UHGV virus genome: UHGV-0188240
DNA length: 18,499 nucleotides
Source: a virus
Strand: one strand, 5' to 3'
Shown: piece by piece, positions 1-18,499 of the stretch
Layout of the letters: every line of letters starts with the position of its first letter
Position numbering within the stretch: the stretch's first letter is position 1
The notes under the pieces: model-generated
Told to the model about the DNA's origin: nothing
What the model saw: the letters and a program-made list of their open reading frames with translations, nothing else
Database searches by the model: none
Made by a program: the position numbers and the translations under genes

Positions 1-28
1 TAAATTGACTTTGTGATTTGCAAAAAAA

Positions 29-496
29 TTATTTCAGGCATTGCGTCCTGATGTATTCCTGCAGGTAGTTAACCTGCGCGGTTATCCTGTCGATTCCACT
101 TCGGAGACGGTAATAATTGAGTTCAGCATCTGCTGTAAGTCTTGGGCTTTCTCCATCGCCCATGCTGCTGGCTCCGGTCGTTGACTTTGCACAGGTGGCG
201 GCGACTTGCAGCCGCTTACGGCCAGCAATGACATCGCTATGCAGACGCTCAATGGTTTCTTTCGCATCAGCCAGTTCTCCGGTGTATTTGGCATCCAGTG
301 CAGCGACATCACGCTGGCGGGTCTGCATGTCTTTAATGGTGGCGGTCGCCAGGAGGAGTTTCTCAGTGGCCTTATCGCGCTGGTCTCTGTAAGTGATGGC
401 GTTGTCGCGGTAGTGGTTCACGAAGAAAGCCAGTGCGCCGATTAACGCCAGCACCAGCAACTGCAGCCAGTAACGCTTAACCAGTGCGCTAATCAT
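29..496 (-). CDS. Rz: Rz-like i-spanin (inner-membrane spanin subunit)
   Basis: 155 aa ORF directly after the endolysin with 4-nt overlap; N-terminal TM segment then coiled-coil-like region; [11 protein letters not shown] and [13 protein letters not shown] motifs recalled from lambda Rz; contains an embedded +1 frame lipoprotein ORF. Confidence 0.8.
82..267 (-). CDS. Rz1: Rz1-like o-spanin lipoprotein, embedded within Rz in another frame
   Basis: Track ORF 82..312 trimmed to internal Met ([20 protein letters not shown]...); lipobox LAVSGC followed by a Pro-rich stretch; wholly inside Rz, the classic embedded spanin arrangement. Confidence 0.7.
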
Positions 497-942
497 GACA
501 GGAACAGAGCTCGCTCTGCCTCCCGCCGACGTGTCAGCCCATTCAGCACCTTCCCACCAGCTTTATTCCAGCGCAGGAACTCATCGGCTGCACCAGCGTA
601 ATCTCCGGCGTTGAGTTTTCGCAGGAGAGTCGATGTCGACAATGACCGCGCACCGAGGTTATACGTGAACGACACCAGGGCATCGAACTGGCCTTGTGTC
701 AGCTTCACCCTGACAACTTTCAGCACGTCATTCTCATAACCAACAAGCCCTGTTTTCAGAAGCCTGTCAGCGGTTTGCTGGTCGATAGTCATACCGCGCT
801 TTACTGGCTTTCCGTCAACCGGATGGGTCCAGCCATAGCCGATGGTCCACGGCGCATCTCCCGTTCCGGGGTCGGGGTAAGCAGTCAGCCGACAACCTTC
901 AAATTTTTTTATCAGAGCAATTCCGTCAGGACTGGTTTGCAT
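493..942 (-). CDS. endolysin, T4/P22 gp19-type lysozyme (GH24-like)
   Basis: Motifs [18 protein letters not shown] and C-terminal [12 protein letters not shown] match recalled P22 gp19-type lysozyme; start placed at internal Met (MQTSPDG); track start 969 is the alternative. Confidence 0.85.
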
Positions 943-1249
943 CGTCAACTCCCGCCTTTTTTGCTGCAAGTTTTTTAATCAGATTGCCGATCGAATCGGT
1001 GCCGATGTATCCAATAAAGACGCTGGCTATGTAGGCGAGGTTGCTGCTCAGGCCGATAAAGTCCAGAAGGTCACGAACGAACCAGGCAATCATCGCGCAC
1101 ATCAGCGCATCAATTAGCGTTTTTGTTACCGCGCCGCCGTTATAGCGACCACGCAGATACGCCATGATAAAAGCCAGCATTGCACCAATACCCTGCTCCT
1201 TGGCGGCAAGTAGCGCAGCGATGAAATCTTGTTTGTATGGCATTTTCAT
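926..1249 (-). CDS. S: class I holin, lambda S-like, with dual-start MKM motif
   Basis: [39 protein letters not shown]... closely resembles recalled lambda S; Met-Lys-Met dual start (antiholin/holin); strong SD GGAGGTGA upstream of ATG at 1249; the track ORF extends upstream without support. Confidence 0.85.
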
Positions 1250-1356
1250 AGGCCTCACCTCCGATTTTCCGGATGGTGCTGTGTGTGTATGAAAAGGATC
1301 AGGCTTCACTGGCTGGATTTTCAACAAAGCACGTAGTGATTGATTCCCGTGAGCCT

Positions 1357-1382
1357 GAAATAAAAAACCCGCTCAAGGCGGG
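1357..1382 (-). terminator. candidate intrinsic terminator between the tRNA pair and the holin
   Basis: Minus-strand hairpin CCCGC-cttga-GCGGG followed by TTTTTTATTT. Confidence 0.4.
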
Positions 1383-1438
1383 AATGTTAGGGTGTGGCAA
1401 TGTCAGCTCTGCGGCTGAAGATACCCTGGCTGGGTTTT

Positions 1439-1514
1439 TGGTGCCGGTTAACGGATTTGAACCGCTACCTATTCACTTACAAGGCGACCGCTCTACCATT
1501 GGAGCTAAACCAGC
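1439..1514 (-). tRNA. tRNA-like gene, 76 nt, anticodon UGU (Thr-like), encoded CCA
   Basis: Manual fold of reverse complement: acceptor GCTGGTT/AACCGGC (one G-U), D-arm GCTC/GAGC, anticodon loop CTTGTAA, T-arm AGCGG-TTCAAAT-CCGTT, discriminator A then CCA; one G-A mismatch at the top of the anticodon stem. Confidence 0.6.
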
Positions 1515-1519
1515 ATGTT

Positions 1520-1594
1520 TGGCGGGACAGCGTGGACTCGAACCACGATAAGAAGGTTAACAGCCTTCCGTAATGACCTTTATACGACTGACCC
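1520..1594 (-). tRNA. tRNA-like gene, 75 nt, anticodon GUU (Asn-like), encoded CCA
   Basis: Manual fold: anticodon stem GAAGG/CCTTC with loop CTGTTAA, T-arm CGTGG-TTCGAGT-CCACG, acceptor GGGTCAG/CTGTCCC with one T-T mismatch, 3-bp D-stem; lies 5 nt upstream of the other tRNA on the same strand. Confidence 0.55.
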
Positions 1595-1640
1595 AAATAA
1601 AAAAAGCCACCGTTGCAACTTAAGAGTCACTAACGGCAGC
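1595..1640 (-). terminator. candidate tR' intrinsic terminator of the late leader
   Basis: Minus-strand stem GCUGCCGUU / AACGGUGGC (9 bp with two G-U) around a 17-nt loop, followed by UUUUUUUAUUU; sits just downstream of Q and the candidate late promoter. Confidence 0.45.
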
Positions 1641-1644
1641 TTAT

Positions 1645-1680
1645 GCGAATAGTGTTGCTCATTTGCTCAATGATGTCAAC
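1645..1680 (-). promoter_or_regulatory. candidate late promoter pR' / Q-utilisation region
   Basis: Perfect -35 TTGACA on the minus strand (plus 1674-1679) a few nt after the Q stop; no convincing -10 hexamer found, so placement is tentative. Confidence 0.3.
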
Positions 1681-1685
1681 ACGTT

Positions 1686-2174
1686 CTATGCTACATGTTT
1701 AATTTTCTCTACACGTTTCCGGTTTTTAAACGCACTATCCAGAACTGGGTAAATCATAAACAACGAAGCATTGAGGATTTCGTCAACTTCCCGGCGACAG
1801 GTTGCGAGCGATGGTTTTTGAATACGCCCGCCGCCCCGGCATAACATCTTGCGAGGTCTTGCGACACGATGATAGTAAGATGCAATGGCATGCTTGGAAG
1901 ATCCATGAGCGTAGTAGCTGAGGAGGATGCCAAAGGCTTTCTTGTCAATGCACATGACGGAATCGACGACCTGAGAAATCAACATTCCATCATCATCATT
2001 ACACATTGGCCTTGTCATAACTCTTCCCGGCTCTACGCTCTCCATGAACTTCGCTATTACGCTGCTCATGCGCTTTTCCAGACGACCTGAATAAACCCAT
2101 GCGCCCCACAGTTCAAGCCAGCCATTCAGCCAATCGTGCTGTTCTTTGGTGAGGTTTATTTCTCTTATGCTCAT
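1686..2174 (-). CDS. Q: late-gene antiterminator Q, non-lambda type (phage 21/82-like class)
   Basis: 162 aa; WGAW and CNDDDGMLI motifs recalled from 21/82-type Q proteins; sits between the nin region and the lysis cassette with promoter and terminator immediately downstream. Confidence 0.75.
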   Translation of the reverse strand: MSIREINLTKEQHDWLNGWLELWGAWVYSGRLEKRMSSVIAKFMESVEPGRVMTRPMCNDDDGMLISQVVDSVMCIDKKAFGILLSYYAHGSSKHAIASYYHRVARPRKMLCRGGGRIQKPSLATCRREVDEILNASLFMIYPVLDSAFKNRKRVEKIKHVA

Positions 2175-2359
2175 CGTCTTCCCCTCTTGCCCTGTTTGAC
2201 CATCAGGACGCCGTTAACTATTACGTGACGCTCGCCTTTGCTGTCTCGGTTGTACTTGAGCACTGTTCCTCTTGCGCAGGAAAGCATCCTCGCCACTTCG
2301 GTCTGATTGCCTCGTGTCTGGATAAGAAGCTCTGGTATCGTTTGAATTGTGGCGTTCAT
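2171..2359 (-). CDS. ninH: NinH-like small HTH DNA-binding protein
   Basis: 62 aa; TIPELLIQTRGNQTEVARMLSCARGTVLKY resembles recalled lambda NinH; start overlaps the rusA stop. Confidence 0.65.
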   Translation of the reverse strand: MNATIQTIPELLIQTRGNQTEVARMLSCARGTVLKYNRDSKGERHVIVNGVLMVKQGKRGRR

Positions 2360-2718
2360 ACGTTCTCCAGTTCGGTGATTTTTATTCCAAGCCGTCCGCC
2401 TGGTACTTTCACGCCACGAATTACGCGAATGTCATCGAATTGCTCGTCGTCTTCCGCAAATCCTGCGTGGATAAGGGAATCGAGTAAACCTTTCAGGATG
2501 TTATCGAGGTCGCGGCGGCGGGAGTCTGGAACGTCTGCGATTACTTTGATGCGGAGTCGTGATTTGGTGAAAATGTCTAACTTGAGTTGGCGGATGATTT
2601 GCTGAACGTCTTTTCGGTATTTCTGGCCTTTATCGCTGATGTAGTATTGGCTTCCCCGTCTTCGCCAGTAGGTGTTCACCGACGGCGGGTATGGAAGCAC
2701 AAACTGATATTCGTTCAT
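2356..2718 (-). CDS. rusA: RusA-family Holliday junction resolvase
   Basis: 120 aa; size, acidic residues and position between ybcO-like and ninH match the RusA family as recalled. Confidence 0.8.
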   Translation of the reverse strand: MNEYQFVLPYPPSVNTYWRRRGSQYYISDKGQKYRKDVQQIIRQLKLDIFTKSRLRIKVIADVPDSRRRDLDNILKGLLDSLIHAGFAEDDEQFDDIRVIRGVKVPGGRLGIKITELENV

Positions 2719-3005
2719 GGCTTAATCTTCCCCTCCTTCAGCAGTATCGCCTGCGTCCTGATCACGCCTTCGAGGTGGTAAAGTCTGGCGTCTTTGTTGT
2801 CGAGAATCATTGTGCGTCGGTCGATCTCCGCGTGGCAGTCACTACAAGCCCATGCGCCGATCAGGTCGTCAGGCTTCATTCCCGTTCCGCAAATTCCAGC
2901 CATCCGGTAATGCGCCAGAACTGTAGTTTCAGGATTGCCATTGCATACGCCGTAAATACGTACCTGACATTCTCTGCCGCGTGCTTCTTTGCGTAGATTG
3001 GCCAT
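2715..3005 (-). CDS. ybcO: YbcO-like DUF1364 protein, Cys/His-rich putative nuclease
   Basis: 96 aa with CNG...H...C..C..CH pattern; same size and position (before rusA) as DLP12 ybcO as recalled. Confidence 0.55.
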   Translation of the reverse strand: MANLRKEARGRECQVRIYGVCNGNPETTVLAHYRMAGICGTGMKPDDLIGAWACSDCHAEIDRRTMILDNKDARLYHLEGVIRTQAILLKEGKIKP

Positions 3006-3727
3006 TAAGCAGCCTCCCCTGTTACTTTCAGCATTCCGTTATCGAGCAGCTTTCTGGTCAGCCACTGTTGACCACGCCCGGTGATTTTTGTGGTGAACGA
3101 TATCTGTATTCCGTGATTTGTATTGACCGCTGTTTCTTTCACTGTGAAATAGCCGCGATCCATATATTCCTGCATTGGCACATTGCGCCGGGAACCTGAA
3201 GCAATAAGGATTTTGTGATCGCGCATCCACGCAAACAGTTTGTTTGGACCAATACCGACAACCTTTGCAAAGTTTCCAATCAAAATTCCGCTGGCTTCGC
3301 CAACTCGATCGGCAAACTCAACTTTAGGTGCGGCAATTGCGAGCTGGTTTTCCAGTTGCATTTTCTGCTCAGCAAGGTCAGCAGCAAGGCGCAACGCTTC
3401 TGGTAGCGTTTTGGGGATATTAACCGCAGCGTCTTCAAGATCTCGCCAGCGGTCAACAAGGCGAGCGGTGAACTCTGGCGACAACTGGGCAACAACAACA
3501 ATACTATCTCGCTTACCTTGTTCGCCTTCGAAGACGTAATGCTCGTACTGAACATTGAACCCTAAGTTATTGATTCTTTCGGAAACCTCAATTTGAGGAA
3601 GCCGGATAACACCATTTTTAGCCAGTGTTTCGATGGTACGTTTCACATTGTCATGACGCTTACCCACCAACTCAGCGATTTCAATGCTTGTCATTTTGAT
3701 GGCATTGCCATTTATTAACTCATTCAT
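3005..3727 (-). CDS. phage antirepressor-like protein: N-terminal Rha domain plus C-terminal KilAC/ANT-like domain
   Basis: 240 aa; N-terminal MTSIEIAELVGKRHDNVKRTIETL resembles Rha regulatory domain; C-terminal half resembles KilAC antirepressor domain; inserted in the nin region. Confidence 0.7.
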   Translation of the reverse strand: MNELINGNAIKMTSIEIAELVGKRHDNVKRTIETLAKNGVIRLPQIEVSERINNLGFNVQYEHYVFEGEQGKRDSIVVVAQLSPEFTARLVDRWRDLEDAAVNIPKTLPEALRLAADLAEQKMQLENQLAIAAPKVEFADRVGEASGILIGNFAKVVGIGPNKLFAWMRDHKILIASGSRRNVPMQEYMDRGYFTVKETAVNTNHGIQISFTTKITGRGQQWLTRKLLDNGMLKVTGEAA

Positions 3728-3890
3728 CGTCTTCTTCCTCGTACATTGAGCTATTCGGATCGCTCATCAGTTCTGCACAGCAGTGCTCACACACGTGAAC
3801 TTCCAGCACATGCAGCTTCTGACCGCAGTTAGCGCACGTTAAAGCTCGCTCGACACTTCCTTGTTCGTAACTTCGATTTTGGTCAATCAC
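3720..3890 (-). CDS. ninF: NinF-like zinc-ribbon protein, GTG start
   Basis: [31 protein letters not shown] matches recalled lambda NinF; start re-placed to GTG at 3890 (GTGA overlap with ninE stop, SD GAGGAA 6 nt upstream); track start 3932 is also GTG and has no better support. Confidence 0.6.
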
Positions 3891-4069
3891 CTTGTTTTCC
3901 TCGCACGTTCTCTTAGCCACCGGATATCCCACAGGTGAGCCGTGTAGTTGAAGGTTTTTACGTCAGATTCTTTTGGGATTGGCTTGCGTTTATTTCTGGA
4001 GCGCTTCGTTGGAAGGTATTTGCAGTTTTCGCAGATGATGTCGGTGATGCTTCGTCGCTGTCGTCTCAT
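3887..4069 (-). CDS. ninE: NinE-like protein
   Basis: [51 protein letters not shown] matches recalled lambda NinE; start at internal ATG with SD AGGAGG and ATGA overlap with the ninB stop. Confidence 0.65.
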
Positions 4070-4476
4070 TCGTACCTCCTGTCGGTAAATCTGACACCCT
4101 GACCAATAGCCCATGCTGTCGTGTACTCAATCAGGCTTGCCATGCGCTTCACGCTCATCTGCGCGCTACTTTCGCGAATGTTGACGTATTCGCCTTCAAG
4201 CCCGGGCAAAACATCAGCTTCCTGCTTTGTTGCCACTGCATGACCGCTTATCAACAAAACCTTCCATTGTTCTGGTTTTAACCATTTGCCGCACCATTGA
4301 ACCTGACTTGCGATATCCGCCAGCATCGCGTGAAATTTTGCGTTCTGGTCAAGGTTGCGCTTGTAGTCAGTAATGCGGATGGTAACTGGCTTGTCTTTAT
4401 CGAGTGGTGTTGCGAGGATGGCGGTGATTGCGGCTTGCTGTTGTTGCTTACTCCTGAGGAAAATTGTCTGTTTCAT
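4066..4476 (-). CDS. ninB: NinB (Orf-family recombination mediator)
   Basis: 136 aa from ATG 4476 (SD GAGGA 5 nt upstream); LDQN, W.G.WL and QW motifs parallel recalled lambda NinB. Confidence 0.75.
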
Positions 4477-4484
4477 GGAATTCC

Positions 4485-4691
4485 TCAATATGTGTAAATG
4501 CTATATCCGTTTTTATTTGTCCTGGTGCCATAGCCATATAGGCTCCAGTCATCCTGTTTTCTCTCACCAAAAATATGCTTGCGGTATTCTTCCTGCTGGC
4601 GTCTCCATATTTCCATCATGTCTGGCTGGTTCTTTTCTCGCATTTTTCGAATCTGCTCAAGGATGAACTCTATTTGCTGCTGATTTGTCAT
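4485..4691 (-). CDS. hypothetical small protein (nin region)
   Basis: 68 aa from ATG 4691 with SD AGGAG 5 nt upstream; no recognised family. Confidence 0.45.
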   Translation of the reverse strand: MTNQQQIEFILEQIRKMREKNQPDMMEIWRRQQEEYRKHIFGERKQDDWSLYGYGTRTNKNGYSIYTY

Positions 4692-4701
4692 GCTCACTCC
4701 T

Positions 4702-4917
4702 TTACTTTAAATCCAGACTCCGAATAATTCTGTTGCGCTGAAACTCATTGTTGAGTTTGGACAACCGTCGAAGAACACGGTCACGCGGATAGCGTCGTGC
4801 AGCAGGTGAATGCTCATACAACTCATCAATCGGCAAACTGGACGATGAACGATACCGATACCAACGCACCAACTCTTCACGAAAATTAGCCCTGACAAGC
4901 TCAGCTATCGTACTCAT
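4702..4917 (-). CDS. hypothetical basic small protein (nin region)
   Basis: 71 aa, Arg-rich; SD GGAGG about 10 nt upstream of ATG 4917; no recognised family. Confidence 0.45.
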   Translation of the reverse strand: MSTIAELVRANFREELVRWYRYRSSSSLPIDELYEHSPAARRYPRDRVLRRLSKLNNEFQRNRIIRSLDLK

Positions 4918-4920
4918 TTC

Positions 4921-5007
4921 TTAAAGCCTCCAATTCCCTCTCCCCCAAATAAAAAGGCCTGCGATTACCAGCAGGCCTGTTATTAGCTCAGTGATGTAGA
5001 TGGTCAT
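4921..5007 (-). CDS. 28-codon hydrophobic mini-ORF (MTIYITELITGLLVIAGLFIWGRGNWRL), questionable
   Basis: ATG overlaps the stop of the upstream gene (ATGA); single predicted TM segment; the coding sequence contains the terminator hairpin at 4947-4978, so it may not be a gene. Confidence 0.2.
   Translation of the reverse strand: MTIYITELITGLLVIAGLFIWGRGNWRL
4947..4978 (-). terminator. intrinsic terminator in the nin region (tR2-like position)
   Basis: Perfect 8-bp inverted repeat AGGCCTGC / GCAGGCCT with 8-nt loop, followed on the minus strand by TTTTTATTT. Confidence 0.5.
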
Positions 5008-5273
5008 TGCTTCATCTCCCTTTCCATTTCATCAATGTCAACGTCATCAGGAAGGTGGGAGCAATACGCCGCTATACCATGATGATTTATCTCATACCCT
5101 TTGAACGTTACCATCTGGCGCGTAATCTCAACTTCGTTCAGGAATCCGTCATCGCATAACTGCCTGGCTATTTTCGATTTGGTCTGGATTATTGGTAGTG
5201 CCTGTTCTTTCAAAGCGCATGATATTTGTGCATCCCATGCCTTTTCGAGAATGGCTAATTGTTTTTTATTCAT
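5004..5273 (-). CDS. hypothetical protein (nin region)
   Basis: 89 aa; start overlaps the upstream stop; acidic C-terminus; no recognised family. Confidence 0.45.
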   Translation of the reverse strand: MNKKQLAILEKAWDAQISCALKEQALPIIQTKSKIARQLCDDGFLNEVEITRQMVTFKGYEINHHGIAAYCSHLPDDVDIDEMEREMKQ

Positions 5274-5560
5274 TGCCTTACCTCCATAAGCGCCCTATTA
5301 ATAAACGCCGTCATTGGATTTGCACATCCCCACCCCGTACCATCTGGATTTCTTTTAATTGGCTCCTTCTTCACTTTGCGTTTCGCATAAATAACCGTCT
5401 TCCACTTACGCTCAACAACACTCAAATGCCCTTGTTTCACCATATGCCTTGCTGCTTGAGCGATTCTGTTATTTGGTATTCCGGTGATCAGAGCTAATTC
5501 ATGTGGGGAGAATTGTTCATGAGTTTTCAGATATTCCAGGATGATTTCTTTTCCAGTCAC
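5270..5560 (-). CDS. hypothetical protein, possibly HTH/winged-helix DNA-binding, GTG start
   Basis: 96 aa; GTG start in GTGA overlap with the DnaC-like stop, SD AGGAG 6 nt upstream; lambda ren position but no recognised similarity. Confidence 0.45.
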   Translation of the reverse strand: MTGKEIILEYLKTHEQFSPHELALITGIPNNRIAQAARHMVKQGHLSVVERKWKTVIYAKRKVKKEPIKRNPDGTGWGCANPMTAFINRALMEVRQ

Positions 5561-6450
5561 GATCTGCTCCTGTAACTATCCCATGTAAACGCAAGGGTGC
5601 ATCCGCCGCCATCATTCATCCTGTCAATAACACGCTCACCAATGAATGCCGAAAGTTCATCTTTGCTCTGATTACTAATCAGGATTGTTGGCTTCATGTA
5701 TTCATATCTGGTGTTGATAATTTCGAACATGATTAGCTTTTCAGCATCACTGCCGAACTGCACGCCAACCTCATCGATTATTAACAAGTCAGGATGCGTA
5801 AATTGCCTAATGACTTCTTCTTCAGTTCTGGTTGCGGCCTTAGACCATGTTGATTTGTACTCTCTGGCAATTTTCAACGCAGTGGTAAATATCACAGAGC
5901 TTTGATGCTCGATAATGGCGTGCCTAGCGATAGCCAGTGCAAGGTGGTTCTTTCCAGTTCCAGGCTTACCACACATGACCAGTCCGCCACCTTTCTGAAG
6001 GCGTTCAGGCCACTTACTGGCATATGCCTGGCATACCTTAAGAACTCGCTTTGCATCATCGTTAACAGGCTCATAATTCTGAAGAGTGCAATTTTTGAAC
6101 CTCTCTGGAATATTGAGAGAATTCAACAAATATTCAATTTTTGATTGTCTTGCTCTTTGTTCTGCCTGCTCACGTTCAATCTCTTTCTTACGAATTTTCT
6201 CCTCAAGGCACTGTGGGCACTCAGATTTACTTGAAGTAATTCTTTTTCCTGAGATGGTCAGATATTTCTCATAGGAAGTATATTTACCGTGTTTCTCGCA
6301 CTCTTCCACTGTGCTGGTAACTGACATTCCATCTGATGCTGATCCAATTTTGCTAAACTCAAGTTTCTGTTTCAGATCAGAAATGTCATTGATTTTTGAG
6401 TCTACAAGTTGCCTTTGCAGTGCCAGATTGTAACCATTTGTCGTATTCAT
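5557..6450 (-). CDS. DnaC-like helicase loader (IstB-like AAA+ ATPase), replication protein P analogue
   Basis: Walker A GKPGTGKNHLA and Walker B LLIIDEVG; N-terminal Cys-rich segment (C..C, CPQC); start placed at internal ATG 6450 with SD AGGAG, rather than track start 6468. Confidence 0.85.
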   Translation of the reverse strand: MNTTNGYNLALQRQLVDSKINDISDLKQKLEFSKIGSASDGMSVTSTVEECEKHGKYTSYEKYLTISGKRITSSKSECPQCLEEKIRKKEIEREQAEQRARQSKIEYLLNSLNIPERFKNCTLQNYEPVNDDAKRVLKVCQAYASKWPERLQKGGGLVMCGKPGTGKNHLALAIARHAIIEHQSSVIFTTALKIAREYKSTWSKAATRTEEEVIRQFTHPDLLIIDEVGVQFGSDAEKLIMFEIINTRYEYMKPTILISNQSKDELSAFIGERVIDRMNDGGGCTLAFTWDSYRSRS

Positions 6451-6452
6451 AT

Positions 6453-7295
6453 TCACTCCTGCGCCCATGAAGGCATTTCAGTTTGCCCGTAATCTTTGGC
6501 GGCAAAGTTTTCCTGCATAGCTCGCTGCTGCGGCCTCGGTTGAGATTTCCCCTTTGGAGTCTTGGGTTCAAAAATCCCCTGCCAACCACTGGCGATGCTC
6601 TGGTTTATAATTTCTTCAGGTGTATATCCCTTCTCCAGACTTCTGCTTAGAACGTTGATAGCCTGAGTGACACTTTGCTTAGACTTGATCGACTTACCTA
6701 TCTCCTTGCGATAGGTAACCCACGACAACCATGTTTCTGCTGATAACCAATCAGGCAACTCTGTTTCTAGCGGGTCGAACTTCTGAGAAACTTTTTTGGG
6801 GGATATAGGGGGTTTATTAATATTTTCTTTTGTCTTTAAAGAATGTCTTTTGTGTGTCTCTAACTTCGAGACATTGAGTGTCTCTAATTTGGAGACATTT
6901 TTTGTCTCTAACTTCGAGACAAAGTTGCTAACTTGGAGACACTTGCTGAATTGCCACGCAGATACCTCACTGTTTACACCGATTTGATTTCCATCCATAA
7001 ACAGGCAATTCATTGAAATCAGTTCTTTTTTAGCCTTGTTAACATTCTGCCTTGACAGTCCTGTTAACTGAGCAATTTGCTCATCGGCTATTCGATCTGT
7101 TTTCTTATTGAATCCATATGTTTTCCGGACGTAGGCCAGCATAACTTTCAACTGGCGAGCGGTTAAATCAGCACTTGCGATAGCTTCCAGCAGCTCGTTA
7201 GCGAATCTGGTGTAACCATCATCGATATCAGCCACTCTTCGCTCCTGTTCAACAGGTTCACTCTTCGACAGGTAAAATACTTCAGCCAGGCTCAT
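6453..7295 (-). CDS. replication initiator O-like protein
   Basis: N-terminal ADIDDGYTRF...ADLT.RQLKV...RKTYG parallels recalled lambda O; start re-placed to ATG 7295 (SD GGAGG 6 nt upstream); internal tandem peptide repeat VSKLET encoded by the ori iterons. Confidence 0.8.
   Translation of the reverse strand: MSLAEVFYLSKSEPVEQERRVADIDDGYTRFANELLEAIASADLTARQLKVMLAYVRKTYGFNKKTDRIADEQIAQLTGLSRQNVNKAKKELISMNCLFMDGNQIGVNSEVSAWQFSKCLQVSNFVSKLETKNVSKLETLNVSKLETHKRHSLKTKENINKPPISPKKVSQKFDPLETELPDWLSAETWLSWVTYRKEIGKSIKSKQSVTQAINVLSRSLEKGYTPEEIINQSIASGWQGIFEPKTPKGKSQPRPQQRAMQENFAAKDYGQTEMPSWAQE
6855..6941. repeat. replication origin iterons inside the O-like gene, with adjacent AT-rich region at about 6800-6850
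   Basis: Three near-identical 19-bp dyad-symmetric repeats TGTCTCTAA(C/T)TT(C/G)GAGACA at 6855-6873, 6879-6897, 6903-6921 and a degenerate fourth at about 6925-6941, period 24 bp; arrangement mirrors lambda ori within O. Confidence 0.7.
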
Positions 7296-7926
7296 TTCCA
7301 ACCTCCGCATCAAAGCATTGGGCTTCAAGAGACTTAACCATCACCACACTGCCATCTGTATTAATAACTATCGATGAGTTATATTTGCTTATCAGTTGCT
7401 TCGCGTAATCAATTCCGGCGCGAATAAGGAAATTTTTCACCGCAGGAAGATGACCAACTACACTACCCAGACCTTGCTCTATAAGCTCCTCATTAAGATC
7501 AAGCTCATTTTCATGGCGAAAAGAAATGAATGAGTCGTAAATTGCGTATTCTGCCGTCTCGCCATTTCTTTCAGGGCCAACCAGCGCCCTTATTTCATTT
7601 AGAGATTCAGAAAGCTCATTATCTTCAAGCTTGAAAAACTCTCGATTATCACTAAGCCTCTCTTTTGCAAAGGCTTTATGCATGAGTTTTTCATCTGATG
7701 CGGGATTATTTGAATGAAAGGCTGCTATCACCTTAAATGGCTTAGGAACGCCAGTAGAGGCTGAAATTTCTTTAGCCCTAACTTCTGGTGAATGCTTAGT
7801 CATCCCAATCTTATAAATTCCTGGCATGCACTCATTAGAAAGCACATAAACAAAGCCATTTGATTTAAAATCATCTGGCACCTTCATGCTCTTCAGAACC
7901 TGGAATTTGTCATTTTCGTATGTCAT
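7282..7926 (-). CDS. GIY-YIG-like (T5orf172-type) domain protein inserted between cII and O
   Basis: 214 aa; GFVYVLSN...GIYKIGMT followed by conserved R and E positions resembles GIY-YIG / T5orf172 fold; strong SD AGGAG 5 nt upstream; 3' end overlaps the O start by 14 nt. Confidence 0.55.
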   Translation of the reverse strand: MTYENDKFQVLKSMKVPDDFKSNGFVYVLSNECMPGIYKIGMTKHSPEVRAKEISASTGVPKPFKVIAAFHSNNPASDEKLMHKAFAKERLSDNREFFKLEDNELSESLNEIRALVGPERNGETAEYAIYDSFISFRHENELDLNEELIEQGLGSVVGHLPAVKNFLIRAGIDYAKQLISKYNSSIVINTDGSVVMVKSLEAQCFDAEVGNEPG

Positions 7927-7960
7927 AATTACTCCTGTGGATTGATCCAGTCTTTCTACA

Positions 7961-8239
7961 TCAGGCCTCGAAGAATTCGCCGTTCTTCGGGGCTTTTTCT
8001 TTTGTCAGCATTCTGGCTACTTTCTTAGCCAGTTCCGCCAACTCCTCGTCTTCAACACCCCATTCAAGAACAGCCAGAAGCATTCCCATTTTGGGGATGA
8101 AGCTATCTTTCCATCGCGAAATTTGCGATTCATTAATCCCTAACGCGTCGGCAACCTTTCGCTGACCACGTACAGCAATTCGATTCAGGATGTTGCTTGT
8201 AATTGCATTCGCTTTCTTGCGAGTACTTGTAAGTTGCAT
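7961..8239 (-). CDS. cII: cII-like transcriptional activator
   Basis: 92 aa from ATG 8239; QISRWK and MLLAVLEWGV motifs shared with recalled lambda cII; upstream leader (nutR to SD) looks lambda-like, coding region is divergent. Confidence 0.75.
   Translation of the reverse strand: MQLTSTRKKANAITSNILNRIAVRGQRKVADALGINESQISRWKDSFIPKMGMLLAVLEWGVEDEELAELAKKVARMLTKEKAPKNGEFFEA
7969..8003 (+). terminator. candidate plus-strand terminator antisense to the cII 3' end (oop-like position)
   Basis: 7-bp perfect stem CGAAGAA / TTCTTCG with 7-nt loop, then GGGC and TTTTTCTTTT; no convincing promoter identified. Confidence 0.25.
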
Positions 8240-8250
8240 ATGTAAGTATT
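8217..8250 (+). promoter_or_regulatory. candidate PRE-like region with cII-site-like repeat
   Basis: TTGC-N6-TTGT (8217-8230) followed by CATATGTAAGTATTTCC, a lambda-like stretch as recalled; oriented toward cI; tentative because this cII is divergent. Confidence 0.3.
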
Positions 8251-8318
8251 TCCTTAGATAACAATTGATTGAATGTATGCAAATAAATGCATACACCATA
8301 GGTGTGGTTTAATTTGAT

Positions 8319-8350
8319 GCCCTTTTTCAGGGCGGGGATGTGTAAGAGCG
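8319..8350 (-). promoter_or_regulatory. nutR (boxA CGCTCTTA and boxB GCCCTGAAAAAGGGC) with tR1 region downstream
   Basis: Minus-strand reading CGCTCTTACACATCCCCGCCCTGAAAAAGGGCATCAAATTAAACCACACCT matches recalled lambda nutR. Confidence 0.7.
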
Positions 8351-8358
8351 GGAATGTC

Positions 8359-9711
<1,353 letters not shown>

Positions 9712-9730
9712 TCCCCACCTCAATCTCGAT

Positions 9731-9779
9731 AACCAAAAAACAAACTATTTTCCGTTTAAAAACAACGGAGTTTGTTTTT
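9731..9779 (+). terminator. intrinsic terminator ending the cI operon
   Basis: Inverted repeat CAAACT...AGTTTG with inner CCGTT/AACGG pairing, followed by TTTTT. Confidence 0.5.
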
Positions 9780-9782
9780 CAC

Positions 9783-9824
9783 GCCTCTTTTTACAATATT
9801 TCTTGTTTACAGTATACAATCTTT
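9783..9824 (+). promoter_or_regulatory. OL operators (434 type) and candidate PL promoter
   Basis: ACAATATTTCTTGT (9783-9796) and ACAATCTTTCTTGT (9806-9819) fit ACAA-N6-TTGT; candidate -35 TTTACA (9796-9801) and -10 TAATTT (9819-9824) with 17-nt spacing. Confidence 0.6.
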
Positions 9825-9873
9825 CTTGTAATTTTAAGCCATCAGCAGGACGCGCTAACCACCATGAAGGTGA

Positions 9874-9904
9874 TGCTCTTAAAAATTAAGCCCTGAAGAA
9901 GGGC
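9874..9904 (+). promoter_or_regulatory. nutL (boxA GCTCTTAA region and boxB GCCCTGAAGAAGGGC)
   Basis: GATGCTCTTAAAAATTAAGCCCTGAAGAAGGGCAGCA matches recalled lambda nutL; boxB hairpin at 9890-9904. Confidence 0.75.
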
Positions 9905-10172
9905 AGCATTCAAAGCAGAAGGCTTTGGGGTGTGGTGAAGCCAGCTAGTCACTGGCAAGTGCTTACCTACTGTTGAGCGGTGAAGCGCTCCCAACGCTAG
10001 CAATAGCGTGGACGAGATGGGGAGCCGCGGGCGATAAGGCCGCCATAACGCGCACGTTGTCGCATGGAAAAATCGCTGGGGTGCCGGTTATACCCCTCCG
10101 AATGAGACTCAACAAGCTGGAGCTAGACTACCAGCCACCACACCACCAAAGCTAACTGACAGGAGAATCCAG

Positions 10173-10505
10173 ATGGATGCACAAACACGCCGCCGCGAAC
10201 GTCGCGCAGAGAAACAGGCTCAATGGAAAGCAGCAAATCCCCTGTTGGTTGGGGTAAGCGCAAAACCAGTTAACCGCCCTATTCTCTCGCTGAATCGCAA
10301 ACCGAAATCACGAGTAGAAAGCGCACTGAATCCTATAGACCTTACGGTGCTAGCTGAATACCACGAACAGATTGAAAGCAACCTGCAACGTATTGAGCGC
10401 AAGAATCAGCGCACATGGTACAGCAAGCCACGCAGTGAAATGGGTGTGACTTGCTCAGGCCGCCAGAAGCAACGCGGAAAATCAATTCCAGCTTATTACG
10501 ATTGA
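10173..10505 (+). CDS. N: antiterminator N, lambda type
   Basis: MDAQTRRRERRAEKQAQWKAANPLLVGVSAKPVNRPILSLNRKPKSRVESALNPIDLTVLAEY matches recalled lambda N including the Arg-rich boxB-binding motif; C-terminus diverges. Confidence 0.9.
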   Translation: MDAQTRRRERRAEKQAQWKAANPLLVGVSAKPVNRPILSLNRKPKSRVESALNPIDLTVLAEYHEQIESNLQRIERKNQRTWYSKPRSEMGVTCSGRQKQRGKSIPAYYD

Positions 10506-10513
10506 GGTGAGCC

Positions 10514-10678
10514 ATGCTCAAGAAAGTCAAACGCCGACTTTACAAAGAAGGTGGATATTCATGCCAGTTGCCAAAATGCGACACAACAAAATGGAATGTC
10601 GATGATTGGTGTAACTGGATAGATAGATACGGAACTTGGTGGGAACGTATTTATTTTCGCAGCAAACCACTTATTTGA
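10514..10678 (+). CDS. hypothetical 54-aa Trp/Cys-rich protein (not in ORF track)
   Basis: MLKKVKRRLYKEGGYSCQLPKCDTTKWNVDDWCNWIDRYGTWWERIYFRSKPLI; SD GAGGTGAG 4 nt upstream of ATG; stop lies 8 nt before the next start. Confidence 0.4.
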   Translation: MLKKVKRRLYKEGGYSCQLPKCDTTKWNVDDWCNWIDRYGTWWERIYFRSKPLI

Positions 10679-10686
10679 GGTTAGAT

Positions 10687-11136
10687 ATGGAAGAACAAGC
10701 AAACAAGATTCTCGTAGAACTACTGCAAAAAGCCAGTAATGGAATAGACGCGGCTGTTTCATTCAGCCAGGCACAGATTCCTGATGTTGTTCATCAGTTG
10801 CTGCTATGGAATATGGTTGACAGTCTGATTAAAACATTAATGGCCATTTTAACAATCCCACTGGTTTTCTGGTTTATGAAGAAGCAGTGCCAAAGAGTTG
10901 AGACAGGTAAAATCGGTGATGAAGGATATTCATGGGAGAAAGGAAATCCCAAATACAGGCCGACAATGGTTTGGGATAGCAAAGGTGATATTAATCTTCT
11001 TATCATGCCATTGGTTGTAGTTTTGACTCTGTGGGGGATTTTTATTATTGGTGTAGTAACCAATATGACTTGGTTAAAAATTTGGCTGGCCCCAAAGCTT
11101 TACCTTATCGAATATGCAGCATCATTGGTTAAGTAA
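10687..11136 (+). CDS. hypothetical membrane protein with two predicted TM segments (possible SieB-like exclusion protein, unverified)
   Basis: 149 aa from ATG 10687 (SD GAGG 6 nt upstream); hydrophobic stretches LIKTLMAILTIPLVFWFM and LLIMPLVVVLTLWGIFIIGVV; AT-rich by eye; position just after N. Confidence 0.5.
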   Translation: MEEQANKILVELLQKASNGIDAAVSFSQAQIPDVVHQLLLWNMVDSLIKTLMAILTIPLVFWFMKKQCQRVETGKIGDEGYSWEKGNPKYRPTMVWDSKGDINLLIMPLVVVLTLWGIFIIGVVTNMTWLKIWLAPKLYLIEYAASLVK

Positions 11137-11140
11137 TTTC

Positions 11141-11168
11141 AGGCCGCATAGTCGGCCTTTATTTTTGG
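11141..11168 (+). terminator. intrinsic terminator, copy 1 of a repeated intergenic element
   Basis: Hairpin AGGCCG-catagt-CGGCCT followed by TTATTTTTGG; same element recurs at 11915. Confidence 0.5.
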
Positions 11169-11190
11169 CATAAATACACAGAGGTGAATA

Positions 11191-11442
11191 ATGACAGTAG
11201 GAAGAATGAAAAGGCCATGGAATGTTGTTGGCGCTGGATTTAACGATGATGGGGTTTATTTCACGTTTGACGATACAACCATCCATCGAGGTGATGTGAG
11301 ATTGATGGAGGCAGCTCCTGATTTGCTCGAAGCCCTGCAAGCGATGCTAAACAAGGCATACAAGCAAAACTGGAATGACCATTATCCTGATGAAGTATCG
11401 AAAGCACAGTCAGCAATCAGCAAAGCCCTTGGAGATGAGTAA
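11191..11442 (+). CDS. hypothetical protein, paralog A (C-terminal AAPDLLEAL...AISKALG motif)
   Basis: 83 aa; SD GAGGTG upstream; C-terminal 45 residues are paralogous to the ORF at 11957. Confidence 0.5.
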   Translation: MTVGRMKRPWNVVGAGFNDDGVYFTFDDTTIHRGDVRLMEAAPDLLEALQAMLNKAYKQNWNDHYPDEVSKAQSAISKALGDE

Positions 11443-11445
11443 TAT

Positions 11446-11916
11446 ATGACAAAATCATGGAGCGTACCTTTTCCTGAATCAGAAACTGAACATGATGGAA
11501 TGCCTGTTTTCTGGAGATTCCAAGCGACAGTTGAAGAAGATGGAATCAAAATATTCGCACTTCAATATATAGCTTTTCATCAGACAGAGCATTATGCATG
11601 GTTGGTTCCTGCGCATTGGATTGTTAATTTTAAACCAGCACCAAATCAGTGGTTACAGGAATGGAAACAAAGGAGAAATAGATATGCAATTAAGAAAGTA
11701 GCAAAAAATGCAGAAAGATCTTTTGCGTTCCCGACGAAGAAACTTGCCATTGAAAGTTTATTGCGCCGGAAGAAATACCATTTGATGAGAATCAAACAAG
11801 ATTTGGCTGTTGTATCAACTCTTGTTGATGGGATGAAGAATATTGATACATCAACACCAGATATTGAATATAACTTTGGACACAACCAAGAAACAGAAAA
11901 TTGGGTATTCTACTAG
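11446..11916 (+). CDS. hypothetical protein
   Basis: 156 aa; AT-rich by eye; starts 4 nt after the upstream stop; no recognised family. Confidence 0.5.
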   Translation: MTKSWSVPFPESETEHDGMPVFWRFQATVEEDGIKIFALQYIAFHQTEHYAWLVPAHWIVNFKPAPNQWLQEWKQRRNRYAIKKVAKNAERSFAFPTKKLAIESLLRRKKYHLMRIKQDLAVVSTLVDGMKNIDTSTPDIEYNFGHNQETENWVFY

Positions 11917-11942
11917 GCCGCATAGTCGGCCTTTATTTTTGG
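11915..11942 (+). terminator. intrinsic terminator, copy 2 of the repeated intergenic element
   Basis: Identical hairpin AGGCCG-catagt-CGGCCT plus TTATTTTT; followed, like copy 1, by GGCATAAA...CAGAGGTG and an ATG. Confidence 0.5.
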
Positions 11943-11956
11943 CATAAACAACAGAG

Positions 11957-12241
11957 GTGGATATGAAAGAGTTTAAGGGTACGCCTGGTAAATGGAAGTA
12001 CACGGTTAGAAACGTCAACGAGATGATGACTACGTTCCATGGTGTGACGATTGGTGACACATACATTGAAGCAGCAACAAGAAATGAAAGGGAGGATGCG
12101 CTACTGATAGCAGCAGCTCCTGATTTGCTTGAAGCACTGCAAGAGCTTGTCTTCCTTTACGAGCATGACGAAGGGTGCAGAGAGTTAACCGAATACAAAC
12201 GAGCCAAGGCAGCCATCAGCAAGGCCCTGGGGGAAGAATGA
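11957..12241 (+). CDS. hypothetical protein, paralog B (C-terminal AAPDLLEAL...AISKALG motif)
   Basis: 94 aa; SD GAGGTGG upstream; C-terminal domain shared with the ORF at 11191. Confidence 0.5.
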   Translation: MDMKEFKGTPGKWKYTVRNVNEMMTTFHGVTIGDTYIEAATRNEREDALLIAAAPDLLEALQELVFLYEHDEGCRELTEYKRAKAAISKALGEE

Positions 12242-12399
12242 TGAATAAGAAATACATTGTTGAAGTTATAGAGCGAGAAACGAAAGAAGTAATTAAACAT
12301 TTCGAATTTGATAATTATAGAAAAGCTGACCGCGTAGAAGAGGGATTGTTGCGACAAAGTAATCTCGAAAAATTTGATGTTGTCATGCGATGCGAATAA
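12238..12399 (+). CDS. hypothetical small protein
   Basis: 53 aa from ATG 12238 (ATGA overlap with upstream stop, G-rich SD); the track ORF from 12175 is a longer in-frame version. Confidence 0.4.
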   Translation: MMNKKYIVEVIERETKEVIKHFEFDNYRKADRVEEGLLRQSNLEKFDVVMRCE

Positions 12400-12492
12400 G
12401 CACCTATAGCAGATTTGCGAGTCTGCTATGTGAGCAATGTCGCTCGTAACTAAACAGGAGCCGACTTGTTCTGATTATTGGAAATCTTCTTT

Positions 12493-12519
12493 GCCCTCCA
12501 GTGTGAGGGCAATTTTTTT
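12493..12519 (+). terminator. intrinsic terminator
   Basis: GCCCTC-cagtgt-GAGGGC hairpin followed by AATTTTTTT. Confidence 0.5.
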
Positions 12520-12531
12520 GACGGAGGATAT

Positions 12532-13500
12532 ATGAGTGAAGTAACAGATTTAGTTGTTATTGAAAAAGCAAATGCAATGACTGTATTTCAGTCTGCCGAC
12601 CAGATTGAAGAAATCCTTCAAAAGGTTGAACGTGAAGTTATGTCCTTTGTGCCTGATATCACAACGGCAAAGGGCAGAAAGGAGATCGCTTCTCTGGCGT
12701 ATAAAGTTGCGCAGACGAAAACATATCTCGATGGTCTTGGCAAAGACCTTGTTGCTGAACTGAAGGAAATTCCAAAGCTAATTGATGCCAACCGCAAGAC
12801 AGTGCGTGATCGCCTTGATGAGCTGAAAGCCAAGGCGCGCCAGCCTCTTACTGATTATGAGGAAGAACAGGCGCGGATTAAAGCCGAAGAAGAAGCTAAG
12901 GCAGCAGCTGAAGCTCTCGCAAAGCAAATTGAGTCTGACCATGAAATAGCTATTTTGATGGATCGCGAATTTGACCGCCAAAGAGAAGAGGCAAGACTCA
13001 AAGCGGAGCAGGAAAAGCGAGAGCATGAAGAACGCTTAAAAAGAGAAGCTGAAGAGAAAGCCAGAGCAGAAGCCGAAGCAAAGGCAAAAGCCGAAATTGA
13101 AGCAGCAGCAAGGCGAGAAGCAGAAGCTAAGGCCGCAGCGGAACGTGCAGAGCGTGAACGCATTGAAGCCGAGCAACGAGCACAGCGCGAAGCAAAAGAG
13201 GCAGCAGAACGAGCTGAAAGAGAAAAGCAGGCGGCAATTGAAGCAGAACGCCGAAAAGCACAGGAGGAGGCTGAACGAATCCGGCGCGAGGCTGAAGCAA
13301 AAGAGCAAGCCAGAATAGCAGAAGAAAAAAGAATCAAGGACGAAGAAGAGCGTAGAGCAAAGGATAAAGCTCACCGGAAAGAAGTAAATAACAAAATACT
13401 TGCTGACCTTATCAAGGTTGGTGCATCAGAAGATGTTGCTAAAAATATCATAACAGCCATCGTAAAAGGCGAAGTATTCGCAACAAAAATAACCTACTAA
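12532..13500 (+). CDS. hypothetical coiled-coil protein with a long low-complexity Glu/Ala/Arg/Lys-rich central region
   Basis: 322 aa from ATG 12532 (SD GGAGG); central region made of degenerate EAEAKAKAE / ERAEREK-type repeats between structured N- and C-terminal segments. Confidence 0.6.
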   Translation: MSEVTDLVVIEKANAMTVFQSADQIEEILQKVEREVMSFVPDITTAKGRKEIASLAYKVAQTKTYLDGLGKDLVAELKEIPKLIDANRKTVRDRLDELKAKARQPLTDYEEEQARIKAEEEAKAAAEALAKQIESDHEIAILMDREFDRQREEARLKAEQEKREHEERLKREAEEKARAEAEAKAKAEIEAAARREAEAKAAAERAERERIEAEQRAQREAKEAAERAEREKQAAIEAERRKAQEEAERIRREAEAKEQARIAEEKRIKDEEERRAKDKAHRKEVNNKILADLIKVGASEDVAKNIITAIVKGEVFATKITY

Positions 13501-13524
13501 TAAAACCAACATAAGGAACCACCC

Positions 13525-13656
13525 ATGATTTACGCAATCGCGGGAGGCGCTCGCATGGGTGCCTTCCAATTAAATGAATCTTTACTTGAACGAATCACCC
13601 GTAAATTACGTGACGGATGGAAAAGAGTTGAGGTCTTATTATGCGCAATGAAATAG
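13525..13656 (+). CDS. cIII: cIII-like protein (FtsH-inhibitor family), not in ORF track
   Basis: 43 aa MIYAIAGGARMGAFQLNESLLERITRKLRDGWKRVEVLLCAMK; ESLLERITRKLRDGWKR core matches recalled lambda cIII; SD AGGAA 6 nt upstream. Confidence 0.7.
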   Translation: MIYAIAGGARMGAFQLNESLLERITRKLRDGWKRVEVLLCAMK

Positions 13657-13793
13657 CCATCAATCACCAGATGCTTCGTGCTGCACAGAACAAAGCAGTA
13701 ATAGCCAGATTTATTGGTGATTCAAAAATGTGGCTTGAAGCAAATAAAGCGATGAAATCAGCTATCAACCTTCCGTGGTATCGCAGGAAATGA
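13641..13793 (+). CDS. kil: Kil-like small protein (host division inhibitor family), not in ORF track
   Basis: 50 aa; ARFIGDSKMW resembles the FIGDEKMF segment I recall in lambda Kil; overlaps the cIII 3' end in another frame, as in lambda; SD GAGG upstream. Confidence 0.45.
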   Translation: MRNEIAINHQMLRAAQNKAVIARFIGDSKMWLEANKAMKSAINLPWYRRK

Positions 13794-13948
13794 GTTTTAC
13801 AGATAACTGGTCAGACGAAGAATTCATTCGTCAGATGAAAGAATTAATCGGTAACGAAGGAGATATTCATGTCACTTGCAACCACAGTGAAGGAGAGCAA
13901 GTTACAGAGACGCATGTACACGCAGAAAGCTCTCTGGTATCGCCATAA
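13790..13948 (+). CDS. hypothetical small protein at the P22 arf position
   Basis: 52 aa; ATGA overlap with the kil-like stop; call is positional only. Confidence 0.3.
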   Translation: MSFTDNWSDEEFIRQMKELIGNEGDIHVTCNHSEGEQVTETHVHAESSLVSP

Positions 13949-14049
13949 TGGCGACCGCGAAGGAATGCGGGTATGCCTTAATTTGTCCCGAGTCGAAGTA
14001 TTAAATCAGCGTTATTTCCTTGGGGAATGTCCATTCTGAGAACAATCAT

Positions 14050-14655
14050 ATGAGCAAAGAATTTTACGCAAGACTGGCAGCTATTCAGGAGAATCTGAAC
14101 GCGCCAAAGAATCAGTACAACTCATTCGGAAAATATAAATACAGAAGCTGCGAAGACATTCTTGAAGGCGTTAAGCCGTTACTGAATGGCCTGTTTTTAT
14201 CAATCAGCGATGAAGTTGTGTTGATTGGTGATCGGTATTACGTGAAAGCCACGGCAACTATTACCGATGGCGAAAACAGTCATACGGCAACCGCTCTTGC
14301 ACGAGAGGAAGAAAGCAAGAAAGGGATGGATTCTGCACAAGTTACGGGAGCTACAAGCTCTTATGCACGCAAGTATTGCCTCAATGGTTTGTTCGGCATT
14401 GATGATGCGAAAGATGCAGATACAGACGAGCATAAACATCAGCAGAACGCAGTAGCAAAGCAATCAAAACCATCACCTACACCTGAACAGGTTCTAAAAG
14501 CATTCACTGACGCAGCAATGCAGAAAAACACCGTGGAAGAGCTTAAACAGGCGTTCGCCAAAGCGTGGAAGATGCTCGAAGGAACACCGGAGCAGCACAA
14601 AGCGCAGGACGTTTACAACATCAGACGAGACGAATTAGAAGGAGCGGCTGCTTAA
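14050..14655 (+). CDS. erf: Erf-family single-strand annealing recombinase
   Basis: MSKEFYARLA...NQYNSFGKYKYRSCEDILEGVKPLL...GDRYYVKATATITDGENSH...YARKYCLNGLFGIDD closely matches recalled P22 Erf; start at ATG 14050, not track start 14020. Confidence 0.85.
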   Translation: MSKEFYARLAAIQENLNAPKNQYNSFGKYKYRSCEDILEGVKPLLNGLFLSISDEVVLIGDRYYVKATATITDGENSHTATALAREEESKKGMDSAQVTGATSSYARKYCLNGLFGIDDAKDADTDEHKHQQNAVAKQSKPSPTPEQVLKAFTDAAMQKNTVEELKQAFAKAWKMLEGTPEQHKAQDVYNIRRDELEGAAA

Positions 14656-15038
14656 TGGCACATTCGATTACTGTAAGACTAAACAAGCCCGCAAGAGAGT
14701 TTCAGGCCGGGGAAAATATCGGATTCAACATCCGTGCTGGCGTTCAGTATTACGATCGCCAGACAAAAAAGAAAGAATGGACAAACTACAGCGCCGTTGT
14801 ATTTGCCAAGCCGGGAGCGCAAGCGGATTACTACCGTAGTGTTCTTGTTGAAGGTGGCATTGTGGAAATTACCGGAGAAAACATCAGGGTTGATGTTTAT
14901 CAGGGGCAAAATGGTCAATCAATCACTCTTGAATTACTGAATGCAAAGATTGGATTTGCAACCTCAGGAAACAGCCAACAGCAGCAAAGTAGCAATCATC
15001 AAAATCATCCTGAATACGACGATTCAATTCCCTTCTAA
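14655..15038 (+). CDS. ssb: single-stranded DNA-binding protein (SSB)
   Basis: 127 aa from ATG 14655 (TAATG overlap with erf stop); Gln/Ser-rich linker and C-terminal acidic tail ending DDSIPF, the characteristic SSB tip; track ORF has an unsupported N-terminal extension. Confidence 0.7.
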   Translation: MAHSITVRLNKPAREFQAGENIGFNIRAGVQYYDRQTKKKEWTNYSAVVFAKPGAQADYYRSVLVEGGIVEITGENIRVDVYQGQNGQSITLELLNAKIGFATSGNSQQQQSSNHQNHPEYDDSIPF

Positions 15039-15061
15039 AGTAGCAACATAAGGATTCCATT

Positions 15062-15358
15062 ATGCCAGCGCCTATGTATGGTGCGGATGACCCGCGCCGC
15101 TGTTCCGGTAGCTCCAAGGCGGAGGTGCTGGAAAATATCAAAAACAATTTCGACACGTTTATCGATCTGCCACCAGAAACAAAAGCAGAACGGATGTACC
15201 GACGCGATATACAACTCGCGTTAAAAGATGAGAAGGACCGAACAAACGAAACAGCAATGAGACCGTTGCGAAAAGCGACAATAGACAAATTCCCTGAATA
15301 TATCGACCCGCGCCTGCGTAATTACCGCTCACGCTATGGCGCTATCAGTAATGACTGA
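15062..15358 (+). CDS. hypothetical protein (possibly Abc2-like anti-RecBCD; positional inference only)
   Basis: 98 aa; SD AGGA 7 nt upstream; size and position after erf match P22 abc2 as recalled, sequence not verified. Confidence 0.45.
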
Positions 15359-15368
15359 GGAATTTACC

Positions 15369-15533
15369 ATGAGAGGACTTGCATACAATCCCGGCATTCT
15401 TCCGGCAGAAATGATTATTCGCCAACGCGTAAAGCCAATGCCATCGAGAGAGGAATTGCTTAAGAGAAATTCTTTTCCATCAGTGAATCAAAACAAATAT
15501 CTGAATGCTATGTGGCGGAGTGGGAAGAAATGA
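15369..15533 (+). CDS. hypothetical small protein
   Basis: 54 aa from ATG 15369 (SD AGGAA 6 nt upstream); alternative in-frame starts at 15351 and 15336. Confidence 0.3.
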
Positions 15534-16111
15534 AACAAATGTCACTAATTGAGATGGATGGTTTTCTGAAAGGTAAATGCATCCCCCGAGATTTAAAGGT
15601 TAACGAAACAAACGCTGAATATCTTGTCCGTAAGTTCGGTGAACTTGAATCAAAACTAGAAACGGCGTTGCGGGAGTGTCGTTCTGCTGGAATCACGATT
15701 GATAACCTTGAGGCCAAGTGCGCGGCGCTGGCTGTGGAGAATGCGTGGCTGAATAAATTTATCGTACAGAGTTGCTACGTGTTTGACGGCGAGCAGGGTG
15801 AACTATCTGATGCGTATATCTGCGCAATAGACGGAAGGATGCCGCAAACCCAAGTCACCGACGCTTTTTGGGATGAAGTGAAGACTGAAGCACGCAAGGA
15901 AGGCGCTTACTTTGTGGCGAACAGAATGCTGGCTGCCTGGGATGCTGGTTTTATTGATGATACTGCGAAGAACGCAGCGGATATTGCCCGGATGATTCTT
16001 ACCTCAACTGAGTTTATGGCTAATGCGCCGGAAGGCGATTTTGACCGCTCATTCTCTGATGGCGTTCTCGAAGATATCGCCGACCAGCTTCGCAAAGGAG
16101 GCAACCAGTGA
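15530..16111 (+). CDS. hypothetical protein, Ead/Ea22-like region
   Basis: 193 aa from ATG 15530 (ATGA overlap with upstream stop); track start 15512 is a GTG; acidic, predicted helical. Confidence 0.5.
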
Positions 16112-17175
16112 GCAAGATTGACTATCAGGTACTGCGTGAGGCAGCAGTAGCAATTGAAACAGTAGCAACACCTCAAAAATTGCTGGCATTTCGTATGAAA
16201 GTAACACCTCAGGTTGTGCTGGCTCTACTGGATGAACGAGATGCATTAAATGAACGCCTAGCCGAACTGGAGGCTGATTTAGCAGGGCTGGCCGAAGACC
16301 ACCAGAAAGCGACTGAGTCAATTAAGCAGGCTGATGCAGCTGTTAAGTTGGCACACGAGAAGTTTTCGGCGCTGGCGGCGGAGAATGCGATGTTGAAGCA
16401 ACGGACACAGCAACTTATCAACATCATTAGTAATACTGACAATGACTACTGCATGTGTGGTTCTGCTATGAAAGACCACGTGCACGGCGGATGTGGTTAT
16501 CCTACTGGCATGTTCGATTATTACTACAACCAGTGGCTGGAGTCAGATAACAAAACCCCAGCCACCGATGCTTTCCTGGCTGAAGTTAGGCGTGAGGCAT
16601 CTGAACCACTCCAGAAGGAAATTGAAATCCTTAATAAGAATCTGCTCATGTCTGTTGGCGATATCAGAGACCTTATTGACTACAACCCTGAAACTGGAGT
16701 TCTTACCGCGAAAGTCAACTTTGCAGGTCGTCAGGAAGGAGCAATTATTGGCTCTCAAACTTGGCAGGGCTATTACGCCTTTTCGCTGTTTGGCAAGAAG
16801 TGCTTTGCTCACCGTCTAGCATGGCTTCTACATTACGGAGAATGGCCTTCCCAGCCTATCGACCATATCAATGGCATCAAGAAAGACAACAGCATAAGAA
16901 ACCTGCGCCTTTGCTCTCTATCGCAGAATCAATTCAACAAACCAACCCAGAAAAATAACACCACTGGTGTCAAGGGGGTCTATTGGAATAAGCGCGATAA
17001 GCGATATGTAGCAAGCGTTCAATTTAACGGGAAGAAGTACAGCGCAGGGCACCATAAGGATATCGAAAGCGCAAAGGAAGCCGTTATGAAGCTAAGAGAA
17101 AAACTTGCAGGCGAATTTACTAACCATGGTGAATTCGAACTCGCCGACCAGTTACGACAGGGAGCCGCGCTATGA
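16108..17175 (+). CDS. fusion protein: Ead/Ea22-like N-terminal coiled-coil region plus HNH endonuclease plus AP2-type DNA-binding domain
   Basis: GTG start with SD GGAGG 6 nt upstream; HNH core HRLAWLLHYGEWPSQPIDHINGIKKDNSIRNLRLCSLSQNQ; AP2-like GVKGVYWNKRDKRYVASVQFNGKKYSAGHHKDIESAKEA; Cys/His cluster CMCGSAMKDHVHGGCG; N-terminus paralogous to the ORF at 17441. Confidence 0.7.
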   Translation: MSKIDYQVLREAAVAIETVATPQKLLAFRMKVTPQVVLALLDERDALNERLAELEADLAGLAEDHQKATESIKQADAAVKLAHEKFSALAAENAMLKQRTQQLINIISNTDNDYCMCGSAMKDHVHGGCGYPTGMFDYYYNQWLESDNKTPATDAFLAEVRREASEPLQKEIEILNKNLLMSVGDIRDLIDYNPETGVLTAKVNFAGRQEGAIIGSQTWQGYYAFSLFGKKCFAHRLAWLLHYGEWPSQPIDHINGIKKDNSIRNLRLCSLSQNQFNKPTQKNNTTGVKGVYWNKRDKRYVASVQFNGKKYSAGHHKDIESAKEAVMKLREKLAGEFTNHGEFELADQLRQGAAL

Positions 17176-17444
17176 GCAAATCATACATCGTTATTCAGCA
17201 GTACTGGTGGTGCAACGAGAAAGGCCATGGAGTTGAATACACGACAGACGGCGTTGACTTCGATAAGCGCGATAAGGCAATCAAGCATGGTCTGAAAACA
17301 CAAGGTAGTGATGATTTCAACATCGGCGTTATCGAAGGCGGTAAGCTTGTTTCCTTCGACTGGATGAATGAGCCAGTGGGTGAAAGTGCAGAGACACTTG
17401 CTGAAATTGCAGAAGCCATCGGTTACGAAGGAACCGCCCAATGA
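17172..17444 (+). CDS. hypothetical protein
   Basis: 90 aa; ATGA overlaps with both flanking genes; no recognised family. Confidence 0.45.
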   Translation: MSKSYIVIQQYWWCNEKGHGVEYTTDGVDFDKRDKAIKHGLKTQGSDDFNIGVIEGGKLVSFDWMNEPVGESAETLAEIAEAIGYEGTAQ

Positions 17445-17785
17445 GCAACATCGACAAACAGGCGCTGCGTGAAATCGCAGCGGCAGCAGTTGGCGCACAT
17501 GAGCGCCTTAGTGTTATGCCGCCTGATGACATTTTCGATATCTCACTGGCAGAAGGAACTCAGCTTGATGCAGATATCACTGCCTTGAACGCGCTGAACT
17601 CCGCAGCAAACCCCACTACCGTGCTGGCGCTGCTGGATGAGCTGGAAGCCGCAGAAAAGAAGACTGTCGAAATGCCAACCTTCGACGGCTATGTGCCACA
17701 CGTTGCGCGAGAACTTCAAGCGGCATTCCGCATCGCCTGTGATAACGCTGGCATCAACGTCACCGCAGCCGGTAAAGGGGAGTAA
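17441..17785 (+). CDS. Ead/Ea22-like protein, paralog of the 16108 N-terminus
   Basis: 114 aa; MSNIDKQALREIAAAA... and TVLALLDELEAAEKK parallel [15 protein letters not shown]... and VVLALLDERDALNER in the 16108 gene. Confidence 0.5.
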   Translation: MSNIDKQALREIAAAAVGAHERLSVMPPDDIFDISLAEGTQLDADITALNALNSAANPTTVLALLDELEAAEKKTVEMPTFDGYVPHVARELQAAFRIACDNAGINVTAAGKGE

Positions 17786-17787
17786 GC

Positions 17788-17964
17788 ATGAAATACGAAA
17801 TCCCGGAATCAGAAGATATTGAATGGCAGCAGGATATGCTCCGTGAAATAGACAGCGCCCTTGATGTCTTGCGTGATGAACATGAGCACGCAGAGGTAGT
17901 GGAGGAAATCATCAATGATATCACCGCGAGAATAGCATCACTCCGCGCGTACTCTGGATACTGA
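17788..17964 (+). CDS. hypothetical small acidic protein (not in ORF track)
   Basis: 58 aa MKYEIPESEDIEWQQDMLREIDSALDVLRDEHEHAEVVEEIINDITARIASLRAYSGY; SD GGGGAG upstream. Confidence 0.35.
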   Translation: MKYEIPESEDIEWQQDMLREIDSALDVLRDEHEHAEVVEEIINDITARIASLRAYSGY

Positions 17965-17974
17965 GGACTAACCT

Positions 17975-18499
17975 ATGAGCACTATTACCAGAGAATTCAC
18001 CAAAGAGCAGTTACAGCAAATTATCGAAACTGACCACGTTCAATGCGGTGAGGCTTCGGCGCTGGCGCGTATCGCGCTGGCATCGCTCGAAGCGGAGCCT
18101 GTGGCGTGGGCGCACAGATTAATCAACAAGCGTAACGGAGTCGTTCACCCTTGGGTTTACGGTAGCGCAGAGGCGTGTCCAAGCGAGGGGGATATCTTCA
18201 ATATTGAGGTAATGCCGCTCTACACCGCCCCGCCAGCGCCGGTATCTGTGCCCGCTGCGATGGAAATTGATGATGACTTTGACAGCGCGTTTGAACACGG
18301 AAAAGCTGTCGGCTGGAACGCCTATCGCGCCGCCATGCTTCAGGCCGAACCTGTAAGTAATAGTGATGAGTTACCGCTGGACTATCTGCAAGGACACAAA
18401 GACGGCCTGGAGTGGGCTGCACAATTGGCAGAAGCCAATCATCCGCAAACAGGTGACTGGTTGTACGACGACCAAATCGATCTTGCCAGGGCGATTCGC
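17975..18499 (+). CDS. hypothetical protein, 3'-truncated by the window edge
   Basis: Open frame of 175 codons from ATG 17975 to the end of the window with no stop; SD AGGA upstream; absent from the track, presumably because it is incomplete. Confidence 0.45.
   Translation, partial: MSTITREFTKEQLQQIIETDHVQCGEASALARIALASLEAEPVAWAHRLINKRNGVVHPWVYGSAEACPSEGDIFNIEVMPLYTAPPAPVSVPAAMEIDDDFDSAFEHGKAVGWNAYRAAMLQAEPVSNSDELPLDYLQGHKDGLEWAAQLAEANHPQTGDWLYDDQIDLARAIR

Follow-up and report, generated by a model that had tools for sequence, protein, structure and literature searches.

Why should temperate lambdoid phages retain exactly two tRNA genes, one for asparagine and one for threonine, in the leader of the late transcript? 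Several genome papers have asked this, and the question returns with the 18,499-nucleotide stretch of viral DNA analysed here (UHGV virus genome UHGV-0188240), which we call the window and in whose coordinates all positions are given. As a sequence feature the locus is ordinary, since it is annotated in model phages and in E. coli genomes. Work on tRNA-cutting nucleases gives the question a concrete test, in that the anticodons match those of the targets, the determinants of cleavage are changed and one allele has experimental support. The reading that we prefer, with a probability of roughly 0.55, is that the window holds a phage 21-type late-control region with a known cassette, whose tRNAs would serve as nuclease-resistant spares and, secondarily, as additional decoders of ACA codons.

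Results

All features described in what follows are on the minus strand unless stated otherwise. Immediately upstream of the locus lies the gene for a Q antiterminator of the phage 21 family (1686-2174, 162 aa), which is identical to phage 21 Q at 158 of 162 residues (98%) and matches Pfam Phage_antitermQ with E = 1.1e-24. The first-pass annotation had proposed a pR' -35 element here, and the hexamer TTGACA can indeed be read directly at 1679-1674; the phage 21 feature 'minus_35_signal pR' late promoter' maps onto it (window position = 3186 minus L001 coordinate, the conversion by which phage 21 features were placed), and the stretch is identical in both. The phage 21 annotation also places the pR' -10 element, AACACT, at 1651-1656 in identical sequence, and homology to phage 21 suggests a putative transcription start at about 1644, with a sigma-dependent pause element at 1637-1643. 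Between the -35 and the -10 lie the repeats of the Q-binding element (QBE), ATTGAGCA and AATGAGCA (1656-1671), identical to the QBE in OL657228, and the tR' hairpin comes next, which is the layout of a phage 21-type module. The intrinsic terminator tR' (1595-1642), also proposed beforehand, consists of a long hairpin and the T-tract TTTTTTTATTT (1595-1605). Its hairpin folds at -20.2 kcal/mol (z = -6.1), far above chance (0 of 200 shuffles fold equally well), and the phage 21 and Sf6 records annotate it as a terminator. The tRNA-Asn gene starts at the base right after the T-tract of tR', which leaves no space for a promoter of the tRNAs' own, and a promoter scan of positions 900-2300 found none, its sole site being weak and located inside Q.

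The two small genes that follow are real, conserved tRNA genes for asparagine and threonine. Namely, tRNA-Asn(GUU) occupies 1520-1594 (75 nt) and tRNA-Thr(UGU) 1439-1514 (76 nt), each with an encoded CCA, and between them lies a spacer of exactly 5 nt, AACAT (1515-1519). ARAGORN calls both with these anticodons on this strand, and the Rfam model RF00005, whose gathering score is 29 bits, matches them over its full length (model positions 1-71) with 55.3 and 55.4 bits, respectively (E about 3e-11 for both). In other words, the two tandem genes on the late-transcript strand between Q and the holin, their anticodons, the 5-nt gap and the encoded CCA had all been read correctly by the manual fold of the first-pass annotation, and the tRNA calls stand far above chance. 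Its count of one stem mismatch in each gene needs a correction: it applies to tRNA-Thr, where G27·A43 is the single true mismatch besides G·U wobbles, and not to tRNA-Asn, where there are two non-standard pairs, U4·U69 and U13·U22. The only irregularities peculiar to the rare threonine allele carried by the window are the wobbles U3·G70 and G30·U40. E. coli AsnRS recognizes G34, U35, U36 and G73, and E. coli ThrRS recognizes G1-C72, C2-G71, G35 and U36; every one of these identity elements is found in the window tRNA sequences. Open reading frames that cross the tRNAs on the plus strand (1273-1551, 1394-1573 and 1515-1652) were treated as chance ORFs.

After the last tRNA comes a structured trailer, similar to a 3' external spacer (1383-1438), with an internal hairpin at 1403-1418. 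Homologues of this trailer occur in Klebsiella phage Mulock and in other arrays, whichever tRNA comes last in them, and the hairpin shows compensatory changes in three of five pairs, with 93% of cells paired and a score matched by 0 of 500 shuffles. In the MAFFT alignment the outer stem of the trailer and the arms of the terminator were one column out of register, and for this reason only the internal hairpin was formally counted, the rest being folded singly. The Hfq-binding small RNA isrK (RF01394) was rejected as the identity of the trailer (16.1 bits against a threshold of 50, E = 0.53); its sub-threshold match, which spans 1362-1444 and lies chiefly within the terminator, led us to recognize the span as a conserved structured trailer. 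The second terminator-like site (1358-1382) has a 5-bp G+C stem, CCCGC-CTTGA-GCGGG at 1382-1368, followed by the T-tract TTTTTTATTT at 1358-1367. A terminator before S had thus been rightly noticed, though the site is weak (-8.4 kcal/mol, z = -2.2), and the terminator scan by itself does no better than chance (2 found against 1.5 expected). Mulock, mEp237 and three sampled loci (L058, L071, L098) have a hairpin in the matching place with different stem sequences. The protein-coding part of the late operon begins with the gene of holin S (926-1249), which belongs to the lambda family (Pfam Phage_holin_3_1, E = 8.5e-30) and has a dual-start motif (MKM...), and in the nearly identical prophage of E. 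coli EC2001 the gene is annotated 'phage holin, lambda family'. The holin comes 189 nt after the tRNAs and a toxin gene is absent, just as the first-pass annotation had noted when it saw no space for one.

Judged by homology, this module is one already known, which the first-pass annotation had not recognized, namely a phage 21-like late-operon tRNA cassette that is annotated in many phages and that the NCBI pipeline marks in several hundred E. coli genomes. In phage 21 itself (OL657228, AJ237660), the counterpart of window positions 1685-1439 is 98% identical without net indel, with the same gene order, the same 5-nt tRNA spacing and identical -35, QBE, start site, tR' and tRNA-Asn. The phage 21 tRNA-Thr matches that of the window at 71 of 76 positions (the five changes are A26G, C40U, G45A, G58A and A70G), and the homology stops exactly at the tRNA-Thr CCA: downstream of it phage 21 has another trailer and the S21 pinholin, whereas the window has the Klebsiella-phage-like trailer, the second terminator and the lambda-type holin. 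Sf6, SfI, BTP1, HK446 and many P22-like or lambdoid phages and prophages carry the Asn-Thr pair in the same position between Q and lysis genes with 93-97% identity, and in order, spacing, place and homology to phage 21 and Sf6 the window has the lambdoid late-leader cassette. In this group Q and QBE are of other types (Sf6 or lambda), and the trailer is in most cases that of phage 21. Sf6 and HK446 share the 5-nt spacing, the HK446 tRNA-Asn equals that of the window (75/75), and its tRNA-Thr equals the phage 21 allele (76/76) and matches the window allele at 71 of 76 positions. Mulock-type Klebsiella arrays (Asn-Phe-Thr-Arg) have homologous tRNA-Asn and tRNA-Thr genes that differ by compensatory changes, and their trailer (about 70% identical), terminator position and holin leader are homologous to those of the window; they differ in having four tRNAs instead of two, another Q-region gene and another upstream terminator. 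Stx phages such as 933W carry the tRNA genes ileZ-argN-argO upstream of stx. The resemblance to the tRNA position in Stx phages remarked on beforehand holds in the general arrangement, with tRNAs in the late leader downstream of pR' and tR', and the Q21-Asn-Thr module itself occurs in some Stx2 phages; the 933W tRNAs, however, are for Ile and Arg rather than Asn and Thr, and the window has no toxin gene.

To describe the family, we sampled 126 loci or arrays, with 124 tRNA-Asn and 111 tRNA-Thr copies. The cassette sits behind at least four types of late promoter and terminator, lambda-type tR' among them. Of the 119 loci with a classifiable downstream sequence, 91 have the phage 21-type trailer; Arg-UCU, Gly-UCC and Phe-GAA are the other tRNAs found in the sampled arrays. 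The tRNA pair alone is present in 369 of 5,426 complete E. coli genomes (about 7%), a figure that we prefer to the 851 genomes returned by a 521-nt query, which extended into Q and the holin. The full combination seen in the window is rare, reaching at least 80% query coverage in only 2 of the 5,426 genomes and occurring in 4 of the 126 sampled loci. Within the family, six pairs of tRNA-Asn and eight of tRNA-Thr have changed on both sides, while 90% and 94.6% of cells, respectively, remain paired; for both tRNAs the covariation score is reached by 0 of 500 shuffles, and slid controls collapse to 21-53% paired. Each tRNA keeps its anticodon loop unchanged almost throughout, in 123 of the 124 Asn copies and in 110 of the 111 Thr copies. 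The irregular pairs recur family-wide (U4·U69 in 16 of 18 distinct Asn alleles, U13·U22 in all 18, G27·A43 in 21 of 22 distinct Thr alleles). The tRNA-Asn of the window is the commonest allele, identical in 88 of 124 sampled copies, and its tRNA-Thr is a rare one (3 of 111). Covariation, frozen anticodon loops, varied promoter contexts and wide occurrence together argue that the tRNA pair is kept by selection.

Which selection this may be is suggested by the targets of two nuclease systems. [quoted passage not shown] It cuts between positions 40 and 41 (U36-AAUC|A41), and cleavage is abolished by U39->A, inhibited by A41->C and impaired by U16->C (PMC12409363). P2 OLD depletes tRNA-Thr(UGU), tRNA-Gly(UCC) and three other tRNAs (10.64898/2026.07.10.737580). 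The anticodons of the window thus match host tRNAs targeted by AriB and OLD in the case of Thr(UGU) and by AriB in the case of Asn(GUU), and the further OLD target Gly(UCC) is present in alternative arrays at the locus. Both window tRNAs retain the anticodon loop in its host form, CUUGUAA for Thr and CUGUUAA for Asn. At the determinant positions, host thrU reads UAAUCA with U16, whereas the window tRNA-Thr reads UAAGUG (G39, U40, G41) with A16; host asnT reads UAAUCC (U39, C40, C41) with U16, and the window tRNA-Asn reads UAACCU (C39, U41) with A16. U39 is missing in 122 of the 124 Asn and 109 of the 111 Thr copies, and at least 98% of the copies sampled are altered at the AriB determinant positions. 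G39 is likewise present in Thr(UGU) of P7, N4 and T5, and in two of these phages, P7 and N4, tRNA-Thr is accompanied by tRNA-Asn. P7 tRNA-Asn, however, retains UAAUCA, a point against the counter-defence reading.

Discussion

That the two genes are pseudogenes or decaying remnants without present function, riding along with the Q21 module, had been offered in the first-pass annotation and seems to us very improbable. Non-standard pairs are indeed present in the stems, and truncated or chimeric copies exist in relatives (L005, L103 and L114). However, a genuinely decayed copy looks different, as in E. coli C236-04A, where the tRNA-Thr ends after about 29 nt; in the window the tRNA model gives each gene 55 bits, their helices have been kept intact through compensatory changes, the mismatches are conserved traits of the family and not damage, the tRNA-Asn matches the commonest allele exactly, and the closely related HK446 tRNA-Thr has biological activity. 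We give equally little credence to the idea, raised for HK446 by the authors of the OLD preprint (10.64898/2026.07.10.737580), that the tRNAs make up for a host tRNA gene that the integrating prophage has damaged. HK446 does insert at thrW, a tRNA-Thr gene. The closest relative of the window, EC2001, on the other hand, sits by ybhC, in the lambda attachment region and not at a tRNA gene, the cassette is spread over many phage backbones and Q types, and the accompanying tRNA-Asn would be left unexplained. What is more, thrW encodes the CGU isoacceptor, whereas the cassette encodes UGU. Given the EC2001 site and the HK446 evidence, we dropped integration as a general explanation. Rather improbable, too, is a role in which the tRNAs and the trailer act mainly as RNase P and RNase E signals that free the pR' leader, fix where the lysis and structural mRNA begins and how stable it is, or yield a small RNA from the trailer, with decoding being incidental. 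Some 3' external spacers of tRNA operons in E. coli act as small RNAs, and the trailer is laid out like such a spacer; the tRNAs adjoin tR' without any gap and are followed by the conserved structured trailer and a terminator, and the authors of the phage L study regard excision of the tRNAs from the late mRNA as undecided (PMC8022706). Yet such a role needs no invariant anticodon loops, synthetase identity elements or encoded CCA, the same two anticodons recur in unrelated phages, and the 91 loci with a phage 21-type trailer have a different trailer altogether.

Codon supplementation alone, in which more decoders of ACA and AAY codons would speed phage protein synthesis and nuclease resistance would be irrelevant, deserves more weight, but is in our view still unlikely. 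In the ORFs of the window ACA stands at 17.6 per 1000 codons and makes up 36% of Thr codons, as against 6.9-8.6 per 1000 and 14-16% in 46 K-12 genes, i.e. an enrichment of 2-2.5 times in a set of mostly early genes. The companion tRNAs at the locus (Arg-UCU, Gly-UCC, Phe-GAA, and the Leu-UAA tRNA that phage L carries there; PMC8022706) decode codons that are rare or A/U-rich, AAC accounts for 24 of the 25 Asn codons of the phage L capsid gene (PMC8022706), and SfI was reported to have the same ACA bias without a clear bias in its Asn codons (PMC3636060). On the other hand, the surplus belongs to early genes: since the window stops at Rz, late-gene codons were taken from its nearest complete relative, E. 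coli EC2001, where ACA is near the host level (10.3 per 1000). The comparison shows no clear bias in Asn codons either, and E. coli already has four tRNA-Asn genes. The codon comparison is thus mixed, and the initial suggestion that the tRNAs tune translation of late or AT-rich genes is weakly supported, by the ACA enrichment in early genes and not clearly for late genes or for asparagine. Codon supply also leaves unexplained why frozen anticodon loops stand beside near-universal changes at positions 16, 39 and 41, and why over-expression of E. coli Thr(UGU) gave no phage rescue from OLD, whereas HK446 Thr(UGU) restored plating of OLD-sensitive phages (preprint 10.64898/2026.07.10.737580). We find counter-defence better supported than codon supply.

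Two of the three target anticodons of the anti-PARIS tRNA-Lys, tRNA-Thr and tRNA-Asn of T5 are common to the cassette of the window, and in both cases the anticodon loop is unchanged and substitutions fall at U39, at 41 and at D-loop position 16; the tRNA genes of T5, however, form an early cluster served by promoters of its own, whereas the window comes from a temperate phage with tRNAs behind a Q-controlled terminator. T5 tRNA-Lys is necessary for bypass of B185 PARIS. ARAGORN found no tRNA-Lys in the window, and none of the 126 arrays sampled has one, so that the Lys, Thr and Asn set for B185 PARIS is incomplete, and Asn and Thr alone would probably not defeat this system; among the literature that we searched, no paper ties the lambdoid Asn-Thr cassette to PARIS. 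As for anti-OLD phage Thr(UGU) tRNAs, the HK446 allele is active, and resistance of the window allele, which differs from it at five positions, is predicted. The OLD preprint tested only the tRNA-Thr of HK446, a phage that it describes as having a single tRNA; it credits the escape of HK446 to the protein Oad2, the tRNA being perhaps an adaptation to lysogeny, and it reports that one viral Thr(UGU) neither rescued lambda nor relieved OLD toxicity (10.64898/2026.07.10.737580). It should also be noted that the window tRNAs are identical to those of the host at 48 of 76 (Thr) and about 44 of 76 (Asn) positions, with differences throughout, so that foreign ancestry, and not selection for resistance, may account for the changes at 16, 39 and 41. 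Finally, if tRNAs behind tR' are made only late, they can neither aid the ACA-rich early genes nor counter early activation of a nuclease.

How might nuclease-resistant spare tRNAs then be made and used? RNA polymerase that starts at the constitutive pR' would halt at tR' unless modified by Q21, and N-modified polymerase coming from pR may read through tR' as well. Host RNase P, RNase E and 3' exonucleases would excise the tRNAs, and host AsnRS and ThrRS would charge them. The departures from the host sequence fall in the anticodon stem and D-loop, at positions used by OLD-family Toprim tRNases, and tRNAs that differ at these determinants would therefore be expected to survive PARIS AriB or P2 OLD. 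Late protein synthesis could then continue in spite of the loss of the host copies, and added decoding of ACA, over-used in the phage genes of the window, would be a side benefit. The nucleases in question, AriB, P2 OLD and their relatives, come from P2 prophages and P4 satellites that share E. coli with these phages. One can go further and propose that the lambdoid Asn-Thr cassette is a module dedicated to countering OLD-family Toprim tRNases, having lost the nuclease determinants and kept the host loops, and that in the window, where the array has its own trailer and terminator, leakage through tR' could supply resistant tRNAs without holin expression; this more specific proposal we put at somewhat less than an even chance. 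If it is true, a very common prophage element becomes an anti-defence gene, which would change how competition among phages, prophages and satellites in enterobacteria is read and how prophage tRNAs are annotated. As regards expression in a relative, 'the two tRNA genes' of BTP1 are set aside in the list of highly expressed prophage genes from its transcriptome, and the start of the BTP1 lytic operon is placed directly after them (PMC7067206).

Results

The two tandem genes in the late leader of the window are almost certainly functional tRNA genes of a known lambdoid cassette. ARAGORN calls tRNA-Asn(GUU) at 1594..1520 and tRNA-Thr(UGU) at 1514..1439, both on the minus strand, with a gap of 5 nt between them and CCA encoded in both, and each matches the Rfam tRNA model over its full length (55.3 and 55.4 bits, respectively, against a gathering score of 29). 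On the same strand, a pR' -35 element, TTGACA, is read from the sequence 5' of the tRNAs at 1679..1674, followed by tR', a long hairpin with a T-tract (1642..1595; -20.2 kcal/mol, z = -6.1), and a consensus scan places a second terminator 3' of the tRNAs (1382..1358), namely CCCGC-CTTGA-GCGGG plus TTTTTTATTT, the hairpin of which is weak (-8.4 kcal/mol, z = -2.2). The cassette is flanked by a Q-family antiterminator gene (1686-2174) and a lambda-family holin gene (926-1249), with lysozyme and Rz next. All the elements listed in the first-pass annotation, i.e. the -35, tR', the tRNA pair and the second terminator, are thus present, its anticodons agree with the ARAGORN calls, and one of the predictors that it had proposed takes both genes to be tRNAs.

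Between 1685 and 1439, the minus strand shares 98% identity with phage 21 and SfI, and the net indel is 0. From the stop codon of Q through the last base of tRNA-Asn, the window and phage 21 do not differ at all, and their Q proteins are identical at 158 of 162 positions. At the matching positions, the curated phage 21 record lists the pR' -35, a Q-binding element (ATTGAGCA/AATGAGCA), the -10 and the start site, and continues with a sigma-dependent pause element, the tR' terminator, tRNA-Asn and tRNA-Thr. The Sf6 record labels its Asn/Thr pair "similar to phage 21", the SfI paper reports the pair in Sf6, ST64T, PS3 and phage 21 (PMC3636060), and the phage L paper treats tRNAs at the same spot, leaving unsettled whether they are excised from the late message or transcribed from a promoter of their own (PMC8022706). 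Finally, a query with the pair only finds it in 369 of 5,426 complete E. coli genomes, where it is annotated by the NCBI pipeline. Given the annotations in phage 21, Sf6 and SfI and those of the NCBI pipeline, the element is already known and not new.

Scanning viral contigs for the tRNA-Asn D-arm gave 120 loci, to which reference loci and the window were added. In this sample, which is biased in that an exact D-arm word was required at every locus, the arrays are Asn-Thr (100), Asn-Gly(UCC) (7), Asn-Phe-Thr-Arg(UCU) (5), Asn alone (5) and a few others; the window carries the commonest tRNA-Asn allele (88 of 124 copies) and a rare tRNA-Thr allele (3 of 111). Measured on distinct alleles, six pairs in tRNA-Asn and eight in tRNA-Thr are changed on both sides, standard pairs fill 90% and 94.6% of the cells (33-53% and 21-48% in slid-partner controls), and for neither gene does any of 500 shuffles match the covariation score. 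The single stem mismatch originally ascribed to each gene holds for tRNA-Thr (G27·A43), while tRNA-Asn has two, U4·U69 and U13·U22. These imperfections are family-wide features, present in 21 of 22, 16 of 18 and 18 of 18 distinct alleles, respectively. The suggestion that the genes are decaying remnants is therefore rejected, in view of the scores of 55 bits, the compensatory changes and the family-wide mismatches. A remnant or pseudogene looks otherwise: in E. coli C236-04A (1008-1040 of the sampled locus), and likewise in ECONIH5, tRNA-Thr stops after about 29 nt with unrelated sequence beyond, next to an undamaged tRNA-Asn and holin leader, which is a truly decayed copy of the cassette.

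Only U3·G70 and G30·U40 in tRNA-Thr are peculiar to the window allele. The former is intermediate between U3-A70 of phage 21 and C3-G70 of the Klebsiella type. Since the 3' part of the gene has G70 and T-loop A58 in common with the Klebsiella type and homology with phage 21 stops exactly at the CCA, the allele looks like a recombinant formed inside the tRNA gene. In one IMG/VR locus (L114), tRNA-Thr is chimeric, with 25 nt of phage type at the 5' end and a 3' part equal to host thrU, and another (L103) appears similar on a cursory comparison; this suggests that the phage gene recombines with chromosomal thrU.

The module 3' of tRNA-Thr is about 70% identical to Klebsiella phages, and from the T-tract onward it matches the mEp237, HK225 and Louie holin leaders at about 90% identity. 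In Klebsiella phage Mulock, an Asn-Phe-Thr-Arg array occupies this position and precedes a trailer homologous to that of the window, and one trailer layout is common to nine loci from E. coli- and Klebsiella-type phages, regardless of the last tRNA. Within the trailer (1383-1438, minus strand), an internal hairpin (1403-1418) has compensatory changes in three of five pairs, with 93% of cells paired and 0 of 500 shuffles as good, which for nine sequences is suggestive of conserved structure; 3' of it comes a terminator, the stem of which varies in sequence between lineages. The order of last tRNA, external spacer and intrinsic terminator is reminiscent of how bacterial tRNA operons end, and trailer and terminator might give rise to a small RNA some 80 nt long. 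A below-threshold Rfam match to isrK covers exactly the trailer span. Further on, a long-range inverted repeat, CAGGCTCAC ... GTGAAGCCTG, lies in the holin leader (1299-1357, minus strand) and is also kept in mEp237 and Mulock; its fold does not clearly stand out from those of shuffled sequences (z = -1.8).

The exact combination seen in the window occurs at 4 of 126 sampled loci and in 2 of 5,426 complete E. coli genomes. Therefore, the bracketing by terminators described earlier is true of this rare recombinant, but not of the cassette in general. The T-tract TTTTTTATTT is found on the minus strand at 1595-1604 (tR') and 1358-1367 (terminator 2), and also closes the lambda-type tR' of HK446 and the mEp237 terminator before the holin leader, which suggests that T-tracts may be the short homologies where the cassette and its modules swap between phages.

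Discussion

How would the tRNAs be expressed? The first base of tRNA-Asn directly follows the tR' T-tract, and neither a promoter scan nor the sequence reveals a promoter-like site between the two. With no spacer and no promoter, the tRNAs would have to come from polymerase that has passed tR'. Q21-modified polymerase from pR' could read through tR' into the tRNAs. Alternatively, N-modified polymerase from pR could reach them before Q acts, which is possible because the prophage has its own lambda-type N gene (10173-10505, plus strand; Pfam N36, E = 1.6e-26), and a small unmodified fraction may escape tR'. In general, tRNAs mature through cleavage by RNase P and RNase E and are charged by the synthetases of the host, and the cassette tRNAs would be expected to follow this route.

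As for their role, translation tuning had been proposed. In the 38 window ORFs, ACA accounts for 17.6 per 1000 codons and 36% of Thr codons, as opposed to 6.9-8.6 per 1000 and 14-16% in 46 K-12 genes. However, the window ORFs are mostly early genes, while in the late genes, taken from E. coli EC2001 as the nearest complete relative, ACA stands at 10.3 per 1000, and there is no clear bias in Asn codons. The codon pattern of SfI is the same (PMC3636060). Codon supply is therefore possible, but a weak explanation. The best-supported mechanism among the readings is that a pair of nuclease-resistant replacement tRNAs would be supplied from the start of the late transcript, and we put the probability that counter-defence is the main selected role of the cassette at roughly one half. 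According to a July 2026 preprint (10.64898/2026.07.10.737580), P2 OLD cuts after nt 27-29 and depletes the tRNAs Thr(UGU), Gly(UCC), fMet, Val(UAC) and Pro(UGG). Thr(UGU) of HK446, a lambdoid phage, or of T4, Bas32 or Bas33 rescued OLD-sensitive phages, whereas E. coli Thr(UGU) did not. The preprint credits HK446 with a single tRNA; directly 3' of its lambda-type tR' there is an unannotated Asn-Thr tandem (NC_019714 35097-35252; 5098-5253 of reference locus L130), the tRNA-Asn of which seems to have been overlooked. This tRNA-Asn is identical to that of the window (75/75), and the tRNA-Thr matches the phage 21 allele at 76/76 positions and the window's at 71/76. Thus, the family's commonest Thr allele has experimental anti-OLD activity, and resistance of the window's tRNA-Thr is a suggestive prediction from a relative differing at 5 of 76 positions. 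Moreover, the tRNA that can replace Thr as the partner of Asn at this locus is Gly(UCC), which OLD also targets (Asn-Gly arrays L014, L037, L086, L104 and others); this phage tRNA-Gly is identical to host glyT at 71 of 75 positions, differing mainly by the loop change A38->G (CUUCCAG vs CUUCCAA). That said, a single Thr tRNA neither rescued lambda nor relieved OLD toxicity, and the escape of HK446 itself is ascribed to the protein Oad2 (10.64898/2026.07.10.737580).

PARIS AriB bears on counter-defence as well. In E. coli, AriB acts on tRNA-Lys(UUU), Thr(UGU) and Asn(GUU), which it depletes and cleaves. The cut falls between positions 40 and 41 in U36-AAUC|A41; it is abolished by U39->A, inhibited by A41->C and impaired by the D-loop change U16->C, and PARIS is inhibited by the Lys, Thr and Asn tRNAs of T5 together (PMC12409363). 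The window tRNAs have the anticodon loops of their host counterparts (CUUGUAA in tRNA-Thr and thrU, CUGUUAA in tRNA-Asn and asnT), while positions 36-41 read UAAGUG vs UAAUCA in thrU and UAACCU vs UAAUCC in asnT, and position 16 is A in both phage tRNAs and U in both host ones. In the sample, U39 is absent from 122 of 124 Asn and 109 of 111 Thr copies, and every phage Thr(UGU) examined, including those of P7, N4 and T5, has G39 instead of host U39. On the other hand, the cassette lacks tRNA-Lys, the main target of AriB, P7 tRNA-Asn retains UAAUCA, and phage and host tRNAs differ at about 40% of positions overall, so that the differences at the three named positions are suggestive, not decisive. 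The literature searched contains no link between the lambdoid cassette and PARIS, although such a search cannot prove absence. All in all, the cassette is of low-to-modest discovery value, and is of more interest as an immediate way of testing a long-standing question.

The pairing of tRNA-Asn(GUU) with tRNA-Thr(UGU) is also seen in the unrelated coliphages P7 (P1-like; 1423-1576 of locus L132) and N4 (1327-1576 of L133). In the EC2001 prophage, the closest complete relative, genes for an integrase, AlpA and an Icd-like protein and a DUF927 primase-like gene (30560-37076 of L006) are located inside the late structural genes. This block has the appearance of a P4-like satellite residing within its helper, an arrangement that has been described (PMC10111431).

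Follow-up and report, generated by a model that had tools for sequence, protein, structure and literature searches.

An optional T5orf172-type nuclease-family gene inserted at the cII-O junction of a lambdoid phage

A 214-codon reading frame, here called gene X, lies between cII and the replication initiator gene O in the 18,499-nt virus sequence UHGV-0188240 (the window, meaning the whole stretch of DNA analysed; Table 1), and raises the questions of what it encodes, how it came to be there, and what it might do beside an initiator. That X is a real gene is confirmed. Its start lies 34 nt from the end of cII at 7961, behind an AGGAG Shine-Dalgarno sequence (7932-7936) with a 5-nt spacer, and its stop is the TGA at 7282-7284. 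The best start of the O frame is the ATG at 7295, 6 nt from a GGAGG, which gives an overlap with X of exactly 14 nt. A sequence-only reading of this DNA had described just such a frame, with a strong ribosome-binding site, the 14-nt overlap with a re-placed O start, and GIY-YIG-like motifs (VYVL...GIYKIGMT); all are there, the motifs as GFVYVL (aa 24-29) and GIYKIGMT (aa 36-43). A chance open reading frame is ruled out by Pfam matches far over threshold, by the 52 homologues found, and by a dN/dS of 0.09 in comparison with a homologue of 83% identity (dS ~1), with strong purifying selection acting on both domains of the protein. RefSeq already carries the protein (e.g. WP_000220586, in 19 E. 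coli genomes), so that X at present is, by annotation from sequence, a "GIY-YIG nuclease family protein" of the databases. The two PHROGs it matches (8430 and 16524) are both of function unknown, and a search of NCBIfam gave no meaningful match.

Table 1. Features at the cII-O junction of the window (positions count from the first nucleotide of the window)
Feature	Position	Strand	Remarks
Replication initiator O (Phage_rep_O type)	6453..7295	-	
ori iterons inside O	6850..6944	.	3-4 copies of 24-nt unit, TGTCTCTAACTTCGAGACA core
Inserted cassette	7251..7920	-	670 bp replacing 42 bp of lambda-type junction
Substitute O start	7251..7306	-	SD GGAGG 7302-7306, ATG 7295, 15 new codons
Gene X	7282..7926	-	214 aa, ATG start; T5orf172/GIY-YIG-superfamily nuclease-family protein
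C-terminal acidic orphan domain of X	7285..7587	-	aa 114-214, pI 4.56
N-terminal T5orf172/MUG113 nuclease domain of X	7588..7857	-	aa 24-113
Putative oop promoter remnant	7901..7929	+	by sequence inspection
Translation-initiation region taken from O	7924..7936	-	AGGAG-TAATT-ATG
cII	7961..8239	-	92 aa, directly upstream of X
oop-type intrinsic terminator	7963..8005	+	antisense to cII 3' end; 14-bp stem and T-run

Counting a score above the curated gathering cut-off as a family call, Pfam assigns aa 24-112 of X to MUG113 (PF13455; 1.2e-15, 58.3 bits, cut-off 22.3) and to T5orf172 (PF10544; 1.1e-14, 55.2 bits, cut-off 20), both of the GIY-YIG clan. X retains the catalytic-type set, namely the Tyr of 'GIY', the Tyr of 'YIG', the helix-1 Arg and a candidate metal-binding Glu. 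Across 23 homologues, with identities down to 33%, the candidate catalytic residues Y27, Y38, R50, E79 and E96 do not vary, and the full list of invariant positions in the domain is G24, Y27, Y38, K39, G41, T43, R50, E53, E79, H83, R95, E96, F97 and F98. The structure model of X is confident and has the GIY-YIG alpha/beta fold, a three-stranded sheet with flanking helices; its best PDB neighbours are Slx1 (the closest), I-TevI, PD-T4-3 and UvrC. Identity to Slx1, I-TevI and UvrC is only 12-13%, and X is without the partner domains of these proteins (RING, Zn-finger/HTH, UvrC modules). The family profile of X found no sequence-level relative in any PDB chain, and a single-sequence hhalign of that profile against the I-TevI catalytic domain paired the wrong motif, leaving the Glu unmappable. 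Position arithmetic on the PD-lambda-1 profile leads us to favour E79, over E96, as the probable counterpart of I-TevI E75, Odn E180 and SNIPE E414. PADLOC matched X to PDC-S57 (4e-29) and to PD-lambda-1 at its nuclease domain (3.5e-12); in each case the match covers only part of the profile, namely positions 3-94 of 212 for the first and 355-450 of 496 for the second. Pfam, invariant residues and structural neighbours thus agree on the GIY-YIG nuclease fold that had been suggested, and the proposed HMM search returned T5orf172 and MUG113 with the candidate catalytic Arg and Glu intact.

The C-terminal domain has a predicted order of strand, helix, long helix, beta-hairpin and helix. It is acidic (pI 4.3-5.9), and the pI of the whole X protein is about 5. 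We found no fold match and no sequence relatives beyond its own family; among 1.84 billion representatives searched, the only matches were that family and two repeat proteins (CARDB and Ig), the latter two dismissed as noise. No DNA-binding module (Zn finger, HTH, RepA_N) is recognizable in X, and Pfam gave neither RepA_N nor any other initiator domain, so X shows no sign of the separate DNA-binding or target-recognition module of a homing endonuclease. In Odn (ICP1 Gp88; Barth et al. 2021, PMC8263062), a T5orf172 nuclease directed at origins, targeting is by a RepA_N domain copied from the initiator of the victim. A comparable origin for the C-terminal domain of X, as a copy of the DNA-binding domain of the neighbouring initiator, was rejected by BLASTP against the adjacent O (E = 58); the domain is unlike O or anything else. 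At least ten X subfamilies terminate in GIYGP...EF or in ...D(E/D)PIPF / DFDDxPF, ends that we take to resemble the C-terminal tip of SSB; the X protein of the window itself has no such tail.

The limits of the cassette come from BLAST against phage N7 and from junction alignments, with linked SNPs at 7240 and 7930 as outer limits. The comparison set comprised "empty" junctions, that is, the canonical cII-O junction without the cassette, of phage N7, lambda and E. coli prophages. The empty junction is identical in N7, lambda and three E. coli prophages, and the filled junction is identical in the window, phage Bas106 and four E. coli prophages. This junction comparison, which the sequence-only reading had recommended, sets a 670-bp cassette against 42 bp in empty lambdoid phages and upholds the view of X as an insertion, since otherwise near-identical phages and prophages without X exist. 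The view that the gene simply fills the cII-O gap needs correction, however: the short intergenic stretch is kept, and it is the first ~16 codons (42 bp) of lambda-type O that were exchanged for the cassette, with the new O codons MSLAEVFYLSKSEPV in place of lambda-type MTNTAKILNFGRGNFA. The captured Shine-Dalgarno sequence and ATG of X are one base off those of O in lambda, N7 and the empty prophages. The alignments place the cassette precisely onto the ribosome-binding site and ATG that originally served O, so that translation of X is predicted to start from O's own signals. GC3 of the cassette is 0.36, against 0.46-0.48 in the flanks.

No promoter- or terminator-like site belonging to X was found flanking it on its strand. 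Transcription must therefore come from pR together with cro-cII-O-P, and X must be expressed early in infection or after induction and be silent in the repressed lysogen. A moron-like gene expressed in the lysogen is disfavoured by this lack of signals of its own, by the 34-nt gap to cII, and by the 14-nt O overlap. On the opposite strand, the 3' end of cII contains the oop terminator (7963-7995, +), which is unaltered by the insertion and identical in the empties. The putative oop promoter, which we take to be the remnant of lambda p_o, keeps its -10 CATAAT with TGT extension, and this -10 overlaps the X start codon. Its -35 is changed from TTGAGT (lambda, N7) to TGGAAT in the window, because the -35 position now falls within cassette DNA. 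A simple promoter scan did not call this promoter, and a scan with Rfam, which contains no model of oop, gave only two tRNAs, elsewhere.

The cassette is carried by 19 of 5,426 E. coli genomes, where it sits on one O allele only. Among the 46 E. coli genomes with the O allele of the window, 19 have the cassette and 27 do not, so that this allele occurs both ways; the cassette-type O 5' end was found only with the cassette (all 19 matches span the full query, in E. coli genomes). The canonical lambda-type junction, holding the deleted 42 bp, is kept in lambda and in 1,343 of the 5,426 E. coli genomes. With 19 genomes set against some 1,989 empty junctions, the cassette occupies about 1% of the lambda-type junctions. 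X is thus not ubiquitous at this position, nor is it known to have a non-nuclease role; ubiquity together with such a role had been named beforehand as a finding that would refute the sequence-only reading. X is optional and dispensable, being absent from lambda, N7 and the 27 same-O-allele prophages. A tie of X to ori specificity was rejected, as carriers and non-carriers share the O allele and the iteron variants, the iterons lying ~340 bp downstream of X. Cassette backgrounds include at least three O haplotypes, two cII families and at least five immunity types. Only SNPs within 10 bp are linked to the cassette, and no extended co-conversion tract or gradient is visible in its flanks. A second cassette allele, diverged to dS ~1, occurs inside the same flanks, and nearly all X copies are intact.

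X is a member of a little-studied family found nearly always just upstream of the initiator in temperate phages. Down to ~35% identity the order is kept as cII or YdaT, then X, then replication initiator; of 94 loci surveyed, at least 80 have X or a relative directly upstream of the initiator, usually overlapping or abutting it (a 14-nt overlap in the window, ATGA or 0-12 nt in relatives). Some 540 relatives are present in IMG/VR. The initiators are of RepO, 'MARSRN' and HTH_36/DnaD types, and the hosts belong to Enterobacterales, Pseudomonas and Burkholderiales. Three relatives (loci L023, L007 and L009) have an O N-terminus of native type, and deletion of the putative target is therefore not general. 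An apparent fusion of the X C-terminus to O (P0032) was a frameshifted metagenome call and no real fusion. A literature search for a gene between cII and O found nothing relevant.

Our leading explanation, held tentatively and with somewhat less than an even chance of being right, is that X is an intact gene for an endonuclease of the GIY-YIG superfamily (T5orf172 branch), its activity predicted from sequence, and that within its optional 670-bp cassette it serves as a conflict or selfish nuclease against cassette-less relatives. X would be made just before O, early in infection, and would cut the DNA of related elements without the cassette. As its target, the highly conserved lambda-type junction between cII and O, with the O 5' end, is the obvious candidate, being deleted from the carrier genome. 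The cut rival would be either excluded or repaired from the carrier genome, gaining X and the linked O/ori module, in a process of homing or marker exclusion like that of the T4 Seg and ICP1 T5orf172 nucleases (the Seg GIY-YIG endonucleases being likened to X by analogy). Evidence for such selfishness is the precise presence/absence polymorphism of X at one site on near-identical flanks. The deleted 42 bp, as a conserved part of an essential gene, is a typical homing-endonuclease target, and its absence from the carrier is compatible with carrier immunity. Nuclease domains of this family are experimentally active in Odn, where E180A is dead (PMC8263062), and in SNIPE/PD-lambda-1, where DNA cleavage was demonstrated to depend on the catalytic Glu and E414A is dead (PMC13190303).

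The free-standing T5orf172 homing-endonuclease genes of the lytic ICP1 and T5-like phages encode the same nuclease domain family as X and are reported to lie next to essential genes, where recombination boundaries fall (Barth, Dunham & Seed 2023, PMC10448857). In both cases a free-standing gene is wedged beside an essential gene at a mosaic boundary, is present or absent between near-identical genomes, and comes with a carrier that lacks the empty-site sequence. The differences are that Zn-finger DNA-binding repeats (CapR, DUF723 or DUF4397) occur in 87% of those enzymes (PMC10448857), where X has its acidic orphan domain, and that X is nearly always in one slot, is weakly spread, and belongs to temperate lambdoid phages, which that paper does not mention. 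Odn resembles X in being a T5orf172 nuclease with the catalytic-type Arg and Glu kept, and we count as a further likeness that it is tied functionally to an origin/initiator system and used in mobile-element conflict; X, unlike Odn, is encoded beside its phage's own initiator and is not aimed at a known satellite.

Two observations make simple homing less convincing: X has no recognizable DNA-binding domain, and it has spread poorly (~1% of junctions, a single O allele in E. coli). Target choice would probably not be through a classical DNA-reading domain, and more likely through the conserved acidic C-terminal domain and a partner. That the slot is kept beside differing initiators is easier to understand by linkage or a replication-tied function than by a sequence-specific homing site. 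The classical homing-endonuclease cycle is one of invade-and-decay, in contrast to which X copies are almost all intact. A general anti-host enzyme degrading host DNA seems unlikely, given expression from the early operon, before the lysis-lysogeny decision, in phages that still lysogenize. Of the proposal that X is either a selfish homing-type insertion or an accessory anti-phage or anti-host function, then, the nuclease family and the insertion stand, homing in its simple form is weakened, and the general anti-host DNase is improbable.

Weak spread and the missing DNA-binding domain leave room for a role in replication. X might be an accessory nuclease of the replication module, directed to structures or complexes through protein contacts with replication intermediates or with replisome or primosome proteins, that helps the phage's own replication (e.g. 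in fork or theta-to-sigma processing) or disturbs competing forks and is not selfish; we give this candidate about one chance in a handful or slightly better. It would account for the position of the family directly upstream of initiators of several types in at least 80 of 94 loci, an acidic C-terminal domain suits protein binding, and the SSB-tip-like ends of at least ten subfamilies point the same way. The closest match in structure, Slx1, is a structure-specific nuclease that a partner activates, and both X domains have been under long-term purifying selection with copies mostly intact. Against this, X is dispensable (missing from lambda, N7, 27 of the 46 same-O prophages and ~99% of lambda-type junctions), lambdoid gene order is kept for mosaic-recombination reasons whatever the function, and the tail is lacking in the window's X. 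Extended to the whole family, the suggestion becomes slightly more doubtful still: a partner-recruited GIY-YIG accessory of temperate-phage replication modules, co-translated with the initiator and no homing endonuclease, that would act on forks or origins, either to process the phage's own intermediates or to destroy selectively those rival replicons that use the host replisome.

Two further roles are less probable than either. Prophages often bear defence genes, and X could be a defence or superinfection-exclusion nuclease of the lysogen that cuts incoming phage DNA in the manner of SNIPE/PD-lambda-1 or PDC-S57, whose nuclease domains are homologous to its own; we consider this improbable. 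The lambda pR operon is repressed in lysogens, and X sits within that operon without a promoter of its own, unlike typical morons. The PADLOC matches are confined to the nuclease domain. For PD-lambda-1 (SNIPE) that domain is a proven anti-phage effector (PMC13190303), but SNIPE, of ~490 aa, defends the host from the membrane, where an N-terminal transmembrane segment anchors it, and has DUF4041 and a C-terminal nuclease, whereas X has only 214 aa, is a soluble early protein of a phage and contains neither transmembrane segment nor DUF4041. PDC-S57, a candidate single-gene system for which a literature search found no experimental work, is similar to X in length and architecture, but its C-terminal half is unmatched. 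Least probable of all, and quite unlikely in our judgement, is a domesticated, non-cleaving T5orf172 regulator that sets O translation by coupling or binds DNA or RNA near oop or ori. I-TevI and CapR-type derivatives do act in repression, the 14-nt overlap (like the tight junctions of relatives) ties O translation physically to X, and the insertion changes the oop promoter -35. T5orf172 was first annotated 'DNA-binding' (UniProt names), and domesticated relatives of homing endonucleases exist (PMC10448857). Yet candidate catalytic residues that all stay unchanged while the sequences diverge by 65% or more would be unexpected in a non-catalytic protein, and X is acidic overall.

Gene exchange driven by nucleases is on record for the lytic phages T4 and ICP1. 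If X is a working nuclease that targets cassette-less relatives, such exchange would extend to classic lambdoid temperate phages and would provide a mechanistic cause for the well-known mosaic boundary between cII and O; a partnership of X with the replisome would instead bring a new player into the lambda replication paradigm. The family also offers the lead of a T5orf172 nuclease whose putative targeting domain is no DNA-binding module. A clean natural pair for experiments is at hand in BASEL phage Bas106, which has the cassette, and either phage N7 or lambda, which lack it.

The minus strand of the window carries a lambdoid early-right operon, in which gene X, a 214-aa ORF between cII and O, has an AGGAG, a 5-nt spacer and then its ATG, and ends at TGA 7282-7284. 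The best O start is ATG 7295, 14 nt inside X, with GGAGG 6 nt 5' of it. The sequence-only reading had described this ORF, its Shine-Dalgarno (SD) sequence, its GIY-YIG-like motifs and its 14-nt overlap with the O start, all of which are present, and had taken X for an insertion between cII and O, a view borne out by junction comparison with phage N7, lambda and prophages with an empty site. To either side of the X site (window 6447-7250 and 7921-8256), N7 aligns to the window at 98.5%; at the site itself it has 42 bp in place of the window's 670-bp cassette (7251-7920). The empty junction ...CCACAGGAGTCATTATGACA/AATACAGC...TTTGCC/GAACAGGAGC... is found in N7 and in three E. coli prophages that differ in cII; lambda has the same junction, differing at only a few bases. 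In cassette carriers, X begins on the SD and ATG that serve O in the empty junction (...GGAGTAATTATGACA/TACGAA...), and at its end the cassette provides O with another SD, another ATG and 15 codons, MSLAEVFYLSKSEPV replacing MTNTAKILNFGRGNFA. This arrangement places translation of X at the former start of O, with O coupled behind X. A cassette-type O 5' end without the cassette was never found (19 cassette-DNA matches, 5426 complete E. coli genomes). The heptamer ACAGGAG, common to both cassette boundaries (CCACAGGAGT at the left and GAACAGGAGC at the right; window 7240-7930 and the second cassette allele, L022), may be recombination microhomology or coincidence.

Features of the window, with the early-right operon and neighboring elements
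Feature	Position	Strand	Remarks
tRNA gene	1442-1514	-	Rfam, 55 bits; late-regulatory part of prophage
tRNA gene	1523-1594	-	Rfam, 55 bits; late-regulatory part of prophage
DnaC-like loader	5557-6450	-	early-right operon
O	6453-7295	-	early-right operon
ori iterons	6850-6944		inside O; 3-4 copies of 24-nt unit, palindromic core TGTCTC...GAGACA
X, 214-aa ORF	7282-7926	-	early-right operon
cII	7961-8239	-	early-right operon
cro, 434-type	around 8359-8570	-	early-right operon
158-aa ORF	9235-9711	+	directly 3' of 434-type cI repressor, rexAB position

Because no expression signals of its own were found flanking X, it would be expressed only within the pR operon. The oop terminator, on the other strand in the cII 3' end, was left untouched by the insertion. 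The CATAAT -10 with its TGT extension, which we take by reference to lambda to be the oop promoter p_o (7901-7929, plus strand), is retained, and its -35 now lies in cassette DNA, changed from TTGAGT (lambda, N7) to TGGAAT; the strength of antisense control by oop over cII may differ in carriers. The ori iterons are mirrored in the O protein as a repeated NVSKLET peptide.

The GIY-YIG affinity suspected from the motifs was upheld by profile search, with Pfam matches to MUG113 (1.2e-15, aa 38-111) and T5orf172 (1.1e-14, aa 24-112), both far over gathering scores. A search of 5.8 billion proteins yielded 52 relatives: an Enterobacterales family of ~214 aa, with identities as low as 55%, and a subgroup of ~230 aa with about 35%. 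The catalytic-type residues R50, E79 and E96 are invariant in a 23-sequence alignment, as are G24, Y27, Y38, K39, G41, T43, E53, H83, R95, F97 and F98, together giving the GIY...YIG...R...E pattern. Profile, fold and motif residues agree in placing X in the T5orf172/GIY-YIG family, whose domain is a proven nuclease in ICP1 Odn (E180A inactive; PMC8263062) and in SNIPE/PD-lambda-1 (E414A inactive; PMC13190303). In the E. coli genomes with the cassette, the gene already bears the generic annotation "GIY-YIG nuclease family protein"; the PHROGs families for X (8430 and 16524) are both function-unknown, and PADLOC gave matches to PDC-S57, a candidate system, and to the nuclease portion of PD-lambda-1, in the nuclease domain only. 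Comparison with a homologue of 83% identity gave a dS of about 1.0 and a dN/dS of 0.09, alike in the N- and C-terminal halves. On these sequence grounds (profile matches, invariant residues and dN/dS), X is a real gene under selection, and its nuclease domain is apparently catalytically intact.

Cassette DNA occurs in 19 of 5426 complete E. coli genomes, each time within a chromosomal prophage, and in one of 50 697 phage records (BASEL phage Bas106). The O allele of the window is present in 46 E. coli genomes, 19 with X and about 27 without. The lambda-type empty junction is found at about 1989 places in 1343 of the 5426 genomes and with many O alleles, and the cassette has not invaded these many other sites. 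With the O 5' end the junction spans ~113 nt, including p_o, at 90-100% identity, a striking degree of conservation for a linker placed at a mosaic boundary. Carriers do not share one immunity region or one cII allele, and their O-gene SNP haplotypes are mingled with those of non-carriers; the only cassette-linked SNPs (sites 7240 and 7930) lie within 10 bp of the boundaries. The second allele has the same, nearly identical flanks, and has diverged to dS about 1.0, its 15 O codons included. The mixed backgrounds, boundary-only SNP linkage and diverged second allele indicate that the cassette is an old, discrete unit within frequently recombining flanks. In the carriers L005 (E. coli TST3) and L006 (E. 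coli B1_2), IS elements (ISKpn26, IS3 family) interrupt the DnaC-like loader gene 3' of O, and X is still intact in both of these defective prophages.

Relatives of X lie between cII (or YdaT) and a replication initiator gene, mostly overlapping or abutting the latter, in Pectobacterium, Pantoea, Enterobacter, Salmonella phage S107, Proteus phage Brookers and several metagenomic prophages. Another 99 loci (20 from GTDB genomes, 80 from IMG/VR contigs) were surveyed; being picked by similarity to X, they describe its clade rather than all T5orf172 proteins. A co-directional downstream ORF was present in 94, mostly -101 to +15 nt away; 21 of the 32 downstream clusters (80 of the 94 loci) share homology with labelled replication initiators, with Pfams Phage_rep_O, HTH_36, DUF1376 and DnaT and the PHROGs labels "replication initiation" in 19 and "O-like" in 17. 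Upstream clusters were for the most part Phage_CII (16/38) or YdaT and small HTH proteins. Each X subfamily has one initiator type. Exceptions to the slot were distant matches in the nuclease domain alone (e.g. Vibrio phage K303, some MAGs). HNH proteins make up three of the 32 downstream clusters, those of distant relatives, and in the nin regions of the related prophages L015, L016 and L004 the annotation has HNH endonuclease genes, a few genes 3' of the replication module. Replication modules of this kind thus seem to have nuclease genes as recurrent neighbors.

The C-terminal domain (residues 114-214) is acidic in every family member (pI 4.3-5.9, net charge -2 to -11), and we found no similarity between that of X and the adjacent O protein. 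It is therefore unlike the Zn-finger or RepA_N DNA-binding modules paired with the nuclease in known T5orf172 homing endonucleases and Odn (PMC10448857), and X lacks a recognizable DNA-binding targeting module, one defining trait of those proteins; homology to SNIPE is limited to the nuclease domain. In predicted mode of action, X most resembles free-standing T5orf172/Seg-type nuclease genes. The key homing-endonuclease paper (PMC10448857) does not mention temperate phages or prophages, and in the searchable literature the takeover of the O translation signals by X, its fixed slot 5' of diverse initiators in temperate phages, and an acidic orphan domain with SSB-tip-like tails all appear to be undescribed.

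These tails are a conserved C-terminal peptide in many relatives, those adjoining non-RepO initiators (loci L025, L027, L078, L081, L094, L100-L102 and L105; proteins P0031, P0035, P0040 and P0042), with the variants GIYGPxxPxEF, ...VDEPIPF (...DEPIPF), ...IPDFDD(A/N)PF and ...FDDDDIPF. The E. coli SSB C-terminal tip is DFDDDIPF, which we take the peptide to resemble closely; this points to recruitment into the SSB interactome or to mimicry within it.

The sequence-only reading had offered a selfish homing-type insertion or an accessory function, and here the selfish alternative is tentatively the best supported: as a conflict or selfish endonuclease, X would act on related DNA without the cassette. 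This is favored by T5orf172 family precedent, the clean presence/absence polymorphism, the carrier's loss of a highly conserved essential-gene segment, the several backgrounds and the classic mosaic boundary at the site. Against this role stand the missing DNA-binding module and the acidic C-terminal domain, weak spread and the lack of any visible co-conversion gradient; in addition, some relatives keep the native O N-terminus, and nearly every copy is intact.

The main rival, which we consider rather unlikely, is a replication-associated nuclease recruited through protein contacts; the slot beside initiators kept across a very broad range of loci, the acidic domain, the fold, which is nearest to that of Slx1, and the recurrent tails of relatives all agree with it, but X of the window lacks the SSB-tip-like peptide. 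The PADLOC matches would suit a nuclease defending the lysogen, an improbable role given the position in the operon, and coupling to O would suit a non-cleaving regulator, the least probable role since the catalytic residues are invariant.

Elsewhere in the window, the two tRNA genes are placed as in many lambdoid and Stx-type phages. The 158-aa ORF has an internal signal-peptide-like stretch, and may be a lysogen-expressed moron.

Follow-up and report, generated by a model that had tools for sequence, protein, structure and literature searches.

Conserved linkers at the junctions of lambdoid modules are reportedly part of the modular theory of Susskind and Botstein, and the 2001 work of Clark and colleagues on HK620 is said to be among the papers on boundary sequences. 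The formation of mosaics is a matter of debate, with conserved linkers and homologous recombination set against random illegitimate joints that are sorted by selection. Exchange at short conserved boundary sequences is accepted as one route, though a minority one, by which mosaic joints form (PMC3029335, PMC2327257), and PMC3029335 points, through two of the works that it cites (its references 21 and 22), to lambdoid boundary sequences at module junctions. Here we describe a 34-nt element, designated E, that occurs twice in a viral genome of 18,499 nucleotides (UHGV-0188240; the window). As with lambdoid boundary sequences, E is a near-invariant intergenic sequence carried by a subset of related phages and is a proposed substrate for exchange; unlike them, it is also a predicted terminator hairpin and may form tandem arrays around single genes. 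Being short, located at gene boundaries and flanked by unrelated sequence on either side, E would belong with the conserved boundaries or linkers of lambdoid mosaics, and we regard it as a clear example of known phage mosaicism, a specific instance with no new mechanism.

Three other described systems bear comparison with E. In T4-type phages, conserved promoter and stem-loop motifs termed PeSLs (promoter-early stem-loop) flank ORFans (Arbiol et al., 2010; PMC2839356), and recombination between PeSLs deletes, inserts or circularises genes (PMC2839356). E shares with the PeSL a terminator stem-loop and Shine–Dalgarno sequence between small ORFans of a hyperplastic region, direct copies on either side of single genes, and polymorphisms (insertions, deletions and replacements) that map to the motif. 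In contrast to the PeSL, E has no conserved sigma-70 promoter, so that its cassettes would depend on read-through from pL under N antitermination; it is present at one to three copies per genome rather than around 50, and its phage is temperate, lambdoid and equipped with Erf, whereas PeSL phages use the T4 recombination machinery. Morons, as far as they are discussed in PMC2839356 (after Juhala et al., 2000), are small AT-rich genes inserted between conserved genes and associated with terminators. The cassettes next to E are likewise small, AT-rich, accessory and terminator-associated, but they have the terminator and no individual promoter, and they are bounded by a conserved sequence held in common instead of by unique illegitimate joints. 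Arrays of E also recall integrons, in that promoterless single-gene cassettes are parted by a hairpin-forming repeat; however, the gene maps of related loci have no integrase beside the array, and E has neither attC architecture nor R and L core sites.

The repeated element and its operon

From ~8.7 kb onwards the + strand of the window is the N-antiterminated pL (early-left) operon of a lambdoid prophage. It opens with a profile match to an S24/HTH repressor (cI, 8678-9310, + strand), a terminator-like hairpin found by hairpin scan (9750-9770, + strand) and a nutL boxB, GCCCTGAAGAAGGGC (9890..9904, + strand), which was found as a hairpin, was read in the sequence, matches the boxB of lambda nutL and marks the operon as N-antiterminated; comparable boxA and boxB sequences are annotated in phage CL707. 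A lambda-type antiterminator N (10173..10505, + strand; Pfam N36, E-value 1.6e-26; phrog_271) and a 54-aa DUF5484 gene, s54 (10514..10678, + strand; Pfam E-value 1e-10), precede the region of interest, in which TM149, E, pA83, o156, E, pB92, s52 and a structured spacer follow one another on the + strand. Beyond a terminator hairpin at 12491-12512 lie a 322-aa gene (phrog_1376) and then cIII, Kil, the single-strand annealing recombinase Erf (14050..14655, + strand; Pfam ERF, E-value 5.6e-44) and the anti-RecBCD protein Abc2 (15062-15358; Anti-RecBCD_p2, E-value 7e-37), while cII and an O-type replication gene are on the - strand.

E (AGGCCGCATAGTCGGCCTTTATTTTTGGCATAAA) is an exact direct repeat on the + strand at 11141-11174 and 11915-11948, its two copies being identical at 34/34 positions with starts 774 bp apart. 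They are the sole matches in the whole window when up to three mismatches are allowed. Alignment of the two intergenic copies extends the likeness rightward to ~41 nt (11141-11182 against 11915-11955) with a single 1-nt indel (TACACAGAGGTG versus CAACAGAGGTG), and 3' of this both copies continue with the Shine–Dalgarno sequence AGAGGTG and an ATG (at 11191 and 11963). Comparison of the two copies to the left of the first base of E found no likeness. The first copy (11141..11182) consists of a hairpin at 11141-11158, a T-run at 11159-11167 and a conserved tail to 11182, followed by the AGAGGTG; in the second (11915..11955) the hairpin is at 11915-11932, the T-run at 11933-11941 and the conserved tail, CAACAGA, runs to 11955. 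That the repeat is a chance short match, or an artefact of assembly, is negligibly probable: 200 dinucleotide-preserving shuffles gave no match to E with three mismatches permitted, which refutes a chance origin, and the identical arrangement is present in independent ENA and JGI assemblies.

Both copies were scored as terminator-like, with the stem AGGCCG/CGGCCT (6 bp, five of them GC pairs), a 6-nt loop and the tail TTATTTTT. As in intrinsic terminators, a GC-rich stem-loop directly precedes a U-rich tract and the placement is intergenic, 3' of a gene. E is probably a Rho-independent terminator hairpin joined to the short 5' leader of the next gene, termination being predicted from the sequence. 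It is a simple 18-nt hairpin (-9.1 kcal/mol) with a short stem of 6 bp, the hairpin at 12491-12512 being stronger (-12.5), and many close variants of E break one stem pair without compensation. Its reverse strand has no T-run, and the terminator call is on the + strand only. Among IMG/VR homologs of the PF27050 genes described below, a terminator-like hairpin lies within 130 nt upstream in 18/71, compared with 50/710 random windows on the same strand, a 3.6-fold enrichment. Several of these upstream hairpins are related to E, with stems that differ and yet pair (AGGTCGCTAAGTCGGCCT, GGGTCGCTAACGCGGCCT, GGGAGCTTAAGGCTCCC and AAGGCCTCTTAAAGAGGCTTT) and a common tail, TTTTTATTGC. A scan of positions 9300-13000 against Rfam found no known RNA family. 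A promoter within E was considered and rejected, as the sole match (TTGGCA-16-AATAAT) is confined to the first copy, where its -10 coincides in part with the start codon, outside the conserved stretch, and is missing at the second copy and at the commonest right flanks.

E lies on the same strand as all of the pL genes, downstream of a lambda-type nutL and N. Lambda N modifies RNA polymerase to terminator resistance, and polymerase within this nutL/N operon is thus expected to be terminator-resistant. In this E resembles terminators of the lambda tL1 type, which are also intrinsic, lie shortly downstream of N in the nutL operon and are expected to be overridden by N. It differs from tL1 in that three terminator-like sites are arranged in series here (the two copies of E and 12491-12512), in being a mosaic junction across a phage population, and in that its terminator activity is predicted. 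We propose that E, as a tL1-like terminator plus leader, would gate downstream expression on N: polymerase modified by N would read through it, and unmodified polymerase would stop there.

The first copy begins 4 nt past the stop codon of TM149 (10687..11136, + strand), which encodes a 149-aa predicted membrane protein (phrog_3054, E-value 1e-64), and is followed by pA83 (11191..11442, + strand; 83 aa). The second copy overlaps the stop codon of o156 (11446..11916, + strand; 156 aa, 471 bp), the TAG of which uses bases 1-2 of E, and is followed by pB92 (11963..12241, + strand; 92 aa), for which the ATG at 11963 is preferred over a GTG at 11957. Both pA83 and pB92 have precomputed Pfam matches, as do their homologs, to PF27050 (the Phage_P22_Y8K6 / XkdD family), of which they are here called alleles A and B; the RefSeq name of at least one member is 'XkdD/Y8K6 family phage-associated protein'. 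They also match phrog_1273 (E-values of 4.6e-18 and 7.9e-24 respectively). BLASTP aligns their C-terminal halves with 24/51 identities (47%; E-value 2e-11) and the motifs AAPDLLEALQ and AISKALG(D/E)E are common to both, whereas the N-terminal halves do not align. An AF2 model of pB92 is confident solely in a C-terminal helical hairpin. The 52-aa gene s52 (12241..12399, + strand; phrog_6949) often accompanies PF27050 alleles. The o156 product belongs to phrog_1636, and its matches in phage 933W fall under the annotation L0079; its AF2 model (pLDDT 77.5) matched no fold in the PDB at an E-value of 0.001 or below. The GC contents of o156, TM149 and s52 are 36.7%, 39.3% and 32.7%, against 46.1% for the window. 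Pfam (in a set without the PF27050 model), NCBIfam and PADLOC returned nothing for TM149, pA83, o156, pB92, s52 or a gp33-like protein, and a literature search on Y8K6, XkdD and L0079 gave nothing relevant. The preliminary description of this DNA had recorded an identical hairpin and T-run at 11141 and 11915, a paralogous gene after each, and an unrelated AT-rich frame of 156 aa in between, and all of these observations are borne out by the exact repeat, the shared family assignments of pA83 and pB92, and the separate family and low GC content of o156.

E as a junction between reassorted flanks

E was found in 88 phage records, at one place per record; most of these are Stx-converting phages, and CUS-3, mEp235, mEpX1 and Bas106 also carry it. 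It is present in more than 120 IMG/VR contigs among the matches listed and in 410/5,426 complete E. coli genomes (about 8%), at one to four places per genome and usually as a single copy per element. A scan of species-representative genomes found one exact copy, in Shimwellia pseudoproteus, nearly all of the others being from E. coli or its phages. These searches used the exact pattern, which favours perfect copies, and variants were sought by Hamming and blastn-short scans. E is an annotated feature in none of the records examined, being left unmarked even in the richly annotated immunity region of CL707, and a literature search found no paper describing it.

When the 40 nt before E and the 40 nt beyond E+7 were each sorted into classes, 75 distinct neighbourhoods fell into eight unrelated left classes and 12 right classes, with 27 combinations observed. 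The left classes are the ends of TM149, of a 207-aa Nmad5-family gene, of o156 and of five others; the right classes include several PF27050 alleles, o156, a 44-aa gene, a 108-aa gene and, directly, the tL spacer described below. An identical pA83 protein is present in 36 blocks of the collection. In the ten places that were listed, E-pA83 lies behind five different upstream genes (encoding 147 aa, TM149, 169 aa, the Nmad5 protein of 207 aa and 104 aa) and pA83 is followed by three different neighbours (a 62-aa gene, o156 and the gp33-like gene). In a sample chosen independently of E, namely 80 loci fetched by way of the TM149 protein, a hairpin resembling E lies 4 nt past the stop codon in 77; 38 of these are exact and the others are mostly one or two bases off. 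E is exact even in loci that share only 87-89% identity with the window over the final 150 nt of TM149. A sharp step in identity at E was looked for between divergent TM149 alleles by sliding comparison and rejected, as the divergence sets in 100-250 nt upstream: a conserved block that extends from ~100 nt upstream to ~150 nt downstream spans E, and no sharp step is therefore to be seen at E itself.

We consider it likely, from these comparisons of sequence, that E is a terminator and leader which serves as a common linker through which cassettes are exchanged by homologous recombination. Some 41 nt that hardly vary across a large set of lambdoid phages from E. coli suggest such a linker, offering perfect homology at a position where exchange spares genes, and homologous recombination in or beside E would reassort its left and right flanks. 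The presence of two copies in this operon may be due to the role of E as a near-invariant junction where small accessory genes are exchanged between E. coli phages. Short homologies of this kind could be used by Rad52-like annealing proteins, probably such as the Erf encoded 2 kb downstream, aided by anti-RecBCD functions. The recombinases Redβ, RecT and Erf have been shown to generate mosaics from short or diverged homology (PMC3945230, PMC2327257). That recombination occurs at E is inferred from the comparisons; a crossover inside E would leave no trace, so that its site cannot be placed in E as opposed to the adjoining conserved sequence.

Another explanation is that E is kept solely as a needed terminator and leader, and that the joints arose by random illegitimate recombination and selection, as in moron accretion, with E itself no substrate. 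The cassettes are moron-like in their low GC content and in having no assigned function; IS elements are inserted a short way downstream of E in CL707 and SH2026Stx1, hinting at a zone that tolerates insertions, and the first joint of each gene X to E (X|E) was necessarily illegitimate. We nevertheless consider this explanation unlikely, since the 27 flank combinations share one identical joint of 34-41 nt, and pA83 with 100% amino acid identity follows E after five different upstream genes; separate illegitimate events would not arrive repeatedly at the same boundaries. Moreover, the cassettes are without promoters, arrays of the junction exist, and homologies of this length are used by phage recombinases (PMC3945230).

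The exact left edge of E is left unaccounted for by linker exchange: exchange inside E keeps exact X|E joints and does not create them. The element starts at or overlaps stop codons and ends at the Shine–Dalgarno sequence and ATG. All eight unrelated upstream contexts join E at exactly its first base, several upstream frames have a stop codon (TAA, TGA or TAG) completed by E bases 1-2, and the Nmad5-family frame runs into E and stops at a TAG in the loop (E bases 9-11). Its right edge is less sharply defined. The exact joints could stem from illegitimate joining directed by the base of the hairpin, from selection for compactness, or from a cassette mechanism of greater specificity. A rival proposal is that some site- or structure-specific process, either integron-attC-like or an insertion directed by the hairpin, acts on E to move ORF-precise cassettes. 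Such a process would fit the base-exact left edge, the stop codons completed by E, the hairpin and the existence of cassette arrays. It is, however, quite improbable: the gene maps examined show no dedicated recombinase beside E, some junctions are occupied by variants whose left arm is broken or truncated, there is usually one copy per phage, and besides the fuzziness of the right edge, a hairpin-less 19-mer containing a ribosome-binding site (see below) behaves alike.

E as a shared linker thus remains our preferred reading, and the locus would illustrate from nature, with unusual clarity, the linker route to mosaicism, given that E is carried by some 8% of complete E. coli genomes, Stx-converting phages among them, and given the reassorted flanks, the arrays and the nearby Erf. 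It is also a tractable experimental system, and E can serve as a practical annotation marker for a hypervariable accessory slot just downstream of N, in which genes with no assigned function (PF27050 alleles, o156/L0079, TM149 and Nmad5-like genes) turn over.

Origin of the two copies in the window

The compound arrangement of the window, E-pA83-o156-E-pB92, was found in no phage record and in no complete E. coli genome. It is present, with both copies exact, in two independent metagenome contigs (L125, an ENA scaffold, and L133, a JGI contig), and is thus real but uncommon. Each of its halves is common by itself. In what we term the A-type arrangement, E-pA83-o156 is followed directly by the tL spacer (loci L126-L130 and L065), and in the B-type arrangement o156 precedes E-pB92 (L001, L066, L101 and others). 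The body of o156 in the window is identical to members of both groups, its 5' flank is A-type and its last ~15 nt are B-type. The two copies of E would most simply derive from one homologous crossover within the 471-bp o156 of an A-type and a B-type phage: a phage with E-pA83-o156-tL spacer and one with o156-E-pB92-s52 would have recombined in their common o156, so that a copy of E stands on either side of pA83-o156 in direct orientation and two divergent PF27050 alleles follow one another. For such a crossover nothing need have happened at E itself.

A local tandem duplication of a unit comprising E and a PF27050 gene, followed by divergence of the genes and insertion of o156, would also put two genes of one family, each with the same element before it, 774 bp apart. 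We regard this as very unlikely, because the copies of E are identical at 34/34 positions while the proteins are 47% identical over their C-terminal halves only, and because each allele occurs alone and nearly identical in the same slot of many other phages; both single-copy parental arrangements exist as well. TM149-E-pB92, the architecture expected from a deletion between the two copies of E, is also found (L051 and L097), in loci that are not direct derivatives of the window, and this too argues against duplication. On the sequence comparisons, pA83 and pB92 appear to be divergent alleles of one family that were brought together by the crossover in o156, with no local duplication.

The preliminary description had proposed cassette exchange by recombination at a conserved junction, and had suggested a search of related phages for the element. 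The search upheld E as a conserved junction that marks variable cassette boundaries, with eight left and 12 right classes in 27 combinations, five upstream genes before the same pA83, and tandem arrays in which E junctions surround single genes. Exchange at the junction is favoured by the reassortment of the flanks, and the proposal is essentially upheld, with the refinement that E-pA83-o156-E was not seen to move as one piece.

Further linkers and cassette arrays

E is one of three conserved non-coding sequences that delimit two slots in this part of the operon. The left edge of slot 1 is an RBS linker, TTATTTGAGGTTAGATATG, comprising a ribosome-binding site and start codon (10671..10689, + strand). 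The corresponding 19-mer, TTATTTGAGGTNAGATATG (window positions 10671-10689), stands before seven or more different genes in related loci, and HSPs covering 10659-10689 persist despite differing flanks. The right edge of slot 2 is the tL spacer, a conserved non-coding sequence (12432..12520, + strand) that ends in the strong terminator hairpin at 12491-12512. The region around it (12400-12535) has a z of -4.2, the spacer has no match in Rfam, and in related loci it is followed by at least three different continuations. The slots are thus RBS linker-X-E, occupied in the window by the TM149 cassette, and E-Y-tL spacer.

Two E-like copies, with small indels allowed, were found in 12/215 E-bearing loci, which amount to ~8 distinct contigs or arrangements. 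In L066, L101 and L139 the order is E-o156-E. In L214 a composite junction of ~80 nt, made up of an E variant, CAACAGAATAAACACTGCACTGAA and the RBS linker, stands before TM149 and again before o156, and in L214 and L215 TM149 is bracketed by E-containing junctions. On these gene orders, junction repeats around single genes look like the behaviour of a cassette array. Perhaps E and the ~80-nt composite junction, as in L214, form the repeating element of cassette arrays in lambdoid pL operons that have no promoters and are gated by N, a temperate counterpart of the T4 PeSLs, in which direct copies would excise and capture single genes as mini-circles and the base of the hairpin would direct ORF-precise joints. 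Joints directed in this way would account for eight unrelated genes abutting E at the same nucleotide; we consider this reading unlikely. A further rearrangement is seen in L058, which carries a scrambled duplication of the tail of TM149, E and part of o156.

Joints and insertions at the conserved element

The left edge of the element E (a terminator-like hairpin plus T-run of 34-41 nt) was compared in the window (11137-11141 and 11912-11916) and at loci L008, L124, L126 and L130. Either the first bases of E complete the stop codon of an unrelated upstream gene or, as with an Nmad5-family gene, the ORF runs into E and ends at the TAG of the loop. The same base of E formed the joint in all eight left contexts. 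E is also the right edge of a variable slot bounded on its left by a 19-nt RBS/start linker, TTATTTGAGGTTAGATATG (10671-10689 in the window), and in related phages this linker preceded at least seven different genes.

In phage CL707 (L294; E at 3001-3034) and in SH2026Stx1 (L295; E at 2001-2034), transposase genes, of IS10 in the former and three in number in the latter, start approximately 120-135 nt downstream of E, which suggests a site where any sort of insertion is tolerated. The CL707 record, otherwise rich in annotation, leaves E unmarked.

Local duplication and mosaic alleles

In phage mEp213 (L002) two antiterminator N genes, each of its own type, occur together with a pair of E-like copies and a tandem pair of the conserved non-coding tL spacer. 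This points to a larger event in which the N-proximal module as a whole was duplicated or fused. L058 and L239, which are one contig, bear a scrambled local duplication: the gene for the predicted membrane protein TM149 and E are followed by the first 135 bp of o156 (the 156-aa ORF), the last ~45 bp of TM149 with a second E, a complete o156 and one more copy of the 3' end of o156. The scramble looks like the footprint of repeated unequal exchange within the interval.

Judged from alignment A1, the PF27050 proteins (pA83 and pB92 in the window, 11191-11442 and 11963-12241) are themselves mosaic. A hypervariable middle separates the conserved AAPDLLEALQ helix from the conserved AISKALGEE C-terminus, and alleles differ in which N-terminal half is paired with which C-terminal half; one allele, for instance, combines the C-terminus of pA83 with the N-terminus of a second allele. 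Such reassortment implies intragenic recombination at the conserved motifs.

Structured and repeated sequences elsewhere

Upstream of the 322-aa gene lies a structured, highly conserved non-coding block (12400-12531; conserved part 12432-12520) that folds far below shuffled controls (z = -4.2) and ends in a strong terminator. Its first hairpin exists in two alternative forms across phages, CACCTATAGCAGATTTGCGAGTCTGCTATGTG in the window and TGTGTATTCATTCCAACGAGTGAATACACGG elsewhere. Nothing in Rfam matched the block, which, besides being a mosaic linker, may act as a regulatory RNA or a site of processing.

Diverged direct repeats (72-79% identity; 15716-15753/16360-16397 and 16077-16115/17141-17179) sit inside two neighbouring + strand ORFs, 15512-16111 and 16108-17175, and at their ends; the two ORFs are therefore probably paralogs. 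Within the O-type replication gene (6453-7328, - strand), three tandem 24-nt repeats, TTGTGTGTCTCTAACTTCGAGACA, span 6850-6921; each contains an inverted repeat, and they are presumably origin iterons.

Follow-up and report, generated by a model that had tools for sequence, protein, structure and literature searches.

An in-frame HNH-AP2 cassette in the C-terminal slot of an Ea22-family phage gene

The Ea22-family locus and the domains of the fused protein

The window, that is the whole stretch of 18,499 nt from the UHGV virus genome UHGV-0188240 that was analyzed, carries the gene order erf-ssb-abc2-DUF2737-... with an integrase gene downstream; the erf recombinase gene lies just upstream of the genes described here. 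DUF2737 leads into an Ea22-family mosaic gene (15530..16111, + strand; 193 aa), whose true start at 15530 was fixed from the annotated relatives L001 and L005 and whose product matches phrog_614, phrog_14548 and phrog_368, the last with aa 43-199 against profile positions 92-239. It is followed, all on the + strand, by the gene of main interest (16108..17175), a 90-aa ORF (17172..17444) matching phrog_26897, a family with no assigned function, and the gene for a 114-aa protein (17441..17785). The sequence-only reading had described these genes as chained by ATGA/GTGA overlaps, and GTGA at 16108-16111 and ATGA at 17172-17175 and 17441-17444 were read directly from the sequence, the 90-aa ORF thus being coupled on both sides. 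A further ATGA at 15530-15533 (position mapped, not read directly) links the upstream gene to DUF2737, and the gene at 17788 follows without overlap after a gap of 2 nt.

The gene at 16108..17175, which belongs to a lambda-like prophage of E. coli, starts with GTG and encodes 355 aa comprising an Ead/Ea22 N-terminal domain, a coiled coil, a linker, HNH and AP2 domains and an Ea22-type tail, in an ORF that is interrupted by no stop codon. In Pfam searches the protein matched Ead_Ea22 (PF13935) at aa 2-88 (16111..16371; E=8e-9, 36.6 bits vs a cut-off of 27), HNH_3 (PF13392) at aa 233-275 (16804..16932; E=1.4e-15, 57.1 bits vs 24.8) and AP2 (PF00847) at aa 286-335 (16963..17112; E=1e-5), the last with 26.1 bits, below the Pfam cut-off of 33.3; a PF00847 match is precomputed for many close relatives of the protein. 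Two PHROG families divide the sequence in the same order, namely the Ead-type phrog_368 at aa 1-168 (E=8e-41) and phrog_99, 'HNH endonuclease', at aa 167-351 (E=7e-66). Between the N-terminal domain and the nuclease, the AF2 model places a long helix, predicted to form a coiled coil (16207-16446, aa 34-113; pLDDT ~92), inside which lies the family motif LAAENAMLK (16372-16398) common to nearly all HNH-bearing relatives. The variable middle part that comes after it contains a Cys/His-rich segment, CMCGSAMKDHVHGGC (16450..16494, aa 115-129), belonging to the un-fused allele of 214 aa described below and modeled with low confidence (pLDDT <50 at aa 114-132). A linker helix (16558..16644, aa 151-179; H151-179 in the AF2 model) then runs from this scaffold to the nuclease and is specific to the cassette from aa 161 on (REASEPLQKEIEILNKNLL).

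The AF2 model has a pLDDT >90 across aa 181-340, and its HNH part found I-HmuI as the best PDB match in Foldseek (1u3e; probability 1.00, 87 columns, rmsd 3.3 A), with an E-value of only 7e-3. The AP2 region is modeled as a three-stranded sheet and one helix (E291-294, E299-306, E309-316, H319-337), and was matched to AtERF1 (1gcc; rmsd 1.4 A over 49 columns, TMt 0.65, probability 1.0), to TEM1 (7et5; rmsd 1.3 A over 52 columns) and to the AP2 domains of AtERF96 and WRI1, the match regions being deduced because the output gives no query coordinates. The Foldseek E-values are weak throughout (7e-3 to 0.3), though the probabilities are ~1 and the rmsd values low; searching the PDB by sequence with the 355-aa protein gave no meaningful match. 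The AP2 assignment is backed by this predicted structure. The candidate catalytic residues D252, H253, N261 and N274, which we take to be equivalent to D74, H75, N83 and N96 of I-HmuI, all occur in the protein and show at least 90% conservation in an alignment of 145 sequences that takes in free-standing endonucleases. The 355-aa protein is, as far as profiles and the model can tell, an Ead/Ea22 front half joined to a back half composed of a predicted I-HmuI-like HNH nuclease and an AP2 domain, so that Pfam, PHROG and AF2/Foldseek agree with the sequence-only reading on the C-terminal HNH and, with the Pfam score below its cut-off, AP2 domains, and PF13935 (above its cut-off) and phrog_368 agree with it on the Ead/Ea22-type N-terminus. 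An assembly chimera was ruled out by identical sequence from independent samples: the protein recurs unchanged (P0001, 100% identity, 4 contigs), and its DNA at 99.9% identity, on contigs that come independently from different gut-metagenome samples, and the fusion is therefore no assembly artefact.

Ea22 proteins are mosaic and tetrameric and consist of an N-terminal domain, a coiled coil and a variable C-terminal domain (PMC7093339, PMC10834534), the tetramer being that of lambda Ea22 (PMC10834534), and a terminal K/R-G-E tripeptide is a feature of the family (PMC7093339). The 355-aa protein follows the same plan, with a long coiled coil and a variable C-terminal domain after the N-domain, its gene lies early-left and downstream of the recombination genes, and it is a member of the mosaic Ea22 family among the lambdoid early-left (exo-xis/ea) genes. 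It resembles the Ea22 proteins of lambda and Shiga-toxin (Stx) phages (PF13935/IPR025153) in its early-left region, its three-part plan, its mosaic evolution and a basic-Gly motif near the C-terminus, and differs from them in that its C-terminal domain is a predicted nuclease with a DNA-binding module and that it ends in ...QLRQGAAL, where only R-x-G of the terminal tripeptide is retained. The Ea22 papers PMC7093339 and PMC10834534 make no mention of a nuclease or HNH C-terminal domain, and a literature search on Ea22 with HNH and on exo-xis with HNH endonuclease found no description of such a fusion.

The neighboring genes belong in part to the same family. The 114-aa protein contains an Ead_Ea22 domain at aa 2-79 (Pfam; E=2.5e-17, 64.2 bits) followed by a short, different C-terminal module ending in KGE; over its first ~220 nt the gene matches the beginnings of longer genes in L001, L002 and L003 with 98-99% identity, and then diverges from them. 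It had been proposed as a free-standing paralog of the coiled-coil N-terminus of the fusion, and this holds for the Ead/Ea22 N-domain (~50-80 aa) but not for the coiled coil, which is not alike: the two products align only with aa 1-54 against aa 1-78, at 29% identity (E=2e-4). The upstream gene at 15530-16111 is a third member of this Ea22-type mosaic family, with a degenerate junction motif of its own (11 aa, from 15848), a C-terminal module and a 10-aa tail; other prophages of E. coli have that module behind the N-terminus that bears HNH here (16 proteins of 219-236 aa).

Limits and distribution of the cassette

An un-fused Ea22-like gene, to be sought at this locus according to the sequence-only reading, was found in the phages mEp213 (gp35) and CurroJimenez (Bas106_0027), with 214 aa in both cases. 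The DNA is 99% identical to the former and 98.6% to the latter up to 16585/16586 (aa 160), where homology to the HNH-less alleles stops, and a protein search returned un-fused relatives (P0092 and others) that are 96-99% identical over aa 1-160. Homology to the HNH cassettes of other genera begins at 16552-16555. The 33 nt of this 5' junction, or hinge (16555..16587), encode TPATDAFLAEV (aa 150-160), are common to alleles with and without HNH and represent the exchange point; in the nucleotide alignment they are ~90% conserved across genera vs ~81% for the cassette overall. Past the hinge, positions 16587-17433 of the window (the HNH part and the 90-aa ORF) stand against 155 bp in CurroJimenez that encode a different C-terminal module, while mEp213, CurroJimenez and Dewey, all without the cassette, match the flanks at 97-99% identity. 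The event is a replacement of the C-terminal module, not an insertion. HNH-AP2 had been thought to have landed inside, or fused with, an Ea22-type gene, and of this the fusion stands and the insertion does not, the 155 bp of CurroJimenez having been replaced. At least nine different non-HNH modules follow TPATDAFLAEV behind the same 149-aa N-terminus; Ea22-family genes have an exchangeable C-terminal slot, which is filled by HNH-AP2 here.

At the 3' junction (17134..17175) the cassette ends with the Ea22-family tail FELADQLRQGAAL and a stop codon that overlaps the start of the following gene (ATGA). The tail follows the pattern A-x-Q-L/I-R-K/Q-G and runs to the stop/ATGA, and this block of tail and stop/start is also found in unrelated neighboring genes. 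A sequenced free-standing relative spans only aa ~185-342 and ends in ...NHGE, just short of the tail. Judging from these comparisons, the cassette (16552..17175; ~625 bp, read in frame with the 149 codons ahead of it, always 195 aa past the motif, with boundaries shared across loci) is pre-adapted, in that it already carries Ea22-family linker sequence at both ends. The GC content is slightly lower in the cassette region (0.44-0.47) than in the flanks (~0.48-0.53), without a sharp signature. An intein was considered and rejected: the cassette runs to the stop codon and there is therefore no C-extein, and the Pfam results contain no intein or Hint family.

The cassette is borne by prophages of E. 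coli, Salmonella, Enterobacter and Citrobacter, and its boundaries are the same in E. coli L004 (99% identity), Enterobacter L007/8 (82%), Salmonella L009/10 (81%) and Citrobacter L011 (81%). The ea region of Salmonella L009 and the nin region of Citrobacter L011 share nothing but the cassette itself, with 98.6% identity over 628 bp. Among the best 120 matches of one protein search there are 76 relatives with HNH, whose N-termini form at least 27 unrelated clusters and are in each case joined at the same motif, and the exact Pfam pairing of Ead_Ea22 with HNH occurs in P0001 only. In all 76 of these close relatives and at all 8 IMG/VR loci the cassette is fused to a coiled-coil N-terminus, the 8 IMG/VR relatives being in-frame fusions that are ATGA-coupled to the following gene. 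The HNH segment gave no match in 50,697 phage genomes (blastn) or in 5,426 complete E. coli genomes (megablast, blastn), so that no close donor can be named and the present instance must be regarded as rare. These sequence data indicate that the cassette travels between phage genes that are unrelated, across both genera and genome regions, and this is phage module shuffling of a known type, not a new kind of system. The proposal that the incoming unit was a free-standing homing endonuclease did not survive this census, given the fusion in 76/76 relatives and 8/8 IMG/VR loci and the linkers at both ends.

Selection on the cassette and readings of its function

Across the cassette dN/dS is 0.02-0.04. 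In the core (aa 181-342) the protein is 96-97% identical at 82-83% nucleotide identity, which corresponds to an omega of ~0.01; the linker (aa 149-180) has an omega of 0.07-0.23, indicative of purifying selection, and the neighboring abc2 and DUF2737 genes one of ~0.3, all these values being approximate because dS is saturated. No frameshifted or decayed copy of the cassette was found among the relatives examined. The nuclease core appears to be under very strong purifying selection, with its function retained.

A recent accident, in which a free-standing homing endonuclease disrupted an Ea22-like gene and left a neutral or harmful fusion whose nuclease is translated from Met181, could account for the un-fused alleles at 99% identity and for the in-frame Met181 near the start of the free-standing relatives' alignment. 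A Shine-Dalgarno sequence was sought before Met181, however, and is absent, and the selected linker does not fit with an accident, nor does the preservation of frame and linker helix in 76/76 relatives and 8/8 viral contigs. Moreover, the Ea22-type tail of the cassette is missing from the sequenced free-standing relative, and no free-standing relative in the phage genome collection exceeds 49% identity. We consider this explanation very improbable and largely refuted.

The conserved demarcation motif TPATDAFLAEV with its many alternative C-terminal modules, and the small ORF always coupled translationally downstream, recall polymorphic toxins, and on this reading the cassette would be a motif-delimited, swappable nuclease toxin with the small ORF as immunity protein. 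But the downstream ORFs of the E. coli, Enterobacter, Salmonella and Citrobacter loci, which carry the same cassette, are mutually unrelated, and a downstream immunity or partner gene was therefore rejected; a conserved partner gene beside the cassette was not found. The 90-aa ORF is not cassette-specific, since it sits (97-99% identical) after the HNH fusion in L004 and after an HNH-less gene in phage Dewey. Furthermore, for the N-terminus the only profile matches are to Ead_Ea22 and to families of coiled-coil type, with no delivery-related family, and the PADLOC defence models gave no significant match, only weak ones (HEase, E=0.0027; coiled-coil noise to LmuB and DruC). With NCBIfam likewise returning coiled-coil noise only, membership in a defence system was rejected, and a toxin, disfavored by all this, is hardly credible. 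The HNH-less Ead/Ea22 gene of phage Dewey, which encodes 179 aa, is labeled 'HNH endonuclease'; mosaic Ead-HNH proteins appear to cause such mislabeling of HNH-less Ead/Ea22 genes.

The HNH-AP2 part might instead have lost its nuclease activity and taken on the role of a DNA-binding protein with sequence specificity, for instance a lysis-lysogeny repressor. The Ea22 proteins of lambda and Stx phages are pro-lysogenic (PMC7093339), endonuclease-derived AP2 domains became transcription factors according to a passage of PMC10448857 that cites Magnani 2004, and the extreme conservation of the protein would suit precise binding. Nevertheless, all four candidate catalytic residues (D252, H253, N261 and N274) have been kept, at a conservation of at least 90% in 145 homologs, with no sequence sign of lost activity, which makes a nuclease-dead regulator quite improbable.

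Taken overall, the best explanation, and in our judgment a likely one, is the exchange of an in-frame HNH-AP2 cassette into the C-terminal slot of an Ea22-family gene at two linkers. The cassette at 16552-17175 would have taken the place of another C-terminal module through recombination at two short, conserved stretches of linker-coding DNA, on the 5' side the 33 nt for TPATDAFLAEV and on the 3' side the A-x-Q-L/I-R-K/Q-G tail with the stop/ATGA. Phage recombinases can use homology blocks of ~30 nt. We infer a nuclease activity, an oligomeric state and a DNA target for the 355-aa protein: the pL operon would express it early, within the translationally coupled gene chain, its coiled coil would oligomerize it, and AP2 would direct the HNH site (D252/H253/N261/N274) to a particular DNA sequence for nicking or cutting, the bringing together of at least two HNH sites making double-strand cleavage possible. 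Cutting may promote the spread of the cassette itself or may serve the phage.

The cassette may also spread selfishly, by cutting HNH-less Ea22 alleles at or near the linker and being copied in by repair, in which case the fusion would merely supply expression and a handle for oligomerization. The HNH-then-AP2 order is recognized as a homing-endonuclease architecture in the passage of PMC10448857 citing Magnani 2004, and the same paper places phage nuclease genes at boundaries of genetic exchange. The patchy occurrence of the cassette among near-identical flanks, its presence, within the same sharp boundaries, in at least 27 N-terminal contexts, in four genera and in ea as well as nin regions, and a hinge more conserved across genera than the cassette are all consistent with such in-frame homing. 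On the other hand, no co-conversion tracts were seen past the ~30-nt linkers, a module was replaced and no empty site was entered, and an omega of ~0.01 (dS saturated) without decayed copies is atypical of a cycle of gain, decay and loss. We therefore regard selfish homing as possible, if rather doubtful. Unlikely, in turn, is its more specific form, a 'parasitic protein domain', that is an intein-less in-frame homing element for which the Ea22 linker DNA would serve both as cleavage target and as recombination homology, and the host coiled coil would assemble at least two nickase sites for a double-strand break. If this were true, the cassette would hop among Ea22 paralogs, between the ea and the nin region and from the phages of one enterobacterial genus to those of another, and its near-frozen protein sequence would reflect the need to keep recognizing the linker.

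Relation to known systems and significance

Lambdoid phages exchange modules at conserved boundary ('linker') sequences, and the preferred reading, exchange at two linkers, shares with that process the short conserved flanks, the nuclease exactly at the exchange boundary and a nearby erf gene. It differs in that the boundaries lie inside coding sequence at a domain junction, and whole protein domains, not whole genes, are therefore exchanged. The free-standing HNH-AP2 homing endonucleases of phages (HNH_3 + AP2, the class of Magnani et al. 2004; 'IPA-HNH' of Barth et al. 2023, PMC10448857) have in common with the cassette the HNH-AP2 order, the conserved D-H...N...N, the folds of I-HmuI (1u3e, the prototype of the nuclease half) and of plant AP2/ERF domains, and a patchy presence among close phage genomes. 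Unlike them, the cassette forms in every relative examined the in-frame C-terminus of a coiled-coil protein, bears linkers of the host family at both ends without decay, and swaps with an alternative module instead of being inserted between genes, and their identity to it in the phage collection stays within the limit given above. The ShiLan domain of actinophage methylases (PMC11855218) is likewise an HNH element within a host ORF, with no stop codon and neither intron nor intein, but there HNH is in another frame and the element is internal, whereas here it is in the host frame and C-terminal.

Few conserved genes of lambda-like phages, Shiga-toxin phages included, are as poorly understood as those of the Ea22 family. 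The function is believed to lie in the variable C-terminal domain, for which one recurrent, strongly conserved option is a predicted sequence-specific nuclease, a concrete and testable activity. The linkers at which whole domains are exchanged are now fixed to the nucleotide, and if the nuclease drives its own spread, the cassette would be a clean natural case of domain-level, in-frame homing.

Prophage setting and gene chain

The window comes from a lambda-like prophage and constitutes its early region, with Rz, lysozyme, Q, RusA, YbcO, antirepressor, NinB, a DnaC-like gene, O and cII on the minus strand, and a CI-type repressor, N, erf, an ssb-like gene, abc2 and a DUF2737 gene on the plus strand. 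Human-gut metagenome contigs carry this DNA at 99.9% identity and continue into an integrase and then ybhC (100% identical to E. coli), a flank that we take to be the attB-lambda side of the chromosome; the fusion gene (16108-17175; 355 aa, starting at GTG with AAGGAGG 6 nt before it) therefore belongs to the exo-xis/ea section of an E. coli prophage's pL operon.

Two other ORFs of this prophage were observed. One of 214 aa (7282-7926, minus strand), located between cII and the replication gene O and overlapping the listed start of O by ~47 nt, contains a T5orf172/MUG113 domain (Pfam E ~1e-15) and matches the PADLOC candidate PDC-S57 (E=4e-29) plus the PD-Lambda-1 domain; it is a second nuclease gene of homing-endonuclease-like or defence-like type. 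The other, of 340 aa (12478-13500, plus strand; 322 aa as called in related loci), lies between N and the cIII/kil genes and had no match in Pfam or PADLOC; the equivalent position of an Enterobacter prophage holds an ORF of the same length, likewise without a Pfam match.

The chaining of genes by overlaps proposed in the sequence-only reading could be read directly (GTGA 16108-16111, ATGA 17172-17175 and 17441-17444), and a further ATGA at 15530-15533 was placed by coordinate mapping onto annotated relatives. The upstream gene (15530-16111) is, according to PHROG, a third member of the mosaic family that includes the 355-aa and 114-aa genes. The 114-aa ORF (17441-17785), described earlier as a paralog resembling the coiled-coil region of the fusion, clearly belongs to Ead_Ea22 (E=2.5e-17) and shares the N-domain, not the coiled coil: the similarity does not extend beyond residue ~54 (29% identity, E=2e-4). 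Between the two, the 90-aa ORF (17172-17444) has a 99% identical counterpart in phage Dewey, located there 3' of an HNH-less gene. Dewey (PQ850600.1) also has, at 2521-3060, a 179-aa gene labelled 'HNH endonuclease' in which Pfam finds Ead_Ea22 only, without HNH motif; the label was probably passed on via a family of mosaic proteins, among them Ead-HNH fusions such as the one described here.

Domains and predicted structure of the fusion protein

The proposed combination of an Ead/Ea22 front and an HNH-AP2 back was borne out by Pfam, PHROG and structure prediction. Pfam placed Ead_Ea22 at aa 2-88 (36.6 bits) and HNH_3 at aa 233-275 (57.1 bits), both above cut-off, and AP2 at aa 286-335 (E=1e-5) with 26.1 bits, below the cut-off of 33.3; PHROG divided the protein alike, into phrog_368 (aa 1-168) and phrog_99, 'HNH endonuclease' (aa 167-351). 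The AlphaFold2 model, built from a 145-sequence alignment (mean pLDDT 84.9, >90 across aa 181-340), consists of a short N-domain and a single 80-residue helix (aa 34-113), then a disordered segment rich in Cys and His (aa 114-133), followed by a linker helix (aa 151-179) and a compact C-terminal domain. The best PDB matches of this domain are I-HmuI (1u3e, prob 1.0) and plant AP2/ERF domains, which superimposed at 1.4 A over 49 columns (1gcc) and 1.3 A over 52 (7et5); D252, H253, N261 and N274 are conserved at ≥90% across the alignment. Nuclease activity, oligomerisation via the coiled coil and the target are inferred for the fusion protein. The Cys/His-rich segment CMCGSAMKDHVHGGC (aa 115-129; 16450-16494), modelled with very low confidence, comes from the middle part of the un-fused allele and may bind metal or act as a flexible tether. 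Translation from Met181 inside the ORF was considered and rejected, as no ribosome-binding site precedes it.

The C-terminal slot and the cassette

Un-fused Ea22-like genes, which the earlier reading had suggested looking for, were found: in phages CurroJimenez_Bas106 and mEp213 a 214-aa Ead/Ea22 gene occupies this position. Their DNA matches the window (98.6% up to 16586 and 99% up to 16585, respectively, that is, to codon 160), then similarity ends and restarts at 17434, the beginning of the next Ead-type gene, so that 16587-17433 stands in for 155 bp of CurroJimenez encoding another, 54-aa C-terminal module. The change is thus a substitution rather than a simple insertion.

The joint falls in a 33-nt hinge (16555-16587, TPATDAFLAEV, aa 150-160) common to alleles with and without HNH and conserved across genera at ~90%, against ~81% for the whole cassette (16552-17175). 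In other E. coli prophages the same 149-aa N-terminus is followed, directly after TPATDAFLAEV, by at least nine different non-HNH modules, one of them that of the upstream gene 15530-16111. At the 3' side, a block that codes for A-x-Q-L/I-R-K/Q-G, followed by a few codons and stop/ATGA, is common to otherwise unrelated genes. This organisation agrees with the published plan of Ea22 proteins, mosaics in which N-domain and coiled coil precede a C-terminal domain 'unique to each protein', with a conserved basic-Gly C-terminal motif and a tetrameric full-length form (PMC7093339, PMC10834534); nuclease or HNH domains are mentioned in neither, and our full-text literature searches turned up no account of an Ea22-HNH fusion. 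The unrelated small ORFs 3' of the cassette (17172-17444 here, and in the Enterobacter, Salmonella and Citrobacter loci) frequently terminate in AAQ or TAQ ahead of ATGA and MSNI(D/N)K(Q/R)ALRE, which looks like a conserved gene-boundary block and is probably another recombination joint.

Protein searches found an identical protein on four metagenome contigs and many 250-383-aa 'HNH endonucleases' in Salmonella, where single sequences recur on 405 and 561 contigs, Enterobacter, Citrobacter and one E. coli assembly. In each of these relatives the 195 terminal residues that follow TP(A/S)TDAFLAEV share 87-100% identity with the window, and the N-termini are unrelated (76 proteins, at least 27 clusters), with a LAAENAxLK motif and coiled-coil-like character common to nearly all. 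DNA homology starts at 16552-16555 in E. coli, Enterobacter cloacae, Salmonella and Citrobacter portucalensis loci and ends at 17164-17179 in Enterobacter, Salmonella and Citrobacter; in the E. coli locus (L004) it extends through the 90-aa ORF to 17463. One Salmonella locus holds the cassette in the ea region and one Citrobacter locus in the nin region, after DnaB, and the 628-bp cassette at 98.6% identity is the sole common part of these two 9-kb loci. In the latter locus (L011, 4001-5152) the cassette sits between a DnaB-type helicase and NinB, not early-left, again with a small ORF and an Ead_Ea22 gene on its 3' side, so that both early operons contain cassette and Ea22-type modules. The eight IMG/VR relatives, too, are all in-frame fusions whose stop codon overlaps the next start as ATGA. 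In one relative (P0050, 345 aa) the cassette continues past its normal stop for a further 36 aa, a Cys-rich extension (HHCPHCGGVGTCSERGC...), showing that fusion to the following module is likewise possible at its 3' boundary.

In the phage collection, the free-standing HNH-AP2 genes of lytic phages reach no more than 49% identity to the cassette; the match to a sequenced example, from phage ClaudiaMuster, is confined to aa ~185-342 and that protein ends in NHGE, so that the first ~32 and last 13 residues of the cassette are Ea22-family adaptor sequences. The cassette class itself is frequent among prophages of Salmonella, Enterobacter and Citrobacter, where database entries call it simply 'HNH endonuclease'; its pairing with a Pfam-recognisable Ead_Ea22 N-domain is rare, with no occurrence in 5,426 complete E. 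coli genomes or 50,697 phage genomes. The earlier reading thus holds in part: the fusion and its un-fused counterpart exist, but the event was not the landing of a free-standing gene; it was the exchange of a pre-adapted, widespread in-frame cassette, which would have arrived by double recombination at the two conserved linkers.

Selection and competing readings

Compared with loci of other genera, the whole cassette showed 91-92% protein and 80-81% nucleotide identity with omega (dN/dS) of 0.02-0.04. The HNH-AP2 core (aa 181-342, 16648-17133; compared with the Enterobacter, Salmonella and Citrobacter loci) reached 96-97% protein identity at omega ~0.01 with dS saturated, the linker (aa 149-180) 69-81% at 0.07-0.23 and the tail (aa 343-355) 62-85% at 0.2-0.3. 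The neighbours abc2 and DUF2737, compared with the Salmonella locus, showed 74-79% at ~0.3, so that the core, its dS being saturated, is at least tenfold more constrained than neighbouring phage genes. These values indicate that the nuclease module is retained as functional, under a constraint unusual for a phage accessory nuclease, and count against a decaying selfish gene and an accidental fusion.

In-frame homing, in which cutting would drive the spread of the cassette itself, fits its wide dispersal with sharp boundaries; a lack of co-conversion tracts and decayed copies among the examined relatives, and the extreme conservation, fit a domesticated function, in which cutting would serve the phage. 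A toxin/immunity pair is disfavoured, since the ORFs 3' of the cassette are unrelated from locus to locus; PADLOC gave no significant defence-system match for the fusion. On the best reading, the protein would be an Ea22-family scaffold whose C-terminal slot holds a site-specific HNH nuclease with an AP2 guide, produced early as a link in a translationally coupled chain.
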